64,000 nucleotides of DNA from an uncultured Lachnospiraceae bacterium. GTDB taxonomy: Bacteria > Bacillota > Clostridia > Lachnospirales > Lachnospiraceae. Below, piece after piece: positions 1 to 64,000 of the stretch. The stretch spans positions 10,828-74,827 of the forward strand of contig CALWCS010000182.1 of assembly GCA_944376425.1 (NCBI GenBank), read 5' to 3'. The notes beneath the pieces are model-generated. The model saw only the letters and a program-made list of their open reading frames with translations, was not told the origin of the DNA and searched no databases. Positions within the stretch are counted from its first letter, which is position 1, and each line of letters begins with the position of its first letter. Made by a program: the position numbers and the translations under genes.

Positions 1-2811
1 AAAGAACAGATCGAAGAATATGGATTGGAGCCATTTATTAAGCACTGTAAAGAGAGTGTATGGAAATATAAAGAAATGTGGGAAGATTTTTCTGCTACGG
101 TCGGATTCTGGGCAGATATGGAACATCCCTACGTTACGTATGAAAATGATTTTATTGAGTCCGAATGGTGGGCGCTGAAACAGATCTGGGAAAAAGGTCT
201 GCTCTATAAAGGTTATAAAATTGTGCCTTACTGTCCGCGCTGCGGGACACCGCTTTCGAGCCATGAAGTGGCACAGGGATATAAAGATGTAAAAGAACGT
301 TCTGCAATCGTAAAATTTAAGGCAAAAGATGAGGACGCATACATTCTTGCCTGGACGACAACGCCTTGGACTTTGCCTTCTAATGTGGCGCTTTGTGTCA
401 ATCCAAATGAGACTTACGTAAAAGTAAAGGCAGAAGATGGAACAATCTACTATCTTGCTCAGGCGTTGTGCGATAAAGTGCTCGGAGAAGGAAAGTATGA
501 AGTGTTAGAATCTTATATTGGAAAAGATTTAGAATATAAAGAGTATCAGCCATTATTCCCGTTTGTGGAATTGAAACAGAAAGCATACTATGTAGTCTGT
601 GATACGTATGTTACCTTGACAGACGGTACCGGTATTGTCCACATTGCACCTGCATTTGGTGAAGATGACTCAAAAGTCGGAAGAAAATATGATCTGCCGT
701 TTTTGCAGCTGGTAGACGCAAAAGGTGAGATGGCAAAAGAAACACCGTGGGCTGGCGTATTTTGTAAAAAAGCCGATCCAATGATCTTAAAGGATCTCAA
801 CGAGAGAGGTTTATTATATGACGCACCGGTATTTGAACACAGTTATCCTCACTGCTGGAGATGTGATACTCCGCTGATCTACTATGCAAGAGAATCGTGG
901 TTTATCAAAATGACTGCAGTCAAAGATGACCTGATTCGCAATAATAACACAATCAATTGGATTCCGGAAAGTATTGGAAAAGGACGATTCGGAGCCTGGC
1001 TGGAAAATGTTCAGGACTGGGGAATCAGCCGAAACCGCTATTGGGGTACTCCGCTCAATATCTGGCAGTGTGAATGCGGTCATATGCATTCAATCGGAAG
1101 CATTGCAGAGTTAAAAGAAATGTCAGACAACTGTCCGGATGATATTGAACTTCATCGTCCCTATATTGATGCAGTGACGATTCAATGTCCAAAATGCGGC
1201 AAAGAGATGCATCGCGTTCCGGAAGTGATTGACTGCTGGTTTGACTCTGGTTCTATGCCATTTGCCCAGCATCATTATCCGTTTGAAAATAAAGAATTAT
1301 TTGAAGAACAGTTCCCGGCAGACTTTATCTCGGAAGCAGTTGACCAGACAAGAGGATGGTTTTATTCTCTGCTTGCGATCTCTACTTTGATTTTTAACAA
1401 AGCACCATACAAAAATGTGATTGTTATGGGACATGTTCAGGATGAAAATGGTCAAAAGATGAGTAAATCGAAGGGAAATGCTGTGGATCCGTTTGAAGCA
1501 CTTGAGACGTACGGAGCCGATGCGATCCGCTGGTATTTCTATATCAACAGTGCACCGTGGCTGCCAAACCGTTTCCATGGAAAAGCCGTTCAGGAAGGAC
1601 AGCGTAAGTTCTTAGGTACTCTGTGGAATACGTATGCATTTTTTGTGCTGTATGCCAATATTGATCAGTTTGATCCGACGAAATATCAGTTGGAATATGA
1701 TAAACTCTCTGTTATGGATAAATGGCTGCTCTCAAAAATGAATACCTTGATTGAGGAGGTAGACAGCGATCTGGAAAATTATAAAATTCCGGAAGCTGCA
1801 AGGGCACTCCAGAGTTTTGTAGATGACATGAGCAACTGGTATGTGCGCAGAAGCCGTGAACGCTTCTGGGCAAAAGGAATGGAACAGGATAAAATCAATG
1901 CATATATGACGCTGTACACTGCTTTAGTAACAGTGGCAAAGGTAGCAGCCCCTATGATTCCGTTTATGACAGAGGATATTTACCAAAATCTGGTCAGAAA
2001 CGTAGATTCATCTGCGCCGGAAAGTATTCATCTGTGCGACTATCCAACCGTAAAGACAGAATGGATTGATAAAGAACTGGAACAGCATATGGAAGAAGTG
2101 CTTGAGATTGTTGTAATGGGAAGAGCGTGCCGAAATGAGGCAAATATGAAAAACAGACAGCCGATTGGCAAAATGTTTGTCAAAGCACCAGAGGCATTGC
2201 CGCAGTTTTTTGCAGACATTATTAAAGAGGAACTGAATGTAAAAGAAATTCAGTTTACAGACGATGTGAGAGCGTTTACTTCTTACAGTTTTAAACCGCA
2301 GTTAAAGACAGTGGGACCAAAATATGGAAAACTGCTTGGAAAGATTCGTCAGATGCTTCCGGAACTGGATGGAAATACAGCGATGGATGAACTGAAAGCA
2401 AATGGAGCGATTAAATTAGAAATTGATGGACAGGAAGTAATCCTGACAGAGGAAGATCTTCTGATTGAGACTGCTCAGGTAGAAGGATATATCTCTCAGA
2501 CAGAAGGTGAGGTAACAGTAGTTCTTGACACGAATCTGACGCCGGAATTGATAGAAGAAGGATTCGTCAGAGAGCTGATCAGCAAAATTCAGACCATGAG
2601 AAAAGAAGCTGGATTTGAGGTTACAGACAGAATCAATATCTATGCAACAGGAAACCAGAAAATTGAAGAGATCTTTAAAAAGTTTGAAGACAAGATAACA
2701 GAAGAAGTTTTTGCCGACAGCATTATATTTGGAGAAACTAACGGCTATGTGAAAGAGTGGAACATCAATGGTGAGACAGTAACCATGGGCGTAGAAATCA
2801 ATCATAAATAG
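1..2811 (+). CDS. ileS: isoleucine--tRNA ligase, 5' end truncated by window edge
   Basis: Frame is open from base 1. It has the class I aaRS KMSKS motif (KMSKSKGN), Zn-ribbon CxxC pairs (CPRCGTPL, CWRCDTPL, CPKCGKEM) and an IleRS-typical N-terminal region. Confidence 0.95.
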   Translation, partial: KEQIEEYGLEPFIKHCKESVWKYKEMWEDFSATVGFWADMEHPYVTYENDFIESEWWALKQIWEKGLLYKGYKIVPYCPRCGTPLSSHEVAQGYKDVKERSAIVKFKAKDEDAYILAWTTTPWTLPSNVALCVNPNETYVKVKAEDGTIYYLAQALCDKVLGEGKYEVLESYIGKDLEYKEYQPLFPFVELKQKAYYVVCDTYVTLTDGTGIVHIAPAFGEDDSKVGRKYDLPFLQLVDAKGEMAKETPWAGVFCKKADPMILKDLNERGLLYDAPVFEHSYPHCWRCDTPLIYYARESWFIKMTAVKDDLIRNNNTINWIPESIGKGRFGAWLENVQDWGISRNRYWGTPLNIWQCECGHMHSIGSIAELKEMSDNCPDDIELHRPYIDAVTIQCPKCGKEMHRVPEVIDCWFDSGSMPFAQHHYPFENKELFEEQFPADFISEAVDQTRGWFYSLLAISTLIFNKAPYKNVIVMGHVQDENGQKMSKSKGNAVDPFEALETYGADAIRWYFYINSAPWLPNRFHGKAVQEGQRKFLGTLWNTYAFFVLYANIDQFDPTKYQLEYDKLSVMDKWLLSKMNTLIEEVDSDLENYKIPEAARALQSFVDDMSNWYVRRSRERFWAKGMEQDKINAYMTLYTALVTVAKVAAPMIPFMTEDIYQNLVRNVDSSAPESIHLCDYPTVKTEWIDKELEQHMEEVLEIVVMGRACRNEANMKNRQPIGKMFVKAPEALPQFFADIIKEELNVKEIQFTDDVRAFTSYSFKPQLKTVGPKYGKLLGKIRQMLPELDGNTAMDELKANGAIKLEIDGQEVILTEEDLLIETAQVEGYISQTEGEVTVVLDTNLTPELIEEGFVRELISKIQTMRKEAGFEVTDRINIYATGNQKIEEIFKKFEDKITEEVFADSIIFGETNGYVKEWNINGETVTMGVEINHK

Positions 2812-2820
2812 GAGGTTCTC

Positions 2821-5295
2821 ATGAACAAATTATTTCAGAAAGAAGCTTTTAAGCAGAGTGTGAAAGATAATGTAAGAACATTATACAGAAGAACACTGGA
2901 TGAAGCCACACCACAGCAGATTTTTCAGGCTGTTTCTTATGCGGTAAAAGACGTAATTATCAATGACTGGATGGCAACACAGAAAGCGTATGAAGAACAG
3001 GATCCAAAGACAGTTTATTATATGTCAATGGAATTTTTAATGGGACGTGCTCTGGGAAATAACCTGATCAATCTGACGGCTTATGAACCGGTAAAAGAAG
3101 CACTCTTAGAGATGGGACTGGATTTAAATGCGATCGAAGATCAGGAACCGGATGCTGCATTAGGAAACGGAGGACTCGGAAGACTGGCAGCATGTTTTCT
3201 GGATTCGCTTGCTACTTTGGGATATTCTGCATATGGATGCGGTGTGCGTTACCGTTATGGAATGTTCAAACAAAAAATTGAAGACGGATATCAGGTAGAA
3301 GTTCCGGACAATTGGTTAAAGGATGGAAATCCTTTTGAACTGCGGCGTCCAGAGTATGCCAAAGAGGTAAAATTCGGCGGTTATATCCGTGTAGTATATA
3401 ATGAAAAAACAAAGAGAAACGACTTTGTTCAGGAAGGGTATCAGTCTGTCAGAGCAATTCCGTATGATATTCCGATCGTCGGATATAATAACCATGTGGT
3501 AAATACTCTGCGTGTATGGGATGCAGAGGCAATTAATGAATTCCATCTGGATTCTTTTGATAAAGGAGATTATCACAAAGCAGTAGAACAGGAAAATCTT
3601 GCCAAGAATATTGTGGAAGTACTGTATCCGAACGATAATCACTATGCAGGAAAAGAACTCAGATTAAAACAACAGTATTTCTTTATCTCGGCAAGCGTGC
3701 AGGCAGCAATTGCGAAATATAAGAAAAAACATAGCGATCTCCATAAATTTTATGAAAAAGTAACGTTCCAGCTTAATGATACGCATCCGACCGTTGCCAT
3801 TGCAGAACTGATGAGAATTCTGGTGGATGAGGAAGGAATGGAATGGGATGAAGCATGGGAAGTTACAACAAAGACATGCGCATATACGAACCATACGATC
3901 ATGGCAGAAGCACTGGAAAAATGGCCGATTGAATTATTTTCAAGACTCCTTCCTAGAATTTATCAGATTATTGAAGAGATCAACCGCAGATTTATTATGG
4001 AAATCCAGAAAAAGTATCCTGGAAATCAGGAAAAAATTCGTAAGATGGCAATTATTTATGACGGACAGGTAAAAATGGCACACCTTGCAATTGTTGCGGG
4101 ATATTCCGTAAACGGTGTGGCACAGCTTCATACGGAAATTCTGAAAAATCAGGAATTGAAAGATTTCTATGAGATGATGCCGGAGAAATTTAATAATAAG
4201 ACAAACGGAATTACACAGAGACGTTTCCTGCTTCATGCGAATCCGTTGCTTGCCAACTGGGTGACTGACCATATCGGAAGCGAATGGATCACCGACCTGC
4301 CTCAGATATCAAAACTGAAACTGTTTGTGGATGACAAAAAGGCACAGCAGGAATTTATGAACATCAAATATCAGAATAAAATTCGTCTTGCAAAATATAT
4401 CAAAGAGCATAATGGGATTGATGTAGATCCGCGCTCTATCTTTGACGTACAGGTAAAACGACTTCATGAATATAAACGCCAGCTTCTGAATATTCTTCAC
4501 GTTATGTACTTGTACAATACAATCAAGGATCATCCGGAGATGGACTTCTACCCAAGGACATTTATCTTTGGAGCAAAAGCAGCGGCAGGATATCGCAGAG
4601 CCAAACTGACAATTAAACTGATTAATTCCGTGGCAGATGTGATTAATAATGACAAATCAATCAATGGTAAATTAAAAGTAGTCTTCATTGAAGATTATCG
4701 TGTGTCGAATGCAGAGATCATCTTTGCAGCGGCAGATGTGTCAGAACAGATTTCAACAGCAAGTAAAGAAGCTTCCGGTACGGGAAATATGAAGTTTATG
4801 CTGAATGGAGCACCGACACTTGGAACTATGGACGGAGCCAATGTGGAAATTGTAGAAGAGGTAGGAGAAGACAATGCATTTATCTTTGGTCTGACTGCTG
4901 AACAGGTAATCAACTATGAACAAAACGGCGGTTATCGTCCTATGGACTACTTCAACAATGATCAGGATATCCGCAGAGTATTAATGCAGCTGATCAATGG
5001 AGAATATTCACCGCAGAATCCGGAACTGTTCCGCGATATCTATGATTCTCTGTTAAATACGAACAGCAGTGAGCGTGCAGATACTTACTTTATTCTTGCT
5101 GATTTCAAATCTTATGCTGCTGCTCAAAAACGTGTGGAAGAGGCATACAGAGACGAAACAAGATGGGCAAGAATGGCGATGCTCAATACAGCATGCAGTG
5201 GAAAATTCACAGCGGACAGAACGATTCAGCAGTATGTAGATGAAATCTGGCATTTGGATCATGTGACCGTAGAACCAGATGATATGGAAGAATAA
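2821..5295 (+). CDS. glgP: glycogen/maltodextrin phosphorylase
   Basis: 824 aa. Carries the pyridoxal-phosphate lysine motif EASGTGNMKFMLNGA. A GGAGG RBS lies 5 nt upstream. Confidence 0.95.
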   Translation: MNKLFQKEAFKQSVKDNVRTLYRRTLDEATPQQIFQAVSYAVKDVIINDWMATQKAYEEQDPKTVYYMSMEFLMGRALGNNLINLTAYEPVKEALLEMGLDLNAIEDQEPDAALGNGGLGRLAACFLDSLATLGYSAYGCGVRYRYGMFKQKIEDGYQVEVPDNWLKDGNPFELRRPEYAKEVKFGGYIRVVYNEKTKRNDFVQEGYQSVRAIPYDIPIVGYNNHVVNTLRVWDAEAINEFHLDSFDKGDYHKAVEQENLAKNIVEVLYPNDNHYAGKELRLKQQYFFISASVQAAIAKYKKKHSDLHKFYEKVTFQLNDTHPTVAIAELMRILVDEEGMEWDEAWEVTTKTCAYTNHTIMAEALEKWPIELFSRLLPRIYQIIEEINRRFIMEIQKKYPGNQEKIRKMAIIYDGQVKMAHLAIVAGYSVNGVAQLHTEILKNQELKDFYEMMPEKFNNKTNGITQRRFLLHANPLLANWVTDHIGSEWITDLPQISKLKLFVDDKKAQQEFMNIKYQNKIRLAKYIKEHNGIDVDPRSIFDVQVKRLHEYKRQLLNILHVMYLYNTIKDHPEMDFYPRTFIFGAKAAAGYRRAKLTIKLINSVADVINNDKSINGKLKVVFIEDYRVSNAEIIFAAADVSEQISTASKEASGTGNMKFMLNGAPTLGTMDGANVEIVEEVGEDNAFIFGLTAEQVINYEQNGGYRPMDYFNNDQDIRRVLMQLINGEYSPQNPELFRDIYDSLLNTNSSERADTYFILADFKSYAAAQKRVEEAYRDETRWARMAMLNTACSGKFTADRTIQQYVDEIWHLDHVTVEPDDMEE

Positions 5296-5331
5296 GATTT
5301 TTATAATAAAAATAAATAAGATCACAGCAGA

Positions 5332-5372
5332 CAGCTTTTGTGGCAGAAAATTCCGCCGCAAAAGCTGTTTTT
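5332..5372 (+). terminator. intrinsic terminator after glgP
   Basis: Stem CAGCTTTTGTGGC / GCCGCAAAAGCTG followed by TTTTTG. Confidence 0.65.
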
Positions 5373-5488
5373 GCAATTTTTCAGACTGAGACGGAAGAAC
5401 ATATAGAAAGAAAGGATAATGAAGAAATAGAATAAATTTCACAAATCTGGCAATGATATGACTAACCCAGGAATAATCATAGCGCGAG

Positions 5489-6262
5489 GTGAAAAAAATG
5501 AAAAAATTTTTTAACAAAAAAGGCACAATTTGGGCGCTGAGCCTGTGCCTGATGGGTAGTCTGGCATTTGTCGGTTATTATTCAGTCAGTCAGTTAGAAC
5601 AAAAAAGAGAAGAACAGCAGAGCAGAATTATTGATTTGAATCAGGAAGAGACACAAGCAACAGATACGGTACAAAAAGAAACAGAAGAACAGGAAGTTGT
5701 AGATGTTGCTGATCAGAAAGTGGACTATGAAGTAGAAACAGAGACAGAAGAGCAAAGCGAGTCTGAGACACAACAGGAGACCCAGGAAGCAGAAAATGTA
5801 GTTTCTAATCAGGCGGAAGCAGAGATTGCTCCAACAGTAGACTTTCAGGATACGGATGTGCTGATGTGGCCGGCAGCAGGAGAAATTTTATTGGATTACA
5901 GTATGAATGGAACGATCTATTTTCCAACGCTAAATCAGTATAAATATAATCCTGCCATTGTAATCGGACAAGAAGCAGGTGCGCCTGTCGTGGCAAGCGC
6001 CAGAGGAATTGTAGAGTCTATCACTGTAAATGAGGAGACGGGGACAACAGTTACAATGGATTTAGGAAACAATTATGAATTGATTTATGGACAGTTAAAA
6101 GAGCTGACAATTCAAGAAGGAGATGTTGTAGAACAGGGCGAAGTGATCGGATATATCAGTGAACCGACAAAATATTATTGTGTAGAAGGAAGCAATCTTT
6201 ACTTTCAAATGAAAAAAGACGGAGAACCGATCGATCCTGTTCTTTACCTGGAGTCAGAATAA
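5489..6262 (+). CDS. membrane-anchored M23/LytM-domain protein with degenerate active site
   Basis: N-terminal TM segment, acidic E/Q/T-rich linker and C-terminal LytM fold (GAPVVASARGIVESI...GQLKEL...GEVIGYISEP...LYFQMKKDGEPIDP). The HxxxD and HxH metal ligands are all substituted. Confidence 0.8.
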   Translation: MKKMKKFFNKKGTIWALSLCLMGSLAFVGYYSVSQLEQKREEQQSRIIDLNQEETQATDTVQKETEEQEVVDVADQKVDYEVETETEEQSESETQQETQEAENVVSNQAEAEIAPTVDFQDTDVLMWPAAGEILLDYSMNGTIYFPTLNQYKYNPAIVIGQEAGAPVVASARGIVESITVNEETGTTVTMDLGNNYELIYGQLKELTIQEGDVVEQGEVIGYISEPTKYYCVEGSNLYFQMKKDGEPIDPVLYLESE

Positions 6263-6621
6263 AGAGTAACCTTTTTTCGGAGAATGTATATATTAATATA
6301 GAAGAAACACAAAAGGAACCGGACAGAAAGTTTTGCCGGAACCAAAAGAAAGGTTACGATTCGCAATCGATAATAGGTACGATTCGCCTGCGGCAAATCA
6401 CTTAGCGATCTGTTTCAGCCTTAACGCCGTGCGATCCAGCAAAGTAATTTATCTCATAGGAGTCAAAGATTTGTATGAGAGAAAGAAATCAATTTTCATG
6501 GGAATCCGTCCCCCCAGACAAAGATACAAATTTTGTCGGTTGCTTTTTATAAAAATGGAGTTGTCTAAAGCAACGACAGCTCCTTTACATAGATCAAAGG
6601 AAAAAATATGGAGTAGAGAAA

Positions 6622-6909
6622 ATGAAAGAAAACGAAAAAGAGTTGAAAAAAAACTATACATATATAGTGGAATGCAGTGACGGGACTTATTATACGGGAT
6701 GGACAAACAATCTCTTAAAACGGATAAAAACGCATAATCAAAAAAAAGGTGCGAAATATACAAAGAGCAGACTGCCTGTAAGACTCGTCTATTTTGAAAT
6801 TTTTGATACAAAAGAAAAAGCAATGCGGCGGGAATATGAGATCAAACAGATGAAAAGAAAAGAAAAAAAGAAGATGATTCGTCACGGTATGTGCGAAAAT
6901 ATAAAATAA
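6622..6909 (+). CDS. GIY-YIG nuclease superfamily protein (UPF0213-like)
   Basis: YTYIVECSDGTYYTGWTNNLLKRIKTHN...YTKSRLPVRLVYFE...AMRREYEIK matches the small stand-alone GIY-YIG pattern. Confidence 0.8.
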   Translation: MKENEKELKKNYTYIVECSDGTYYTGWTNNLLKRIKTHNQKKGAKYTKSRLPVRLVYFEIFDTKEKAMRREYEIKQMKRKEKKKMIRHGMCENIK

Positions 6910-6928
6910 GATGATAATCTCTGTAACT

Positions 6929-6968
6929 ACGAGACAGAACATAGAAGTATTCTGTCTCGTTTTTTTTA
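6929..6968 (+). terminator. intrinsic terminator
   Basis: 11-bp stem ACGAGACAGAA / TTCTGTCTCGT followed by T8. Confidence 0.75.
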
Positions 6969-7041
6969 TATCATAGAAAAATCCTTCGTTCTTTAAAACA
7001 AAAAACTATTTGGGAAGAATTCTTTTTGCAAAGTGAGCTGA

Positions 7042-7692
7042 TTAAGCAACGAAGACATACATTACGATAAAATGGCAAATGCTTCCGCCCATTACAAATA
7101 AATGAAAAATTTCATGAGAGCCGAAATTTTTATGCCGGTTATTAAATACAGGAAGTTTTAAAGCATAGATAATTCCTCCAATCGTATAGATAATACCTCC
7201 GGCTAAAAGCCATCCAAATGCAGTGGATGAGAGCGAATTTAAAAGCTGTGTAAAAGCCAGAACGCATAACCAGCCCATAGCGATATATAATATAGAAGAA
7301 AACCATTTTGGACAAGTAATCCAAAACGCTTTTATGATAATTCCTACGATTGCAATAGTCCATACGAATGCACACAGATATAGTCCGAGCGGACGCTCTA
7401 GAACGATCAGACAAATTGGAGTGTAAGAACCTGCAATCAGGATAAAAATCATCATATGATCCAGTTTCCGCAGCCGGCGATTGACTTTTTCGGAAAGATC
7501 AAGGGAATGATAGATGGTGCTTGCTGCATAGAGCAGGATCATACTGACAATAAAAATGGCAAGAGAGATGACATGAATGGGATCTGGATCTCTTGCTGCT
7601 TTAATTAAAAGAGGCAGTGCTGCAAACATTGCCATTAACATACCAATAAAATGAGTAATTGCGCTTCCGGGATCTTTAATTTTGTGCTTCAT
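7042..7692 (-). CDS. hemolysin III / PAQR family membrane protein
   Basis: 216 aa with 7 predicted TM segments. Has the C-terminal HEIFHLFV motif and the YHSLD motif typical of the HlyIII family. Confidence 0.88.
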   Translation of the reverse strand: MKHKIKDPGSAITHFIGMLMAMFAALPLLIKAARDPDPIHVISLAIFIVSMILLYAASTIYHSLDLSEKVNRRLRKLDHMMIFILIAGSYTPICLIVLERPLGLYLCAFVWTIAIVGIIIKAFWITCPKWFSSILYIAMGWLCVLAFTQLLNSLSSTAFGWLLAGGIIYTIGGIIYALKLPVFNNRHKNFGSHEIFHLFVMGGSICHFIVMYVFVA

Positions 7693-7894
7693 AAAAAAAC
7701 CTCCTCTCGCACGAAAATTAAGAAATTGAAAATATTTATGATATTATATGATATAGTATTAAAAACTATGTATCGATATTGCTATATTATATCATATCAG
7801 TTTAAAAATCAAGTGATATTTCTGTGAATGTAATTTGTATTTTAAATTTGGAAAAAAACATGAAATATTTCTTCGATTTTCCAAATAAAAATAT

Positions 7895-7923
7895 TTGACA
7901 TCATGAGAATTATCCTATAAAAT
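7895..7923 (+). promoter_or_regulatory. sigma-A type promoter of the Fur-family gene
   Basis: TTGACA (7895-7900), 17-nt spacer, TAAAAT (7918-7923). Confidence 0.6.
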
Positions 7924-7925
7924 TA

Positions 7926-7940
7926 TAGTAATTATTATCG
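7926..7940 (+). promoter_or_regulatory. Fur/PerR-type operator half-conserved copy
   Basis: TAGTAATTATTATCG shares the 11-nt core AGTAATTATTA with the perfect palindrome at 8416-8430 and lies directly after the -10. Confidence 0.5.
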
Positions 7941-7965
7941 TTATTATAATAGAAAGGAGGATCTT

Positions 7966-8352
7966 ATGCCAGCATTAAAATACAGCAAACAAAGAGAATG
8001 CATTAAAAAATTTCTTGCAGATAGAAAAGATCACCCCACAGCAGATATTATTTATTTGAATATTCGAGAACAGTTTCCTCATATTAGTTTGGGAACGGTT
8101 TACAGAAATCTCGCCTTATTATCAGAACTAGGCGAAATTAATAAATTGACGACAGGGGATGGAGCAGATCATTTTGATGGCAATGTCTCTCCTCATCAAC
8201 ATTTTGTATGCAAAAAATGCAATCGTATTATAGACTTAAAAGTAGACAGCAAAGAATATGAGGAAAAAGCAGCAGAAGAGGGAATAGGAGAAATTGAAAA
8301 CTGTATTTCTTACTTTTATGGAATCTGCAAAGAATGTTTGCAGGAAAAATGA
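7966..8352 (+). CDS. perR: Fur family transcriptional regulator, PerR-like
   Basis: Winged-helix LGTVYRNL motif and two CxxC pairs (CKKCNRI, CKEC). It sits immediately upstream of rubrerythrin with shared operator boxes. Confidence 0.8.
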   Translation: MPALKYSKQRECIKKFLADRKDHPTADIIYLNIREQFPHISLGTVYRNLALLSELGEINKLTTGDGADHFDGNVSPHQHFVCKKCNRIIDLKVDSKEYEEKAAEEGIGEIENCISYFYGICKECLQEK

Positions 8353-8381
8353 AAAGATGAAAAAAATTTTTCAAAAAGATC

Positions 8382-8410
8382 TTGACGATCAGAGAAAAAT
8401 GTGCTAAATT
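8382..8410 (+). promoter_or_regulatory. sigma-A type promoter of rubrerythrin
   Basis: TTGACG (8382-8387), 17-nt spacer ending in TGc, TAAATT (8405-8410). Confidence 0.55.
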
Positions 8411-8415
8411 AATAT

Positions 8416-8430
8416 CAGTAATTATTACTG
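8416..8430 (+). promoter_or_regulatory. perfect 7-1-7 palindromic Fur/PerR box
   Basis: CAGTAATTATTACTG is a perfect inverted repeat around a central T, placed over the predicted transcription start. Confidence 0.65.
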
Positions 8431-8481
8431 TTTTATTGAACTAAATAACAAATATTTCTTAAAGAAAAGGAGATTTGTACT

Positions 8482-9027
8482 ATGGCTAAATTTGTATGTA
8501 ATGTATGTGGTTATGTTTATGAAGGAGAGGCAGCTCCAGAATTCTGCCCAATCTGTAAAGCACCGGCTTCCAAATTTACAAAACAGGAGGAAGGAATGAC
8601 ATGGGCAGCAGAGCATGTGGTAGGAGTTGCACAGGGCGTTCCGGAAGACATCTTAGCTGACCTGAGAGCAAACTTCGAAGGAGAATGTTCAGAAGTTGGT
8701 ATGTACCTTGCAATGGCTAGAGTAGCTCACAGAGAAGGATATCCGGAAATTGGATTATACTGGGAAAAAGCTGCTTATGAAGAAGCAGAACATGCTGCAA
8801 AATTTGCAGAATTGTTAGGTGAAGTAGTAACAGACAGTACAAAGAAAAATCTGGAAATGAGAGTTGCAGCTGAAAATGGTGCGACAGCTGGAAAGACAGA
8901 TCTTGCAAAACGTGCAAAAGCAGCAAACTTAGATGCAATTCATGATACTGTTCATGAGATGGCACGTGATGAGGCTCGTCATGGAAAAGCATTCCAGGGA
9001 TTATTAGAGAGATATTTTGGTAAATAA
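8482..9027 (+). CDS. rbr: reverse rubrerythrin (N-terminal rubredoxin-like domain plus diiron four-helix bundle)
   Basis: N-terminal [10 protein letters not shown]...CPICKAP (CxxC x2), followed by ExxH diiron motifs (EEAEH, DEARH). Confidence 0.9.
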
Positions 9028-9037
9028 AGAAAAAACA

Positions 9038-9070
9038 GGGTGCGGACAAAGTGTTCGCACCCATTTTTTC
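9038..9070. terminator. bidirectional intrinsic terminator
   Basis: Stem GGGTGCG / CGCACCC flanked by an A-run upstream and a T-run downstream, between convergent genes. Confidence 0.7.
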
Positions 9071-9129
9071 TTTTATGGGAAAGTCCGATAAAAGAAAAAG
9101 CTCTCCGAGCCTGATTTTAAATTTAAAAT

Positions 9130-9768
9130 TTATTTGGCATCTGCAGTATGATGCGGTATGGAAGAAGGCTTTCCATTGCCGATTGGCATCAGCATTCCCT
9201 GCTTCAGAAGAGCTGGTCTTAATAAATGATAAAGCGATGTGGCAAGCACGATGGAGATAACCGCATTCACAAATGTAGTCAGTGTACTCCATTTTGCAAG
9301 GATAGAAGCCATTTCCTGAGGCTGTCCTAAAATATATTGTTTATAGAAATAACCGACAAGCGGATCAAAGATTACATTAAAAAGCATTCCGGCACAGGAG
9401 GCGATCAGACTCCAGCGGAAAATATACTTTGGATCTTGGCTGCTGCTGATATGAGCAATTTTATGTGCCACAAGACCTGTAATCAAACCGATACAAAATT
9501 TTAACAAGAATGTCTTGGGAAAAGATACAGCATATACAGGATCTAAAAGATCTCCAATGCCCATGCCGATTGCCCCTGCAAGTCCGCCGTATGTTCCTCC
9601 AAGCAAAAGAGCAGCAAGAACACAAAAAGCATTTCCGGCATGAAAAGATGTGGCATCGCCTCCAGGCATAGGAATTTTAATCTGTAAAAATTGAAATACA
9701 ACATAGCACAAAGCAGCAAGAAGAGCAGTCTGTGCCCATTTGATAATACGAGGATTCCTTTTTGACAT
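9130..9768 (-). CDS. polytopic membrane protein, ECF-transporter S-component-like
   Basis: 212 aa with about 6 TM segments, Gly-rich helices and size/topology like vitamin-capture S components. No riboswitch was recognised upstream, so the substrate is unknown. Confidence 0.5.
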   Translation of the reverse strand: MSKRNPRIIKWAQTALLAALCYVVFQFLQIKIPMPGGDATSFHAGNAFCVLAALLLGGTYGGLAGAIGMGIGDLLDPVYAVSFPKTFLLKFCIGLITGLVAHKIAHISSSQDPKYIFRWSLIASCAGMLFNVIFDPLVGYFYKQYILGQPQEMASILAKWSTLTTFVNAVISIVLATSLYHLLRPALLKQGMLMPIGNGKPSSIPHHTADAK

Positions 9769-10028
9769 AATTTTTTTCTCCTTTTTATTTCCAAATCTTT
9801 GTGTCTTATCATATCACTTATGTGTCCATCAAAAAAGAGCCAATTTTTTGATTTTTTTAGATATCAGTTTTACAAACTTTTTGGAAGATAAGATTGATAT
9901 TAGGAAAGCAAAATGGTTTGCTAGTATTTTAGATTCATTTTTTGTATAATATAAATAGAAGAGCTTCAGATAGAAAAAAGAAGAAAGGAGATGAGAATGC
10001 AGAGATACGGCATTCTCAACAATAAATC

Positions 10029-10943
10029 ATGATATATGATATGATTATTATAGGTTCAGGACCGGCAGGACTTTCAGCAGCGATCTATGCACAAAGGGCA
10101 AGATTGAATACTTTAGTGATAGAACGAGAGTATATAAGCGGAGGGCAGGTAGTCAATACGTATGAAGTGGATAATTATCCAGGTCTTCCTGGAATTAATG
10201 GATTTGAATTAGGAATGAAATTCAGAGAACATGCAGATAAATTAGGAACTGAATTTGTCAACGCCGAAGTAACACAGCTAGAATTATCATCGAAAGTAAA
10301 AAAAGTGATTACAGAGGAAGAAGTTTATGAAGCAAAGACAATTGTGATTGCCACAGGAGCCAGACATCGGAAACTGGGAATTCCAGGGGAAGAAGAATTA
10401 GGAGGAATGGGAGTTTCGTACTGTGCAACTTGCGACGGTGCTTTTTTTAAAGATCATACAGTAGCAGTGGTAGGCGGAGGAGATGTAGCAGTAGAAGATG
10501 CAATCTTTCTTTCCAGAGGATGTGAAAAAATTTATCTGATTCACAGAAGAGAAGAGCTTCGGGCGGCCAAAAGTCTTCAAGAACGGCTCTTTGCATGTAA
10601 TAATGTAGAATTTTTATGGAATACTGAAGTTGTAAAAATTTATGGAGAAGATCATATTGAATGCATTGGAATCCGAAATAAGAAAACGGGTGAGAAAAAA
10701 ACGATGGATATCGAGGGAATTTTTATAGCAGTTGGCACGATTCCAAATTCGGATCTCGTGAAAGGAAAACTTCAGACAGATGAGCAAGGATATATTATAG
10801 CAGGAGAAGACTGCATTACAAATGTAGAAGGAGTTTATGCAGCCGGAGATGTAAGAAAGAAAATGATGCAGCAGATCATTACAGCAGCGGCAGATGGAGC
10901 AAATGCTGTAAATTCTGCGCAGCGTTATTTAATGCTGTCATAA
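10029..10943 (+). CDS. trxB: thioredoxin-disulfide reductase
   Basis: GSGPAG FAD motif, CATCDG redox-active disulfide and GGGDVAVEDA NADPH motif. 304 aa. Confidence 0.93.
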   Translation: MIYDMIIIGSGPAGLSAAIYAQRARLNTLVIEREYISGGQVVNTYEVDNYPGLPGINGFELGMKFREHADKLGTEFVNAEVTQLELSSKVKKVITEEEVYEAKTIVIATGARHRKLGIPGEEELGGMGVSYCATCDGAFFKDHTVAVVGGGDVAVEDAIFLSRGCEKIYLIHRREELRAAKSLQERLFACNNVEFLWNTEVVKIYGEDHIECIGIRNKKTGEKKTMDIEGIFIAVGTIPNSDLVKGKLQTDEQGYIIAGEDCITNVEGVYAAGDVRKKMMQQIITAAADGANAVNSAQRYLMLS

Positions 10944-11122
10944 AACCGTCGTGATATATAAGATACTGTAAAGTATAACAGAAATGTCTCCATATATATA
11001 TAAAGTTTTACAGAAATAAAAATAAAATAATAAGGGTTGACATGTTTATTAATTTTTGATATGATAACCATGTAATAAATTTAATAGTTTTGTAATAAAT
11101 GGATTTATATATATGGAGGCTT

Positions 11123-12835
11123 ATGTTAAAAATGAGAAAAGGAGTAAAAAAAGCAGCGGTTGTCTGTATGGCAGGCGCCATGGCTTTTGGTAATGGAACA
11201 ATGACGGCAGGCGCCGTCAGTATATCATTGATTGATTACAGTGAACTTTTAGAAGACAATGTTCCAGAAGAAGAAACAGAGACAGAAACTACAGCAGAAA
11301 CAGAATCAGAAGAAAATAATGGATCAGAGAGTTTAGGGACAGCAGCGGAAACTACCGAAGAGGAAACTATGACTACAGTAGAACCAACTGATGCTGCCGC
11401 AGAGACAATAACGGATACGACAACAGACACTACGGCAGAAACAACAGATACTTCGGCTGAGACCACAGTAGAAACAATAGATAGTTCAGAAACCTCTGAC
11501 ACTACATATATTGATACAAGCAGTGAATCTACAGTAAAAGCACCGCTTGACCCGGAATTTAATAATATTGCAGTTGCTTATATTAATGATGGTTCCTATG
11601 TCAACATCAGAGATGCGGCAAGTATGGATGGAAATGTAATCGGAAAGATTTACAACAACTGCGGAGCAGATATTCTGGGAGAAGAAGGAGACTGGTATCT
11701 AATTCAGTCAGGATCTGTAACAGGATACGTAAATAAAGCTTACTTTGTAACAGGAGCAGATGCAGAATATCTTAGCTATTTTGTAGCAGATGAAGTTGCT
11801 ACAGTAAATACAGAGACGTTAATGGTTCGTGAATGTGCTGATATCGAATCAGACGTTATCTCCATGGTAGGAGATTCTCAAGAATTAGAGGTATTGGGAC
11901 AAGAAGGAAATTGGGTAAAAGTTGCTGTTGATACCGACCTGATTGGATATGTGTCAGCAGACTATGTAGATTGTGAAACCATTTTTCCAGCTGCTGAATC
12001 TCTAGAAGAAGAAGCGGCAAGAATTGCAGAAGAAGAAGCCGCACAGCAGGCAGCAGAAGAAGCGTATGCACAGTATCTTGCAGAGCAAGAGGCAGCATAT
12101 GCGCAATATCTTGCAGAACAGGAAGCAGCATATCAGGCGGCGATTGCACAGCAGGAGGCTGAACAGGCACAGGCGGAAGCTGAATATGCACAATACCTTG
12201 CAGAACAGGAAGCAGCATATCAGGCAGCCATTGCACAGCAGCAAGCAGATGAGGAAGCATATCAGCAGTATCTTGAAGAACTGGCATATCTGGAATCTTT
12301 ACAGGAAAGTCAAGAACCAGAAACAGAAGCACCAGTATACGAAGAGCCGGTATATGAAGAACCAGAAACAGAAGCACCGGTATACGAAGACCCAGTATAT
12401 GAAGAACCGATATATGAAGATCCAGTATACGAAGAACCAGAAACAGAAGCACCAGTATATGAAGATCCTGGCACTTCAAGTATAGGAGAGCAAATCGTAT
12501 CTTATGCGCTTCAATTTGTCGGAAATCCATATGTATGGGGCGGTACGAGTTTGACAGATGGAGCTGACTGTTCCGGATTTACACAGTCTGTATTTGCAGC
12601 ATTTGGTATTTATATTCCAAGAACAGCAGCAGAACAGGCAGCAGCCGGAACACCAGTGGACTTAGGATCGTTACAGCCAGGAGATTTGATTTTCTACAGC
12701 GATGGAGGAACCATCGGTCACGTATCGATCTATATCGGAAATGGACAGGTTGTACATGCAAGCAGTCCTTCCACAGGAATTATTGTATCAGATAGAAGTT
12801 ACCGGACAGAATACAGTGCAGTGAGATATTACTAA
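11123..12835 (+). CDS. secreted NlpC/P60 peptidoglycan hydrolase with SH3b domains and repeat linkers
   Basis: Signal peptide, T/E-rich region, SH3b-like repeats (GYVNIRD.., GYVNKAYF, GYVSADYV) and a C-terminal NlpC/P60 triad context (DCSGF, GHVSIYIG, VVHASS). The start is ambiguous among 11099, 11123 and 11132. Confidence 0.85.
   Translation: MLKMRKGVKKAAVVCMAGAMAFGNGTMTAGAVSISLIDYSELLEDNVPEEETETETTAETESEENNGSESLGTAAETTEEETMTTVEPTDAAAETITDTTTDTTAETTDTSAETTVETIDSSETSDTTYIDTSSESTVKAPLDPEFNNIAVAYINDGSYVNIRDAASMDGNVIGKIYNNCGADILGEEGDWYLIQSGSVTGYVNKAYFVTGADAEYLSYFVADEVATVNTETLMVRECADIESDVISMVGDSQELEVLGQEGNWVKVAVDTDLIGYVSADYVDCETIFPAAESLEEEAARIAEEEAAQQAAEEAYAQYLAEQEAAYAQYLAEQEAAYQAAIAQQEAEQAQAEAEYAQYLAEQEAAYQAAIAQQQADEEAYQQYLEELAYLESLQESQEPETEAPVYEEPVYEEPETEAPVYEDPVYEEPIYEDPVYEEPETEAPVYEDPGTSSIGEQIVSYALQFVGNPYVWGGTSLTDGADCSGFTQSVFAAFGIYIPRTAAEQAAAGTPVDLGSLQPGDLIFYSDGGTIGHVSIYIGNGQVVHASSPSTGIIVSDRSYRTEYSAVRYY
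12065..12241 (+). repeat. in-frame tandem repeats encoding an A/Q/E coiled-coil (YAQYLAEQEAAYQAAIAQQ units)
   Basis: 33-nt unit TATGCACAGTATCTTGCAGAGCAAGAGGCAGCA recurs three times with a shared 24-nt extension. Confidence 0.8.
12314..12469 (+). repeat. in-frame tandem repeats encoding EPETEAPVYE(D/E)PVYE units
   Basis: GAACCAGAAACAGAAGCACC(A/G)GTATA(C/T)GAAGA occurs three times. Confidence 0.8.
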
Positions 12836-12876
12836 TCATTTAACAAGGTTAAAATAAAATTTAACATATAGCCTTT

Positions 12877-12911
12877 GGGGATCGTGAAAACGGTCCCCTT
12901 TCCATTTTCAT
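12877..12911 (+). terminator. intrinsic terminator
   Basis: Stem GGGGATCG / CGGTCCCC followed by TTTCCATTTTC. Confidence 0.65.
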
Positions 12912-13118
12912 TATCAAAGAAAGACGAAAAAGAAACGGTATCTGTGGTAAAACAGTACGAAAGGAAAAAACAGTAGATAAATTGTAAGATAATTCAGAAT
13001 AGATTCAGAATTGAAAAAAAGGCGATTTGACGGGAAAAAGAAGAAAAATTAGAAAAATGCACAAAAGAGAGAAGAGTGTCTTTGAAAAAGGAATAGAAAA
13101 ATAGACAGATTTAAAAAG

Positions 13119-13208
13119 TTATCCACATTTTTGCAATGGAAAAAAAGGTGAAAAATAGAGTTATACACATAGTTATCCACATTATCCACATAAAAACATG
13201 GTGGATAA
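13119..13208. promoter_or_regulatory. cluster of five DnaA boxes
   Basis: TTATCCACA at 13119-13127, 13173-13181 and 13182-13190 (the last two abut). TTATACACA at 13161-13169. Inverted TTATCCACC at 13200-13208. Confidence 0.75.
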
Positions 13209-13341
13209 GTGGTTTACATAGTATTTTTATGGGAATATATGTTTTGTGCAAAACGTACAAAGCAAATGAAAAGAAAAAAATAGAATTCAATGATTTAAAA
13301 GACAAGTTGTTTAATATATAAAAAAATAATAGATATTATCA

Positions 13342-13386
13342 GAAAAAAAGACTTATCCGTTTTGAAGGTGCGGATAAGTCTTTTTC
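13342..13386 (-). terminator. intrinsic terminator (bidirectional geometry)
   Basis: 11-bp stem AGACTTATCCG / CGGATAAGTCT with an A7 run before and a T5 run after. Confidence 0.75.
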
Positions 13387-13391
13387 AGTTA

Positions 13392-15014
13392 TTACCAATA
13401 TCGCATTGCTTTTACCGGTGTACGGTAATTATAATTAGAAACAGTAATACCAAGTTGTTCATTTGCTGCATGAATGATTTTTCCATTTCCGATATATAAT
13501 GCTACATGCCCGGCATAAGAGGAGGATCCATAAAACAGCAGATCTCCGGGAAGAAGATCATTTAAGTCTACATCAATACGTGTTCCATTTCCTTTCATCT
13601 GTGCATCAGCAGTACGAGGAATCCGGATACCAAAATGAAGCATAACCTGTTGAGTAAATCCGGAGCAGTCTACACCAGTGTACAAATTGTTGCCGCCATA
13701 GACATACGGATAACCACGAAACTGCATAGCATAGTCTACGATTTCCTGACCAAAGGAAGAAATTTCTTCCTTTGTAATAACACCGGAAGAATTGATCGTA
13801 TAAATCTTTCCATTTATGGTTAATGTAGTATTTGTGACAAGAGAGCCTTTGCGATAGGATGACTCTGCTTTTGGACGGAAATAATATTTTTTGCCTTCAA
13901 TTGTCTGAAAGCCCGTCACAATCTGATCATCAGAGGGATCAAAATAAAAACGCTGCCCGTTGATCGTCTGCCACTTTGTGACTCGATTTCCGTCTTTGTC
14001 GAAATAGTAATCTAAATACCAGTTATTCGTTACGACAACCCCATAGCGGTTGATGTATTTTTCACCTACCCATTGACTTTTGACGAGAATACCTGTTGTC
14101 TTATCGGTATAGTAAGTTTTTCCATTGTAAGGAATAAAACCCTTTACCTTAGCTCCTGTAGATGAATGAAAATAATATCGATTTCCGCCGACAGTACGCC
14201 AACCTGTTGCAACAACGCCATTATTCATGACGTAATATGTATTGTGAATCCATTTTCCTGCAATCATTGCTCCAGAAGAATCCGTACAGAAACGATGTCC
14301 ATTTGTAGTGATAAAAGAATTTTTTACAATCACTCCCGTAGAAGGATCAAAGTAATATTTTTTAGAACCGATTTTTGTCCATCCAAGCGCCATAGAAGAA
14401 TCTGATTTTACATAGAATCTACCCATCCATCTGTTTTTTTGGAGAATACCGTAACCGTTTGCATAATATTTTTTACCGTTATAAGAAAACCAGCCCGTTT
14501 TTGCTTTTCCATTTACAAAAAAATAGCGATTTTCACCGATCGTTGTAAAGCCGGAGGCACGTTTTCCAGTACTGTCCAGATAATAGCCGTCCACCCACTT
14601 GCTTTTTTGCATTACACCATTTTGGTCACTGTAGTACCATAATTTTGATGTTGCGGCCTGAAACCATCCTGTCTGAAGAACGCCGTTTGCAGGACTAAAA
14701 TAATAAGCCTTTCCTCCAATGACGGCACGACCTGTTTTCATGATTCCTGTTTTTAAGTCAAAATAAAAAGATCGTCCACCAGTTCGGAACCATCCAGTCA
14801 GCATATATCCTTTCTTATTAAAATAGTATGTTTTCCCGTCAATTTTTTTGAGTCCCACCATATAGCCTGGAGATTGATCTATTGTGTACCGCGTTCCTCC
14901 TGAAGTTTTTTGCCAGGCAGCATCTGCCTGACTGGGCACAGCAAAAAATGTTAAAAACCCTGCAAGTGTAAGAACAGTAAAAATTCCTTTTTTCATAAGA
15001 AAACTCCTTATCAT
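13392..15014 (-). CDS. secreted NlpC/P60 hydrolase with cell-wall-binding (CW_binding_1 type) repeats
   Basis: Signal peptide, about 17 GW..(G)..YYF repeats and a C-terminal VDCSGF / GHVALYIG / IIHAAN catalytic context. Confidence 0.88.
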   Translation of the reverse strand: MIRSFLMKKGIFTVLTLAGFLTFFAVPSQADAAWQKTSGGTRYTIDQSPGYMVGLKKIDGKTYYFNKKGYMLTGWFRTGGRSFYFDLKTGIMKTGRAVIGGKAYYFSPANGVLQTGWFQAATSKLWYYSDQNGVMQKSKWVDGYYLDSTGKRASGFTTIGENRYFFVNGKAKTGWFSYNGKKYYANGYGILQKNRWMGRFYVKSDSSMALGWTKIGSKKYYFDPSTGVIVKNSFITTNGHRFCTDSSGAMIAGKWIHNTYYVMNNGVVATGWRTVGGNRYYFHSSTGAKVKGFIPYNGKTYYTDKTTGILVKSQWVGEKYINRYGVVVTNNWYLDYYFDKDGNRVTKWQTINGQRFYFDPSDDQIVTGFQTIEGKKYYFRPKAESSYRKGSLVTNTTLTINGKIYTINSSGVITKEEISSFGQEIVDYAMQFRGYPYVYGGNNLYTGVDCSGFTQQVMLHFGIRIPRTADAQMKGNGTRIDVDLNDLLPGDLLFYGSSSYAGHVALYIGNGKIIHAANEQLGITVSNYNYRTPVKAMRYW

Positions 15015-15216
15015 AAAAATAGAAAAGTTACAAAAATATTAAATTCTATTTACAATTTTACTAAAAATAGATAGAAAAGTCAAGCAAAAGGAAAATACTA
15101 AATTGGAATCTCCTGGTCAAGAAAACTAAAAAAAGAATGTTTGACCTCCAAAAATGAAATAGAAATTGGTTTTTTTACGAAAAAACAGGTAAAATTACGC
15201 AGATGCCGGAGATCGA

Positions 15217-15245
15217 TTGACCATTTATTTTGTGTTGGATATAAT
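15217..15245 (+). promoter_or_regulatory. sigma-A type promoter
   Basis: TTGACC, 17-nt spacer, TATAAT, about 70 nt upstream of the esterase start. Confidence 0.6.
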
Positions 15246-15315
15246 CGAAATATCTTAAGAAACATGAATGTAACAGACAAAAAGAAGGTAAGAAAATCAA
15301 AGAAAGGACGTCACT

Positions 15316-16677
15316 ATGAAAAAAACTTTTCCATTATTTTTATCATTATTGATGAGCGCCAGCGTCTTTAGTCCGGTCATTGCAGCAGAGTCTCAAGAAG
15401 AGACAACAGGCGGATGTGTCATTGAGGAAGCAACGGCAGAAAATCTTGAAGGGGAATACGGAGCAGCATATGAAGCGGCAGGCTATCAGGCTACGTTTAC
15501 TTATGTTGCAGACCAGGAAGACGATATTGCCAAAATCGAAGTATTTGGAGATTTCCAATGGGTTACAGATGAGCTGGCAAAAGAATTTGTGGGTTCCGAT
15601 TATTCTGAGGCAATCCGTATTTTAAGCGCATATGAATATGTAGAAGGGGCATTCCACACTGGATATTCCAATCCCGGCGGAGCAGGTGAATATCCTGAAG
15701 GAATTTGTTACGATGGCGGTTTTATCAACTATACAATGACAGAAGTTGCCGATGATATTTATCAGATCACAATGCCGATGCCGGCTGGATTTTATCGTTA
15801 TGAATATCGTATTACCGACAGTAAAGGAGAAACGACACTGATCGACGATCCATGTAATGATTTTGGATACACGATTGAAGAAAATAATCCGACGCCTGCT
15901 GATTGGAGTCTGATTCTGGTTGGTACAGCCGATGAAGTTTCAGAGACGGAAGCGTATGCTTATCCGATAGAAGACGAAACGAAACAGGGTACCGTTGAGA
16001 AAGCTGTCATTAAGACGTATCTTAATACAGATCAGGATATTGCTGTCTATCTTCCGTATGATTACGATGAGAATGACCCGATCCCATATAAGACACTTTA
16101 TGTAGCACACGGAAGTACAGAAAATGAAGATACCTGGATGATTGCAGGAGCTTTGTCGAACATGATGGACAGACTGATGGAAGAAGGCAGGATTGATCAT
16201 ACCATCGTTGTCACAATGGATAATTGCGTGCCGCTTAATAATTATGAGGATGATGTGCCGAAGAACTTTGCAGAGTGCCTGATTCCATACATAGAAGCAA
16301 ACTACAATGTATCTAAAGATTCGCAAGACCGTGCAATCTGCGGTTCTTCCCGCGGAGGGCAGATGGTATATCAGATGATGTCAGAATATCCAGACTTAAT
16401 GAAATACTATGGTGCATTTTCTTTTAGAAGAGAAATGGATATGGAAGCACTGTTTCCGGCTGAGACAGTAGAAGCACTAAAAGATAGCTATATTTGTCTG
16501 GGAAGAGGAAACGTAGAACCTGCTACACCGGCAATGCTGATCAAATACAACGATCTGATTGAACTTGGTCTTGAAAATGTTGTATTGTATGACAGCATCG
16601 GCGCGCATGACTGGGGCAACTGGAGAAGTCTCTATCAGCAGTATGTCGATTATATAGGCTGGACAGAGATAGAATAA
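15316..16677 (+). CDS. secreted esterase-family alpha/beta hydrolase with N-terminal E-set/CBM48-like domain
   Basis: Signal peptide, a YLPYDYDEN..LYVAHG segment typical of the putative-esterase family, and GSSRGG (GxSxG nucleophile elbow). Confidence 0.75.
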   Translation: MKKTFPLFLSLLMSASVFSPVIAAESQEETTGGCVIEEATAENLEGEYGAAYEAAGYQATFTYVADQEDDIAKIEVFGDFQWVTDELAKEFVGSDYSEAIRILSAYEYVEGAFHTGYSNPGGAGEYPEGICYDGGFINYTMTEVADDIYQITMPMPAGFYRYEYRITDSKGETTLIDDPCNDFGYTIEENNPTPADWSLILVGTADEVSETEAYAYPIEDETKQGTVEKAVIKTYLNTDQDIAVYLPYDYDENDPIPYKTLYVAHGSTENEDTWMIAGALSNMMDRLMEEGRIDHTIVVTMDNCVPLNNYEDDVPKNFAECLIPYIEANYNVSKDSQDRAICGSSRGGQMVYQMMSEYPDLMKYYGAFSFRREMDMEALFPAETVEALKDSYICLGRGNVEPATPAMLIKYNDLIELGLENVVLYDSIGAHDWGNWRSLYQQYVDYIGWTEIE

Positions 16678-16680
16678 TAA

Positions 16681-16733
16681 AAAAACAGAGGGCAGAGAAT
16701 CATTTTACGTGATTACTCACCCTCTGTTTTTTT
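16681..16733. terminator. bidirectional intrinsic terminator
   Basis: CAGAGGG / CCCTCTG outer stem with an A-run before and T7 after, between convergent genes. Confidence 0.7.
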
Positions 16734-16753
16734 AGATTAGGAAAATTGATTTC

Positions 16754-17392
16754 CTACTGTGCTTTTGCACTTTTTTTCTTTGTCTGCATTCTTTTTATTA
16801 CTTTCAGGCGTGTAAATTCTTCACGGTCTTTTTCTTCCAAAGCATTTTGAATACTGGTTGTCAGTTCTTCATACATTGGAATTGTGATATTTTTCAGAGC
16901 GTTCGCACGCTTTTGAGTTTTTTTAATATTGTTGGCAAGCCGGTACGCAGAATTTTCAATCATAGAAAGCCGGATCGTCAAATTTTTCACTCGCTCAAAT
17001 GCTATTTTTGCCTGATCAAGAGATGATTTTGTGGAATAATACGAATAGACAGAACGAACCGGAACAGAGTCGTATTCTACAAGAGGAATTTCCGTTCCCA
17101 TAATGCTGCGCGTTTTGATCCGAATCGAATCCTCCACAGGAACTGTAAAAGATACCTCCTGAACATAATTGATACCAAGCTCGATATTGGCACGCTGAAG
17201 AGCAGCGTATGCGGTTCGGAAGGTTTCATCGATTTCACTTTGAATTTTAGAGGCCTGATTGATCAGATCCATAATCTCACGGATCAGAATATTTCGTTTT
17301 TTATCCATCAGCTCATATCCCTGTTTGGCAAGAGCTAAAGAATTTTTTGCAAGAATCAGATTTCCCTTTGTGGGAAAGGTATTTGGATTCAT
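16754..17392 (-). CDS. atpD: V-type ATPase subunit D
   Basis: [36 protein letters not shown] is the canonical subunit D N-terminus. 4-nt overlap with subunit B. Confidence 0.92.
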
Positions 17393-18783
17393 ACGCTCAC
17401 CTCAGAATCTGCAGGTTTATAATAACGATCCAAAATTTTGGTATCGATACGATCGAGTTCTTCTTTAGGAAGCATACCAAGCAGTTCCCATCCTTTATCC
17501 AGAGTTTCTGTAATAGAACGGTTTTCTTCTTCGCCCTGACCGATAAATTCTGACTCAAATGCTTTTCCAAACAAAAGATATTTTTTATCGAGAGGGGAAA
17601 GTTCATCTTCACCGATAACAGATGCAAGTGCTCTGGCATCTCCTACCTTGGCATAACAGGAAAAAAGCTGGTTGGCGACAGCCTGATGATCTTCTCTTGT
17701 ATAACCTTCTCCGATACCGTCTTTCATTAGACGAGACAGGGAAGGAAGAACATTGATCGGAGGATAGATTGCCTGACCATGAAGCTGTCTGTCAAGTACA
17801 ATCTGCCCTTCTGTGATGTATCCTGTCAAGTCAGGAATCGGATGGGTAATATCGTCATTGGGCATCGTTAGAATCGGAATCTGTGTCACAGAACCATTAA
17901 TTCCCTCGACGATTCCGGCACGTTCGTAGATTGTAGCAAGTTCACTGTAGAGATATCCCGGAAAGCCCTTACGGCTTGGAATTTCTCCTTTTGAAGAAGA
18001 AACTTCACGCATGGCTTCTGCAAAAGAAGTCATGTCCGTAAGGATAACGAGAATATGCATTTCTTTTTCAAAGGCAAGATATTCTGCGGCAGTCAGAGCT
18101 ACCTTTGGAGTGATCAGACGCTCTACGACAGGATCATTGGCAAGATTTAAATACATTACAACGTGGTCAGAAACGCCGCTTTCTTCAAAAGTTTTCTGGA
18201 AAAACTGCGCCACATCGTATTTAATTCCCATCGCAGCAAAAACAATTGCGAATTTTTCATCTGAGTTTTCGCCAAGAGAAGCCTGCTTTACAATCTGTGC
18301 TGCAAGACGGTCATGAGGAAGTCCATTTCCCGAAAAAATAGGAAGTTTCTGACCGCGGATCAAAGTGGTCAGCCCATCAATTGCTGAGATTCCTGTTCGG
18401 ATATAATTTCGAGGATACTCGCGAGTGACAGGGTTGAGCGGAAGTCCATTGACATTTGCTTTTTTTTCGGGAGTAATATCGCCAAGTCCATCAATTGGCT
18501 GACCGATTCCGTTAAAGGTACGCCCCAGAATTTCGGGGGCGAGAGAAATTTCCATCGGATGTCCTGTCAAATGAGTGCGGGTATTTTGCAAAGATATATT
18601 CTCAGTGCTTTCGAATACCTGAATGACGGCTTTGTCTTCATAAATCTCGACGATACGTCCCAGCTTTTTTTCATTTCCGTCGACAGTGATTTCAACAATT
18701 TCCTCAAAGGAAGCGTCCTGAACACCTTCGAGAACGACCAGAGGACCATTGACCTCGCTGAGTCCTAAATATTCTATAGCCAT
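17389..18783 (-). CDS. atpB: V-type ATPase subunit B
   Basis: 464 aa. Non-catalytic B-subunit pattern (GRIVEI.., [15 protein letters not shown]). Confidence 0.95.
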
Positions 18784-18797
18784 AATGATTCCCCTTT

Positions 18798-20564
18798 CTA
18801 TGCATTTTCCTCCAGGACAGCATTGTAAAATTGATCGATTGCCTTTTTATAGTCATCGAACAGATCCAGTCTGTCATTTGGAACGTCGTATTTGATCGCG
18901 ATAACGCGGTCAAAAATATCATGTGATTTCAGAACCGACATCGGCATTCCCATTGTAATCAGAGTTCTGGACTTCTGATACAGATAGAGAATGGTATCCA
19001 TCATTTGAAACTGTTTTTCCATAGGAACGCACGTATCTTCTTTATGGAATGCATTTTGCTGCAAAAAGCCAAGACGAATCACACGAGCGATCTCTAATGT
19101 CAGTTTCTGATCATCCGGCAAAACGTCACCGCCGATCAGCTTTACAATTTCCATTAACTTACTTTCCTGGTTAAGCAGTGCCATGATTTGATTTCGATAA
19201 TCTACAAAATTCGGATGAATGTGATCTTTATACCATGGAGCAAGATCACTTAAATATTCACTGTAACTGGTCAGCCAATGAATGGCAGGGAAATGTCTTG
19301 CATAGGCAAGAGATTTATCAAGTCCCCAGAAACAGCGCACGAAACGTTTCGTATTTTGGGTAACTGGCTCAGAAAAGTCACCACCCTGAGGAGAGACAGC
19401 GCCGATAATGGAGACGGAACCTTCTGTGTCGTTTAAATTCTGCATCATGCCGGCACGCTCGTAAAATGCAGAAAGACGGGAAGCAAGGTATGCGGGAAAA
19501 CCTTCCTCGGCAGGCATTTCTTCCAGACGACCGGAAAGTTCACGCAGAGCTTCTGCCCAACGAGAAGTAGAATCGGCCATAATAGCCACATCGTATCCCA
19601 TATCCCGGTAATATTCTGCCAATGTGACTCCTGTGTAAATAGAAGCTTCACGCGCTGCAACAGGCATATTGGAAGTATTTGCAATCAAGGCCGTACGGTC
19701 CATCAGAGGATTTCCGGTTCTTGGATCAACCAGGTGAGAGAATTCTTCCAATACCTGTGTCATTTCATTGCCACGTTCTCCGCATCCGATATAGATAATA
19801 ATATCGGCGTTGGCCCATTTGGCAATCTGATGCTGCGTCATAGTCTTTCCGGTTCCAAATCCTCCCGGAACAGCAGCAGTACCGCCCTTTGCAATAGGAA
19901 ACAAAGTATCGAGAATACGCTGACCTGTGATAAGAGGTTTTGAAGCTGAGAACCTGGTCAAGGTAGGTCTTGGAATACGGATCGGCCATTTCTGGGCAAT
20001 GGTCAGGTCTTGTTCCTTGCCGTTTTCAAGCCGGATCGTTATAATCGGGTCAAAGATCCGATAGGCTCCGTCCGATGCGGCTTTTATGACGGTACCTGAT
20101 ACATTCGGAGGAACCATAGCCTTATGGAGAATTGCAGGAGTTTCCTGAATTTCAGCTATAATCGTGCCGCCATGTATAAATTCGCCTTCTTTTACTGTAA
20201 TATGTGTCTCCCATAATTTTTCTGTATCCAGAGAGTCGACACTAATACCGCGGCTGATATATTTTCCGGAAGACTTTGCAATCTCACCTAAAGGACGTTC
20301 AATTCCGTCAAAAATATTATTTAAGATTCCGGGAGCAAGAATGACAGAGATTGCATCGCCGCTTGCCTCAACAATTTCGCCTGGTTTTAATCCCGTAGTT
20401 TCTTCGAATACCTGAACTGTGGTAGTATCAAGAGTCAGTCCGATTACTTCACCGACAAGCTTTTCTTTTCCGACATAGACCATCTCGGACATTTTAAATC
20501 CGGTATTGCCTTTGAGGTAAATGACAGGACCGTTGATACCGTAAATAACACCTGTTTTATTCAT
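18798..20564 (-). CDS. atpA: V-type ATPase catalytic subunit A
   Basis: Walker A GGFGTGKT and non-homologous-region insert. Start chosen at MNKTG (GGAGGAG RBS 7 nt upstream). The ORF track extends to 20579. Confidence 0.95.
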
Positions 20565-21162
20565 CGGCATCTCCTCCATTGAATGTGAATTCCTTCTTTG
20601 CTTCTTCCAATTTCGTCTGGAAAGAATTATCGATCAGGATGTGACGGCTTGGGATAACCGCTTTGGTTCCTCCCATAAAAGAGGACTTTGCTATAATAAA
20701 AGAAGAATTTTGGGCATTGTCATATGCTCGAAGAGATTCCAGAAGAGACGCATCTTCTACATCTAAGTAAATCTGGACTTCCTGATCTTTTGCAATCTCG
20801 TGGATACCATCTATCTGATGCTTTAAAAGTTTTATATAATCTTCTGTCTTTCTGTAAGCATTCAGTTTTTCTGTAACTTCCAGGAAAAGTTTCTCTTTTA
20901 ATTCTTTCGTCCTCTGTGTCAGGAGCCGTTTCAGCTTTATCTGTTCTTTGGAAAGCTGCATATTGTCAGCGCGTTTGATACTGTCAGTTTCTGTTTTTAT
21001 CTGAAGAGCGATTTGGCGGTCTTTATCTGCTTTATGATCGGCGAATACTTTATCCAGTGCGTTTTGATGTTCGCGGATCATATCTTCTGCAAGCGATTTT
21101 GCCTTTGCAATCGCAGAATCTTCAAAATGCTTCAGCTTTTCTTCTGTTGTCAAGACTGTCAC
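20557..21162 (-). CDS. atpE: V-type ATPase subunit E
   Basis: 201 aa with a charged coiled-coil N-terminus and globular C-terminus. Position in the operon supports the call. Confidence 0.8.
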   Translation of the reverse strand: MTVLTTEEKLKHFEDSAIAKAKSLAEDMIREHQNALDKVFADHKADKDRQIALQIKTETDSIKRADNMQLSKEQIKLKRLLTQRTKELKEKLFLEVTEKLNAYRKTEDYIKLLKHQIDGIHEIAKDQEVQIYLDVEDASLLESLRAYDNAQNSSFIIAKSSFMGGTKAVIPSRHILIDNSFQTKLEEAKKEFTFNGGDADE

Positions 21163-21167
21163 CTTCT

Positions 21168-21476
21168 TTACAATTTTATACCAATAGCCTCGTTGACGTA
21201 ATCCGTAATAAAGTTCGGTTTTCTTCCAGTACCGTGACGGTCAGGAATTTCAACGATCAGAGGAAGCTTTCGGTTTAACTTTACATCATCGATAATATCG
21301 GGAAACTCCCGTCCGAACTTTTCAGTAAGGAGAATAATTCCGATTGATTTGTCTGCAATAGTACGTTCAAGTGCCTCTTTCAGCGCCTGACGTTCGTGTA
21401 CAACACAGCCCTCTACGCCTGCTAGCCGCATTCCGGTATATGTGTCGACATTATCACTGATGAGATACATTTTCAT
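21168..21476 (-). CDS. atpF: V-type ATPase subunit F
   Basis: 102 aa. MYLISDNVDTYTGMRLAGVEG pattern of subunit F. Confidence 0.85.
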   Translation of the reverse strand: MKMYLISDNVDTYTGMRLAGVEGCVVHERQALKEALERTIADKSIGIILLTEKFGREFPDIIDDVKLNRKLPLIVEIPDRHGTGRKPNFITDYVNEAIGIKL

Positions 21477-21479
21477 AAA

Positions 21480-21926
21480 TTATAACTGACCTAAGATCAT
21501 AAAGGAAATGATCAGTCCATAAAGAGCAACACCTTCGGCAAGACCTACGAAAATCAGAGATTTACCAAGAATACTCTGGTCTTCACTGATGGCGCCAAGA
21601 GCAGCACTTGCAGCGCTAGCAACTGCAATACCACCGCCGATACAAGATAAACCTGTAACGAGAGCAGCAGCAAGATATCCAAGACCGGTAGCAAGACCTC
21701 CAGATGTAGATGCAACGGTCTCCTCAGCAGCCATTACACTGGAAGCATCACCTGTAAAAGCAATTACGTTAGCGAGGATCAAAGTTCCGAAGAAAAAGAA
21801 AACATTGACAGCAAGGGAAGCTTTATATCTGCTGCGGGTCTGTCTGCCCATCAAAAATGCTCCGAATGGCAGGAAAATACTGAGAATTAATGCAATTACG
21901 AGGGTTACTTGTGTAAGAGTATTCAT
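21480..21926 (-). CDS. atpK: V-type ATPase proteolipid subunit K
   Basis: Start at MNTLTQ with a GGAGGA RBS. Four TM segments. The C-terminal hairpin is Gly-rich with the essential carboxylate in GLAEGVALYG. Confidence 0.88.
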   Translation of the reverse strand: MNTLTQVTLVIALILSIFLPFGAFLMGRQTRSRYKASLAVNVFFFFGTLILANVIAFTGDASSVMAAEETVASTSGGLATGLGYLAAALVTGLSCIGGGIAVASAASAALGAISEDQSILGKSLIFVGLAEGVALYGLIISFMILGQL

Positions 21927-21957
21927 ATTTTTTTCCTCCTGGTTTAAAAATAAAAAT

Positions 21958-23904
21958 TTATTTAGTAAGTTTTTTTCCAAATGGCTGGAATTCATGACCT
22001 GTTCCATGATAGAAACGGCTGAACATTTCATAATATTCAAGACGTAAAACTTGAATACCGACGATTAAGCCTTCCATACCACAGACAAACAAATTGCCAA
22101 GAACAATGACAATCCAGTTTGGAGAAGCTCCGTTTTCAGCACCGGCAAGCATCAGTACAACTTCCATCATAGCAGCGTGACTGACAGCAAAAGCACCGAT
22201 ACGTACGAAAGAAAGTGTGTTGGAAAAATAGCTTAATAATACTTCAAATAATTCAAAAAATGTCTGAACGATAAACATACCTTTTTGCTTTGGCATATAA
22301 TCGGCGCGTTTCTGTACGAATTTGCTGAGCGGCTCTTTGAGAGCAATCAGCAGCAGAGGAACGCCAAACATGACAACCATTACAATGCCAGCCGGGAGGG
22401 TATGTCCTGTCAACAAAAGAACAATCGTTACGACAACAGCGCCATAAAAGACGAAGCCGGCAAGCCCGTTTGTATCAAACCAGGTAGACTCTACATCTTT
22501 TGATTTTAATCCATTGATGATATGGAAAATCATAGTAATTAAAATGAGTATCATACCAAAAGCGATTGCCACAATAAATACGGTATTGAGTTTGCCGATA
22601 AAAGGGATCGTAGTCATATGATTGACGGGTCTTAACCAAAGCGGTTCGATGACATCCTCAAATCCGAACACACTGCCGAAAAGAAATCCGAAAATCGTGG
22701 AAAAGACACCGGCACAGCTGATAATAGCGGCAAGATTAATCTTCTTAAAGCGATATAGAAGAAAACCGCCTACAGCAAGTAAAAGCCCCTGACCGACATC
22801 TCCGAACATAGCGCCAAAGATAAAGGCATACGTTAAACCAACAAAAATAGTAGGATCAATCTCATTATAGGACGGAAGACCATACATACGGATAAACATT
22901 TCAAATGGTTTAAAGATTTTCGGGTTTTTCAGCTTCGTAGGAGGCTGATCCACGGGGGTCGTATCGTCATCTTCTAAAATACAGAAGATATTATCGTCAT
23001 TTTCGATATCTTTCTGAAAAGATATGGCATCTGCCTGTGCCATCCATCCGCATAAGATATAGAAAACTTGCTGTTTATCTTTGGCTGTTGTACATGCTGC
23101 AAGCTTGCGGACATCAAAATTGACAAATAATTTTTCAATTTTTAATTTTGCAGACATCAGTGCCTGTTTTTCTTTCATCAGGATATCAGACACTTTTTTA
23201 TCACAATCTGCGATTTGAGTTTCCAGTGTGCTGATTTTCTTTTTCAGATCATCGCAGGCCTGTTTGGGAGTACCGTTATAGCAGTCCGGAATATAGGTAC
23301 GCTCAAAATGCATGGAAGAATAAACCGCATCAATTTTTTCAGCCTGCCCGGAAGGGACAAAATAGACGCCCCAGACATAACGCTTATCTGCATAACAATT
23401 AAAAAAGATCGTGTCTAGGTCGTCATAGATATACTTTTGAAGCTTGGAATAATATTCATGCTCAATTTTACCAAAGCGTAAACTGATAAATCGAAATCCA
23501 AGCAGGGTATGAAGATCGAAATCAAAAGAAGAAAAAGGCAAAATTTTGTCAAGAGATGCCTTTGACTCCTCAAGCTGACGTTCTAGCTCACTTTTTTGTT
23601 CATAGATAGAATTGATCTGTGTATCAAGCGATTGTATCAGTTCCTGTGCCTGTTCTTTGGAACATGGGTTTGAAGCATTGATATCTTCGTCAGAAACAGA
23701 AATCTGCTTACAGAAAGATTCCGCCTTAGAGAGCAGTTCCCGGTAAGGATTTGTTTCCATATAAGGACGAAGATGTTCTACAGTATTTAACTTGGAAAGA
23801 GCATTTTCCAGATGAATTTCATATTTGGAAAGATACTGATCCACAACGCGGTCGATATCGTCTCGCGGACCAGTAATACTCAAAAATTTCATTTTTACAA
23901 TCAT
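21958..23904 (-). CDS. atpI: V-type ATPase subunit I
   Basis: 648 aa with a cytoplasmic coiled-coil N-half and a polytopic C-half ending in VLRLEYYEMFSRFY. Confidence 0.92.
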   Translation of the reverse strand: MIVKMKFLSITGPRDDIDRVVDQYLSKYEIHLENALSKLNTVEHLRPYMETNPYRELLSKAESFCKQISVSDEDINASNPCSKEQAQELIQSLDTQINSIYEQKSELERQLEESKASLDKILPFSSFDFDLHTLLGFRFISLRFGKIEHEYYSKLQKYIYDDLDTIFFNCYADKRYVWGVYFVPSGQAEKIDAVYSSMHFERTYIPDCYNGTPKQACDDLKKKISTLETQIADCDKKVSDILMKEKQALMSAKLKIEKLFVNFDVRKLAACTTAKDKQQVFYILCGWMAQADAISFQKDIENDDNIFCILEDDDTTPVDQPPTKLKNPKIFKPFEMFIRMYGLPSYNEIDPTIFVGLTYAFIFGAMFGDVGQGLLLAVGGFLLYRFKKINLAAIISCAGVFSTIFGFLFGSVFGFEDVIEPLWLRPVNHMTTIPFIGKLNTVFIVAIAFGMILILITMIFHIINGLKSKDVESTWFDTNGLAGFVFYGAVVVTIVLLLTGHTLPAGIVMVVMFGVPLLLIALKEPLSKFVQKRADYMPKQKGMFIVQTFFELFEVLLSYFSNTLSFVRIGAFAVSHAAMMEVVLMLAGAENGASPNWIVIVLGNLFVCGMEGLIVGIQVLRLEYYEMFSRFYHGTGHEFQPFGKKLTK

Positions 23905-23922
23905 GGGTACACACCTCCTTTG

Positions 23923-24960
23923 CTAATAAATAATATATTTGAGTGTTTCGGACGGCGAGATACCATAACGGATACACTCAAGAGCGGTAGTCAATCGATC
24001 AACCTCATGTTCTTTCTCAAAGAGATAAGAAATAATGACAGCGATAGAGTAAGGATTGCGCCGTGCGTGATCTCTTTGCACTTTATGGCGGATAATGTTG
24101 TACATAGATTCCATAGACTGTATTCCATATCCAGGATAATGGACAGCATAATATGTTTTTGAGAGAGCTTCCTGAAAATCTTTACTCTCTGGTGCTTCTA
24201 CAAGTCTTTTAATATCTTCTTTCTTTAAATGATAATTAATTGGAATTAAAATGGCATAAATTTCCGAAGCAGACATTTGAAAGAAATGTTTGGAACGGTA
24301 AATCCAGTCAATATTTAGAAGATCCATTTTTGTACCGTATGCTTCGGTAAAGATTTTTAAAGGGGCACCTTTTAAAATGCGATCTTTCTGCTTCCAAAAG
24401 GAAGTAAAATAGAAAAGATCCAGTGCCATTTCATAATCCCATAAAGTGGGAGAAGGCTGCTCGGAAACTTTTAAAAGACAGTTATAATAGACAGAATCTT
24501 TTAAAGAATTTATAAATTCTTCCATTGTTTCACAGGAAGCAAGAGCAGAGATATCAATTTTCGAGTGCTGATCAAAAAAATTTTTAAAAATTGTAAGATC
24601 AAGGTCAAAAAGCCGATGATCGAAAATAGAACGCATACAATTTTTTAAAACAACTAATTCATATCTTTGAAAATACAGAGTTAAAAATTTTCTCTGATAG
24701 ATACTGGCAAAACGATAAATTTTCTGAAATGCCATATAGATAGAATTTGTCAGCATCCTTTCAATTTCACCGCGGTGCAGGGTGGATTCTTCACGTCCAA
24801 GAAATACATTATCGTATCCAGGGTGATGTCTGATATACCCAAGTGCTTCTGTAACAGTAGAGAGATGGGCAAGCTCTTCATACTCTTCGTTTGTAAAAAG
24901 ATGGCTGTGCATAGCACGAATTTTAGTTGCCGTACCGCTGTAGGCTAGTAGTTGTCCCAT
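23923..24960 (-). CDS. atpC: V-type ATPase subunit C (V0 d-type)
   Basis: 345 aa all-helical protein in the expected operon position. Confidence 0.8.
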   Translation of the reverse strand: MGQLLAYSGTATKIRAMHSHLFTNEEYEELAHLSTVTEALGYIRHHPGYDNVFLGREESTLHRGEIERMLTNSIYMAFQKIYRFASIYQRKFLTLYFQRYELVVLKNCMRSIFDHRLFDLDLTIFKNFFDQHSKIDISALASCETMEEFINSLKDSVYYNCLLKVSEQPSPTLWDYEMALDLFYFTSFWKQKDRILKGAPLKIFTEAYGTKMDLLNIDWIYRSKHFFQMSASEIYAILIPINYHLKKEDIKRLVEAPESKDFQEALSKTYYAVHYPGYGIQSMESMYNIIRHKVQRDHARRNPYSIAVIISYLFEKEHEVDRLTTALECIRYGISPSETLKYIIY

Positions 24961-24964
24961 AATT

Positions 24965-25276
24965 TCACATCCTAATTAAATCATTCAGAATTTTATCTGC
25001 AAGTTCTTCATGCTGCTTTTCGAAGATCAGAGTCATATTTTCCATCGCTGTCTCTGTCTCTTGCTTGAGATCTTTTAAATTTTCTTCCATATCTCTGGCA
25101 AGCTGTTCTCTTAGTTTAGAAAGAGTATCAGTCATTTTTTGATCTTCTGCACGATCATAAGCTGCAATTTTTTCCTTAAGCTGTTCATCGAGTTTTTTTG
25201 TGTCAGTGGTGGCACTGTCGATGATACGAACGGATGCAACTTCAATCTCAGATAACTTACTGATAATTTGATCCAT
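24965..25276 (-). CDS. V-type ATPase peripheral-stalk subunit (G/H-like)
   Basis: 103 aa charged coiled-coil protein and first gene of the operon. Assignment rests on position and composition. Confidence 0.6.
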   Translation of the reverse strand: MDQIISKLSEIEVASVRIIDSATTDTKKLDEQLKEKIAAYDRAEDQKMTDTLSKLREQLARDMEENLKDLKQETETAMENMTLIFEKQHEELADKILNDLIRM

Positions 25277-25417
25277 TTTTTTTCCCTCCTTTGTCCTTTA
25301 TTATTTTACACCTTTATAAGAAAAATGCTATAGAAAAAAATTTTTTTCTTATGAAAAAAATTGTTAAAAGTGTCTATGAAAAAAAAGAAAAAGGAAAGAT
25401 GAGTTCGTACATTTTTT

Positions 25418-25445
25418 CTTGACAGCTTCCAGAAAAAGAATATGA
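25418..25445 (+). promoter_or_regulatory. sigma-A type promoter of trmB
   Basis: TTGACA, 16-nt spacer, TATGAT. Confidence 0.55.
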
Positions 25446-25500
25446 TTAGGATGGATATAAAAATTAAGAGAAAAATTTAGGAGAGAATAGGAGAGAAAGA

Positions 25501-26142
25501 ATGAGACTGAGAAATATCCCGGGATCAAGAGAAGTAATTGGAGCAAGCGAATATGTGATTCACGATATGGAAACTGCAAAAGGAAGATGGTCAGAAATAT
25601 TTGGAAATGATGGACCGATCTATATTGAAGTCGGAATGGGAAAAGGAAAATTTATTACACAGCTTGCGGTGGAGAATCCTGATAAGAATTTTGTCGGAAT
25701 TGAAAAGTATTCCAGTGTCCTTTTAAGAGCTTTAGAAAAGAGAGAACAGCTGAAAGAACTGAAGAATTTATATTTTTTGAGGATGGATGCAGAAGATTTG
25801 GAGAAAGTATTCGAAAATGGAGAAGTAGCAGGAATTTATCTGAATTTTTCTGATCCATGGCCAAAAGACCGACACGCTAAAAGACGTCTGCCTTCCAAAC
25901 AGTTCTTAGACCGATATGATAAAATTTTGGTTTCAGAAGGAAAAGTGGAATTTAAGACAGATAATCAGGATTTGTTTCAATTTGCACTAGAACAGGTAAA
26001 AGAAGCCGGATGGAGACTGGAACAATGTACTTTTGACCTTCATAAAGATTCTAAGATGATGGAAGGAAATATTATGACGGAATACGAGGAACGATTTTCG
26101 GCTCAGGGCAATCCGATCTGTAAAATGATTATCAGTCGGTAA
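25501..26142 (+). CDS. trmB: tRNA (guanine46-N7)-methyltransferase
   Basis: 213 aa with EVGMGKG SAM motif and FSDPWPKDRHAKRR motif. Confidence 0.92.
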   Translation: MRLRNIPGSREVIGASEYVIHDMETAKGRWSEIFGNDGPIYIEVGMGKGKFITQLAVENPDKNFVGIEKYSSVLLRALEKREQLKELKNLYFLRMDAEDLEKVFENGEVAGIYLNFSDPWPKDRHAKRRLPSKQFLDRYDKILVSEGKVEFKTDNQDLFQFALEQVKEAGWRLEQCTFDLHKDSKMMEGNIMTEYEERFSAQGNPICKMIISR

Positions 26143-26207
26143 AAAATGGAAGAAAATAAAAAATTTCTGCATAGAGATAGTAAAAATGGGAAGAGGAATA
26201 CTGTATC

Positions 26208-26399
26208 ATGCAGGGAAAAAGACGAAATTTTAAAGAAGTAATGAAACAACTGTCTTACGATAAACCAGTGATCGATCAGCAGGCAATTAAAATTTGGAAA
26301 TCTTTAGACGAAGTAAAGAAAACGCTCAACGAAGGATGGAAGAAAAAAGAAACGAAAGATCAAAAAGAACATGGGAAAAATACAGGTAAAAGGAAATAA
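26208..26399 (+). CDS. hypothetical small lysine-rich protein
   Basis: 63 aa ORF with a purine-rich GAAGAGGAA upstream. No recognisable domain. Confidence 0.35.
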   Translation: MQGKRRNFKEVMKQLSYDKPVIDQQAIKIWKSLDEVKKTLNEGWKKKETKDQKEHGKNTGKRK

Positions 26400-26572
26400 A
26401 TAGAAATTTTGAAGAATATTATTTGTAATTTTGGAAATACTTTTTCATAAGCATAGCTTTTTAGTGGTTTTTTAAGAGATATCAGTTATTTTTCTTCTGA
26501 TCTTGCCTGCGGCAGGTCTGCAGGTAAAATCAGAGAAAAAATAAAAAATTGTAGAAATTTGTAAAAAAGTAC

Positions 26573-26601
26573 TTGCATTTCTAAAAAAACTATAATATAA
26601 T
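26573..26601 (+). promoter_or_regulatory. sigma-A type promoter of tRNA-Lys
   Basis: TTGCAT, 17-nt spacer, TATAAT. Confidence 0.6.
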
Positions 26602-26629
26602 ATTTCATGCGTTGAATGAATAGGTTTAA

Positions 26630-26702
26630 GCGCTTTTAGCTCAGTTGGTAGAGCACCTGACTCTTAATCAGGGTGTCCAGGGTTCGAGCCCCTGAAGGCG
26701 CA
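26630..26702 (+). tRNA. tRNA-Lys (anticodon CTT)
   Basis: Hand-folded cloverleaf: acceptor GCGCTTT/AAGGCGC, D arm GCTC..GAGC, anticodon stem CCTGA/TCAGG with loop CTCTTAA, T arm CAGGG TTCGAGC CCCTG. No encoded CCA. Confidence 0.95.
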
Positions 26703-26710
26703 TGTAAAAG

Positions 26711-26752
26711 CACTGTTTTTGCAGATATAGGCTGCGGGGACGGTGTTTTTTT
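26711..26752 (+). terminator. intrinsic terminator after tRNA-Lys
   Basis: 14-bp stem (several G-U pairs) CACTGTTTTTGCAG / CTGCGGGGACGGTG followed by T7. Confidence 0.6.
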
Positions 26753-26793
26753 ATTGTATTGTATAAGAAACTTGTACCCTATGCCAATATGCG

Positions 26794-26822
26794 TTGAATC
26801 TTTTGCAAAGATTCGCTATAAT
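26794..26822 (+). promoter_or_regulatory. sigma-A type promoter of ABC importer operon
   Basis: TTGAAT, 17-nt spacer, TATAAT. Confidence 0.6.
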
Positions 26823-26897
26823 AAAAAGGAATTCAAAAAATAAGATGGCAGGTATTACAGCGGAAAAATCCGCTCTATCAATCAGGAGGTTATAAAA

Positions 26898-27887
26898 ATG
26901 AAAAAAAGGTGGATAAGTTTTGCGGCAGCAGCTGGATTACTGATCAGCTCGATGACAGCATTTGCAGCGGAAAATCCAGAAGATACGGTTGTACGTGTCG
27001 GTGCTCTGAAGGGACCTACATCCATGGGACTTGTTTCGATGATGGATCAAAGCGAGAAGGGAGAAACTGACAATCAGTATGAATTTACAATGGTGACGGC
27101 AGCAGATGAGCTTTTGCCGCAGGTGATCAGCGGTCAGCTGGATATTGCTCTGATTCCCGCAAATATGGCTTCTATTTTGTATCAGAGAACAGAAGGAGAG
27201 ATTCGAGTCATTGATATTAATACTCTCGGGGTGCTGTATGCAGTCTCAGGAGATGATTCTATTGCAAGCACTGCAGATTTAAAAGGAAAAACAATTTATT
27301 TAACAGGAAAGGGAACGACTCCAGATTATGTTTTGCAGTATCTTTTAGAAGAAAATGGGATTAGTTTAGAGGAAGTGACTTTGGAATATAAATCGGAAGC
27401 TACGGAAGTTGCTGCAATTCTTGCCGAGACACCTCAAGCAGTCGGAATCTTACCTCAGCCCTTTGCGACAGTAGCACTCTCGAATAATGAGGCACTAAAA
27501 AATGTACTTGATCTGACAAAAGAATGGGATCATTTAAATGAGGAAAGTAAAAGCCGTCTTGTGACCGGAGTGACAATCGTGCGCAGTGAATTTTTGGAAG
27601 AAAATCCGGAAGAAGTGGCGGCATTTTTAGAGGACCATGAATCTTCTGCAAATTTTATCAATGAAAATCCAAAAGAAGGAGCAGAACTGGTAGAACAGGC
27701 AGGAATTGTAGAAAAAGCGGCAATTGCCGAGAAAGCAATTCCTTACTGTAATATTACATGTATCACGGGCGAAGAGATGAAAGATGCACTCTTAGGATAT
27801 CTGCAGGTATTGTACGATCTGAATCCGGATTCGGTAGGAGGTACGCTGCCAGAGGAGGACTTTTATCAGATCCCTTTATCTGAGTAA
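26898..27887 (+). CDS. ABC transporter substrate-binding protein (NMT1/SsuA-like family)
   Basis: Signal peptide and type-2 periplasmic-binding-fold pattern. First gene of a binding-protein/permease/ATPase operon. Confidence 0.75.
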   Translation: MKKRWISFAAAAGLLISSMTAFAAENPEDTVVRVGALKGPTSMGLVSMMDQSEKGETDNQYEFTMVTAADELLPQVISGQLDIALIPANMASILYQRTEGEIRVIDINTLGVLYAVSGDDSIASTADLKGKTIYLTGKGTTPDYVLQYLLEENGISLEEVTLEYKSEATEVAAILAETPQAVGILPQPFATVALSNNEALKNVLDLTKEWDHLNEESKSRLVTGVTIVRSEFLEENPEEVAAFLEDHESSANFINENPKEGAELVEQAGIVEKAAIAEKAIPYCNITCITGEEMKDALLGYLQVLYDLNPDSVGGTLPEEDFYQIPLSE

Positions 27888-28646
27888 ATGAAAAAGGAAA
27901 TTACCCAAAAGATCAGAAAAACAGCGATTATTTTTGCATGGATTTTGGTTTGGGAAATTTTTGCAAAATGGATTGGAAATGATATCTTGATTGCAGGACC
28001 AGTTGATGTGGCAAAAGCGCTCGTCAAAAACTTATTTGAAATAGAATTTTTAAGAGCAGCCGGAAATTCTTTTATTAGAATTTCTCTGGGATTTTTGGGA
28101 GCTTTTCTGATCGGTATTTTTACTGCGTCTGCATCATGGCGTTTCCGAATTTTGGGAGAAATTTTGGAACCAGTGGTGTCTTTGATGAAGACAGTACCGG
28201 TTGCGTCTATCGTGATTTTACTGCTGATGTGGACAACTTCAAAAAATTTATCGATCGCTATCTCTTTTATGGTGACATTCCCTGCAATCTATTTTCAGAC
28301 AATAGAAGGACTAAGTTCTGTAGATACCAAATTGCTGGAGATGGCACAGGTATACGAAATTTCTCCATGGAAAAAAATCTGGTATCTCTACCGCCCGGCT
28401 GTCTTGCCGTATCTTGCCGGAAGCTGCAGGGCTGCTGTCGGAATGGGATGGAAGTCGGGAATTGCTGCAGAAGTGATCGGAGTGCCAGATCATACGATAG
28501 GGGAACGACTTTATATGGCCAAAATTTATCTGGAAACTGCCGACCTTTTCGCTTGGACTATCGTAGTACTGATTTTATCTATGATATTTGAAAAAATAAT
28601 TTTCTGGATATTGAGACGAATTTCAGGAAAGGGCAAAATAGTATGA
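27888..28646 (+). CDS. ABC transporter permease (binding-protein-dependent family)
   Basis: 252 aa with 6 TM segments and an EAA-like loop. Start directly abuts the upstream stop. Confidence 0.85.
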   Translation: MKKEITQKIRKTAIIFAWILVWEIFAKWIGNDILIAGPVDVAKALVKNLFEIEFLRAAGNSFIRISLGFLGAFLIGIFTASASWRFRILGEILEPVVSLMKTVPVASIVILLLMWTTSKNLSIAISFMVTFPAIYFQTIEGLSSVDTKLLEMAQVYEISPWKKIWYLYRPAVLPYLAGSCRAAVGMGWKSGIAAEVIGVPDHTIGERLYMAKIYLETADLFAWTIVVLILSMIFEKIIFWILRRISGKGKIV

Positions 28647-29251
28647 AACTGGAAGTCAGAGAAATAGTAAAATCATATGATGGAAAAACAGTATTGGACC
28701 ATATTAGTCTGACAGTGCAAGAAGGACAGGGGCTATGTGTGATGGGACCTTCAGGATGCGGAAAGACGACATTATTTCGTATTTTGCTGGGACTCGAAAA
28801 ACCAGATGAAGGGATGATAAAGGGAGTACAAAAGTCATTTCTTTCGGCTGTCTTTCAGGAAGACCGTCTGTTGGAGGAGTTTAATGCTGTAGAAAATGTT
28901 TGGATTGTCTGCAATAGGAAATATTCACGGACAGAAATTCAAAAGGAACTTTGTGAGATTTTGCCTAAAGAATCTCTATATCAACCAGTCAGACAGTTAA
29001 GCGGCGGTATGAAGCGGCGGGTAGCACTTGTCAGAGCGATGAAAAAAGAAAGCAGTCTGGTGATCATGGATGAGCCGTTTACGGGACTTGATGAAGAGAC
29101 AAAAAAAATAGTGATCCGATATCTGAAAAAAAAGCTGGAGGGAAAAACCTTTTTATTTTCCACTCATCAGGAAGAAGAAGCAAGGCAGATGGGGACACAA
29201 ATTTATCAAATGTGCCGTAAAACCTCTTGCTTTAGCTATGAGAAGTGTTAA
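28643..29251 (+). CDS. ABC transporter ATP-binding protein
   Basis: Walker A GPSGCGKTT, signature LSGGMKRRV, Walker B LVIMDEP. ATGA overlap with the permease. Confidence 0.9.
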   Translation: MKLEVREIVKSYDGKTVLDHISLTVQEGQGLCVMGPSGCGKTTLFRILLGLEKPDEGMIKGVQKSFLSAVFQEDRLLEEFNAVENVWIVCNRKYSRTEIQKELCEILPKESLYQPVRQLSGGMKRRVALVRAMKKESSLVIMDEPFTGLDEETKKIVIRYLKKKLEGKTFLFSTHQEEEARQMGTQIYQMCRKTSCFSYEKC

Positions 29252-29274
29252 AAAATAGAAAAAAGAAAATAAAA

Positions 29275-29313
29275 AGAGCCATCAGATTTTTCTTTGTTAG
29301 ATCTGATGGCTCT
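29275..29313. terminator. strong hairpin terminator, best U-tract in minus orientation
   Basis: 13-bp perfect stem AGAGCCATCAGAT / ATCTGATGGCTCT. In minus-strand reading it is followed by TTTTTATTTTCTTTTTTC, in plus-strand reading only by TTT. Confidence 0.7.
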
Positions 29314-29330
29314 TTAATGCACCTGATTGT

Positions 29331-29750
29331 CCATTGGATTTTACCTCCATTTTTAATAGCTTCATGAGGAATAATACTTTTTAAAATGGCATTTGAATAA
29401 TTGACTTTTGGTTTCTTAGATTTTTAGGTTTGGCTTGTTATTGGTTTCTTCTTTCGTTCACGCTATAGAAAAGAAATTTTCTATTCCCAGAAGATAAAAC
29501 AAAATATAAAACACGAATTATAAATTTAGTTTCCCATTGGAGGTTACCTTACTTTCTTTAAATTTTTCATTTTAATCTTTTTAGTTTTAAATTAAAATCA
29601 AAAGAATTTTTATAACGTTCCCATTGGAATTTTTCTCACTTTCTAAAATAATACGGTAATTCTATTTAATTTCTGGTGGTTTGTACCTTCCTTTCTTTAA
29701 ATTATGAGATAATAATTTAATATTTCGGTGGTCTCAGTCCTTTCTTTTTT
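29331..29750. repeat. array of 5 (plus 1 weak) degenerate ~26-nt direct repeats
   Basis: Units at 29331-29356, 29533-29561, 29620-29648, 29673-29700 and 29726-29750 (weak unit at 29439-29457). Plus-strand consensus is roughly C(C/T)(A/G)(T/G)TGG-N5-8-CCT(T/C)(A/C)CTTTCTTTAA. Confidence 0.7.
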
Positions 29751-29778
29751 GTTTTTCCTTTGTTCTTTTGATGGCTTT

Positions 29779-29807
29779 ATTATAGCAGTTAATTTTGAAA
29801 ATGTCAA
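29779..29807 (-). promoter_or_regulatory. consensus extended sigma-A promoter on minus strand
   Basis: Reverse complement reads TTGACA ttttcaaaattaacTGc TATAAT (17-nt spacer with TG extension), preceded by an A/T-rich UP-like tract. Confidence 0.65.
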
Positions 29808-29985
29808 TACTAAAAATTGAAAAAAATAAAAAAAATATATATAAAACAGTTAATAATAAATATAAAATATAAATTTTCTGAAAATAACATGTAATATAAA
29901 CAGTATCTATTTTTTGAATCTGACGCTGCATTCTCCAGAAAAATAATAAGAAAGAAAAAAGAAAATAAAGTTGAGGAGAAATCTA

Positions 29986-30014
29986 TTTTCAGGACAGTTG
30001 ATCGGTGCTATACT
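29986..30014 (+). promoter_or_regulatory. possible extended -10 promoter of aldo/keto reductase gene
   Basis: TTTTCA, 17-nt spacer ending in TGc, TATACT. Confidence 0.4.
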
Positions 30015-30051
30015 GAAAAAACAAAGGAAAAGGAAAGGAAGAAAAAGGAAA

Positions 30052-31059
30052 ATGAAAAAAGTAACGCTGGGAAAGACTGGATTAAAAATTTCTAAAATGG
30101 GACTTGGAGGAATACCAATTCAACAGTCTGATACAGAGAAAGTAAAAATATTAATCAGAGCTATGGCTGAGAAAGGTATCAACTATATTGATACAGCAAG
30201 AGGATATACCGTCAGTGAAGCGTATTTAGGAGAAGCACTGGAAGGAATCAGAGACCAATTTGTTCTTGCAACCAAAAGTATGGCGAGAACGAAAGCAGAA
30301 ATGGAGAGGGATATAGAAATTAGTTTACATAATTTAAAAACAGATTATATTGATATTTATCAAATTCATAATCCAAATATGAAACAGTTAGATCAAGTAA
30401 TTGGAACAAATGGAGCATTAGAGGCTTTACAGGAAGCGAAAGCAGCCGGAAAGATAGGTCATATCGGATTGACGGCACATTCTCTGGAAGTATTTGAACG
30501 TGCCCTCGATTTTGAGTGGGTAGAGACTTTGATGTTTCCGTATAACATTGTAGAAAGACAAGGAGAAGAGCTGATGAAAAGATGCCGGGAAAAAAATATT
30601 GGGTTTGTCTGTATGAAACCTTTTGCAGGCGGCGCAATTGAAAATCCTGTTCTTGCCTTGCGTTTTATCTGTTCCAATCCGGATGTCACTGTGGTAATTC
30701 CTGGAATGCATACCGTAAAAGAATTAGAACAAAATTTTAGGGCAACAGAAGAAAAAGAAAGATTGACAGATGAAGAACTTAGGGAGATGGAGCAGATTCA
30801 AAGAGAGCTAGGCAGCAATTTCTGCCGCCGCTGCAATTATTGCGCTCCTTGTACAAAAGGAATCAGCATACCTAATGTATTTTTATTTGAAGGATATTTA
30901 AAACGATATCACCTAGAAGGATGGGCAAGAGAACGATATGCCTCTTTACAGGCAAAAGCAGGCGCGTGTGTGCAGTGCGGAGTCTGTGAAACGCGATGTC
31001 CGTATCATCTTCCGATTCGTGAAATGATGAAACGCTGCGCAGAAGAATTTGGAGAGTAG
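30052..31059 (+). CDS. aldo/keto reductase with C-terminal 4Fe-4S ferredoxin-type domain
   Basis: Start at MKKVTLGKTGLKISKMGLGG (AKR N-terminus). C-terminal CRRCNYCAPC and CVQCGVCETRCP clusters. The ORF track start at 29971 is an upstream extension through K/R-rich junk. Confidence 0.88.
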   Translation: MKKVTLGKTGLKISKMGLGGIPIQQSDTEKVKILIRAMAEKGINYIDTARGYTVSEAYLGEALEGIRDQFVLATKSMARTKAEMERDIEISLHNLKTDYIDIYQIHNPNMKQLDQVIGTNGALEALQEAKAAGKIGHIGLTAHSLEVFERALDFEWVETLMFPYNIVERQGEELMKRCREKNIGFVCMKPFAGGAIENPVLALRFICSNPDVTVVIPGMHTVKELEQNFRATEEKERLTDEELREMEQIQRELGSNFCRRCNYCAPCTKGISIPNVFLFEGYLKRYHLEGWARERYASLQAKAGACVQCGVCETRCPYHLPIREMMKRCAEEFGE

Positions 31060-31198
31060 AAAAGAAAACTTGTACAGAAAAAACATTTCCAAAAAAATAA
31101 AAAATTTTTGAAAAAGTTGAAGATTTATTGGGAATTAAATCGTTATATATTAATGAGATGCATTGCAAAGCAAACTCAAAAGTATCACTGTACAGGGG

Positions 31199-31710
31199 GT
31201 GGGGAGTATCGGCTACAAAGAATATCTGGCAGAATTGATAGATCAGTATGGAAGTCTGGTTTACTCCATCTGCTACAGGATTACAAACAATTATTTTGAT
31301 GCGCAGGATCTGACACAGGAAACTTTTTGACCGTTTACAAAAACCTTCCCACCTTCGACGGCAAAAATGAAAGAGCCTGGATCAGTACAATTGCCACAAA
31401 TAAATGTCTGGATTATCTGAAGATGGCTGGAAGAAAGATGCTCCCCACGGAAGATACTTACTTTCAAGTGATAGAAAGTAAAGAAAACAGTCCGGAACAG
31501 ACAGTTCTGGACCAACATGTACAGGAAGAATTCTATAAGCTATGCAAAAGCCTAAAGCCCCCTTATGATGAGATTGCTGTCGATTATTTCTGTCAGGAAA
31601 TGACAGTGGAAGAAATCGCACACAAAAAAGGAAAAAAAGTAAAAACAGTGCAGACACAGATTTACCGGGCAAAGGCAATGCTGAAAAAGCTTTGGGGAAA
31701 GGAGGCATAA
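31199..31710 (+). pseudogene. ECF-type sigma-70 family factor split by a 1-nt frameshift in a T5 run
   Basis: The N-terminal frame encodes YKEYLAELIDQYGSLVYSICYRITNNYFDAQDLTQETF and then hits TGA at 31328-31330. The -1 frame continues (L)TVYKNLPTFDGKNERAWISTIATNKCLDYLK through region 4. One extra T in run 31324-31328 restores ETFLTVYKNL. The 5' start is uncertain (GTG at 31199 or TTG at 31163). Confidence 0.7.
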
Positions 31711-31712
31711 CG

Positions 31713-32150
31713 ATGGGAGAAAGTCATATTAATGAGGAGATGATGGAAAAATTTCTAACGGGGCATGCAACGAATGAGGAAAAAATCAGGATATTAACCC
31801 ACGCTTCTTCCTGTGAATTTTGCTCAGAACGTTTAATGCTGCTCAATGCGAAAGAAAACCCCATGGCTATGCCGCGAAATCTAAAAGAAAGCATTTTGAC
31901 GGGAACAGAACGGATCATTCCGAAATCTCCGAAAAAGCAATTTTGGTTTTACAGCATGAAAGTATGTGCAGCGGTATGCGCGGCAGTGATTCTTCTGTTT
32001 GTGATGCCTTTTGGAGGGCAGACAGTAAGAGAAATATCAACTCAGAATGTGCAGACACAGACGCGGGAACCAAAAGAAAGCCTGACACAAAAACTTGGGG
32101 GCGCTGTAGACAGACTGACATGGCAGTTCTACACAGGAGTAAAAAAGTAA
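31713..32150 (+). CDS. zinc-binding anti-sigma factor (ZAS type) with one TM segment
   Basis: AGGAGG RBS, HxxxCxxC motif (HASSCEFC) and a TM segment VCAAVCAAVILLFVMPF. Immediately follows the sigma gene. Confidence 0.75.
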   Translation: MGESHINEEMMEKFLTGHATNEEKIRILTHASSCEFCSERLMLLNAKENPMAMPRNLKESILTGTERIIPKSPKKQFWFYSMKVCAAVCAAVILLFVMPFGGQTVREISTQNVQTQTREPKESLTQKLGGAVDRLTWQFYTGVKK

Positions 32151-32274
32151 GAGGACAGTCAAAAGCTGTCATGCAGCGCTCCGGCAGAAATGCCGCAAAT
32201 AGATCTGCAAAAAAGGTGCCGTATGGAGACAGTTGGCAATCTGTAAATGCAGAGAAGATAGGAGGTTAGATCAA

Positions 32275-32946
32275 ATGAGACAAAAGGGAAAATTTTTGAC
32301 ATTTTGTTGTTCTCTGTTCCCAGGAGCAGGACATATGTATTTGGGATTTATGAAAATGGGAACGTCAATCATGGTGCTGTTTTGGGGAATTATTGGGCTT
32401 GGAGTTTTGCTGAACTTAGGAGTATTATACTTTATTCTTCCTATTATATGGTGCTATAGTTTCTTTGATGCGATTAACAAAAATTCGATGGATGAAGAAG
32501 AATTTTACTTACTGGAAGATAAATATCTTTTTCATATGGATCTTTCAGAGATTTCTGTTTTATTCAAAGAAAAAAATCGTACGGCATTTGCCTTGATTCT
32601 GGTTATCATTGGCGCTGCAATGCTGCTCTCGAATTTTATGGGCTTCCTGAACGCAATTTTACCGTGGCAGCTTTATTGGGCACTGGACAATATTTTGAGA
32701 TACATTCCACGCATTTGTATCGCTCTTTTGATCATTTGGATTGGGATGCAGCTGATTCAGGGAAAACGTTTAGAGCTTCGTCCGCAAATGAAAGAAAAGA
32801 TTTTTGTCAGAACAGAGCCGTATACTTCACAGGGAGAACAAACAGAACACTCCCAGAAAGAAGAATGGACGGGAACTGTAGTAAACACGGAAGAAACAAA
32901 CAAAGAAACCCAAAATACAAACAAAGGCTCCGATGGGGGGGTATAA
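32275..32946 (+). CDS. membrane protein of sigma/anti-sigma operon
   Basis: AGGAGG RBS before MRQKGKF, about 5 TM segments and a hydrophilic T/E/N-rich tail. Confidence 0.65.
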   Translation: MRQKGKFLTFCCSLFPGAGHMYLGFMKMGTSIMVLFWGIIGLGVLLNLGVLYFILPIIWCYSFFDAINKNSMDEEEFYLLEDKYLFHMDLSEISVLFKEKNRTAFALILVIIGAAMLLSNFMGFLNAILPWQLYWALDNILRYIPRICIALLIIWIGMQLIQGKRLELRPQMKEKIFVRTEPYTSQGEQTEHSQKEEWTGTVVNTEETNKETQNTNKGSDGGV

Positions 32947-32999
32947 ACTGTCATATTTCAGGATTTCATATTTTAGGGGAGTATGATATTGATAAATCA

Positions 33000-34505
33000 T
33001 TATGACAGTTCTATCAGAAAACCGATTTTTGTAAACTGATTCAGCTCACTTTCAATGACTGGGGAGACTTTTCCGGGATAGCATAAATTTAATCTTCTAT
33101 AGACATTAATCAGACCGATGCAGTCTCCAATTTCCCCATTGGCGACATGATCTTTTAAATAGGCAAGCAGCTTGACTCGGTGTTCTTCTGTCATTCCTTT
33201 TCCGTCATCCCAAACATATAAAAAAATAGAATGATTTTCTTTTTGAGCGGCATATTTAATATAGCCGCTTTTCTTTTCGGCAATTCCATGTAAAAAAGCA
33301 TTTTCCACAAGAGGCTGCATTGTCATGGAAGGAATTTTAAACCATTCAAAATCAGTATCCATATCGCCCTCAAACTGAATACGATTTCCAAAACGAAGCT
33401 TTTGAATTTCCAGATAATTTTCTATATTAGAAAATTCTTCTGTCAAAGTAACGACACGATTAAACTGATTGAGCGCTGTGCGCAGAAATTGAGCGAGCAG
33501 ATTAGAAGCATTTTGGACTTTCGGCGCTTCTTCGAGATAGGCAAGTCTGGAGATAATATTTAATGTATTAAAAAGAAAATGAGAATTAATCTGAGACTGA
33601 AATACTTTCAGTTCACTTTTAGCAAGCAATGCCTCTTGACGGATTGCTTTCTCGTGTTCTAACTGCAATTCTTTTTCAAGCTGCTGCTTCTGTAAAAGCT
33701 GATCAAACTGTCTGCGAAGTTTATTAAGCATTTCATAGAATGCACAGATAAGAAGTCCCATTTCATCTTTTCGGGCATCACAAGGAGATTGAATTTCCCA
33801 GGATTCAGTGGAAACCCTTTTAATCAGTGCAGTCAGACGATAAAGAGGAGAAAGAAAATAATGAACAAAACATGCTGCCGCTGCAATGAGCACAATGGTA
33901 GCAAGAAACATAGCAGTCATAGTATTGCGAAGCTGAACCATCATATGGTGGTTTAAAGAAGAAAATTTAGAATTGACGGCAGCTTCAATTTCACGGATGG
34001 AATAGGCTGAAAACATGGAAATCAGCTCCTGAATACGATCGCTGCGCTCATAAGCACTGAGCATGGAAGACGTATCAGACTGTTCACGAAAAGCAATTGC
34101 CTCATCGGCGGAGATAATATACTTTTCGCACATTCTGGCAAGGTCATGGGAATAAACTCCAAAATCGTCACTTTTTAAAAGTTCGATAAAGGAGAGAAAC
34201 GTTTCTTTGTTTTCCTCATAGCGTTCGAGATATTCTTCTGTATAAAGATTGAGATAATTATTTAAATTCAGATGAAGCGGCGCAAGTGCAGAATAACCCG
34301 TATAATACTGAGTCTGAATAGAAGCGGCATCTTGCATGTCATCAGAAACATGAAGGCTGATGCGGCAAAATAGGATAGCAAATAAAATGCCATATGCAAA
34401 TAAGACAGTTCCAAACATCACAAGCTTAAAACGAGATGAATGGAAAAAAGGAATCTTTATGGCGTCTGATTTTTCAAAAATTGTGTGATTGTAATACCCT
34501 TCCAT
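33000..34505 (-). CDS. sensor histidine kinase, YesM/LytS-YehU type (His_kinase plus HATPase_c)
   Basis: Two TM segments flank an extracellular domain. Has the FQSQINSHFLFNTLNIIS phospho-acceptor box and a C-terminal ATPase (DDGKGM). Confidence 0.88.
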   Translation of the reverse strand: MEGYYNHTIFEKSDAIKIPFFHSSRFKLVMFGTVLFAYGILFAILFCRISLHVSDDMQDAASIQTQYYTGYSALAPLHLNLNNYLNLYTEEYLERYEENKETFLSFIELLKSDDFGVYSHDLARMCEKYIISADEAIAFREQSDTSSMLSAYERSDRIQELISMFSAYSIREIEAAVNSKFSSLNHHMMVQLRNTMTAMFLATIVLIAAAACFVHYFLSPLYRLTALIKRVSTESWEIQSPCDARKDEMGLLICAFYEMLNKLRRQFDQLLQKQQLEKELQLEHEKAIRQEALLAKSELKVFQSQINSHFLFNTLNIISRLAYLEEAPKVQNASNLLAQFLRTALNQFNRVVTLTEEFSNIENYLEIQKLRFGNRIQFEGDMDTDFEWFKIPSMTMQPLVENAFLHGIAEKKSGYIKYAAQKENHSIFLYVWDDGKGMTEEHRVKLLAYLKDHVANGEIGDCIGLINVYRRLNLCYPGKVSPVIESELNQFTKIGFLIELS

Positions 34506-36016
34506 TTTTTAAATACCTCACTGAAATATGTTTTACTTGAAAGACCGCAGCCCTTGCACAGTTCTTCGAGAGAATACTTGGGATTTTCTAAAAGCATTTG
34601 TTCTGCATGCTGCATACGGATTTCCATCAGAACATCAGAAAAATTTCTGCCTGTCCGTTTTTTAAAAAGACGACTGAAGTAGGCGGAATCAAGTCCCAGT
34701 TTTTCCGCAATATCAGTCTGTGTAATATTTTGAGAAAAAGAATGCTTCATATATTGAATGACATAGTCGATGGAATCTCCGGCATTAGGCTGCGGAAGTG
34801 ACTGAACAAAATTTAACATCTGTTTTTGATAAGATTTTATAAATTCAGAAAAAACAGTGTCGGTAAAGAGTGTGTCAGATTCAGCAGACTGATGAAAAAG
34901 CGAAATAAGAAGCGCAGAAAAATCAACATTGTTCCAGACACGAGTCAGCGCATCCAGAAACAGAGGAATGGTTTCCCAAAAAGCGTCTTCACTGTCAAAA
35001 GAATAACGTTCTGAAATTTCAGAAAAAGTCTTTTTGACAGAGTCATGAAGCTGATCACGGAAATATCGTTCCAATACGCTGCGATATTTTTCATATTCTT
35101 TTTTGCGGATAATTTTCCAGGTACGCTGCGGCATTTGGATACGGGCTGAGAGAATATCCGGAATGTGCTCAGGCATAGAGACAACTGCATGAAATTCTTT
35201 AGAGGCACTTAGACAGTCTTCGCAGATATTACTGAGAGAAACACAAGTATTCGGGACAACATTCAGATAGAGAAGCGCAGAACACCAGATAAGCGTACAA
35301 AGACAAGAATGAGAAAGTTGGTGCTTTGGTTGAAGCATAAGTGTGAAAGTGTTCTCAGAAGGATAATCAGAAGATACAAAAAAGACATCTTCCAGCAACT
35401 GTAAGCTCAGAGTTTCCCACGTTCTCATCTGATCAGCAGAAAAAGGGACGGTGCAGGAAAAATGAAGAATAGATATCTGAAGACGCTCCTGCAGAGAAGA
35501 ATGAATTACTTCGAAAAAGCGGGATACAGCGGTACTGGAATCTGATTCTTGTAAGATGAGAGAAAAAGCATATTGCTGTACATTGCGCAGTGTTTGAGTA
35601 ATATGAAAGTGATTTTTCCGTGTCAGGAAACGTCTGTGAGCTTCTTCGATACATCTTTTTAAAGCATCGAAAAGATCTTCATTATCTACTGGTTTGACAA
35701 TATAGTCAAAGACTTTAAGAGCAATCGCACGTTTGGCATACGCAAACTTATCATAGGCAGTATTGATTAATATGACACCGTCATACTGTTCGTGATAGAG
35801 ATGTTCGCATAGTTCCAGACCACCCATGACAGGCATTTCAATATCTACAATTAAAATATCAGGAGGATTTTGATGAATTGAGAAAAGAGCAGCCGCACCG
35901 TCTTCTTCCTGAAAAATAATCTGTGTGTCCGGAAAATTTTTCTGAATATAGAGACTCATTGCTTCTCTTTCAATCCATTCGTCTTCTACAATCCCAAAGG
36001 TAACTAATTTTTTCAT
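34457..36016 (-). CDS. response regulator with AraC-type HTH output (YesN-like)
   Basis: Start at MKKLVTFGIVEDE. Receiver domain (DILIVDIEMP) and C-terminal AraC HTH (SAYFSRLFKKRTG..). The ORF track start at 36085 is an upstream extension. Confidence 0.88.
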   Translation of the reverse strand: MKKLVTFGIVEDEWIEREAMSLYIQKNFPDTQIIFQEEDGAAALFSIHQNPPDILIVDIEMPVMGGLELCEHLYHEQYDGVILINTAYDKFAYAKRAIALKVFDYIVKPVDNEDLFDALKRCIEEAHRRFLTRKNHFHITQTLRNVQQYAFSLILQESDSSTAVSRFFEVIHSSLQERLQISILHFSCTVPFSADQMRTWETLSLQLLEDVFFVSSDYPSENTFTLMLQPKHQLSHSCLCTLIWCSALLYLNVVPNTCVSLSNICEDCLSASKEFHAVVSMPEHIPDILSARIQMPQRTWKIIRKKEYEKYRSVLERYFRDQLHDSVKKTFSEISERYSFDSEDAFWETIPLFLDALTRVWNNVDFSALLISLFHQSAESDTLFTDTVFSEFIKSYQKQMLNFVQSLPQPNAGDSIDYVIQYMKHSFSQNITQTDIAEKLGLDSAYFSRLFKKRTGRNFSDVLMEIRMQHAEQMLLENPKYSLEELCKGCGLSSKTYFSEVFKKWKGITITQFLKNQTP

Positions 36017-36143
36017 AAATAAAATCCTTTCGTTTGTTGTACGGCAGCACCCATTGCCCTTGGGCGGTGGGCAGAGCCTTTGCAATAATAGTTGCTAAAC
36101 AGATGACCCCATATTATACTATAAATCTAAAGCCCTATTACCT

Positions 36144-37100
36144 TTATGTGATAGGGAATGAATCTACTTTTGATTCATTCTCAAAGAGAATTAAAAAATC
36201 AATTTTATAAAAATCAGAATCTGGCACTTTACCTTCAAGAAGAGCGTTTGTTAAAACAACACTTTGATATCCCATCTCATAATGTTGCTGACAGACAAGT
36301 GCTTGCAGCTGTCCGGTTTCTAAAAGTTCCATTGTCTCGTCTGACTGGTCAAAACCATATAATTGAATACGGGAAGGAAGGGAAAGACGGGAAAAAAGCT
36401 GTGCTGCTGTGACTGTCGTGTGTTCTGTGGTTGCGATGAGAGCAGTGACAGAATCATTTTGTAATAGATAATCCTCTAATTCCATAATACGGGTCATATC
36501 ATTATAATTAGAAAATTCAAAAGTTTCGATAGAGTCAGGAGAGGAGGCAAACGCACGTTTAATACCGGATGTACGTTCCAAGAGATTCTGACTGTTCTGG
36601 TTTGAGAGACTATAATATAGAAGAGCTTTTTCACCTTCCTGAAGATGTTCTTTTACATACATCCCAAGGGCATATCCAGCTGCTTCATTATCTATTCCAA
36701 CATAGAGATCCCGCAATTCTTCAGGACCATCACAGTCCAGAAAGATGACATAGATACCAGCAGCTCTTGCCTGCTTTAAAAGTTCGTCGGTATTAGAATC
36801 TGCTTTTGTATAAGAAGTAATAATTGCCTCTGTATCTGTTAAAATTGCTGTTTCAATTGCATCATTGAGATCCATGGCAATACTGGGATCACTGTTTTCC
36901 GTATAAATCATGGTCAGCTCAAATTGAAATTCTTCAGCAGCCGTATGGATACTTTCATCGATCTCTTTCCAAAATACAGTTTCCGAACGTGATGGGATAA
37001 TACAGGTAATCCGATGAGGCAATTCAGAGCCAAGAACGAAGCGGGACGGCATAAGACAGCAGAAACAGAAAAAACAAAATAAAAATTTAAAAAATCTCAT
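36144..37100 (-). CDS. membrane-anchored periplasmic sugar-binding-domain protein (co-sensor)
   Basis: Start at MRFFKFLF signal/anchor. Peripla_BP-like pattern (ITCIIPSRSETVFWKEI, IFLDCDG). First gene of the sensor operon. Confidence 0.7.
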   Translation of the reverse strand: MRFFKFLFCFFCFCCLMPSRFVLGSELPHRITCIIPSRSETVFWKEIDESIHTAAEEFQFELTMIYTENSDPSIAMDLNDAIETAILTDTEAIITSYTKADSNTDELLKQARAAGIYVIFLDCDGPEELRDLYVGIDNEAAGYALGMYVKEHLQEGEKALLYYSLSNQNSQNLLERTSGIKRAFASSPDSIETFEFSNYNDMTRIMELEDYLLQNDSVTALIATTEHTTVTAAQLFSRLSLPSRIQLYGFDQSDETMELLETGQLQALVCQQHYEMGYQSVVLTNALLEGKVPDSDFYKIDFLILFENESKVDSFPIT

Positions 37101-37304
37101 TTTTCTTTTCCTTTCTTTTTTTAGTATTAATTTTAAAAGATAACTCTCTTTCTCTCTGATATAAAAAAAGTATATCATAAAAATGTTTTTGCGTCACAGG
37201 TTAGATATTGAAATTTCATAAAAGAAAAAATATGATATAATCAAAAAAAGGTGTGAATAAAAAAAGATGTCACATCGATTAGAACGATTGAGAAAGGGAG
37301 AACA

Positions 37305-38369
37305 ATGATTCAGGAAATTACACTTAACCGTTTTAAAAGATTTAGGAAATATACGATTCCCTTGAAACCATTTTCTGTACTCACAGGAAAAAACGGATGT
37401 GGAAAGAGTACGGTTTTAAAGGCAATTAATTTGATGCTGTATACGTTACACGAAAATGAGATGATCACTTTTAAAGCAGGACATGCAGTGGTGAGGAATA
37501 AGGGAGTAGGATCAGTTGAAATGCCGGGAATTAAAATTTCTGATTTTCGTGATTTGTATTATGGAAAGATATCAAGACAAGGAAAACAAGTCGTAGTGGA
37601 CGAATCAAAAATCGGAGCTTCTATTATCCTAAAAGATGAGGATCACAATGTCTATAAAATGTTGATCACTTCTATTTTTGGAGGATTTAATATGAAGTGC
37701 TATTCAAAAGAAGAAGATCTAAAATATATGCCAAGACTTCAGATTCATGTACCTCTTTATATCTCCGGCTTTACCGGGATTGAGACGATGGAAGAGAGGG
37801 TATTTCCAATTGTCATGAGAAATCAGATGACGAGAGGAGGACAGAGCAGCATTCTTCGAAATATGATTTTAGAGCTTCGAAAAACAAAATATGAAAAATA
37901 TCAGGAATTCAAGCAATTAATGGAAAAAGAATTTGATTTTTGTTTTGACAGGATCGAATGCAATGAAAAGAAGGATCTGTATATAAAAGCAACGTTTCAA
38001 AAGGAATGTGGAACATCTTTGGTATCTATGGATTTTGATAATGCAGGTGATGGAGAACTTCACATTCTCCAGATTTTGGCGGCGATTTATTTGTCTTGCC
38101 CGGAACAGTCGGAGGTGGTATTGATCGACAATCCAGAAGCGTATCTTCATCCGCAGTTTCAGAGAAAACTGATTTGGGTTTTGAAGAAGATTCAGAAAGA
38201 AATGAGAATTCAGGTGATTCTTGCAACGCATTCTCAGGAGATGATTGAGGAAGCAGGAAAAGATGAAGTTATTATTATTGATGAAAATCAGCAGAATCAG
38301 AAAGTGGAAGCTGAGAAAAATGCAGAAAATAAAATAAGAGGAGAGCAGCTTAGCTTTGAATTGCAGTAA
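37305..38369 (+). CDS. stand-alone ABC/SMC-like AAA ATPase (AAA_21/OLD-N-terminal type)
   Basis: Walker A GKNGCGKST, Walker B VVLIDNPEAYLHP and H-loop ATHS. No TM partner, no nuclease domain and no adjacent partner gene. Confidence 0.7.
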   Translation: MIQEITLNRFKRFRKYTIPLKPFSVLTGKNGCGKSTVLKAINLMLYTLHENEMITFKAGHAVVRNKGVGSVEMPGIKISDFRDLYYGKISRQGKQVVVDESKIGASIILKDEDHNVYKMLITSIFGGFNMKCYSKEEDLKYMPRLQIHVPLYISGFTGIETMEERVFPIVMRNQMTRGGQSSILRNMILELRKTKYEKYQEFKQLMEKEFDFCFDRIECNEKKDLYIKATFQKECGTSLVSMDFDNAGDGELHILQILAAIYLSCPEQSEVVLIDNPEAYLHPQFQRKLIWVLKKIQKEMRIQVILATHSQEMIEEAGKDEVIIIDENQQNQKVEAEKNAENKIRGEQLSFELQ

Positions 38370-38453
38370 ATGAAGAGATAAAAAATTTCAAATATATAAG
38401 AAATAGAGTATTGCAAAATAAGAAAAAGCCAAGCCTGGAAAATGGAGGAAAAC

Positions 38454-39734
38454 ATGGAAGAGAAAAAATACAGAAGTTATGTAAAAATATTAAATCAGGA
38501 ACTGGTTCCGGCATTAGGATGTACAGAACCGATTGCGATTGCCTTTGCAGCTGCGAAAGCAAGAGAAGTTTTAGGAAAGATGCCTGAGAAGATAGAACTG
38601 TTCTGCAGTGGAAACATCATTAAAAATGTAAAAGGAGTGATTGTCCCAAATTCCGGGGGAATGAAAGGAATGGATGTGGCAGCTGTTTTAGGCGCTGTAG
38701 GAGGAAATGCAAAACAGGAGCTTGCTGTTTTAGAAGAAGTCAAGGATCATGACATTGAAATGATGAAGAAATTAGTGGAAAAAGGGATTTGTAAATGCAG
38801 TCTTGCGGTGGATGTTCCGAATTTATACATTCAGGTGACCGAATATGCAGGAGAAGAATACGCCCTTGTTGAGATCAGAGACCATCACACCAATATCACA
38901 AAAATTGAAAAAAATAAAGAAATTTTATTTGAAAAAGCATCTGAGGAATCAGAAGACTCTGAGAGTAAAAAAGCAGAAGGCCAGCTGACGGTAAAAGATA
39001 TTATTGAATTTGCAAATGAAGTAAAAATTGAAGATGTACAAGAAGTACTGGATCGTCAGATTGCCTGCAATACGGCAATCTCAAGAGAAGGATTGAAAAA
39101 TTGTTACGGAGCAGCGATTGGAAAGACAATTTTAGAGGCATATCCTAATGATGTAAAAGCCAGAGCCAAAGCCGCTGCAGCAGCAGGATCGGATGCAAGA
39201 ATGAACGGATGTTCGATGCCGGTAATTATTAATTCAGGGAGCGGCAATCAGGGGATGACAGTCTCTCTTCCTGTGATTGAATATGCCAAAGAACTAAAAG
39301 TATCCAAAGAGGAGCTTTACCGTGCGCTGGTGGTAAGCAATCTGGTTGCAATCCATCAGAAATATTATATAGGAGATTTGTCAGCGTACTGTGGCGTAGT
39401 ATGTGCAGCCACAGGGAGTGGAGCGGCAATTACTTATATGAAAAAAGGAACCTATCAGCAGATTTCCGATACGATCACAAACACGATTGCCAATATTGGC
39501 GGTATGGTCTGCGACGGAGCAAAAGCTTCTTGTGCCGCTAAAATTGCGTCAGCAGTCGAAGCTGCAATTCTGGGACACTGCATGAGTATGAACAGACGGT
39601 GTTTTCAGGAAGGAGAGGGACTGGTACAAAAAGATGTGGAAAAAACGATTGAGAGTATCGGAAAAGTAGGAAGAGAAGGAATGAGAGAGACCGATATTAA
39701 AATTTTAAATATTATGCTGGGAAATGAGGAGTAA
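38454..39734 (+). CDS. UPF0597 / L-cysteine desulfidase family protein (serine dehydratase alpha-like)
   Basis: GCTEPIAIAFAAA motif near the N-terminus and Gly/Ala-rich core. Start chosen after the GGAGG RBS. The ORF track start is 38442. Confidence 0.8.
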   Translation: MEEKKYRSYVKILNQELVPALGCTEPIAIAFAAAKAREVLGKMPEKIELFCSGNIIKNVKGVIVPNSGGMKGMDVAAVLGAVGGNAKQELAVLEEVKDHDIEMMKKLVEKGICKCSLAVDVPNLYIQVTEYAGEEYALVEIRDHHTNITKIEKNKEILFEKASEESEDSESKKAEGQLTVKDIIEFANEVKIEDVQEVLDRQIACNTAISREGLKNCYGAAIGKTILEAYPNDVKARAKAAAAAGSDARMNGCSMPVIINSGSGNQGMTVSLPVIEYAKELKVSKEELYRALVVSNLVAIHQKYYIGDLSAYCGVVCAATGSGAAITYMKKGTYQQISDTITNTIANIGGMVCDGAKASCAAKIASAVEAAILGHCMSMNRRCFQEGEGLVQKDVEKTIESIGKVGREGMRETDIKILNIMLGNEE

Positions 39735-39842
39735 AGAAACATTAAGATTAAAGGAGAATGTGATAGAGAAAATGTAAGAGAGGATGTATTGAGGAAAAAA
39801 GCTGTACAGACGAAAAGATAGAAAGATGGAAAGGAAAAAAGG

Positions 39843-40331
39843 ATGGAACATGTTTTTCATAAGATTACACCAATATTTGATAAAAGTTCTAAAATTTTAA
39901 TTCTGGGATCTTTTCCTTCTGTTAAGTCACGGGAGGCAAAGTTTTTCTACCATCATCCCCAGAATCGTTTTTGGAAAGTACTTGCCAGAGAGCTTGCATG
40001 TGAGATTCCAGATACAATAGAAGAAAAAAAGAAGATGCTGCTCAAATATCATATAGCAGTTTGGGATGTGATTGCAAGCTGTGATATAGAAGGTTCCAGT
40101 GACAGTTCGATCCGCAACGTTGAGCCAAATGATCTGCATGTGATTTTAGATCACGCCAATATTGTACAGATTTTTACAAACGGTGGGATGGCAGACAGAC
40201 TGTATCGAAAATACTGTCTTGCAGATATCGGAAAACCTGCGGTGCGTCTGCCGTCTACAAGTCCGGCAAATGCGGCATATTCTCTGGAACGCCTGACAGA
40301 AGAATGGGATATTATTCGAAATTTGTTATAA
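39843..40331 (+). CDS. DNA-deoxyinosine (hypoxanthine) glycosylase, UDG family 6-like
   Basis: ILILGSFPSVKS and YHHPQNRFW motifs. 162 aa. Confidence 0.8.
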   Translation: MEHVFHKITPIFDKSSKILILGSFPSVKSREAKFFYHHPQNRFWKVLARELACEIPDTIEEKKKMLLKYHIAVWDVIASCDIEGSSDSSIRNVEPNDLHVILDHANIVQIFTNGGMADRLYRKYCLADIGKPAVRLPSTSPANAAYSLERLTEEWDIIRNLL

Positions 40332-40511
40332 TCTTGTTCATAAAAATTTTAAAAATTAATCAAAATTTGCACATATTTAAGTTTTATACTTAAGACATCA
40401 AGTAAAGCGAACCTTGATAGATTTCAATTTCATAACTCCGGGCTGATGGATAACCGTCAGCCCACTCCCTCAGTAAACTTTAAATGAATTATAAAACTTT
40501 TTCATCCTGAA

Positions 40512-40540
40512 AGCTGGCGTAAATGCCAGCTTTTCTCTTT
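40512..40540 (+). terminator. intrinsic terminator
   Basis: AGCTGGC / GCCAGCT stem followed by TTTTCTCTTT, about 180 nt after the glycosylase stop. Confidence 0.6.
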
Positions 40541-40617
40541 GCCAGACTAAGGTTTCTTTTACAGGATTCCAGTGTCAAAAAGTCATTTCAAAAAATCAGA
40601 TGAAAAGGTGGGAGGAT

Positions 40618-41820
40618 TTAAAATTCCTCACACACCTGAAAAATATAAAACTTTAGATAATAAGACTGATCTGCAGCCCACAGGATTGGATGATCTGCAG
40701 CCTGTGTCCGGTATTCAACCTGGCGCAGTCGTCTATGAGCACTTTGAGCTGCTTGAGCGATAGTTTTTGTAAAAAGTTCAGGATCCATAAAATGTGAGCA
40801 GGAACAGGTGGCAAGAAATCCACCGTCTTTTACAAGTTTTAAACCGCGCATGTTAATTTCACGATATCCTTTTACAGCATTTTTGATAGAGTTCCGCGAT
40901 TTAGTAAATGCGGGAGGATCTAAAATAACGACATCAAACTTTTGATGATCTGCCTCAAGAGATGGAAGAAGATCAAAAACATCTGCGCACTGGAAAGTAA
41001 CACGGTCTTCTACATGGTTTAAAACAGCATTTTCTTTTGCCTGTTTTATAGCAAGCTCGGAGGCATCAACACCAAGTACAGAAGAGGCACCGGCAACTGC
41101 GGCATTTAAAGCAAAAGATCCGGTATGCGTAAAACAGTCGAGAACTCTTTTTCCATTACAAAGACGCTGAATAGCGAGACGATTGTATTTCTGATCCAGA
41201 AAAAAACCGGTTTTTTGACCGTCTTCGACATCTACAAGATAGTGAACGCCATTTTCAACGATCGGCACTTTCGTAGGAAAGGGATCTCCAATAAAGCCTT
41301 TTTTTCGTTCCATACCTTCTTGAAGGCGAACTTTGGCATCACTTCTTTCATAGATTCCCCGAATTGGAATACCGTCTTCTGCAAGTACTTCTTTTAAAGA
41401 TTCTAGAATGACAGGTTTTAAAAGGTCAATTCCAAGTGCAAGAGATTCGACAACCAGGATATCCGAAAATTTGTCAATCACAATTCCGGGGAGAAAATCA
41501 GCTTCCCCAAAAATAATACGGCAACAGGAAACGTCCACCGTCTGTTTTCTGTATTCCCATGCATTTTTTACTCGCATCTTTAAGAAAGACTGATCAATTA
41601 CGGTACCTTTTTTTCGAGAAAGAATACGAACGGTAATCTTAGAGTTTGTATTGATAAATCCATATCCTAAAAAGTAACCGTCAAAATCACAGACAGTGAT
41701 GATATCTCCATTTTGAAAATCTCCCTCGATTTTTGAAATCTCATTGTCATAGAGCCACATTCCTCCTGATTTCAAGAATCTGCCTTCTCCTTTTTTCAAA
41801 GTTACGACTGTATCGTACAT
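40618..41820 (-). CDS. PUA-domain class I SAM-dependent rRNA (cytosine-C5) methyltransferase, RlmI-like
   Basis: 400 aa. N-terminal PUA-like region, DCFTHTGSFAL SAM motif and ILDPPAF motif. Confidence 0.85.
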   Translation of the reverse strand: MYDTVVTLKKGEGRFLKSGGMWLYDNEISKIEGDFQNGDIITVCDFDGYFLGYGFINTNSKITVRILSRKKGTVIDQSFLKMRVKNAWEYRKQTVDVSCCRIIFGEADFLPGIVIDKFSDILVVESLALGIDLLKPVILESLKEVLAEDGIPIRGIYERSDAKVRLQEGMERKKGFIGDPFPTKVPIVENGVHYLVDVEDGQKTGFFLDQKYNRLAIQRLCNGKRVLDCFTHTGSFALNAAVAGASSVLGVDASELAIKQAKENAVLNHVEDRVTFQCADVFDLLPSLEADHQKFDVVILDPPAFTKSRNSIKNAVKGYREINMRGLKLVKDGGFLATCSCSHFMDPELFTKTIAQAAQSAHRRLRQVEYRTQAADHPILWAADQSYYLKFYIFQVCEEF

Positions 41821-42040
41821 AAGCTATTCCTCCTAGTTAGCCATCATTAGATTCAAAAGGTGTTTTAATCCTAACCCATAGTATACAGGAAACAAATAGG
41901 AGGAGCAAGGGAAAAATCAGAGACAGAGCTTACGAGAAACCGACAGATAAAACAGATAAAAAGATTGCAAAGTAAATATGAGAATGGTATAGTAATTTTA
42001 TACAGCAATGAAAGGAAAGCGATTAAAGGAGGGATAGGAT

Positions 42041-44617
42041 ATGAAAGTATCATTGAGAAAAATAATAAGCTTTCTAAGTTTTGCGTTTGCATGCTGCTGT
42101 CTGTTTTCCATAGGAACATTTGCAGCAGGCAAAACAAGGGTAATCCAGACAAACGATTTTTCGGCATTTTCAGAAGCAACTGCTGATTTAAATCGTAAAA
42201 ATGGAGCATCCGGCAGTCAGGGGACGCAGGAGATGGACACCAGCACTTATGGAACCATGAGGCTGATTGTAAAATCAAAAGGACCAGCACTGGATCTGAC
42301 GGGATACGGTGCGGACACAGTCATTCAGGGACCTAACGGATATTACATTGTGCAGTTTGACTCTAAAAAAGAGACAGAGACATGTATGAGACAACTGAGT
42401 ACAAATCCCAATGTAGAATATGTAGAACCGGATTCTGTGGTTACTGTAGAGGATACCGAAGTAGGAGAGGAAATTGATCTGTCTTCTGAGTCAGAAGAGA
42501 GTTTCTCAGAAGTACTTGGGGGCGAAGACAGTGCGACGGCGTATTCTTGGGGCGTTGCTAAAATTGAAGCAAATAAATATGCATCTTATTTAAAAGGACT
42601 GGGAAAAACACAGACGATTCGTGTTGCAGTTGTCGATTCTGGTGTGTGGAGATCGCACAGCATGCTGAGCGGTCGTGTGGAATCCAGTATAGGATATGAT
42701 TATGTAGATAATGACAGCAATCCGTTTAATGACGGAAAAGGTCATGGAACACACGTTGCAGGAACAATTGTAGACTGTACGCCTGGATTGAATGTAAGGA
42801 TTATTGCAGTACGTGTTTTGGACAATTCAGGAAACGGATATTCGTCTGATGTTGGAAACGGTATCCGCTATGCAGTCGATCACGGAGCAAAAGTGATTAA
42901 TCTGAGCCTTGGAGGAGGACATTCTTATTATAAGGATGACGCTATTTCTTATGCGATCTCAAAAGGAGCAGTTGTTGTTGTATCGGCAGGAAATGACGGA
43001 AGATCCATTGGAACATACTGTCCGGCACACATTACAGACTGTATTACTGTTTCAGCCATTGATGAGGATGAATCACTTGCATGGTATTCAAACTATGGTT
43101 CGGTTGTCGATGTGACAGCACCTGGAAGCAACATTTTAAGCTGTGGAACGAGCGGATACAATTCTTATGTATATATGTCGGGAACTTCGATGGCGGCACC
43201 TCACGTTACAGCAATCGCAGCGATGTACCGTTTATACTATCCGACAGCAGGACCGATGAAAATTCAGGAACTGGTAAAAAGATACTGTAAGGATATCGGA
43301 TCTTCCGGAAAAGATAACTACTACGGATATGGACTTCCGAAGATGAGCAAGGCAATGACTACAAAGGTGACAGTAGGAAAAACATCTTTGGGAACTGCAA
43401 CTGCAATCGGAACATCTCAAGTTCGTTTGACTTGGCAGAAAGTAAGCGGAGCAGCAGGATATTATATTTACCGTAAGGTTCCAGGAGGCGGATGGGCTAG
43501 AATTAAAGCAATCACGTCAGGAAGCACAACAGCATACAGAGATACCAATCTACAGCCTGGAAAGAAATATATTTATACAGTACGAGCTTATAAAAAATCA
43601 GGAAGCACAGTCTATCTGGGAGCCTATAATACTACAGGTGTTTCCGCAATCACAGGACTGGATACACCGGCACTTAAGAGTACAACGTGTGTCTCTTACA
43701 ATTCTATCCGCATCAACTGGACACCTGTAAAAAATGCGCAGGGATACCGAATTTACCGAAGAACCAGCGCAAACGGCAGCTGGATAAGAATTGGAAGAAT
43801 TACAAAGCAGAGTTCTTCTTCCTTTGTGGATACGACGGCTGCAACTGGAACAAAATATTATTATACAGTCAGAGCAACATGTACCTATGGAAACACAATG
43901 AAATTCAGCGGGTATAATACGACAGGCGTTACAGGAAAGGCTGTTCTTGGAACTCCTCAGTTTACCGGAAGAAGTGTTGTCTACGGACAGGGAGTAAAAC
44001 TGAGCTGGAATAAAGTACCCGGAGCAACCGGATACGTAATCGGAAGAAGTACAAGTGCTAACGGAACATTTGTAAAAGTAGGCGCTCCTTCAGGAAGCAC
44101 AACAAGTTTGATCGACAAAGATGCCGGCAGATACCGTTATGTATATTATCGTATCCGTGCCTATAGGACGGTAGGAGGAAAGAACGTATTCGGCGGATTT
44201 TCAAATGTAATTTCAATCTACTCTTCCTATTATGCAATTGAAGCGACGGACTATCTGAGTACACAGTCGATTGATGTGGTAAATGATGCAACGATTCTCG
44301 TTTCAAAACTAGAAGGAATGAGAATGGGATATAATAGACAGTATCCAGATCTATATGAAGTAGGAGAGGATATTACGGTAGGAGTCAACGAGAGCTCAGC
44401 AGAAAACCGGGTCAGTGTAGAAAATCAAGGAAATGCAAATCTTTCTCTTTATGGATTAAAGATTGGAGACGATGTCAGTACGGTGACAAGGGTGCTGAAA
44501 GAAAACGGATTCCGTGCCGTCAGCGGGCAACCGTATGATTATATACGCGGAGACGGAACAAAACTGACGATTACTTTACAGAGTGGAAAATTAGCAGCCT
44601 TTGGTTACTATTTCTAA
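42041..44617 (+). CDS. secreted S8 (subtilisin) serine peptidase with four FN3-like repeats
   Basis: Signal peptide and propeptide-like region. Triad contexts VAVVDSGV, HGTHVAGT, GTSMAAPH. Repeats carry W..V.GA.GY.IYR signatures. Confidence 0.92.
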   Translation: MKVSLRKIISFLSFAFACCCLFSIGTFAAGKTRVIQTNDFSAFSEATADLNRKNGASGSQGTQEMDTSTYGTMRLIVKSKGPALDLTGYGADTVIQGPNGYYIVQFDSKKETETCMRQLSTNPNVEYVEPDSVVTVEDTEVGEEIDLSSESEESFSEVLGGEDSATAYSWGVAKIEANKYASYLKGLGKTQTIRVAVVDSGVWRSHSMLSGRVESSIGYDYVDNDSNPFNDGKGHGTHVAGTIVDCTPGLNVRIIAVRVLDNSGNGYSSDVGNGIRYAVDHGAKVINLSLGGGHSYYKDDAISYAISKGAVVVVSAGNDGRSIGTYCPAHITDCITVSAIDEDESLAWYSNYGSVVDVTAPGSNILSCGTSGYNSYVYMSGTSMAAPHVTAIAAMYRLYYPTAGPMKIQELVKRYCKDIGSSGKDNYYGYGLPKMSKAMTTKVTVGKTSLGTATAIGTSQVRLTWQKVSGAAGYYIYRKVPGGGWARIKAITSGSTTAYRDTNLQPGKKYIYTVRAYKKSGSTVYLGAYNTTGVSAITGLDTPALKSTTCVSYNSIRINWTPVKNAQGYRIYRRTSANGSWIRIGRITKQSSSSFVDTTAATGTKYYYTVRATCTYGNTMKFSGYNTTGVTGKAVLGTPQFTGRSVVYGQGVKLSWNKVPGATGYVIGRSTSANGTFVKVGAPSGSTTSLIDKDAGRYRYVYYRIRAYRTVGGKNVFGGFSNVISIYSSYYAIEATDYLSTQSIDVVNDATILVSKLEGMRMGYNRQYPDLYEVGEDITVGVNESSAENRVSVENQGNANLSLYGLKIGDDVSTVTRVLKENGFRAVSGQPYDYIRGDGTKLTITLQSGKLAAFGYYF

Positions 44618-44631
44618 AAAAGAGTAGATAT

Positions 44632-44670
44632 GCCGCAGTAACGAAAAAGGTTACTGCGGCGTTTCTTTTT
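44632..44670 (+). terminator. intrinsic terminator
   Basis: 11-bp stem GCCGCAGTAAC / GTTACTGCGGC followed by GTTTCTTTTT. Confidence 0.75.
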
Positions 44671-44914
44671 CCATCTGACAAAAAATTTTTGCTGCATACG
44701 ATTGTGCTTTTATGTAGCCCAAATTTTGATAGAATGTGTTTATAAATTGTGCAGAAAGGGTCAAAAATGATATATAGGACTGCGTAGTCGGGGCAGTAGG
44801 GGAAGGACTGCGGCGCTATCGTCTGTCTGGAAACTAAAAATTTAACAAAAAATAAAATTTTTGAGGAAGTTTCGGAAAACTTGTGAAAAGACAGGGGAGC
44901 ATAGGAGAAAATAT

Positions 44915-45880
44915 ATGATAAGCGACGAAAAAAAATTACTGAAACGAGAATTACAGATATTATATCAAGATTTATTTAAAAACCAGGAGCGATCCATGGA
45001 AAAGATGAACCGCTTTTTTGAATTGGTGATGAAAATTGCCAGACCTGCAGTTGCACGTCAAATGGGAAAAAGCGAAGATTCTTATGCAGTGGAAGATATT
45101 GTAAGCATCGGATACGGCATTTTGCTGGAACAAGGAATCATGAACGGCAAATTAAATTACGAAGAAGAACGTGGATATTTTGCAGACTATGTTGTCGGAA
45201 TCATGAATAAACTTGTGCTTAGACTTTGGAGAAATGAAGAAAGAAAAAGACGATATGAAAGCAGTTTATCCGAAGAACAGACACAGGAAGGAGGATTTGT
45301 TTTGGAAGATACTTTGGAATCAGAGTCACATGGAAGTTTAAGAGGACCTGAAAGTGAGGTCGAATATCGTGAGACAAGAAAATTACAGGAAAAAGCAGCA
45401 AGATCTTTTTTAGATTCCGTCATTGATTCGAAAGAACCGCCTCATCAGCTTCTGGCTATGTGTTATGTGAAATTAATGGCTACTTTTTTGGACTTTTCTT
45501 TTCAATATAATCCATATCAATGGGCAGAAAGCATTATGAAAGATAAGACACTACGGATACTTGCCGATGAATTTTTAATGGTATCGAATGATAAACTAGA
45601 TACTCAATACAAAGAGTGGGGAAAACCGTTTGAAACAGCAATGAAGCAGGGATACCATAAGTATGGACGAGACTTTCCGATTTTGGAAGAAGTAATTTTT
45701 ACGGATTATTTTAACAGAAAAGATTTGGAAAATTACAGTGAACGTGCTTGTAAAAAGCTAGTCAGTCAGTGGATGGAAAAGATAGGAGGAGACGAAGAAT
45801 TAGCAGAATTACTGATTCAGTATACAGAAAAACGGGAGATGGAGAAGGAAAGGAAAAATAAAAAGAAAAATTTAAATTAA
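44915..45880 (+). CDS. hypothetical cytoplasmic protein with sigma-70 region-2-like N-terminus
   Basis: AGGAGA RBS before MISDEK. The segment AVEDIVSIGYGILLE...FADYVVGIMNKLVLRLWRNEERKRR resembles sigma region 2. The remainder is unassigned. Confidence 0.6.
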   Translation: MISDEKKLLKRELQILYQDLFKNQERSMEKMNRFFELVMKIARPAVARQMGKSEDSYAVEDIVSIGYGILLEQGIMNGKLNYEEERGYFADYVVGIMNKLVLRLWRNEERKRRYESSLSEEQTQEGGFVLEDTLESESHGSLRGPESEVEYRETRKLQEKAARSFLDSVIDSKEPPHQLLAMCYVKLMATFLDFSFQYNPYQWAESIMKDKTLRILADEFLMVSNDKLDTQYKEWGKPFETAMKQGYHKYGRDFPILEEVIFTDYFNRKDLENYSERACKKLVSQWMEKIGGDEELAELLIQYTEKREMEKERKNKKKNLN

Positions 45881-45903
45881 AATCAAAGAAAAGGAGGACT
45901 CTC

Positions 45904-46164
45904 ATGCTCAGCGCAGAAGAAATTTACGAAGTAGCAAGAAAATTTGTGTTTGATGAGAAGCTGACAGCTCAGGAAGAAAAACAAAAAGAAGAAATCTTAA
46001 AGAATCGTGACTATTATATCCAATATTGTGCAGGAGTCGCGCTTTTGGATATGATGGAGAGAAAAGGAGAGTATGAGCCTCGCTATAATATTCGTAATAG
46101 GCAGGATGAAAAGAAATCACAGGAGAAGAAGAAGATTCAAGAGGTGATAGGAGAACCGAAATGA
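45904..46164 (+). CDS. hypothetical small charged protein
   Basis: 86 aa with an AGGAGG RBS. Stop overlaps the next start (ATGA). Confidence 0.6.
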   Translation: MLSAEEIYEVARKFVFDEKLTAQEEKQKEEILKNRDYYIQYCAGVALLDMMERKGEYEPRYNIRNRQDEKKSQEKKKIQEVIGEPK

Positions 46165-47243
46165 AAAAAGCGAAAATCAGTCTATTATGGTGTGCATGTT
46201 TTTGCTGTCTTCTCTTTTTTGCAGGGAAGCAGACAAAAGCGGAAGAATTTCAATTCTATTATCAGTTTTTAAATGAAGATCAAAGAGAATTATATGACGA
46301 TGTTGTAGAAGCTGCGCAGGAATATGAAATGAATGTAGATGTGGATGATCTAAGTGAAGCACAGACAGAACAGGCATATCTTGCTGTTTATTATGACCAT
46401 CCGGAATTGTTTTGGCTAAGCAGCGGCTACCAATACTGGTCTGATATTCGGGGAAATGTTACGCAGATTGAGATGGAGTATAATGCAACGTGGGAAGAAA
46501 AAGAGGCACAGAATCAGCTGATTGAAGCCGCAATCCAGGAAGTCTTGTATGAGGTAGACTATGGACAAGATACATACGGAAAAATAAGAAGTGTGTACGA
46601 ATATCTGATTAACCGGATCGAATATGTGCCGGATTCTGAATATAATCAGGATATACGAAGTGTATTTTTGAATTGGGAGTCTGTCTGCACCGGATATACG
46701 AAGGCGACACAAATACTTCTTCAAAGAATGGGAATTTTCTGTACCTGCATCCGGGGAACAGCAAACGGTGAAAACCATGCATGGAATCTGGTAGAAATTG
46801 ATGGGCAGTATTACTATGTAGACACGACATGGGGCGATCCTTTATATTTGGGCGGCAGTGAAGGAAATAATCAGATCGACTATACCTATCTGTGCTGTAC
46901 ACAGCAGACTTTATTCCGGACCCACCAGCCCGAGGATCCGGCAATTTTGCCGGAGTGTAACTCGGAAATGTACAACTACTATATACTAAATGGAATGTAT
47001 CTTCAAAGTGGAGACCGTGATACGGTATCTCAGTATGTAATGAATATCATCCAGCAGGGAGGAAGAGAAGCCGTAATGAATTTTCCTTCTGAAGAACAGT
47101 ATGCAATTGCAAAAGCTGAGTTATTAGATTACGGGCTGCTGGATGAACTGATGAATCAATACTTGCAATTTTCAGGAGAAGGACAGGTTTCCTTTACGTA
47201 TGAGACAAGAGATCAGGAACTGGTATTTCGGATTTTATGGTGA
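46161..47243 (+). CDS. secreted transglutaminase-like cysteine peptidase domain protein
   Basis: Signal peptide. Cys-His-Asp core context WESVCTGYTKA, ENHAWNLVEI, YYVDTTWGD. Confidence 0.8.
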   Translation: MKKAKISLLWCACFCCLLFFAGKQTKAEEFQFYYQFLNEDQRELYDDVVEAAQEYEMNVDVDDLSEAQTEQAYLAVYYDHPELFWLSSGYQYWSDIRGNVTQIEMEYNATWEEKEAQNQLIEAAIQEVLYEVDYGQDTYGKIRSVYEYLINRIEYVPDSEYNQDIRSVFLNWESVCTGYTKATQILLQRMGIFCTCIRGTANGENHAWNLVEIDGQYYYVDTTWGDPLYLGGSEGNNQIDYTYLCCTQQTLFRTHQPEDPAILPECNSEMYNYYILNGMYLQSGDRDTVSQYVMNIIQQGGREAVMNFPSEEQYAIAKAELLDYGLLDELMNQYLQFSGEGQVSFTYETRDQELVFRILW

Positions 47244-47869
47244 CGATGCCGGAGCAGCAAAAAGATTCCGCCGAGAATGACAAATAAAAAAAGAACAACT
47301 GCACAGTGCAGAAAATACTCTTCGGGCAAAAATTCAATAATCGGATCGGTGGCAGGATCAAAAATCCATAGATCATTGCGAAATAACAGCTGATGCATGA
47401 TCACAAAAACGGTATGAAATGAAATCAGACTGAATAATCCAAGCAAAACAGGGACAATAAGAACCAGGATTCCGCAGACTTTTAAATAGCGGAAATCGTG
47501 GTTCTTTTTTTTATGGCGTAAAATAGGAATCAAAAGAAGAATCGATACCGCGCCGATCAGATAAATAGCATAGAAAATCTGGCGGACTTCTGCAAAATGC
47601 TGAACCCCGGAAGGAGAGGAGGAAAGCGTTGGAAACTGAAACGTACCCGTGAAAAATGGGAGACAAGTTCGGATGAGATAATCATAATTAAGCAGAATTT
47701 CTTCTGTGCTGTATCCAGTAGTTTCAGGGATATTTAGGATATTCAGATCAAGAAGATAAAGAGGGCGAAAGAGAAGGACAAACAGCAGCCCGAGCCCAAT
47801 CAATGCAAATAAAAACAAAAAACCGATTCCGATATCGGATATCAGATGATTTGATTTTGATGGTTTCAT
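47213..47869 (-). CDS. TIGR01906/DUF1461 family integral membrane protein (Lit-like)
   Basis: 218 aa with 4-5 TM segments and an LLFRNDLWIFDPATDPIIEFLPEEYF motif. The 3' end overlaps the convergent gene by 31 nt. Confidence 0.65.
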   Translation of the reverse strand: MKPSKSNHLISDIGIGFLFLFALIGLGLLFVLLFRPLYLLDLNILNIPETTGYSTEEILLNYDYLIRTCLPFFTGTFQFPTLSSSPSGVQHFAEVRQIFYAIYLIGAVSILLLIPILRHKKKNHDFRYLKVCGILVLIVPVLLGLFSLISFHTVFVIMHQLLFRNDLWIFDPATDPIIEFLPEEYFLHCAVVLFLFVILGGIFLLLRHRHHKIRNTSS

Positions 47870-48222
47870 GACAATACCTCCTTATTTAGTATTTTACAAA
47901 GCAAATTTTTGACCTATTATACCATATACTGAAAAAAACGTCTATACACACGAAAACGATCATACAGAACATCACTTTCTCAAAGTGGGAAGATCCTATT
48001 TTTTATAGACGGCGAGCAACAAAATAGGATCAGCATAGGAGTCCTTCCCTGATCTGACAGATGCTTTTGTGACTTTTGCATGGAAAGCAAAAGGTTACAT
48101 AATATGATAAAGTTAACAGAAAATAAGTGACTCTTGATTTAATCTATGATATGATAAATAATAAGAAAAGAAGGAAAGATAAACAATAGGGAGAGGAACA
48201 GAAGAAAGAAGAAGGTGATTAT

Positions 48223-48939
48223 GTGCAAGAGGATGGAAAAGACTTTGTAAAGGTAGAGAAAGTATCTAAGATTTATAAGATGGGTGAAGTTGAGATCCGC
48301 GCTGTAGATGAGATAGAATTTTCGGTCGACAGAGGAGAATTCGTCGTAATTGTAGGACCGAGCGGCGCAGGCAAGACAACCGTATTGAATATTTTGGGAG
48401 GAATGGACACAGCAACAAGCGGTCATGTATGGATTGACGGAAAGGATATCGCAAAATATTCGGGAAAACAGCTGATATCGTACCGAAGAAACGATATCGG
48501 CTTTGTTTTTCAGTTTTATAATCTGATCCCGAATTTAACAGCATTGGAAAATGTAGAACTGGCGCTTCAGATCTGTAAAGATCCTTTGAATGCTCAAAGC
48601 GTTTTAGAAGAGGTGGGATTAAAAGATCGCGTGAAAAATTTTCCGGCACAGCTCTCAGGAGGAGAACAGCAGCGAGTTTCAATTGCACGTGCACTCGCAA
48701 AAAATCCGAAATTACTTTTGTGCGATGAGCCGACGGGAGCATTGGATTATCAGACAGGAAAAGCAATTTTGAAACTTTTACAGGATATGTGCAGGGAAAG
48801 AGGAATGACTGTGATTGTAATTACGCATAACTCGGCGATAGCACCGATGGCAGACCGTATCATTAAAATTAAAAATGGAAAAGTCTCCAGCATGAAGATG
48901 AATGAAAACCCGATGAATGTAGAAGACATTGAATGGTAG
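48223..48939 (+). CDS. ABC transporter ATP-binding protein (MacB/LolD type)
   Basis: GTG start. Walker [10 protein letters not shown], signature LSGGEQQRV, Walker [13 protein letters not shown]. Confidence 0.9.
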
Positions 48940-48947
48940 GTGCAAAA

Positions 48948-51900
48948 ATGAAAAAAAGTGCATTGAAAAAAGACTTTGTAATGGAAATTAAAAAAAGTGC
49001 CAATCGGTTTTTGTCAATTTTGTTTATTGTGGCACTTGGTGTTGCTTTTTTTTCTGGAATTCAGTCGGCTGCACCTGACATGCGATATACAGCAGATCAA
49101 TATTTTGATGAGCATGGGCTTGCTGATTTAAAAATTGTCAGTACCTTAGGGCTGACAGAGGAAAATATCGAGTCAATCAAGCAGATAGAAGGAGTTGCCT
49201 CCGTACATCCGGGCTATATGACAGATGTTCTGTGCGGAGAAGAGAACACGCAAAAGGTAATTCATATTGAATCGATTTTACCAGGGGTCAATGAAGTAGA
49301 TGTAGAAGAGGGGAGATTGCCAAAAGAGACGGGAGAATGTTTTCTGGATATCGATTTTGCTGAGGAAAATGGGTATCATGTCGGAGATACGATTGTTTTT
49401 TCTGAAGGAACAGATAACGAGGAAGAGAGAATTTTAAGAAAAGAGACATACACCGTTTCGGGGATTGGAAGCGGAAGTGCCTATATCTCGTTTGAGAGGG
49501 GAAGTTCTACAATGGGAACTGGGGAGGTTTCCGGATTTGCTTATCTTTTGCCGGAAGATTTTGACTCGGAAGTGTACACCCATGTATACGTAACGGTAGA
49601 AGGTGCGGAAGAACTGACAGCATATACCGATGAATACGATGAATGTGTAAAGAAAGTACAAGATCTGATTGAAGCACAGACAGAAGAGATGGGGGAACAA
49701 AGATACCAGTCGATTGTCTCTGATGCGAGAGAAAGTATTGCAGATGCGAACAAAGATTTGGAAGATGGAAAGAAAGATTTGGAAGACGGAACTGCAGAGG
49801 CAAAGGAAGAACTGCGCAGTGCAAAACTGGATATGCTGGAAGGAGAAAAAGCAATCTGGGATGGAGAGCAGGAACTATTAGACGGCAGAGAAGAGATCTT
49901 AAATGCGAAACAGGAACTGTTAGACCAGCAAGAGGAGTTAGAAGATGCAAAAGAACAGCTGCAAAGCGGTCAGGAACAGTTAAATGACGCAAAAAGTGAA
50001 CTAGAAGAACAGGAACAAAAATATCAGGAAGAATACGACAGCACATCAGAACAATTGATTCGTGCACAAGAAGAACTAAGCGCCGGAGCGGATCAGCTGG
50101 AGTCTGCATGGACTCAATACGAAGAATTGAGAATGCAGGTAGAAGAGGCACAGCAAAATCTTACAGCGTTACAGCAGTTAGCCGATGCAGGAATGGCGAC
50201 TGCAGAACAGACAGAGCAGCTTGCACAGCTTCAGGCAGTTGTCCAGGAAAATGAACCGCTTGTAAACCAGATGCTTCAGGAGCTGACACAAAGACAGGAA
50301 CAAGTCGATGACTCTCAGGAAGAAATCGATCAGGGCTGGGCTGCTCTTTCAGATGCAAAAGATCAGATTAACTCCGCCAAGGAACAAATAGAAGAACAGG
50401 AACAGACATTAACTGAAAATCAAGAAACGATCAAGAAAGCAGAAGAAGCCCTGCAAGATGGATGGAAAGAAATCGAAGAGGCACAGAAAACATTAGAAGA
50501 AGGAAAAGATGAAATCCGTTTGGCTAAGGCAGAATTATCAGACGGGCAGAGTGAATACTTTGATGGAAAAGAAGATGCCGTACAGGAAATTCGTGATGCA
50601 GAACAGGAAATTTTAGATGGAGAACAAGAGATTGCAGATGCAGAACAGAAGCTCAATGAAATAGAACATCCGCAGTGGTATGTGATGGACCGCGACAGCG
50701 CTTTTACAGAATACAGCAGCTGTGGCGATAATGCAGAACGAATTAAAAATATTGGACGAGTCTTTCCGGTTATTTTCTTTTTAGTAGCTGCGCTTGTCAG
50801 TCTGACAACGATGACGCGTATGGTGGAAGAAGAGAGAACTCAGATCGGAACTCTAAAAGCGCTTGGTTACGGAAAAGCGGAAATTATGTGGAAATATCTA
50901 GGATACGCTTTTCTTGCCACGGTGCTGGGAAGTGTATTGGGATTCCTGATTGGAGAAAAGATTTTGCCGTTTATTATTATCTACGCTTATAGAATCATGT
51001 TTCCCCATATGACAGGAATGGTAATTCCATACAATATGGAATATGCATTCATGGCATCAGGAGCTGCCCTTCTTTGTACGATAGGAGCTACGCTTGCTTC
51101 GAGCTATCGGGAACTTCAGGATACCCCGGCTGTTTTGATGCGTCCTCCGGCACCGAAAGAAGGAAAACGCGTATGGCTGGAATATGTGCCATTTTTATGG
51201 AAAAGATTGAATTTTACATGGAAATCGACAATCCGGAATCTCTTCCGATATAAAAAGCGATTTTTTATGACGATTCTCGGAATCGGAGGATGCATGGCCC
51301 TGCTGCTGGTCGGATTTGGACTGCGTGATTCCATTATGGACGTTGCCAGAATTCAGTATCGCGAGATTCAGCTGTATGATGGTATGGCTGTATTTGAAGA
51401 TAAGGCAACGACCCAAGAAAAGCAAGATGTCATGAATCAGATGGAAGACAATACGGAAATTGAAGCATACGCAGAAGTGTTGATGAAACAGTTCACACTA
51501 GAAGGAAACGGAGAAGAACAGGAAGTATATCTGTTTATCATGGAAGATCTTTCAAAACTGGAACAGTTTATAAAATTGCGGGATCGAACGACACAGGAAG
51601 CCTATACTCTGAATGATGAAGGAATTATCCTGACAGAAAAGATAGCAAAGCTGCTTGGTGTATCAGAAGGAGATACCGTACTATTAAAAGATGAAGATAT
51701 GGGCAATGTGGAAGTGACAATTTCTCATATTACAGAGAATTATATGACACATTATCTCTATATGACGCCAGCGCTCTATGAAAAATTATACGGACAAGAA
51801 CCGAATTATAACAGTATTATATTCCAAAGCGTCCAAGAGGATGAGGAAGCGCTTAATGCGATCGGAGAAGAATTGCTGGAAAATGACAGCATTGTCAATC

Positions 51901-52352
51901 TTTCCTATACCAGCTCTCTGGAACAAAGAGTAAACGATATGTTAGGCAGCCTTGATATTGTCATTTTTGTATTGATTGTTTCGGCAGGAATGCTTGCCTT
52001 TGTAGTATTATATAATCTGAATAATATCAACGTAAACGAACGAAAAAGAGAACTGGCCACACTCAAAGTGCTTGGATTTTATGACGGAGAAGTTTCGGCA
52101 TATATGTATCGGGAAAATATTCTCCTGACTGTGATCGGATCAGCAGTAGGAGTTTTGTTTGGGATTCTGCTGCACCGTTATATTATAGTGACGGTAGAAA
52201 TTGATATCTGTATGTTTGGAAGAAATATTAATGGAATGAGTTATCTGTACAGTATCTTATTTACGTTTGGATTTTCATTGATTGTAAATATCTTCATGCA
52301 TTTTAAACTAAAGAAGATCGATATGGTAGAATCACTAAAGAGTGTCGAATAG
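48948..52352 (+). CDS. ABC transporter permease with two FtsX domains and a long extracytoplasmic coiled-coil insert
   Basis: Start at MKKSALKK. Two 4-TM FtsX modules and a roughly 330-aa E/Q/L/D-rich heptad region (residues about 235-565). Confidence 0.88.
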   Translation: MKKSALKKDFVMEIKKSANRFLSILFIVALGVAFFSGIQSAAPDMRYTADQYFDEHGLADLKIVSTLGLTEENIESIKQIEGVASVHPGYMTDVLCGEENTQKVIHIESILPGVNEVDVEEGRLPKETGECFLDIDFAEENGYHVGDTIVFSEGTDNEEERILRKETYTVSGIGSGSAYISFERGSSTMGTGEVSGFAYLLPEDFDSEVYTHVYVTVEGAEELTAYTDEYDECVKKVQDLIEAQTEEMGEQRYQSIVSDARESIADANKDLEDGKKDLEDGTAEAKEELRSAKLDMLEGEKAIWDGEQELLDGREEILNAKQELLDQQEELEDAKEQLQSGQEQLNDAKSELEEQEQKYQEEYDSTSEQLIRAQEELSAGADQLESAWTQYEELRMQVEEAQQNLTALQQLADAGMATAEQTEQLAQLQAVVQENEPLVNQMLQELTQRQEQVDDSQEEIDQGWAALSDAKDQINSAKEQIEEQEQTLTENQETIKKAEEALQDGWKEIEEAQKTLEEGKDEIRLAKAELSDGQSEYFDGKEDAVQEIRDAEQEILDGEQEIADAEQKLNEIEHPQWYVMDRDSAFTEYSSCGDNAERIKNIGRVFPVIFFLVAALVSLTTMTRMVEEERTQIGTLKALGYGKAEIMWKYLGYAFLATVLGSVLGFLIGEKILPFIIIYAYRIMFPHMTGMVIPYNMEYAFMASGAALLCTIGATLASSYRELQDTPAVLMRPPAPKEGKRVWLEYVPFLWKRLNFTWKSTIRNLFRYKKRFFMTILGIGGCMALLLVGFGLRDSIMDVARIQYREIQLYDGMAVFEDKATTQEKQDVMNQMEDNTEIEAYAEVLMKQFTLEGNGEEQEVYLFIMEDLSKLEQFIKLRDRTTQEAYTLNDEGIILTEKIAKLLGVSEGDTVLLKDEDMGNVEVTISHITENYMTHYLYMTPALYEKLYGQEPNYNSIIFQSVQEDEEALNAIGEELLENDSIVNLSYTSSLEQRVNDMLGSLDIVIFVLIVSAGMLAFVVLYNLNNINVNERKRELATLKVLGFYDGEVSAYMYRENILLTVIGSAVGVLFGILLHRYIIVTVEIDICMFGRNINGMSYLYSILFTFGFSLIVNIFMHFKLKKIDMVESLKSVE

Positions 52353-52367
52353 AAAGGAACAAAAAAC

Positions 52368-53750
52368 ATGAATTTGCCGGAAAAATTTACAGAAAAAATG
52401 AAGCGGCTTTTAGGAGATGAATATGAAGAGTTTTTGAAAAGTTATCAAAATTCCCGAAATTTTGGATTGAGAGTCAACACTGCAAAAATCAGTGTGGAAG
52501 AATTTCAAAAGATTGCTCCGTTTCATCTAAAACCGATTCCATGGATCGAAAACGGATTTTATTATGAAGAGCAGGATCGGCCAGCAAGACATCCATTTTA
52601 CTATGCAGGATTGTATTATCTTCAGGAGCCGAGTGCGATGACGCCGGCTTCCTGTCTGAATATCCGACAGGGTGAAAAAGTATTGGATCTGTGCGCAGCA
52701 CCTGGAGGTAAGGCGACAGAGCTGGGAGCAAAATTAAAAGGCGAAGGACTATTAGTAGCAAATGATATCAGCGCTTCCAGAGCAAGAGCCCTATTAAAAA
52801 ATATTGAAGTTTTCGGGATTCCAAATGCATTTTTAATCAATGAGATTCCGGCAAAGATTGCGGAGCAGTTTACAGAATTTTTTGATAAAATTCTCGTTGA
52901 TGCTCCTTGTTCCGGTGAAGGAATGTTCCGCAAAGATCCAGATGTCGCAAAAGTATGGGAAGAACAAAAACCTCTTCAGTGTTCCAAGATTCAAAAAGAA
53001 ATTATTTTATATGCCGCCGATATGCTTGCTCCCGGAGGTGAGCTGCTGTATTCTACCTGTACGTTTTCTCCGGAAGAAAATGAAGAAGTAATTCAATATC
53101 TGTTACATTCCAGAGAAGATTTTTCATTGGAAAAGATGAGAGAATATAAAGGATTTTCGATGGGAAGACCAGATTGGATCGAGGGAGGATCAAAAGAGTT
53201 AGAAAAATGTGTCCGTATCTGGCCTCATAAGATGGGAGGAGAGGGGCATTTTATTGCTTTGCTCAAGAAAAAAGGAGAAAAAAAGGAAGAAAGACAATCA
53301 CAGAGAAAGAAAATTCCGATTAATAAGACAGAGAAAAAAATTCTGGAAGAATTTTTTCAAAATGTCAGAAAAAAAACAGATCTCCAAAGAATAGAGATTC
53401 GTAAAGATCAGGTCTATCAAGTGACGGATTTACTGGGAGACAGAAAAGGAATCCCCTTTTTGAGAAACGGACTGTATCTTGGAGAGATCAAAAAAGACAG
53501 ATTTGAACCGAGCCAGTCGTTTGCCATGGCTCTTAGAAAAGAAGAGTATGATTCTGTGATTGATCTTCCGTTTACAGATCCACGAATAGAAAAGTATTTA
53601 AAAGGTGAGACGATAGAGACAGATGAGACAGAGAGCAGACGAAAAAAAGGATGGCAGCTTGTCTGTGTGAACGGTTATCCTCTGGGATGGGGAAAACTGG
53701 TGAACGGAACTTTAAAAAATAAATACCATGCAGGATGGAGAATGAAGTAG
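52368..53750 (+). CDS. rsmF: RsmB/RsmF family rRNA (cytosine-C5) methyltransferase
   Basis: YYLQEPSAM, DLCAAPGGK, DAPCSGEGMFRK and YSTCTFSPEENE motifs, with a C-terminal PUA-like extension. Confidence 0.85.
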   Translation: MNLPEKFTEKMKRLLGDEYEEFLKSYQNSRNFGLRVNTAKISVEEFQKIAPFHLKPIPWIENGFYYEEQDRPARHPFYYAGLYYLQEPSAMTPASCLNIRQGEKVLDLCAAPGGKATELGAKLKGEGLLVANDISASRARALLKNIEVFGIPNAFLINEIPAKIAEQFTEFFDKILVDAPCSGEGMFRKDPDVAKVWEEQKPLQCSKIQKEIILYAADMLAPGGELLYSTCTFSPEENEEVIQYLLHSREDFSLEKMREYKGFSMGRPDWIEGGSKELEKCVRIWPHKMGGEGHFIALLKKKGEKKEERQSQRKKIPINKTEKKILEEFFQNVRKKTDLQRIEIRKDQVYQVTDLLGDRKGIPFLRNGLYLGEIKKDRFEPSQSFAMALRKEEYDSVIDLPFTDPRIEKYLKGETIETDETESRRKKGWQLVCVNGYPLGWGKLVNGTLKNKYHAGWRMK

Positions 53751-53833
53751 AAGTTGGATTGTAATCATCGTATTTTTTATCAGTTGATAAAAAATAAAAA
53801 TCAAAAAGTAACTCAAAAACAGGAGGAACAAAA

Positions 53834-55120
53834 ATGATCTCAGTTGTATCAGAAAGCCGATTTCCGGAATTAAAAATTAATCTGGAAGAAAGTCAGGACA
53901 GAACAAAACGAATGGAGGAAGCGGCAAATACTGTAAAAGAAAAGAAACAAAAAACATTTTGTATTAATGTAAAGCCTTGGATGGAACAGTATGGCGTACA
54001 AGTCCTCCGAGATTTGACACAAGGAATGCTCCTGGCAGATTATCAGCAGATCAGATTTCCAAAAAAAGAAAGGGAACCCCTTCAGATTGAATTGACAGGT
54101 GTGGAGGAAGCATTCAGAAAAGAGGCGGAAAGTTTTGTACAGGAAGGGGAAATTCTCGCAGAAAGCATCTGCTTTGTGAGAGATCTGGTCAATCTTCCGG
54201 CAAACTATTTAAGACCTGCCGATTTCGTGAATCGGGTGACGGAATGGATGGAAGGGACAGGAGTAGAAATAGAATGTCTCGATAAGACAGAATTAAAAAA
54301 ACAAGGGCTGAATGCGCTGCTTGCTGTCGGAGAATCGAGTGAATTTCCACCGTATCTGATGATTCTGCGCTATAGAAATTGTCCGGAGAGTAAAGAATTA
54401 CTCGGGCTTGCAGGAAAAGGAGTGACCTGTGATACAGGCGGATATTGTCTAAAAAGTCCTTCTTCTATGATGGGAATGAAAGGAGATATGGCAGGAGGAG
54501 CTGCTGTGGCAGGAGCAATCTATGCTCTTGCAAAAAATAAAGTAAAGACAAATGTGACAGGTTTCATTCCTTTATGTGAAAACAGAGTTTCACCCGGCGG
54601 GTTGCTGCCTGGAGACGTAATTACTGCATATGGGGGAAAAACAATAGAAGTCGTCAATACAGACGCAGAAGGAAGACTGATTCTGGCAGATGCTGTTGCA
54701 TATGGAGCAAAAAAAGAAAAGGTGACAAAGATAGTTGATATTGCCACACTGACAGGGGCTGTTGTACGTGCGCTGGGTTTTGGAACAGCAGGAGTTTTAG
54801 CCAGTGACGATGAAATGTGGAACTTACTGGAACGTGCCGCAGAGTGCTCCGGAGAGTGGTTTTGGCGTCTGCCGATTACCCGGGAATATGAAAAGAGGAT
54901 TGAAAGTGACATTGCAGATGTCAAAAATTCAGGAGGCGCTGAATGCGGAGCGATCACAGCGGGATTATTTATTCGACTGTTTACAGAACAGATTCCGTGG
55001 CTGCATCTGGATATTGCAGGAACAGCATGGGTGGAACATCCGATTTTTTCTTACCAGACTAAATATGCAACAGGTTTTGGCGTAACGACATTGTATGAAC
55101 TGGCAAAAAAATGTATCTGA
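53834..55120 (+). CDS. pepA: M17 family leucyl aminopeptidase
   Basis: GKGVTCDTGGYCLK and NTDAEGRLILADA metal-site motifs. Confidence 0.88.
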   Translation: MISVVSESRFPELKINLEESQDRTKRMEEAANTVKEKKQKTFCINVKPWMEQYGVQVLRDLTQGMLLADYQQIRFPKKEREPLQIELTGVEEAFRKEAESFVQEGEILAESICFVRDLVNLPANYLRPADFVNRVTEWMEGTGVEIECLDKTELKKQGLNALLAVGESSEFPPYLMILRYRNCPESKELLGLAGKGVTCDTGGYCLKSPSSMMGMKGDMAGGAAVAGAIYALAKNKVKTNVTGFIPLCENRVSPGGLLPGDVITAYGGKTIEVVNTDAEGRLILADAVAYGAKKEKVTKIVDIATLTGAVVRALGFGTAGVLASDDEMWNLLERAAECSGEWFWRLPITREYEKRIESDIADVKNSGGAECGAITAGLFIRLFTEQIPWLHLDIAGTAWVEHPIFSYQTKYATGFGVTTLYELAKKCI

Positions 55121-55193
55121 GCAGAAAAAAGCGGATCAAGAGAAGCATAAAGAGACACAGACAGTATATCGCAGACAGAAAGGAATGAGAAAA

Positions 55194-55940
55194 ATGAAAG
55201 ACTATGTTCTGGAGGCATGTGTAGATTCTGTTGAATCGGCACTTGCAGCCCAAAAAGGCGGTGCTACAAGACTGGAACTTTGCTCTGATTTAATTGTCGG
55301 AGGAACAACACCAAGTCCCTGTCTGTTTGAAAAGATCAAAAAAGAGGTCAATATCAGAACCCATATCCTGATCCGTCCCAGATTTGGAGATTTTTGTTAT
55401 ACACAGTATGAGACGGATATTATGAAAGAAGAAATAAAGATGTTTCGAAATCTGGGTGCGGAAGGAATTGTGATCGGGGCATTGAGGTCCGATGGAAGTT
55501 TGGACTTAGAAAAGATGGAACAGTTTTTAAATGAAGCTGATGGCATGTGGGTGACTCTTCACAGGGCTTTTGATGTCTGTATCGATCCATTTCAGACATT
55601 AAGCGAGGCGGTAAAACTGGGAATTTCATGTATTTTAAGTTCTGGACAAGAAAATTGCTGCCTGGAGGGAAAAGAACTCTTAAAAAAAATGCAGGAAAAG
55701 GCAGGAGAGCAGATTCAGATTCTGGCCGGAGGAGGCGTAAATGCACAGGTGATTCAAAAACTGTATGAAGAGACAAAGATTACATCCTATCATATGTCTG
55801 GAAAAATTACAGTGGAAAGTCCGATGAGATATCGCAGGAAAGAAGTCAGCATGGGACTCCCGTCTTTTAGTGAATATGAACAATTCCGGACTTCACAGAA
55901 GAAAATTTCAGAGGCGAAAAATGTGTTGGAAGATTTGTAA
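55194..55940 (+). CDS. cutC: CutC family protein
   Basis: Start at MKDYVLEACVDSVESALAAQKGGATRLELCSDL after an AAAGGAA RBS. The ORF track start at 55095 overlaps pepA. Confidence 0.85.
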   Translation: MKDYVLEACVDSVESALAAQKGGATRLELCSDLIVGGTTPSPCLFEKIKKEVNIRTHILIRPRFGDFCYTQYETDIMKEEIKMFRNLGAEGIVIGALRSDGSLDLEKMEQFLNEADGMWVTLHRAFDVCIDPFQTLSEAVKLGISCILSSGQENCCLEGKELLKKMQEKAGEQIQILAGGGVNAQVIQKLYEETKITSYHMSGKITVESPMRYRRKEVSMGLPSFSEYEQFRTSQKKISEAKNVLEDL

Positions 55941-55954
55941 TTGGAGGAAAAATC

Positions 55955-58411
55955 ATGTTTTCACAAGCGTGTCAGGAGAGAATAGAAAGAGAATATCAGG
56001 AGTTGATAAAAGAGCTTCCACAAATAGAGACGGAGCTTTCGCAAGGAATGGAAGGATGCAGCAAGAAAGTAAAACTTGCTCTGAAATATCTGTATGGACA
56101 TATGCCTCTTAGCGATGTGGGAAATTATGACTGCAGTGTGATGAGAGATTTTGCGGAACATGGCATAAAGCTTTGGGAGAATCCGACATATGGAATACAG
56201 ATACCGGAAGAAATTTTTTTAAATTATGTATTATACCACAGAGTCAATTCAGAGGGAATAGAACCTTGCCGCACATTCTTTTATGAAAAATTAGAAAAGA
56301 GAATCAATGGACTATCGATGAAAGAAGCAGCTTTAGAGGCAAACTACTGGTGCGCAGAAGAAGCAACTTATAAAAGTACAGACGGCAGAACTCTTTCTGC
56401 AATGGGAGTGTATCGAAATGTATTTGGGAGGTGCGGAGAAGAATCTGTATTTGCAGTCAATGTAATGAGAAGCATTGGGATTCCGGCAAGACAAGTTTAC
56501 GTGCCCTGGTGGTCTCACTGTGATGATAATCACGCATGGGTAGAAGTATGGTGTGATGGAGAATGGTATTTTATGGGGGCATGTGAGCCGGAACCAATTT
56601 TAAATAAGGGATGGTTTAACAATGCAGCTTCCAGGGCAATGATGGTGCATTCGAGATGGTTTGATACTGTTTTGCCAAAAGAAGAGATCGTAGGAAAAGC
56701 AGGCATGGTGACGTTGGAAAATCAGATCAGACGGTATGCGTTTTCTAAAACAGCAGAAGTGACCGTAAAAGATGACTGCGGCAACTGTGTCGAAGGTGCA
56801 AATGTACGTTTTGAAGTACTTAATTATGCAGGACTTTGTGAAATTGCAACAGTGAAAACGCAAGCAGACGGAATTGCAAGACTGCAGACGGGATACGGCG
56901 ATCTTTGGCTGGAAGTATATCAAGATGGAAAATTTTCTGAGGGATGGCTAAAAGCACAAGAAAAGAGATGCACTCTGATTTTAGGAATGAAGCATACAAT
57001 GGAACAATGGGAAGATTTTGATATGATAGCTCCCATTGATGCGCCCATGAACAAACAGCAGCCTACACCTGATCAAAAAGCGGAGGCAGCTGTACGATAT
57101 CAGACGGCTGTAGAAAAAAGAAACAGAAAATGTCAGTCTCTGCGATTTACAGAAATTGAGAAATTTGAACAGACACATCAAAAACAGAAGCACCTGACAG
57201 AAGCATTCTTAAATGCACTGTCAGAAAAAGATCTCAGAGACGGAAATTGTGCAGTACTGGAAGAACATTATCAAGATGCAATGGAATATAGCAACCAGAT
57301 GGAAGAGGAGCTGTTTGTCAATTATGTGATGAATCCAAGGATCGGCAATGAGATGTTAAAACGGTGGAGAAAAGCAATCCGATCCTGGTTCCGGACAGAT
57401 CAGATGGAAGAATTTCGGAAAAATCCGAAAACCATTTGGCAGTACATAGAGGAAACAATAAAAGAAAGACCGGAGAAAGAACATTCTATTCTGGTCACAA
57501 CGCCGGCTGACTGCCTAAGACTTGGCATTGGTTCTGAACTTTCAAAAAAAACATTGTTTGTTGCAGTGGCAAGAACGTTTGGAATTCCGTCACGCTTAAA
57601 TCCAATGGATTGTGCGATGGAATACTGGATGGACGGAGGATTTTCTGCGGTGGAACAGGAAAAGGAAAAAGAAGCTTCTATCCGTATTTTTTCAGAGGAT
57701 AAAAATACGAAATGGACTTACTATCAGAATTGGACGATTGCAAAAGAGACAGAAGATGGATACCAAACACTGGATTTAAGCGATGCAAAAGTCGGAAAAG
57801 AAGGTCTTTTTATTTTGGCAGAACCGGGAATGTATCGGCTGATTACGGCAAATCGTCTTCCGAACGGAAATCTGTTTGCAAAAAGATATCTGTTTTGTGT
57901 AGAAACCGGAGAAGAAAAACGGGTCGCTTTAAAGCAAAGAGAAGCAAATTTATCCGATATGTTGGAAAATATAGAAATTCTTCCGTTTAATTTGACTGAT
58001 CAAGAAGGAAGAAAAACAGAAGCAGAGGCACTGACAGAAGGAAAAAAAGCAGTTTTATTCTGGCTGGAAGAAGGAAAAGAACCGACAGAGCATATTATCA
58101 ACGAGATGATAGAAAGAAAAGAAGAATTTTTTAAGTACGAAGAACGGTTGATTTTTATTGTGAAAAATAAGCGCGCTCTCAAAAATTCAACTGTCAAGAA
58201 GCTTCTTGAGACATTCCAAAAATCTTCTCTTTATTACGACGATTTTACAGAGAATGTTCAGATTTTAGGACGGAGAATGTATGTAGATCCGGAAAAACTG
58301 CCTTTAATTATTGTCACGGACGGATCTTTAAATGGGATCTATGCGACAAGCGGATACAATGTCGGAACAGGAGAACTGCTGTTGCGCATCTTAGAAACAG
58401 AAAGTATGTAG
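55955..58411 (+). CDS. large cytoplasmic transglutaminase-core domain protein
   Basis: 818 aa with no signal peptide. Core context FGRCGEESVFAVNVMRSIGIPARQVY...DDNHAWVEVWCDGEWYFMGACEP. Confidence 0.75.
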   Translation: MFSQACQERIEREYQELIKELPQIETELSQGMEGCSKKVKLALKYLYGHMPLSDVGNYDCSVMRDFAEHGIKLWENPTYGIQIPEEIFLNYVLYHRVNSEGIEPCRTFFYEKLEKRINGLSMKEAALEANYWCAEEATYKSTDGRTLSAMGVYRNVFGRCGEESVFAVNVMRSIGIPARQVYVPWWSHCDDNHAWVEVWCDGEWYFMGACEPEPILNKGWFNNAASRAMMVHSRWFDTVLPKEEIVGKAGMVTLENQIRRYAFSKTAEVTVKDDCGNCVEGANVRFEVLNYAGLCEIATVKTQADGIARLQTGYGDLWLEVYQDGKFSEGWLKAQEKRCTLILGMKHTMEQWEDFDMIAPIDAPMNKQQPTPDQKAEAAVRYQTAVEKRNRKCQSLRFTEIEKFEQTHQKQKHLTEAFLNALSEKDLRDGNCAVLEEHYQDAMEYSNQMEEELFVNYVMNPRIGNEMLKRWRKAIRSWFRTDQMEEFRKNPKTIWQYIEETIKERPEKEHSILVTTPADCLRLGIGSELSKKTLFVAVARTFGIPSRLNPMDCAMEYWMDGGFSAVEQEKEKEASIRIFSEDKNTKWTYYQNWTIAKETEDGYQTLDLSDAKVGKEGLFILAEPGMYRLITANRLPNGNLFAKRYLFCVETGEEKRVALKQREANLSDMLENIEILPFNLTDQEGRKTEAEALTEGKKAVLFWLEEGKEPTEHIINEMIERKEEFFKYEERLIFIVKNKRALKNSTVKKLLETFQKSSLYYDDFTENVQILGRRMYVDPEKLPLIIVTDGSLNGIYATSGYNVGTGELLLRILETESM

Positions 58412-58440
58412 AAATGAATTGGATTTTCATTTAACAAAAA

Positions 58441-58478
58441 AGGAATCTTATCCGAATACCCTGGAAAGATTCCTTTTT
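58441..58478 (+). terminator. intrinsic terminator
   Basis: AGGAATCTT / AAGATTCCT stem followed by TTTTT. Confidence 0.65.
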
Positions 58479-58510
58479 GGATTTTATAAAATATTATCCT
58501 AAAATCCGGA

Positions 58511-58544
58511 CTGTTTCCAGAATGCGATTCGCATTCTGGAACAG
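58511..58544 (-). terminator. hairpin terminator for GH3 gene
   Basis: 12-bp perfect stem TTCCAGAATGCG / CGCATTCTGGAA with a 3-nt loop. The U-tract is modest. Confidence 0.5.
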
Positions 58545-58569
58545 ACTAGAATTTTTTGTTTCTGCAAGT

Positions 58570-61551
58570 TTATTCAATGGTAATATCTTCCTGAAGAAGC
58601 AGATTATCAGAAGAAGCACCTACATAAACAGTTCTTGTTCCGGTAGCTACGGTCCATTTATCTTTTGTTCCGTCTTCTCTTTCTGTCAGTTCTTCCTGAT
58701 AGCTGTTCCAGTAGGAGAGTTCACGTTCTGATAAGTGGATAGTAACTTCTCTGGATTCACCTGGCTGAAGATCTTTTACTTTCTCAAATCCGGCAAGTGT
58801 ATATTTGGAGGATTGCAGTCCATCAGGAACTTCTGCCTCACCCAGATACAGCTGTGCTACTTCAGAACCAACCACATCACCTGTATTTGTGATTGTGAAT
58901 GTTACATCATAACCGTAATCTTCGCCTTCAGCAGGAGCTTCGGTTATTGTCAGATCACTGTAATCGAAGGTTGTATAGGACAGACCGTAACCAAAGTCAA
59001 ACTGCGGCTCGATTCCTTCCTCATCAAACCATTTGTAACCAACATTGATACCTTCATAGTAGATAGTGGTCAGCTGATTAATGGATTCATTTGTAACTGT
59101 CTGATACAGAGCCCATGCCTGATCAGAGTTTGTAATCAGAGTATCGCTGTCTTCTTTCGGAATCGTAAAGGCAAGCTTACCGCTTGGATTTACAGCGCCG
59201 GTCAGCAGGTTTGCAGTTGCATAACCTCCGCGCTGTCCCGGATAGTACATATCAAGCACTGCATCTACGTTGTCAAGCCAGTCTCCCATTACAACTGCTG
59301 TTGTAGCATTAAGAACAACAATTACTTGATTTCCGGCTTCGTGAGCAGCTTCAGCAATCGTATTAATCATTTCTTCCTGATCTTCGTCAAGCTGCATGCT
59401 CAGATCTTCTATATTATCTGTCTTATTGTTGGACAGAGAAGTTGCATAAGCAAATACAACGACTTTATCGTTATTCTTAGCTGCCTCAATAGAAGCATCA
59501 ATGTTAGCCTGTTTCTGGCTTGGAGTAATCCAATTCAGACTAACCTGAAGATCTTTCTGTACATCTTTATATAATGCCTGCGTTACCAGTTTATAACGCT
59601 GTCCAGCTTTTAATTCTACTGTGAAATTCTGTACGTCCATACCAGTTTCAGACGGAACGATACTGTTATGCCACTGTGATCCCTGTCTTGCTGTGCTGGA
59701 AGCTCTTCCTGCTACTAAAACATCATCACTGTCGCCATCATACAGATACATATAGGAAACACCGCCGATACTCTGCAAGGAGATTGTGTATTCACCATCT
59801 TCCGGTGCCTCAATATAAGTTTCCCATGTATAAGCAGGTAAAGTATCATACGGGAATGCAGTTGCAGTTCCTTCATCAGCGCCTTCTACGCGGTAAGTTT
59901 TATTTGGCGCACCATTGATTGTACCTGTAGTAAAGTTGATGTTTTCATCGATCTGGCAGAATTCGCCCAGTTCATGTCCTTCCATTAAAGTATCTTCCAG
60001 GCTGGCACTTCCAAATCCGCCTCCGCCTGCAAAACCTTGAAGAACTGTTTCTGTACCTGCTGCAGCTTCTACTCCATATGTTCTGGTAATTCCATGTTCT
60101 TCTCCATCCATTGTAGTATAGAAGCTTTCGGCTGGAATAGGAGTTCCGATAATATCATTATAAGAAACACCAGTTACATTGTCTTCACCAAGTGATTCAA
60201 CCAGTGCAGCATACGGGCTGGTCATAGAACTTAATGTACCATAAGAACGTTCTCCGCCAGTACCGGAAGCCAAATGCATACCAGTTACACCGATTACGGC
60301 TACAGATTCTCCGTCGGCTACCGGAAGAGCAGCGTCTTCATTTTTCAGAAGAACAGCGCCTTGTTCAGCAACTTCCTGGGAAACTTCATTGCTGGAGTCA
60401 AGCAGTTCGGCAAGCTGTGCTACGGTATCTTCTGTGGTCAGCTGATAAATCGGCTCTGTACGTCCAACTTCTTCTTTGACATTGCCATTCTCATCCAGCT
60501 CTACCAAAGTCAAATATCCAGCATATCCATATGCTCTTAAAATACGGGTTACAGCCTGATCGAGCATTGCATCCATTTCTTCCTGTGTATAGGTTCCGTC
60601 TGCAACGAGTGCATCTGCATTTTCTTTACTGTTCAGATTCAGACTAGGCATTTCAATATCAGTGCCTTTGTCCAGGGTATACTCATGGTTTCCGCCCCAG
60701 TCTGTAATTGTGAAGTACTGATATCCCCACATATCTCTAAGAACATCTTCCTGTACATAAGTATTAGCAGAAGCATATGTACCGTTAATCAAATTGTAAG
60801 AGGACATAATACCAAGTGCATTGGCATCCTTTACAGCGCCCTCAAATGCCTTAAAGTATACTTCATGAAGTGCCTGTTCGGATACTACATCATTGTTGGA
60901 ACCTTCTGTATAAGCAATGAAATGTTTCAGAACAGCGATACCGCCTTCACTTTGCATACCATCTACAAGCTGTGCTCCCATCTTGTTAATCAGATACGGA
61001 TCTTCACCTAACTGGTCTTTTGTACGGGAGAACTGAGGAATACGCTGAAGGTCAAGCTGTGCACTCAACATCATACCGGCACCGATTGCTTTTGCTTCTT
61101 TGCTGACCATATTTCCGTAAGCATAAGCCATGTCTTCATCCCATGTAGCAGCAAGCATCTCTTCAATTGGCGGGTTCGTAGAATCTGTCATATAGTAAAT
61201 ACCGCATGGACCGTCATACATTTTGATCTGTGGAACTCCAAGACGTCCTACGCCAGGCAGATTACCGGCATCTCCTACAGTTCCCATACCGCTTCCCCCG
61301 ATAAAGGTATATTTTTCTTCTGTAGTCATAGCTTTTACTAAAGCATCAACTTTAGCGTTGATCAGTTCAGCGTCATCTTCCGGCTGAACCAGATCTGAAG
61401 TATAGTACTGTGGGAAGCTTACTGCTTCTTCTTCGGCTTCTGCTGCCTGTACAACCGGTGCGCTGACCGGATTTACGGCACATACGGAAGCTGCCATTGC
61501 AATTGCCATCGCCATTGCTGAAACTTTTTTTACAAATGAACTTTTTTTCAT
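58570..61551 (-). CDS. secreted glycoside hydrolase family 3 beta-glucosidase with PA14-like insert and C-terminal FnIII-like domain
   Basis: Signal peptide and GH3 N-terminal domain (SRTKDQLGEDPYL, TITDWGG nucleophile context). An inserted ~150-aa domain and a C-terminal EVAQLYLG segment. Confidence 0.9.
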   Translation of the reverse strand: MKKSSFVKKVSAMAMAIAMAASVCAVNPVSAPVVQAAEAEEEAVSFPQYYTSDLVQPEDDAELINAKVDALVKAMTTEEKYTFIGGSGMGTVGDAGNLPGVGRLGVPQIKMYDGPCGIYYMTDSTNPPIEEMLAATWDEDMAYAYGNMVSKEAKAIGAGMMLSAQLDLQRIPQFSRTKDQLGEDPYLINKMGAQLVDGMQSEGGIAVLKHFIAYTEGSNNDVVSEQALHEVYFKAFEGAVKDANALGIMSSYNLINGTYASANTYVQEDVLRDMWGYQYFTITDWGGNHEYTLDKGTDIEMPSLNLNSKENADALVADGTYTQEEMDAMLDQAVTRILRAYGYAGYLTLVELDENGNVKEEVGRTEPIYQLTTEDTVAQLAELLDSSNEVSQEVAEQGAVLLKNEDAALPVADGESVAVIGVTGMHLASGTGGERSYGTLSSMTSPYAALVESLGEDNVTGVSYNDIIGTPIPAESFYTTMDGEEHGITRTYGVEAAAGTETVLQGFAGGGGFGSASLEDTLMEGHELGEFCQIDENINFTTGTINGAPNKTYRVEGADEGTATAFPYDTLPAYTWETYIEAPEDGEYTISLQSIGGVSYMYLYDGDSDDVLVAGRASSTARQGSQWHNSIVPSETGMDVQNFTVELKAGQRYKLVTQALYKDVQKDLQVSLNWITPSQKQANIDASIEAAKNNDKVVVFAYATSLSNNKTDNIEDLSMQLDEDQEEMINTIAEAAHEAGNQVIVVLNATTAVVMGDWLDNVDAVLDMYYPGQRGGYATANLLTGAVNPSGKLAFTIPKEDSDTLITNSDQAWALYQTVTNESINQLTTIYYEGINVGYKWFDEEGIEPQFDFGYGLSYTTFDYSDLTITEAPAEGEDYGYDVTFTITNTGDVVGSEVAQLYLGEAEVPDGLQSSKYTLAGFEKVKDLQPGESREVTIHLSERELSYWNSYQEELTEREDGTKDKWTVATGTRTVYVGASSDNLLLQEDITIE

Positions 61552-61934
61552 TTAAAGTCCCCTCCTTTGTTTAATTTGTATATTTCAAAGCATGTTTTTA
61601 TTATAAAACTAATAAAAAATGATGTCAATAGATTTGTTTTGAAAAAAATATATATATTTTGAATATTTTTTGAAAAAAACATAGGTAATTTTTATATATA
61701 TTAACAATACTCAATAATGAGGAAATATAAAATAAAAAGCGAATTATATAGTTTATAAATAATAAAAATAACAAAAGATAGTAGTGTCATTGATTGAACT
61801 ACATCTATTCTACAAGCAAATATTCTATAAGCAAAGATAACAGGCAGATCAGACAGATGAAAAGAAATTTATCAACTAAGTAAAAGACAAAATATTGGAG
61901 AATTTTCAAATTTTATTAAAATTAAAAAAAATAC

Positions 61935-61963
61935 TTGCTTTTTTGTAAAACAAATGATATAAT
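61935..61963 (+). promoter_or_regulatory. sigma-A type promoter of tRNA-Pro
   Basis: TTGCTT, 17-nt spacer, TATAAT. Confidence 0.6.
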
Positions 61964-61981
61964 GATGAGGCTTTAGAAAAT

Positions 61982-62055
61982 CGAAGCGTGGCTCAGTTTG
62001 GTAGAGCGCTGCGTTCGGGACGCAGAGGTCGTGGGTTCGAATCCCGTCGCTTCGA
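61982..62055 (+). tRNA. tRNA-Pro (anticodon CGG)
   Basis: Hand-folded cloverleaf: acceptor CGAAGCG/CGCTTCG, anticodon stem CTGCG/CGCAG with loop TTCGGGA (G37), T loop TTCGAAT. No encoded CCA. Confidence 0.93.
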
Positions 62056-62071
62056 CTCCTTGGCAGGGGCG

Positions 62072-62108
62072 CCGGAGATCCTTAGAAATAAGGGTTTCCG
62101 GTTTTTTT
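62072..62108 (+). terminator. intrinsic terminator after tRNA-Pro
   Basis: 12-bp stem CCGGAGATCCTT / AAGGGTTTCCGG followed by T7. Confidence 0.75.
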
Positions 62109-62158
62109 GTACCGATTGTTTTCAGAGAGGGTTTATGCTTTACGTGTTTCATGATTGC

Positions 62159-62353
62159 TAGGACAGGCAAAAGTTTCGTTCCAATTGCAGACTCATAGAT
62201 TTTCTTATTTTGCTGCGCCATTCATAAACGACTGTTTTGCTAAATTCGCCTGCAAGCAGGCTTCAAGAGCAAAACAGTCGTAATTATGCTCGCAAAATTG
62301 CGAAAATCTTCTGAATGTCTGCAATCTGGAATCGAAACTTTTACTCTGTCCTA
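62159..62353. repeat. ~195-nt imperfect long inverted repeat (rod-like hairpin)
   Basis: Arms 62159-62241 and 62268-62353 pair in blocks of 8, 10, 5, 9, 7, 7 and 14 bp. The apex contains its own GCCTGC-AA-GCAGGC hairpin (62248-62261). Confidence 0.8.
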
Positions 62354-62793
62354 ATTCACTTGTCGAAAAAATATCGGCTTTATCTGCCCAACAGTTTCAA
62401 ACAGAAGAAATAATAATAAAATTTTATTTTACAGATTCAGTGGATATATGAGGATAAAAGATGGTACATTTTCTGCATAAATCTGTCATAAGACAGTTAT
62501 TATCAAAATACGTTGATTTACTACCCCAATATTGATGCGTACCGCAAGTTTTTAAAACAGGCATATTGTATGAAAAAAGAATTGTTTGATAGATTTTTAT
62601 TTAAGAAAATTTGCAATTAATATGACGGAAATTGGAATAGACAGTATTGTAAAAAACCATTGCCTCCAGAATTGATTTTGCAACAAAATATCATTCGATT
62701 GCAGCGATTCAGATTGTGATCGAAGGGAGAAGCAGTGGCAATCCGGAATCTGCGGAGACAATGGATAAAAGGATTACGGGAATCAACGATAGT

Positions 62794-63258
62794 CTAATGA
62801 ATCCCATACAGAGAATAAATTCCGTTTTTTGTACTGCCGACATAAGGAATTTCATCAAATCCCTGATCCTTTTTTAATGCACATTCGATCAGCTTTTTTG
62901 TCAGATCTGGAACGTCATCCCGTGATAATGCTTCATCGATGTCCAGCCAGATAACCTCACTGTTTTCATCGTGATCTGACTTTGCTTCACCGGAGATATA
63001 TTCGGCATAAAAAGCAATATACCAGTCTTTCATGTTAAAACGGATTCCAATGATTTGCTTTGGCTCCACAACAATATTCGTTTCTTCCATATACTCTCGC
63101 TTTAATGCCTGCTGAGGTGTCTCATCCTTTTGAACATATCCTCCAGGAATAATCAACTTATTTTTTCCAATTCCATAAGTGTGACGAGCAAGGAGTACCT
63201 GATGGTTTCTGATTACAACTCCGGTTACAGATTGACTCCAATTCGTATTTTCATTCAT
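62794..63258 (-). CDS. NUDIX hydrolase
   Basis: Nudix box GGYVQKDETPQQALKREYMEETNI. 154 aa. Confidence 0.88.
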   Translation of the reverse strand: MNENTNWSQSVTGVVIRNHQVLLARHTYGIGKNKLIIPGGYVQKDETPQQALKREYMEETNIVVEPKQIIGIRFNMKDWYIAFYAEYISGEAKSDHDENSEVIWLDIDEALSRDDVPDLTKKLIECALKKDQGFDEIPYVGSTKNGIYSLYGIH

Positions 63259-63578
63259 GAACTAAATTCCGCCTTTCTGTTTTACCTGCCAGACCTAAAA
63301 TTGGCAGGTTACTGTAATAAATGGTGTTTATTTTTAAGATTTTTATCAGATGGAAAAGATTCTTGCTGCTGTCGGTGGTGAGCAATCAATAGTCTGGCAG
63401 TGGCAGATAATCCCTATCTGAAAAATGCTGTGCGAAGATGCGAGGATTTATTACATCAGTTAAAACCGATACGAATCCTGATCCAAGACCCATAGAAGGG
63501 AGTCCTGAATATAGAATTTTGGTTTATTTGCCAAATCTTTTGATATCAAAAAATTTAGTCAGCACAGTCATAGAAAGA

Positions 63579-64000
63579 TTATAGATCTTTTACATTAGAA
63601 TCGTAAAGATGAATAAATTGAAAAAAATCATGTTTCTTTCTCAGAGACAAAAGAATTTGCTTTCCGTCTGACATAGTAATAGTTTTCTTTGAAAAATCTA
63701 CATCACGGATAAAGTCAATATTTACAATATAAGAGCGGTGACATTGATAAAAACGAGAATCGAGCTGCGCAGAGATTCCCTTTAATGTGCCGTTAAATTG
63801 TATTTCACTGTGAACGGAGTGTAAAATAAGCTTATGAGACTGAACATGAGTCTCAAAGTAGAGAATATCGTTTAAATTTACAAATGACATTCGATCCCCA
63901 ATCCGAAAAATAAATTTTTTCAGTCTCTGTTCTCGTATAGAACTGCATTTTTCCATAATATTAAAGAGACAATCGTTGATCTGAGAGGAAAGAGATTCCA
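63579..64000 (-). CDS. LytTR-domain DNA-binding protein, probably a response regulator truncated by the window edge
   Basis: LytTR domain (ILYFETHVQSHKLILHS...YQCHRSYIVNIDFI). The frame stays open upstream of the first ATG to base 64000. Confidence 0.75.
   Translation of the reverse strand, partial: ESLSSQINDCLFNIMEKCSSIREQRLKKFIFRIGDRMSFVNLNDILYFETHVQSHKLILHSVHSEIQFNGTLKGISAQLDSRFYQCHRSYIVNIDFIRDVDFSKKTITMSDGKQILLSLRKKHDFFQFIHLYDSNVKDL

Follow-up and report, generated by a model that had tools for sequence, protein, structure and literature searches.

A candidate RNA gene with conserved ribosome-binding-site look-alikes in uncultured gut Lachnospiraceae

The window analysed here, a 64-kb stretch of DNA from an uncultured Lachnospiraceae bacterium, contains an interval of about 0.5 kb for which the original prediction proposed an orphan, terminated minus-strand unit without a protein-sized open reading frame (ORF). 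Is this interval a gene, and what could its product do? We compared it with its homologues in two alignments, A4 (five lineages) and A5 (eight lineages). The promoter, the terminator and the ORF check all agree with the proposed unit. Judged on its sequence, the interval is a real, independent minus-strand gene for a predicted RNA of ~510 nt that lacks a protein-sized ORF, and we infer that this RNA is produced.

A conserved transcription unit

The ends of the unit carry the following features:

29779..29807, minus strand: sigma-A-type promoter, with the -35 hexamer TTGACA (29807-29802), a 17-nt spacer and the -10 hexamer TATAAT (29784-29779)
29808..29900, minus strand: upstream AT-rich region with UP-element-like T-tracts and the conserved ATTATTAACTG, kept across eight lineages (A5 columns ~20-95)
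29256..29315, minus strand: intrinsic terminator, with a 15-bp stem (29315-29301 / 29287-29273), a 13-nt loop and a U-tract (29272-29256)

The promoter hexamers matched at 12 of 12 positions, and a TG at 29787-29786 provides an extended -10, which bears out the TTGACA-17-TG-TATAAT promoter described originally. This is the sole perfect TTGACA-17-TGnTATAAT site within 28500-30500. The TGACA of the -35, the TG and the TATAAT are identical in all eight lineages of alignment A5, the first T of TTGACA being a possible exception. Transcription is predicted to start around A29772 on the minus strand. Conservation starts ~100 nt upstream of the minus-strand -35, falls off beyond, and ends at the minus-strand terminator.

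The terminator hairpin is a perfect 15-bp inverted repeat (-22 kcal/mol, z = -5.4), and UUUUUAUUUUCUUUUUUC lies directly 3' of it on the minus strand. The hairpin and its minus-strand U-tract had been correctly recognised, but the stem is longer than the 13 bp then given. Our terminator scan overlooked this hairpin because its 13-nt loop exceeds the 8-nt limit of the scan. The stem is conserved, with one compensatory change (G-C to A-U in L067), and a U-rich tail follows it in every lineage (eight, A5). By sequence, the locus has the make-up of a transcription unit with a sigma-A promoter and an intrinsic terminator, both ends of which are conserved in eight lineages. The candidate RNA would be ~510 nt long (512-514 nt), A-rich (45% A), and run on the minus strand from ~29772 to the terminator at 29315-29256. 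Only two minus-strand ORFs of at least 30 aa occur in the interval (29697-29807 and 29734-29931), and both begin upstream of the predicted transcription start.

Homologous units were found in eight lineages, all of them uncultured gut Lachnospiraceae, and among the sequences searched the candidate RNA gene is restricted to a small clade of these bacteria. A genome scan with an 18-mer gave 15 matches, three of which were true homologues (L027, L031 and L032). Among the rest, L026 is a coding region, and the other non-homologues, which belong to unrelated phyla, were not significant in nhmmer. Another 18-mer, used to scan metagenomes, gave two real matches, both from one species that had already been found. 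A search of the 64-kb window with the element profile (nhmmer) returned no second copy. The element is flanked by an exact direct repeat of 17 nt in the window and by a different one of 15 nt in L009; in each case, none of 500 shuffles reached this length.

The neighbours vary between lineages on both sides. They include an ABC ATPase, a Fer4 protein or an amidohydrolase on the terminator side, and an aldo/keto reductase (AKR), a TatC cluster or DUF6788 on the promoter side. The RNA gene is therefore an independent unit. It is always convergent to the 3' end of one NMT1-type ABC operon, whichever gene ends the operon. Identity between lineages is 77-95% for the aligned positions of the element, versus 63-79% for the permease and ATPase genes next to it and 28-60% for the four-fold degenerate sites of these genes. 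Hence, selection on the element is strong. Within the species, there was one variable column in the 512-nt RNA versus 14 in the adjoining 278-bp spacer (one 6-column indel and about eight SNPs). A decayed protein gene or an rRNA remnant, named beforehand as the cases that would speak against the prediction, were both absent: no ORF of more than six codons is conserved on either strand across the aligned lineages, there is no rRNA match, and conservation is above that of the neighbours. The conservation is clear-cut even without a mechanism, the element outdoing the neighbouring protein genes. It adds a strongly selected, unannotated candidate RNA gene to the abundant uncultured gut Lachnospiraceae, in which we know of almost no regulatory RNAs.

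Could the locus be conserved without any function of an RNA, as a DNA-level element (protein-binding repeats or an inter-operon insulator) or as the remnant of an insertion? The odd-length palindromes TCCAATGGA, AAATGCCATTT and TTTTCAGAAAA and the significant flanking repeats in the window (17 nt) and L009 (15 nt) would suit such an origin, but the repeat is absent in the six other lineages. Phage and plasmid collections gave no blastn match at a sensitivity meant for distant matches, and viral contigs gave no match to a 17-mer and 72 to a 15-mer, none of which was upheld by nhmmer. Moreover, no features are better conserved than the promoter and the terminator, which are also in the right orientation, and the compensatory change in the terminator and a covarying pair (see below) operate at the level of the RNA. 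We regard this explanation as highly improbable. A CRISPR-like or iteron reading was rejected given the spacing and the lack of tandem structure and of partner genes.

Rfam 15 gave nothing at the gathering threshold in the interval, the window or six homologous loci, in line with the original prediction, which knew of no described family with this architecture. At E <= 10 there were weak sub-threshold matches alone, the best, and the one family whose E-value came near the threshold, being LhrC (RF00616; plus strand, 29255-29366, 25.5 bits versus a gathering threshold of 110, E = 0.22). LhrC resembles the candidate RNA as a Firmicute sRNA with SD/anti-SD (SD, Shine-Dalgarno) complementarity and a terminator hairpin. 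However, the match is on the opposite strand and involves mainly the terminator, and the candidate RNA is not a member of this family.

The weak LhrC match would nevertheless fit a functional plus strand. On this strand the repeated units read TTGGAT...ACCTCC...TTTCT, like the tail of the 16S rRNA, and the original prediction had considered that they mimic the anti-SD; such an array of 16S-3'-end mimics would bind the SDs of mRNAs, like CU-rich LhrC/RsaE-type sRNAs. We find this extremely unlikely. The match, far under its threshold, is driven by the terminator hairpin, and no conserved plus-strand promoter was found. The hairpin would halt plus-strand transcripts of the ABC operon before any unit, and the boundaries of conservation fit the minus-strand promoter and terminator.

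SD-like modules and mini-ORFs

The candidate RNA contains five ribosome-binding-site look-alikes (modules A, B, C, D and F) plus one weak purine tract. The modules have a fixed layout: SD, N6 (N7 in A), CCA, then AUG or CCA.

29717..29745, minus strand: module A, AGAAAGG, then (C/A)UG AGA CCA CCR AAA YAU UAA
29673..29698, minus strand: module B, AAAGAAAGGAAGGUACAAACCACCAG, with CCA where other modules have AUG and no start codon
29610..29645, minus strand: module C, UAGAAAGUGAG, N, UUCCA and the mini-ORF AUG GGA ACG UUA UAA (29624-29610)
29526..29560, minus strand: module D, AAAGAAAGUAAGGUAACCUCCA, then the mini-ORF AUG GGA AAC UAA (29537-29526); holds the anti-SD core ACCUCC
29314..29348, minus strand: module F, GGAGGU (29348-29343), a 9-nt spacer and the mini-ORF AUG GAC AAU CAG GUG CAU UAA (29334-29314)

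Pairing with the anti-SD was scored against a generic Firmicute 16S tail, which may not equal the host's own 16S 3' end. With this tail, complementarity of -9 to -14 kcal/mol was found in 39 of the 40 module-by-lineage cells. The modules put forward originally are conserved in relatives, which keep their number, their order and their anti-SD complementarity in eight lineages. The SD-like tract of module B is the strongest of all, at -13.9 kcal/mol in the window and -10.1 to -13.9 over eight lineages. Module F pairs at -10.7 to -12.6 kcal/mol and module A at -10.5 to -10.9 kcal/mol in eight of eight lineages. The pairing of module C stays at -9.4 to -9.6 kcal/mol despite changes of GUGAG to CAGG or UAGG, and that of module D is about -9 kcal/mol in seven of the eight lineages. 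These values are in the same range as those of the predicted genes of the window (median -10.8 kcal/mol). Sites pairing at <= -9 kcal/mol number five in 514 nt versus ~2 per kb on the minus strand of the whole window, so the density of SD-like sites in the RNA is only 2-5x the background.

Degenerate repeats had been described in this interval. A repeat search gave a 4-copy, 27-nt family (at 29328, 29531, 29618 and 29670, with start-to-start spacings of 52, 87 and 203 nt and 67-81% identity), which is not above chance as generic similarity, since 82 of 300 dinucleotide shuffles reached an equal or larger family. We therefore used motif enrichment and orthology instead. AGAAAG is present in four copies versus 0.59 expected. 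Three of the five matches to YCCRATGGRM in the whole 64-kb window are within a 310-nt stretch of the interval, and none of 100 shuffles reached five; similarly, three of the seven matches to CCAATGG in the window fall in the interval. The repeats thus stand as specific enriched motifs, but not as generic 27-mer similarity, which is no better than in shuffled A-rich RNA. A type III toxin-antitoxin RNA (ToxI-like) was rejected: the repeat spacing is unequal, TRF found short low-complexity arrays only, and the next genes are convergent.

The mini-ORFs MGTL, MGN and MDNQVH were all found as first described. In modules C, D and F, an AUG is kept 8-10 nt downstream, the SD tract ending 7-8 nt before it, and a stop follows 3-6 codons on, in eight of eight lineages. 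Module C has an AUG and an in-frame UAA in all eight, with an ORF of three or four codons and a variable codon 3 (ACG, ACA, AAG, CAG or CGG). In module D, AUGGGA and UAA are invariant in the eight lineages, and codon 3 is one of seven different triplets. The 15-nt UCCAAUGGACAAUCA of module F is invariant, codons 4-5 vary (CAG/CAA, GUG/GUA/UUU), and the stop is present in eight of eight lineages (UAA in seven, UGA in L063), where it adjoins the terminator stem or overlaps its first bases. The one length change inside a mini-ORF measures 3 nt. Stops should make up ~9% of codons in such an A/U-rich RNA (estimated from base composition) and, because they are so frequent, short ORFs are only weakly significant in themselves. 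The other two modules differ. The SD-like tract of module A abuts (C/A)UG, which is CUG in the window and L009 and AUG in six lineages, and GGAAGGUACA of module B is invariant.

The conservation of starts and stops raises the question of whether the micropeptides (MGX, MGXL, MDNQ(V/F)H and MRPPKY) are themselves the products of a polycistronic mRNA. Polycistronic small-peptide operons are known, e.g., the yrzI operon of B. subtilis (PMC12067863), and mini-ORF F differs between L016 and the window by two synonymous changes only (CAG to CAA, GUG to GUA). However, codon 3 encodes N, T, R or S in module D and T, K, Q or R in module C, F has a V to F change, and module A in the window combines CUG with an SD at an unusable spacing. 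Selection is unlikely to have acted on peptides of 3-6 residues in which one residue varies freely, and the invariance of the nucleotides goes beyond coding needs. We therefore consider this alternative highly unlikely.

Structured core and internal pairing

Between the modules lie other conserved blocks:

29446..29495, minus strand: structured core, a closing helix UCUUCU/AGAAGA around the hairpin AUAGAAAA-loop-UUUUCUAU plus the invariant unpaired AGCGUGAACGAA
29597..29607, minus strand: pyrimidine block, conserved AUUCUUUUGAU, whose RNAalifold partner is the invariant 5' end CAUCAAAA (29773-29766)
29364..29394, minus strand: invariant blocks AAAUGCCAUUUU (29394-29383) and GUAUUAUUCCUCAU (29377-29364), in five lineages (A4) and in eight (A5)

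The structured core takes in the weak unit that had been listed at 29439-29457, which is part of this separately conserved block and not a clear SD module. A block of 20 nt is invariant in the core, and the hairpin keeps its stem but has a loop of variable length and sequence. Covariation is seen in the closing pair (U-A in five lineages, U-G in one, C-G in two). The fold energy of the core is unexceptional (z = -0.44). The pairing of AUUCUUUUGAU with CAUCAAAA is only predicted, because it shows no covariation. The blocks at 29364..29394 are predicted to pair with sequences of module D or F, and GUAUUAUUCCUCAU contains the anti-SD-like UUCCUC. One RNA holds the anti-SD-like ACCUCC, ACCACC and UUCCUC beside AGUAAGG, GGAGGU and GGAAGGU. 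The fold of the whole RNA (z = -2.0) is largely driven by the terminator, and neither whole-RNA nor consensus folding gave an ornate structure; apart from the terminator and the core helix, only a few short helices were predicted. In the predicted ensembles the AGAAAG tracts are open, the GG cores partly paired, and GGA is mostly outside hairpin loops.

These tracts suggest an alternative in which the modules are not translated. In such a structured RNA, the SD-like tracts would pair with the RNA's own anti-SD-like tracts (ACCACC of A with GGAAGGU of B; ACCUCCA of D with UGGAGGU of F; UUCCUC with GGAGG or AUGGGA), and the resulting duplex mimics would bind a ribosome-associated protein. There is a precedent in helix P6 of OLE RNA, where an anti-SD copy, CCUCCU, pairs with AGUAGG and is bound by bS21 (PMC12054373); module D reads AGUAAGG-UA-ACCUCC. 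RNAalifold predicts A-B and D-F helices, the latter being the canonical ACCUCC/GGAGGU duplex, and 95% of the cells are paired versus 39-53% when the partners are slid. When CCUCC of D changes to UUUCC (L059 and L067), pairing with GGAGG survives via G-U pairs, and the covariation of the core helix also counts for a structured RNA. Yet only four of 96 pairs change on both sides, and the A-B and D-F helices allow no covariation test because nearly all their pairs are invariant. They are short (2-7 bp) in an RNA with 45% A whose folds have the modest z-scores given above (-2.0 for the whole, -0.44 for the core), and duplex mimicry does not account for the conserved stops and for AUGs at SD-appropriate spacing. 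We consider it rather unlikely.

OLE RNA (~600 nt, in anaerobic Bacillota) also resembles the candidate in combining SD-like and anti-SD-like tracts in one long non-coding RNA. The candidate differs in having several SD-like sites instead of one, start codons after them, and no ornate conserved structure. As RF01071 gave no match even at E <= 10, which also weighs against duplex mimicry of the OLE kind, membership of this family was rejected.

The original prediction had also suggested a decoy for a GGA binder such as CsrA, i.e., a protein sponge of the CsrB/RsmZ/CrcZ type whose modules would titrate CsrA or another regulator that recognises initiation regions. The architecture is sponge-like: a stand-alone RNA of several hundred nt with its own strong promoter and terminator, five or six copies of an RBS-like purine motif, and variable linkers. 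The modules overlap SD-like sequences, the binding context of CsrA (PMC6546359), and the constraint on YCCAAUGGRA around the AUG suggests a recogniser other than the ribosome. The density and form of the motifs, however, differ from those of known sponges. We counted 8-10 GGA per ~510 nt versus ~5 expected (a hand estimate from base composition), mostly outside hairpin loops, whereas CsrB/CsrC carry 13-22. Single lineages have lost several GGA: the SD part of module C has none in the window and L009, and module B lost its GGA in L067. The CsrA version of the idea is accordingly weak. Furthermore, the known antagonist of CsrA in Firmicutes is the protein FliW rather than an sRNA. A sponge is in our view improbable.

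Ribosome loading and related roles

The explanation that we favour, with a probability of about 40%, is a regulatory RNA whose modules would be genuine ribosome-loading sites (STAB-SD/minigene-like) around a small structured core. We infer each of its three parts, namely production of the RNA, ribosome binding and a regulatory role. Modules A, B, C, D and F would be functional look-alikes of translation initiation regions that pair with the 16S rRNA 3' tail, so that the transcript would take up 30S subunits or ribosomes at multiple positions. A ribosome on module C, D or F could initiate at the AUG 8-10 nt on and stop after 3-6 codons; these would be minicistrons whose peptide sequence is irrelevant. 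Modules A and B would act in a STAB-SD-like manner, with the 30S bound and no productive initiation. Loading might protect and/or remodel the RNA, the stop of module F adjoining the terminator stem, and might expose or hide the non-SD blocks (the core at 29495-29446, AAAUGCCAUUUU and GUAUUAUUCCUCAU), which would carry the regulatory activity. We looked for targets with RNAduplex at the starts of the 49 genes predicted in the window, but abandoned this search as it gave unrealistic duplexes with long loops.

Among the roles proposed at the outset, the loading of ribosomes on mini-ORFs fits best. Translation alone does not explain the invariant CCA before the AUGs, the fixed codon 2 (GGA/GAC), the 15 invariant nucleotides of module F, or the layout CCA-CCR-RAA-NNN-UAA shared by A and B, which lacks a usable start. 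The modest excess of SD-like sites over the background, the weak significance of short ORFs and the partial pairing of the GG cores likewise count against ribosome loading.

Ribosome loading has precedents in two known systems. The STAB-SD of the cry3A mRNA binds the 30S without directing initiation and blocks RNase J1 (PMC4113751). Modules A and B resemble this 5' stabiliser of Bacillus thuringiensis (also found in the hbs and aprE leaders) in pairing at -10 to -14 kcal/mol with no usable start, i.e., they have anti-SD complementarity without a start at functional spacing if the generic anti-SD is assumed. However, the STAB-SD occurs once, in the 5' UTR of a coding mRNA, whereas the candidate RNA has five or six sites, three of them with a spaced AUG, and no protein gene. 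We therefore rejected a full STAB-SD stabiliser of a coding mRNA, there being no conserved downstream cistron of more than six codons.

Ribosomes translate minigenes of 3-8 codons, from which very short peptidyl-tRNAs are released (PMC2490762). The minigenes of phage lambda (bar) and synthetic ones resemble modules C, D and F, whose sequences in all eight lineages have an SD, a start within the 5-10 nt expected of a minigene, a short run of codons (3-4 in C, 3 in D and 6 in F, below the limit of eight) and a stop. Known minigenes are from phages or artificial constructs and inhibit translation when peptidyl-tRNA hydrolase is limiting. The candidate RNA, in contrast, is chromosomal: its array is conserved and under purifying selection, shows additional constraint around the AUG, and has no phage link that we could find. 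If the RNA is made and loaded with ribosomes, it would be a natural RNA selected for ribosome binding and not for protein coding. It would unite features so far known one by one, from the STAB-SD stabiliser, from minigenes of phages and from OLE RNA with its SD:anti-SD mimic, and would offer a compact system for studying the interplay of RNA decay, 30S binding and very short ORFs in Firmicutes.

A further extension is doubtful. With its five conserved extended SD sites and three minicistrons, the RNA could act as a ribosome decoy, chromosomal, abundant and perhaps nutrient-regulated, which titrates the anti-SD tails of the 30S or a duplex-reading factor such as bS21, may also tie up initiator tRNA or tRNA-Gly via very short peptidyl-tRNAs, and would set the global capacity for initiation in these gut Lachnospiraceae. 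The literature that we searched describes no cellular RNA that works in this way.

The position of module F also suggests a translation-sensing terminator. On reaching the end of mini-ORF F, a ribosome would sit on the 5' arm of the hairpin, and the translation status would decide between termination and read-through, the latter giving an antisense to the convergent ABC operon. The stop of F is at the terminator stem in eight of eight lineages, F has the best SD (GGAGGU, spacing of 9-10 nt), and the element constantly converges on the 3' end of the NMT1-type operon. Such kept synteny is, however, the default expectation among such close relatives. Such a terminator would leave unexplained the remaining ~400 nt, whose conservation is just as high, and no regulated gene follows on the same strand. 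Transcription-translation coupling is also weak in Bacillus. This explanation is very doubtful. Module F, a short ORF with a strong SD that ends at the foot of a terminator, likewise resembles leader-peptide attenuators (erm, cat and trp-type). These differ in having a downstream gene on the same strand, absent here in every lineage, and the candidate RNA has four or five more modules upstream, and we rejected an attenuator although the short ORF overlaps the terminator.

The upstream AT-rich region of the candidate gene contains, at 29872-29886, a CodY-box-like palindrome with one mismatch to the CodY consensus, the best match of the 64-kb window.

Promoter, terminator and modules of a predicted minus-strand RNA gene

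The element is in kind a bacterial regulatory RNA gene, lying in the 800-bp gap that separates two plus-strand genes, an ABC-transporter ATPase and an aldo/keto reductase (AKR). The original observation was confirmed in its promoter, its terminator, the lack of a protein-sized ORF and the Shine-Dalgarno (SD)-like modules, and it extends to eight lineages; the interpretation given with it is supported in part.

Features of the locus
28643-29251 (+): ATPase gene, bordering the gap on the terminator side
29273-29287 / 29301-29315: terminator hairpin, a perfect 15-bp inverted repeat ~510 nt downstream of the promoter
29314-29348 (-): module F; mini-ORF MDNQVH at 29334
29526-29560 (-): module D; mini-ORF MGN at 29537
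29610-29645 (-): module C; mini-ORF MGTL at 29624
29673-29698 (-): module B
29717-29745 (-): module A
29807-29779 (-): promoter, TTGACA (29807-29802), 17-nt spacer with a terminal TG, TATAAT (29784-29779); 12 of 12 positions in the promoter scan
30052-31059 (+): AKR gene, true start ATG at 30052, bordering the gap on the promoter side

The promoter scan returned this single perfect promoter on the minus strand. The terminator hairpin (-22 kcal/mol, z = -5.4 on folding) is followed on that strand by UUUUUAUUUUCUUUUUUC. The transcribed interval is rich in A (45%) and U (28%), and all its minus-strand ORFs of at least 30 aa begin upstream of the predicted transcription start.

The repeats first described here stood in part. 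The repeat search gave a 27-nt family of four copies, 67-81% identical, but as generic similarity this is ordinary for such A-rich sequence (matched by 82 of 300 dinucleotide shuffles). The specific motifs and anti-SD sites, on the other hand, are enriched. AGAAAG occurs four times in the element, for 0.59 expected, and three of the five window-wide matches to YCCRATGGRM fall within it, a total of five being reached by none of 100 shuffles. Five sites pair at -9.0 to -13.9 kcal/mol with the 16S tail GAUCACCUCCUUUCU, a generic Firmicute sequence assumed because the organism's own 16S is absent from the window; the background is ~2 comparable sites per kb on the window's minus strand. The SD energies of the window's predicted genes have a median of -10.8 kcal/mol (quartiles -12.5 and -9.3), and the modules therefore match real ribosome-binding sites in strength. 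The three predicted mini-ORFs (MGTL, MGN and MDNQVH) were borne out.

Conservation in eight lineages

We searched for relatives with exact-protein look-ups (AKR, ATPase and homologous proteins), a genome scan and a metagenome scan, and found the element in eight distinct lineages. Carriers were exclusively uncultured Lachnospiraceae or "Eubacteriales" MAGs; the distribution is narrow. The element was found neither in phage, plasmid and viral collections nor as an additional copy in the window, and it was absent at the corresponding position in L020 and L022, two relatives' loci with an AKR 72-80% identical in a rearranged context.

Lineages carrying the element (L-numbers are relatives' loci)
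1: window species, also L001-L006
2: L009-L012, L032
3: L063
4: L016-L019, L031, L043, L052
5: L027
6: L065, L066
7: L059, L061, L062
8: L067-L069

Depending on the lineage, the terminator-side neighbour is the ATPase, a Fer4 protein or an amidohydrolase, convergent in every case, and the promoter-side neighbour is the AKR, a TatC/TatA cluster or DUF6788. Conservation spans from ~100 nt upstream of the -35 to the terminator, where it ends. Given these differing neighbours and limits, the unit is self-contained, with minus-strand polarity. In the eight-lineage alignment TGACA of the -35, the TG and TATAAT are invariant, invariance of the first T of TTGACA being unconfirmed. The suggestion that the plus strand might act as an anti-SD mimic found no support: that strand has no conserved promoter, and conservation has the wrong polarity for it.

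Comparison between lineages gives 77-95% identity for the element at aligned positions (64-94% with gaps counted); for the adjacent permease and ATPase genes it gives 63-79% in nucleotides, and 28-60% at their four-fold degenerate sites. Within the window species a single column of the 512-nt RNA varies, and it coincides with the start site. From RNA start to AKR start (29774-30051), a 278-bp spacer has 14 variable columns (eight SNPs and a 6-bp indel) and is a polymorphism hot spot; flanking genes have 0-15 per kb. Neither strand holds a conserved ORF of more than six codons. This, with conservation stronger than that of the neighbours, excludes both a gene in decay and a neutral spacer.

The five modules share a layout: a purine tract (AGAAAG and a GG-containing core), N6 (N7 in A), CCA, then AUG (C, D, F) or CCA/CCG (A, B), G/A-R-A, a hypervariable triplet and UAA. 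Anti-SD complementarity of -9 to -14 kcal/mol to the generic tail is held in 39 of 40 module-by-lineage cells, including module C despite changes of GUGAG to CAGG or UAGG. In every one of the eight lineages, modules C, D and F have an AUG 8-10 nt past the SD core, followed by an in-frame stop. All copies of module D read AUG GGA NNN UAA, where NNN takes seven forms. Module C reads AUG GGA NNN (UUA) UAA, the optional triplet being the sole length change within any mini-ORF. Module F is AUG GAC AAU CAR GUR/UUU CAU UAA (stop UGA in L063). Module A, whose SD directly adjoins the start position, is AUG AGA CCA CCR AAA YAU UAA in six lineages, with CUG in the window and L009; module B lacks a start codon. 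Invariant blocks are CAUCAAAA at the 5' end of the RNA, AUUCUUU, UUUUCUAUAGCGUGAACGAA, AAAUGCCAUUUU and GUAUUAUUCCUCAU, which includes an anti-SD-like UUCCUC.

Proposed ribosome loading and alternative readings

Selection has preserved the strength and spacing of the SD, the AUG and a nearby stop at three sites in eight lineages, with the interior codon free to drift. The simplest reading of the modules, to which we give a probability of about 0.4, is that the selected property would be ribosome loading itself; this part of the original interpretation, loading at mini-ORFs, fits. 30S subunits would bind a strong, accessible SD that has an AUG 8-10 nt further on. Ensemble predictions leave the AGAAAG tracts open, pair the GG cores in part and place the AUGs of C and D in small loops. 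Modules A and B would behave like the STAB-SD of cry3A, where 30S is bound without initiation and RNase J1 is blocked (PMC4113751), and C, D and F like minigenes (PMC2490762). Functional micropeptides are unlikely products because residues vary freely. The stop of module F adjoins the terminator stem. A translation-sensitive terminator, with read-through antisense to the convergent ABC operon, is a further rival, likewise unlikely.

Our estimate for ribosome loading is held down by constraints that translation leaves unexplained: an invariant CCA ahead of each AUG, a second codon that is fixed, 15 nt without variation over the start of F, and the layout retained by A and B without a start codon. 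Such constraints point to a putative additional reader of the sequence besides the ribosome. A CsrA-type sponge is a weak rival reading, with 8-10 GGA per RNA compared with 13-22 in CsrB and CsrC.

The whole RNA folds slightly better than shuffles (z = -2.0), mostly through the terminator, whose stem has one compensatory change (G-C to A-U). RNAalifold predicts a small core (29495-29446), in which a helix UCUUCY/RGAAGA surrounds a hairpin, AUAGAAAA-loop-UUUUCUAU. The closing pair of the helix covaries, being U-A in five lineages, U-G in one and C-G in two, and the hairpin loop is freely variable. It also pairs ACCACC of A with GGAAGGU of B, and ACCUCCA of D with UGGAGGU of F. These would be internal SD:anti-SD duplexes, their pairs being nearly invariant. 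Both sides changed in 4 of 96 RNAalifold pairs, and pairing covers 95% of cells, compared with 39-53% after sliding partners. For the putative additional reader, OLE RNA is the most instructive known analogue: in its P6 stem an anti-SD copy, CCUCCU, pairs with SD-like AGUAGG, and the ribosomal protein bS21 binds this stem (PMC12054373). Module D reads AGUAAGG-UA-ACCUCC and could pair with GGAGGU of F. The element itself is not an OLE RNA, having no Rfam OLE match.

No Rfam family matched at the gathering threshold; at E ≤ 10 there were weak matches only, and the strongest, to LhrC (25.5 bits, threshold 110), falls on the opposite strand. The element fits none of the described families tested, and our literature search found no RNA with its architecture. 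To our knowledge, a conserved array of ribosome-site look-alikes and minicistrons, together with tracts resembling the anti-SD, is undescribed for an RNA that lacks a protein gene.

Neighbouring genes and flanking sequences

The likely AKR promoter (29986-30058, +; TTTTCA, 17-nt spacer, TGnTATACT) is kept in relatives. In the window species it is followed by a purine leader with ~6.5 tandem AAAGGA units directly before the AKR start; these units are not kept in L009 or L016. The palindrome AATTTTCTGAAAATA (29872-29886), which lies upstream of both the element's -35 (by ~65-80 nt) and the AKR promoter (by ~100 nt), is the window's best match, with one mismatch, to the CodY-box consensus, AATTTTCWGAAAATT. 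Its TTTTCWGAAAA is present in seven of eight lineages, and L016 and L020 have the similar TTTTCTGAAAA at their AKR promoter. The palindrome may put the RNA, the AKR operon or both under nutrient control.

The 3' side of the AKR (31163-32150, +) encodes an ECF-type sigma factor (Sigma70_r2/r4_2), a 145-aa putative anti-sigma and a ~223-aa protein, forming with the AKR a four-gene block kept in all lineages. Promoter-side replacements are a TatA/TatC cluster with a 424-aa protein (L059 3479-6458, L061, L062, L067) and mobile-looking DNA with DUF6788/DUF3990 genes (L063 4770-5450, L020 1-730). L020 lacks the element upstream of its AKR; elsewhere the element remains beside the ABC operon where the promoter-side neighbour was replaced. 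In some lineages (L009 1867-3210, L016 1866-3029, L063 2908-4080, L065 2493-3644) this NMT1-type operon has an extra last gene, absent from the window species; it encodes a multi-Fer4 protein of 447 aa or an amidohydrolase of ~385 aa.

Apart from tRNA-Lys(CTT) and tRNA-Pro(CGG) (26630-26702 and 61982-62056, respectively; +), no RNA genes were recognised in the window. An exact 17-nt direct repeat, AGAAAAAAGAAAATAAA, surrounds the whole unit in the window (29257-29273 and 29953-29969), and a different 15-nt repeat, AAAAAGAGAGAGGAA, does so in L009 (3190-3204 and 3979-3993); the six other lineages have none. The observed length was reached by none of 500 shuffles in each case, and these repeats could be an insertion scar, a recombination scar or a purine-rich coincidence.
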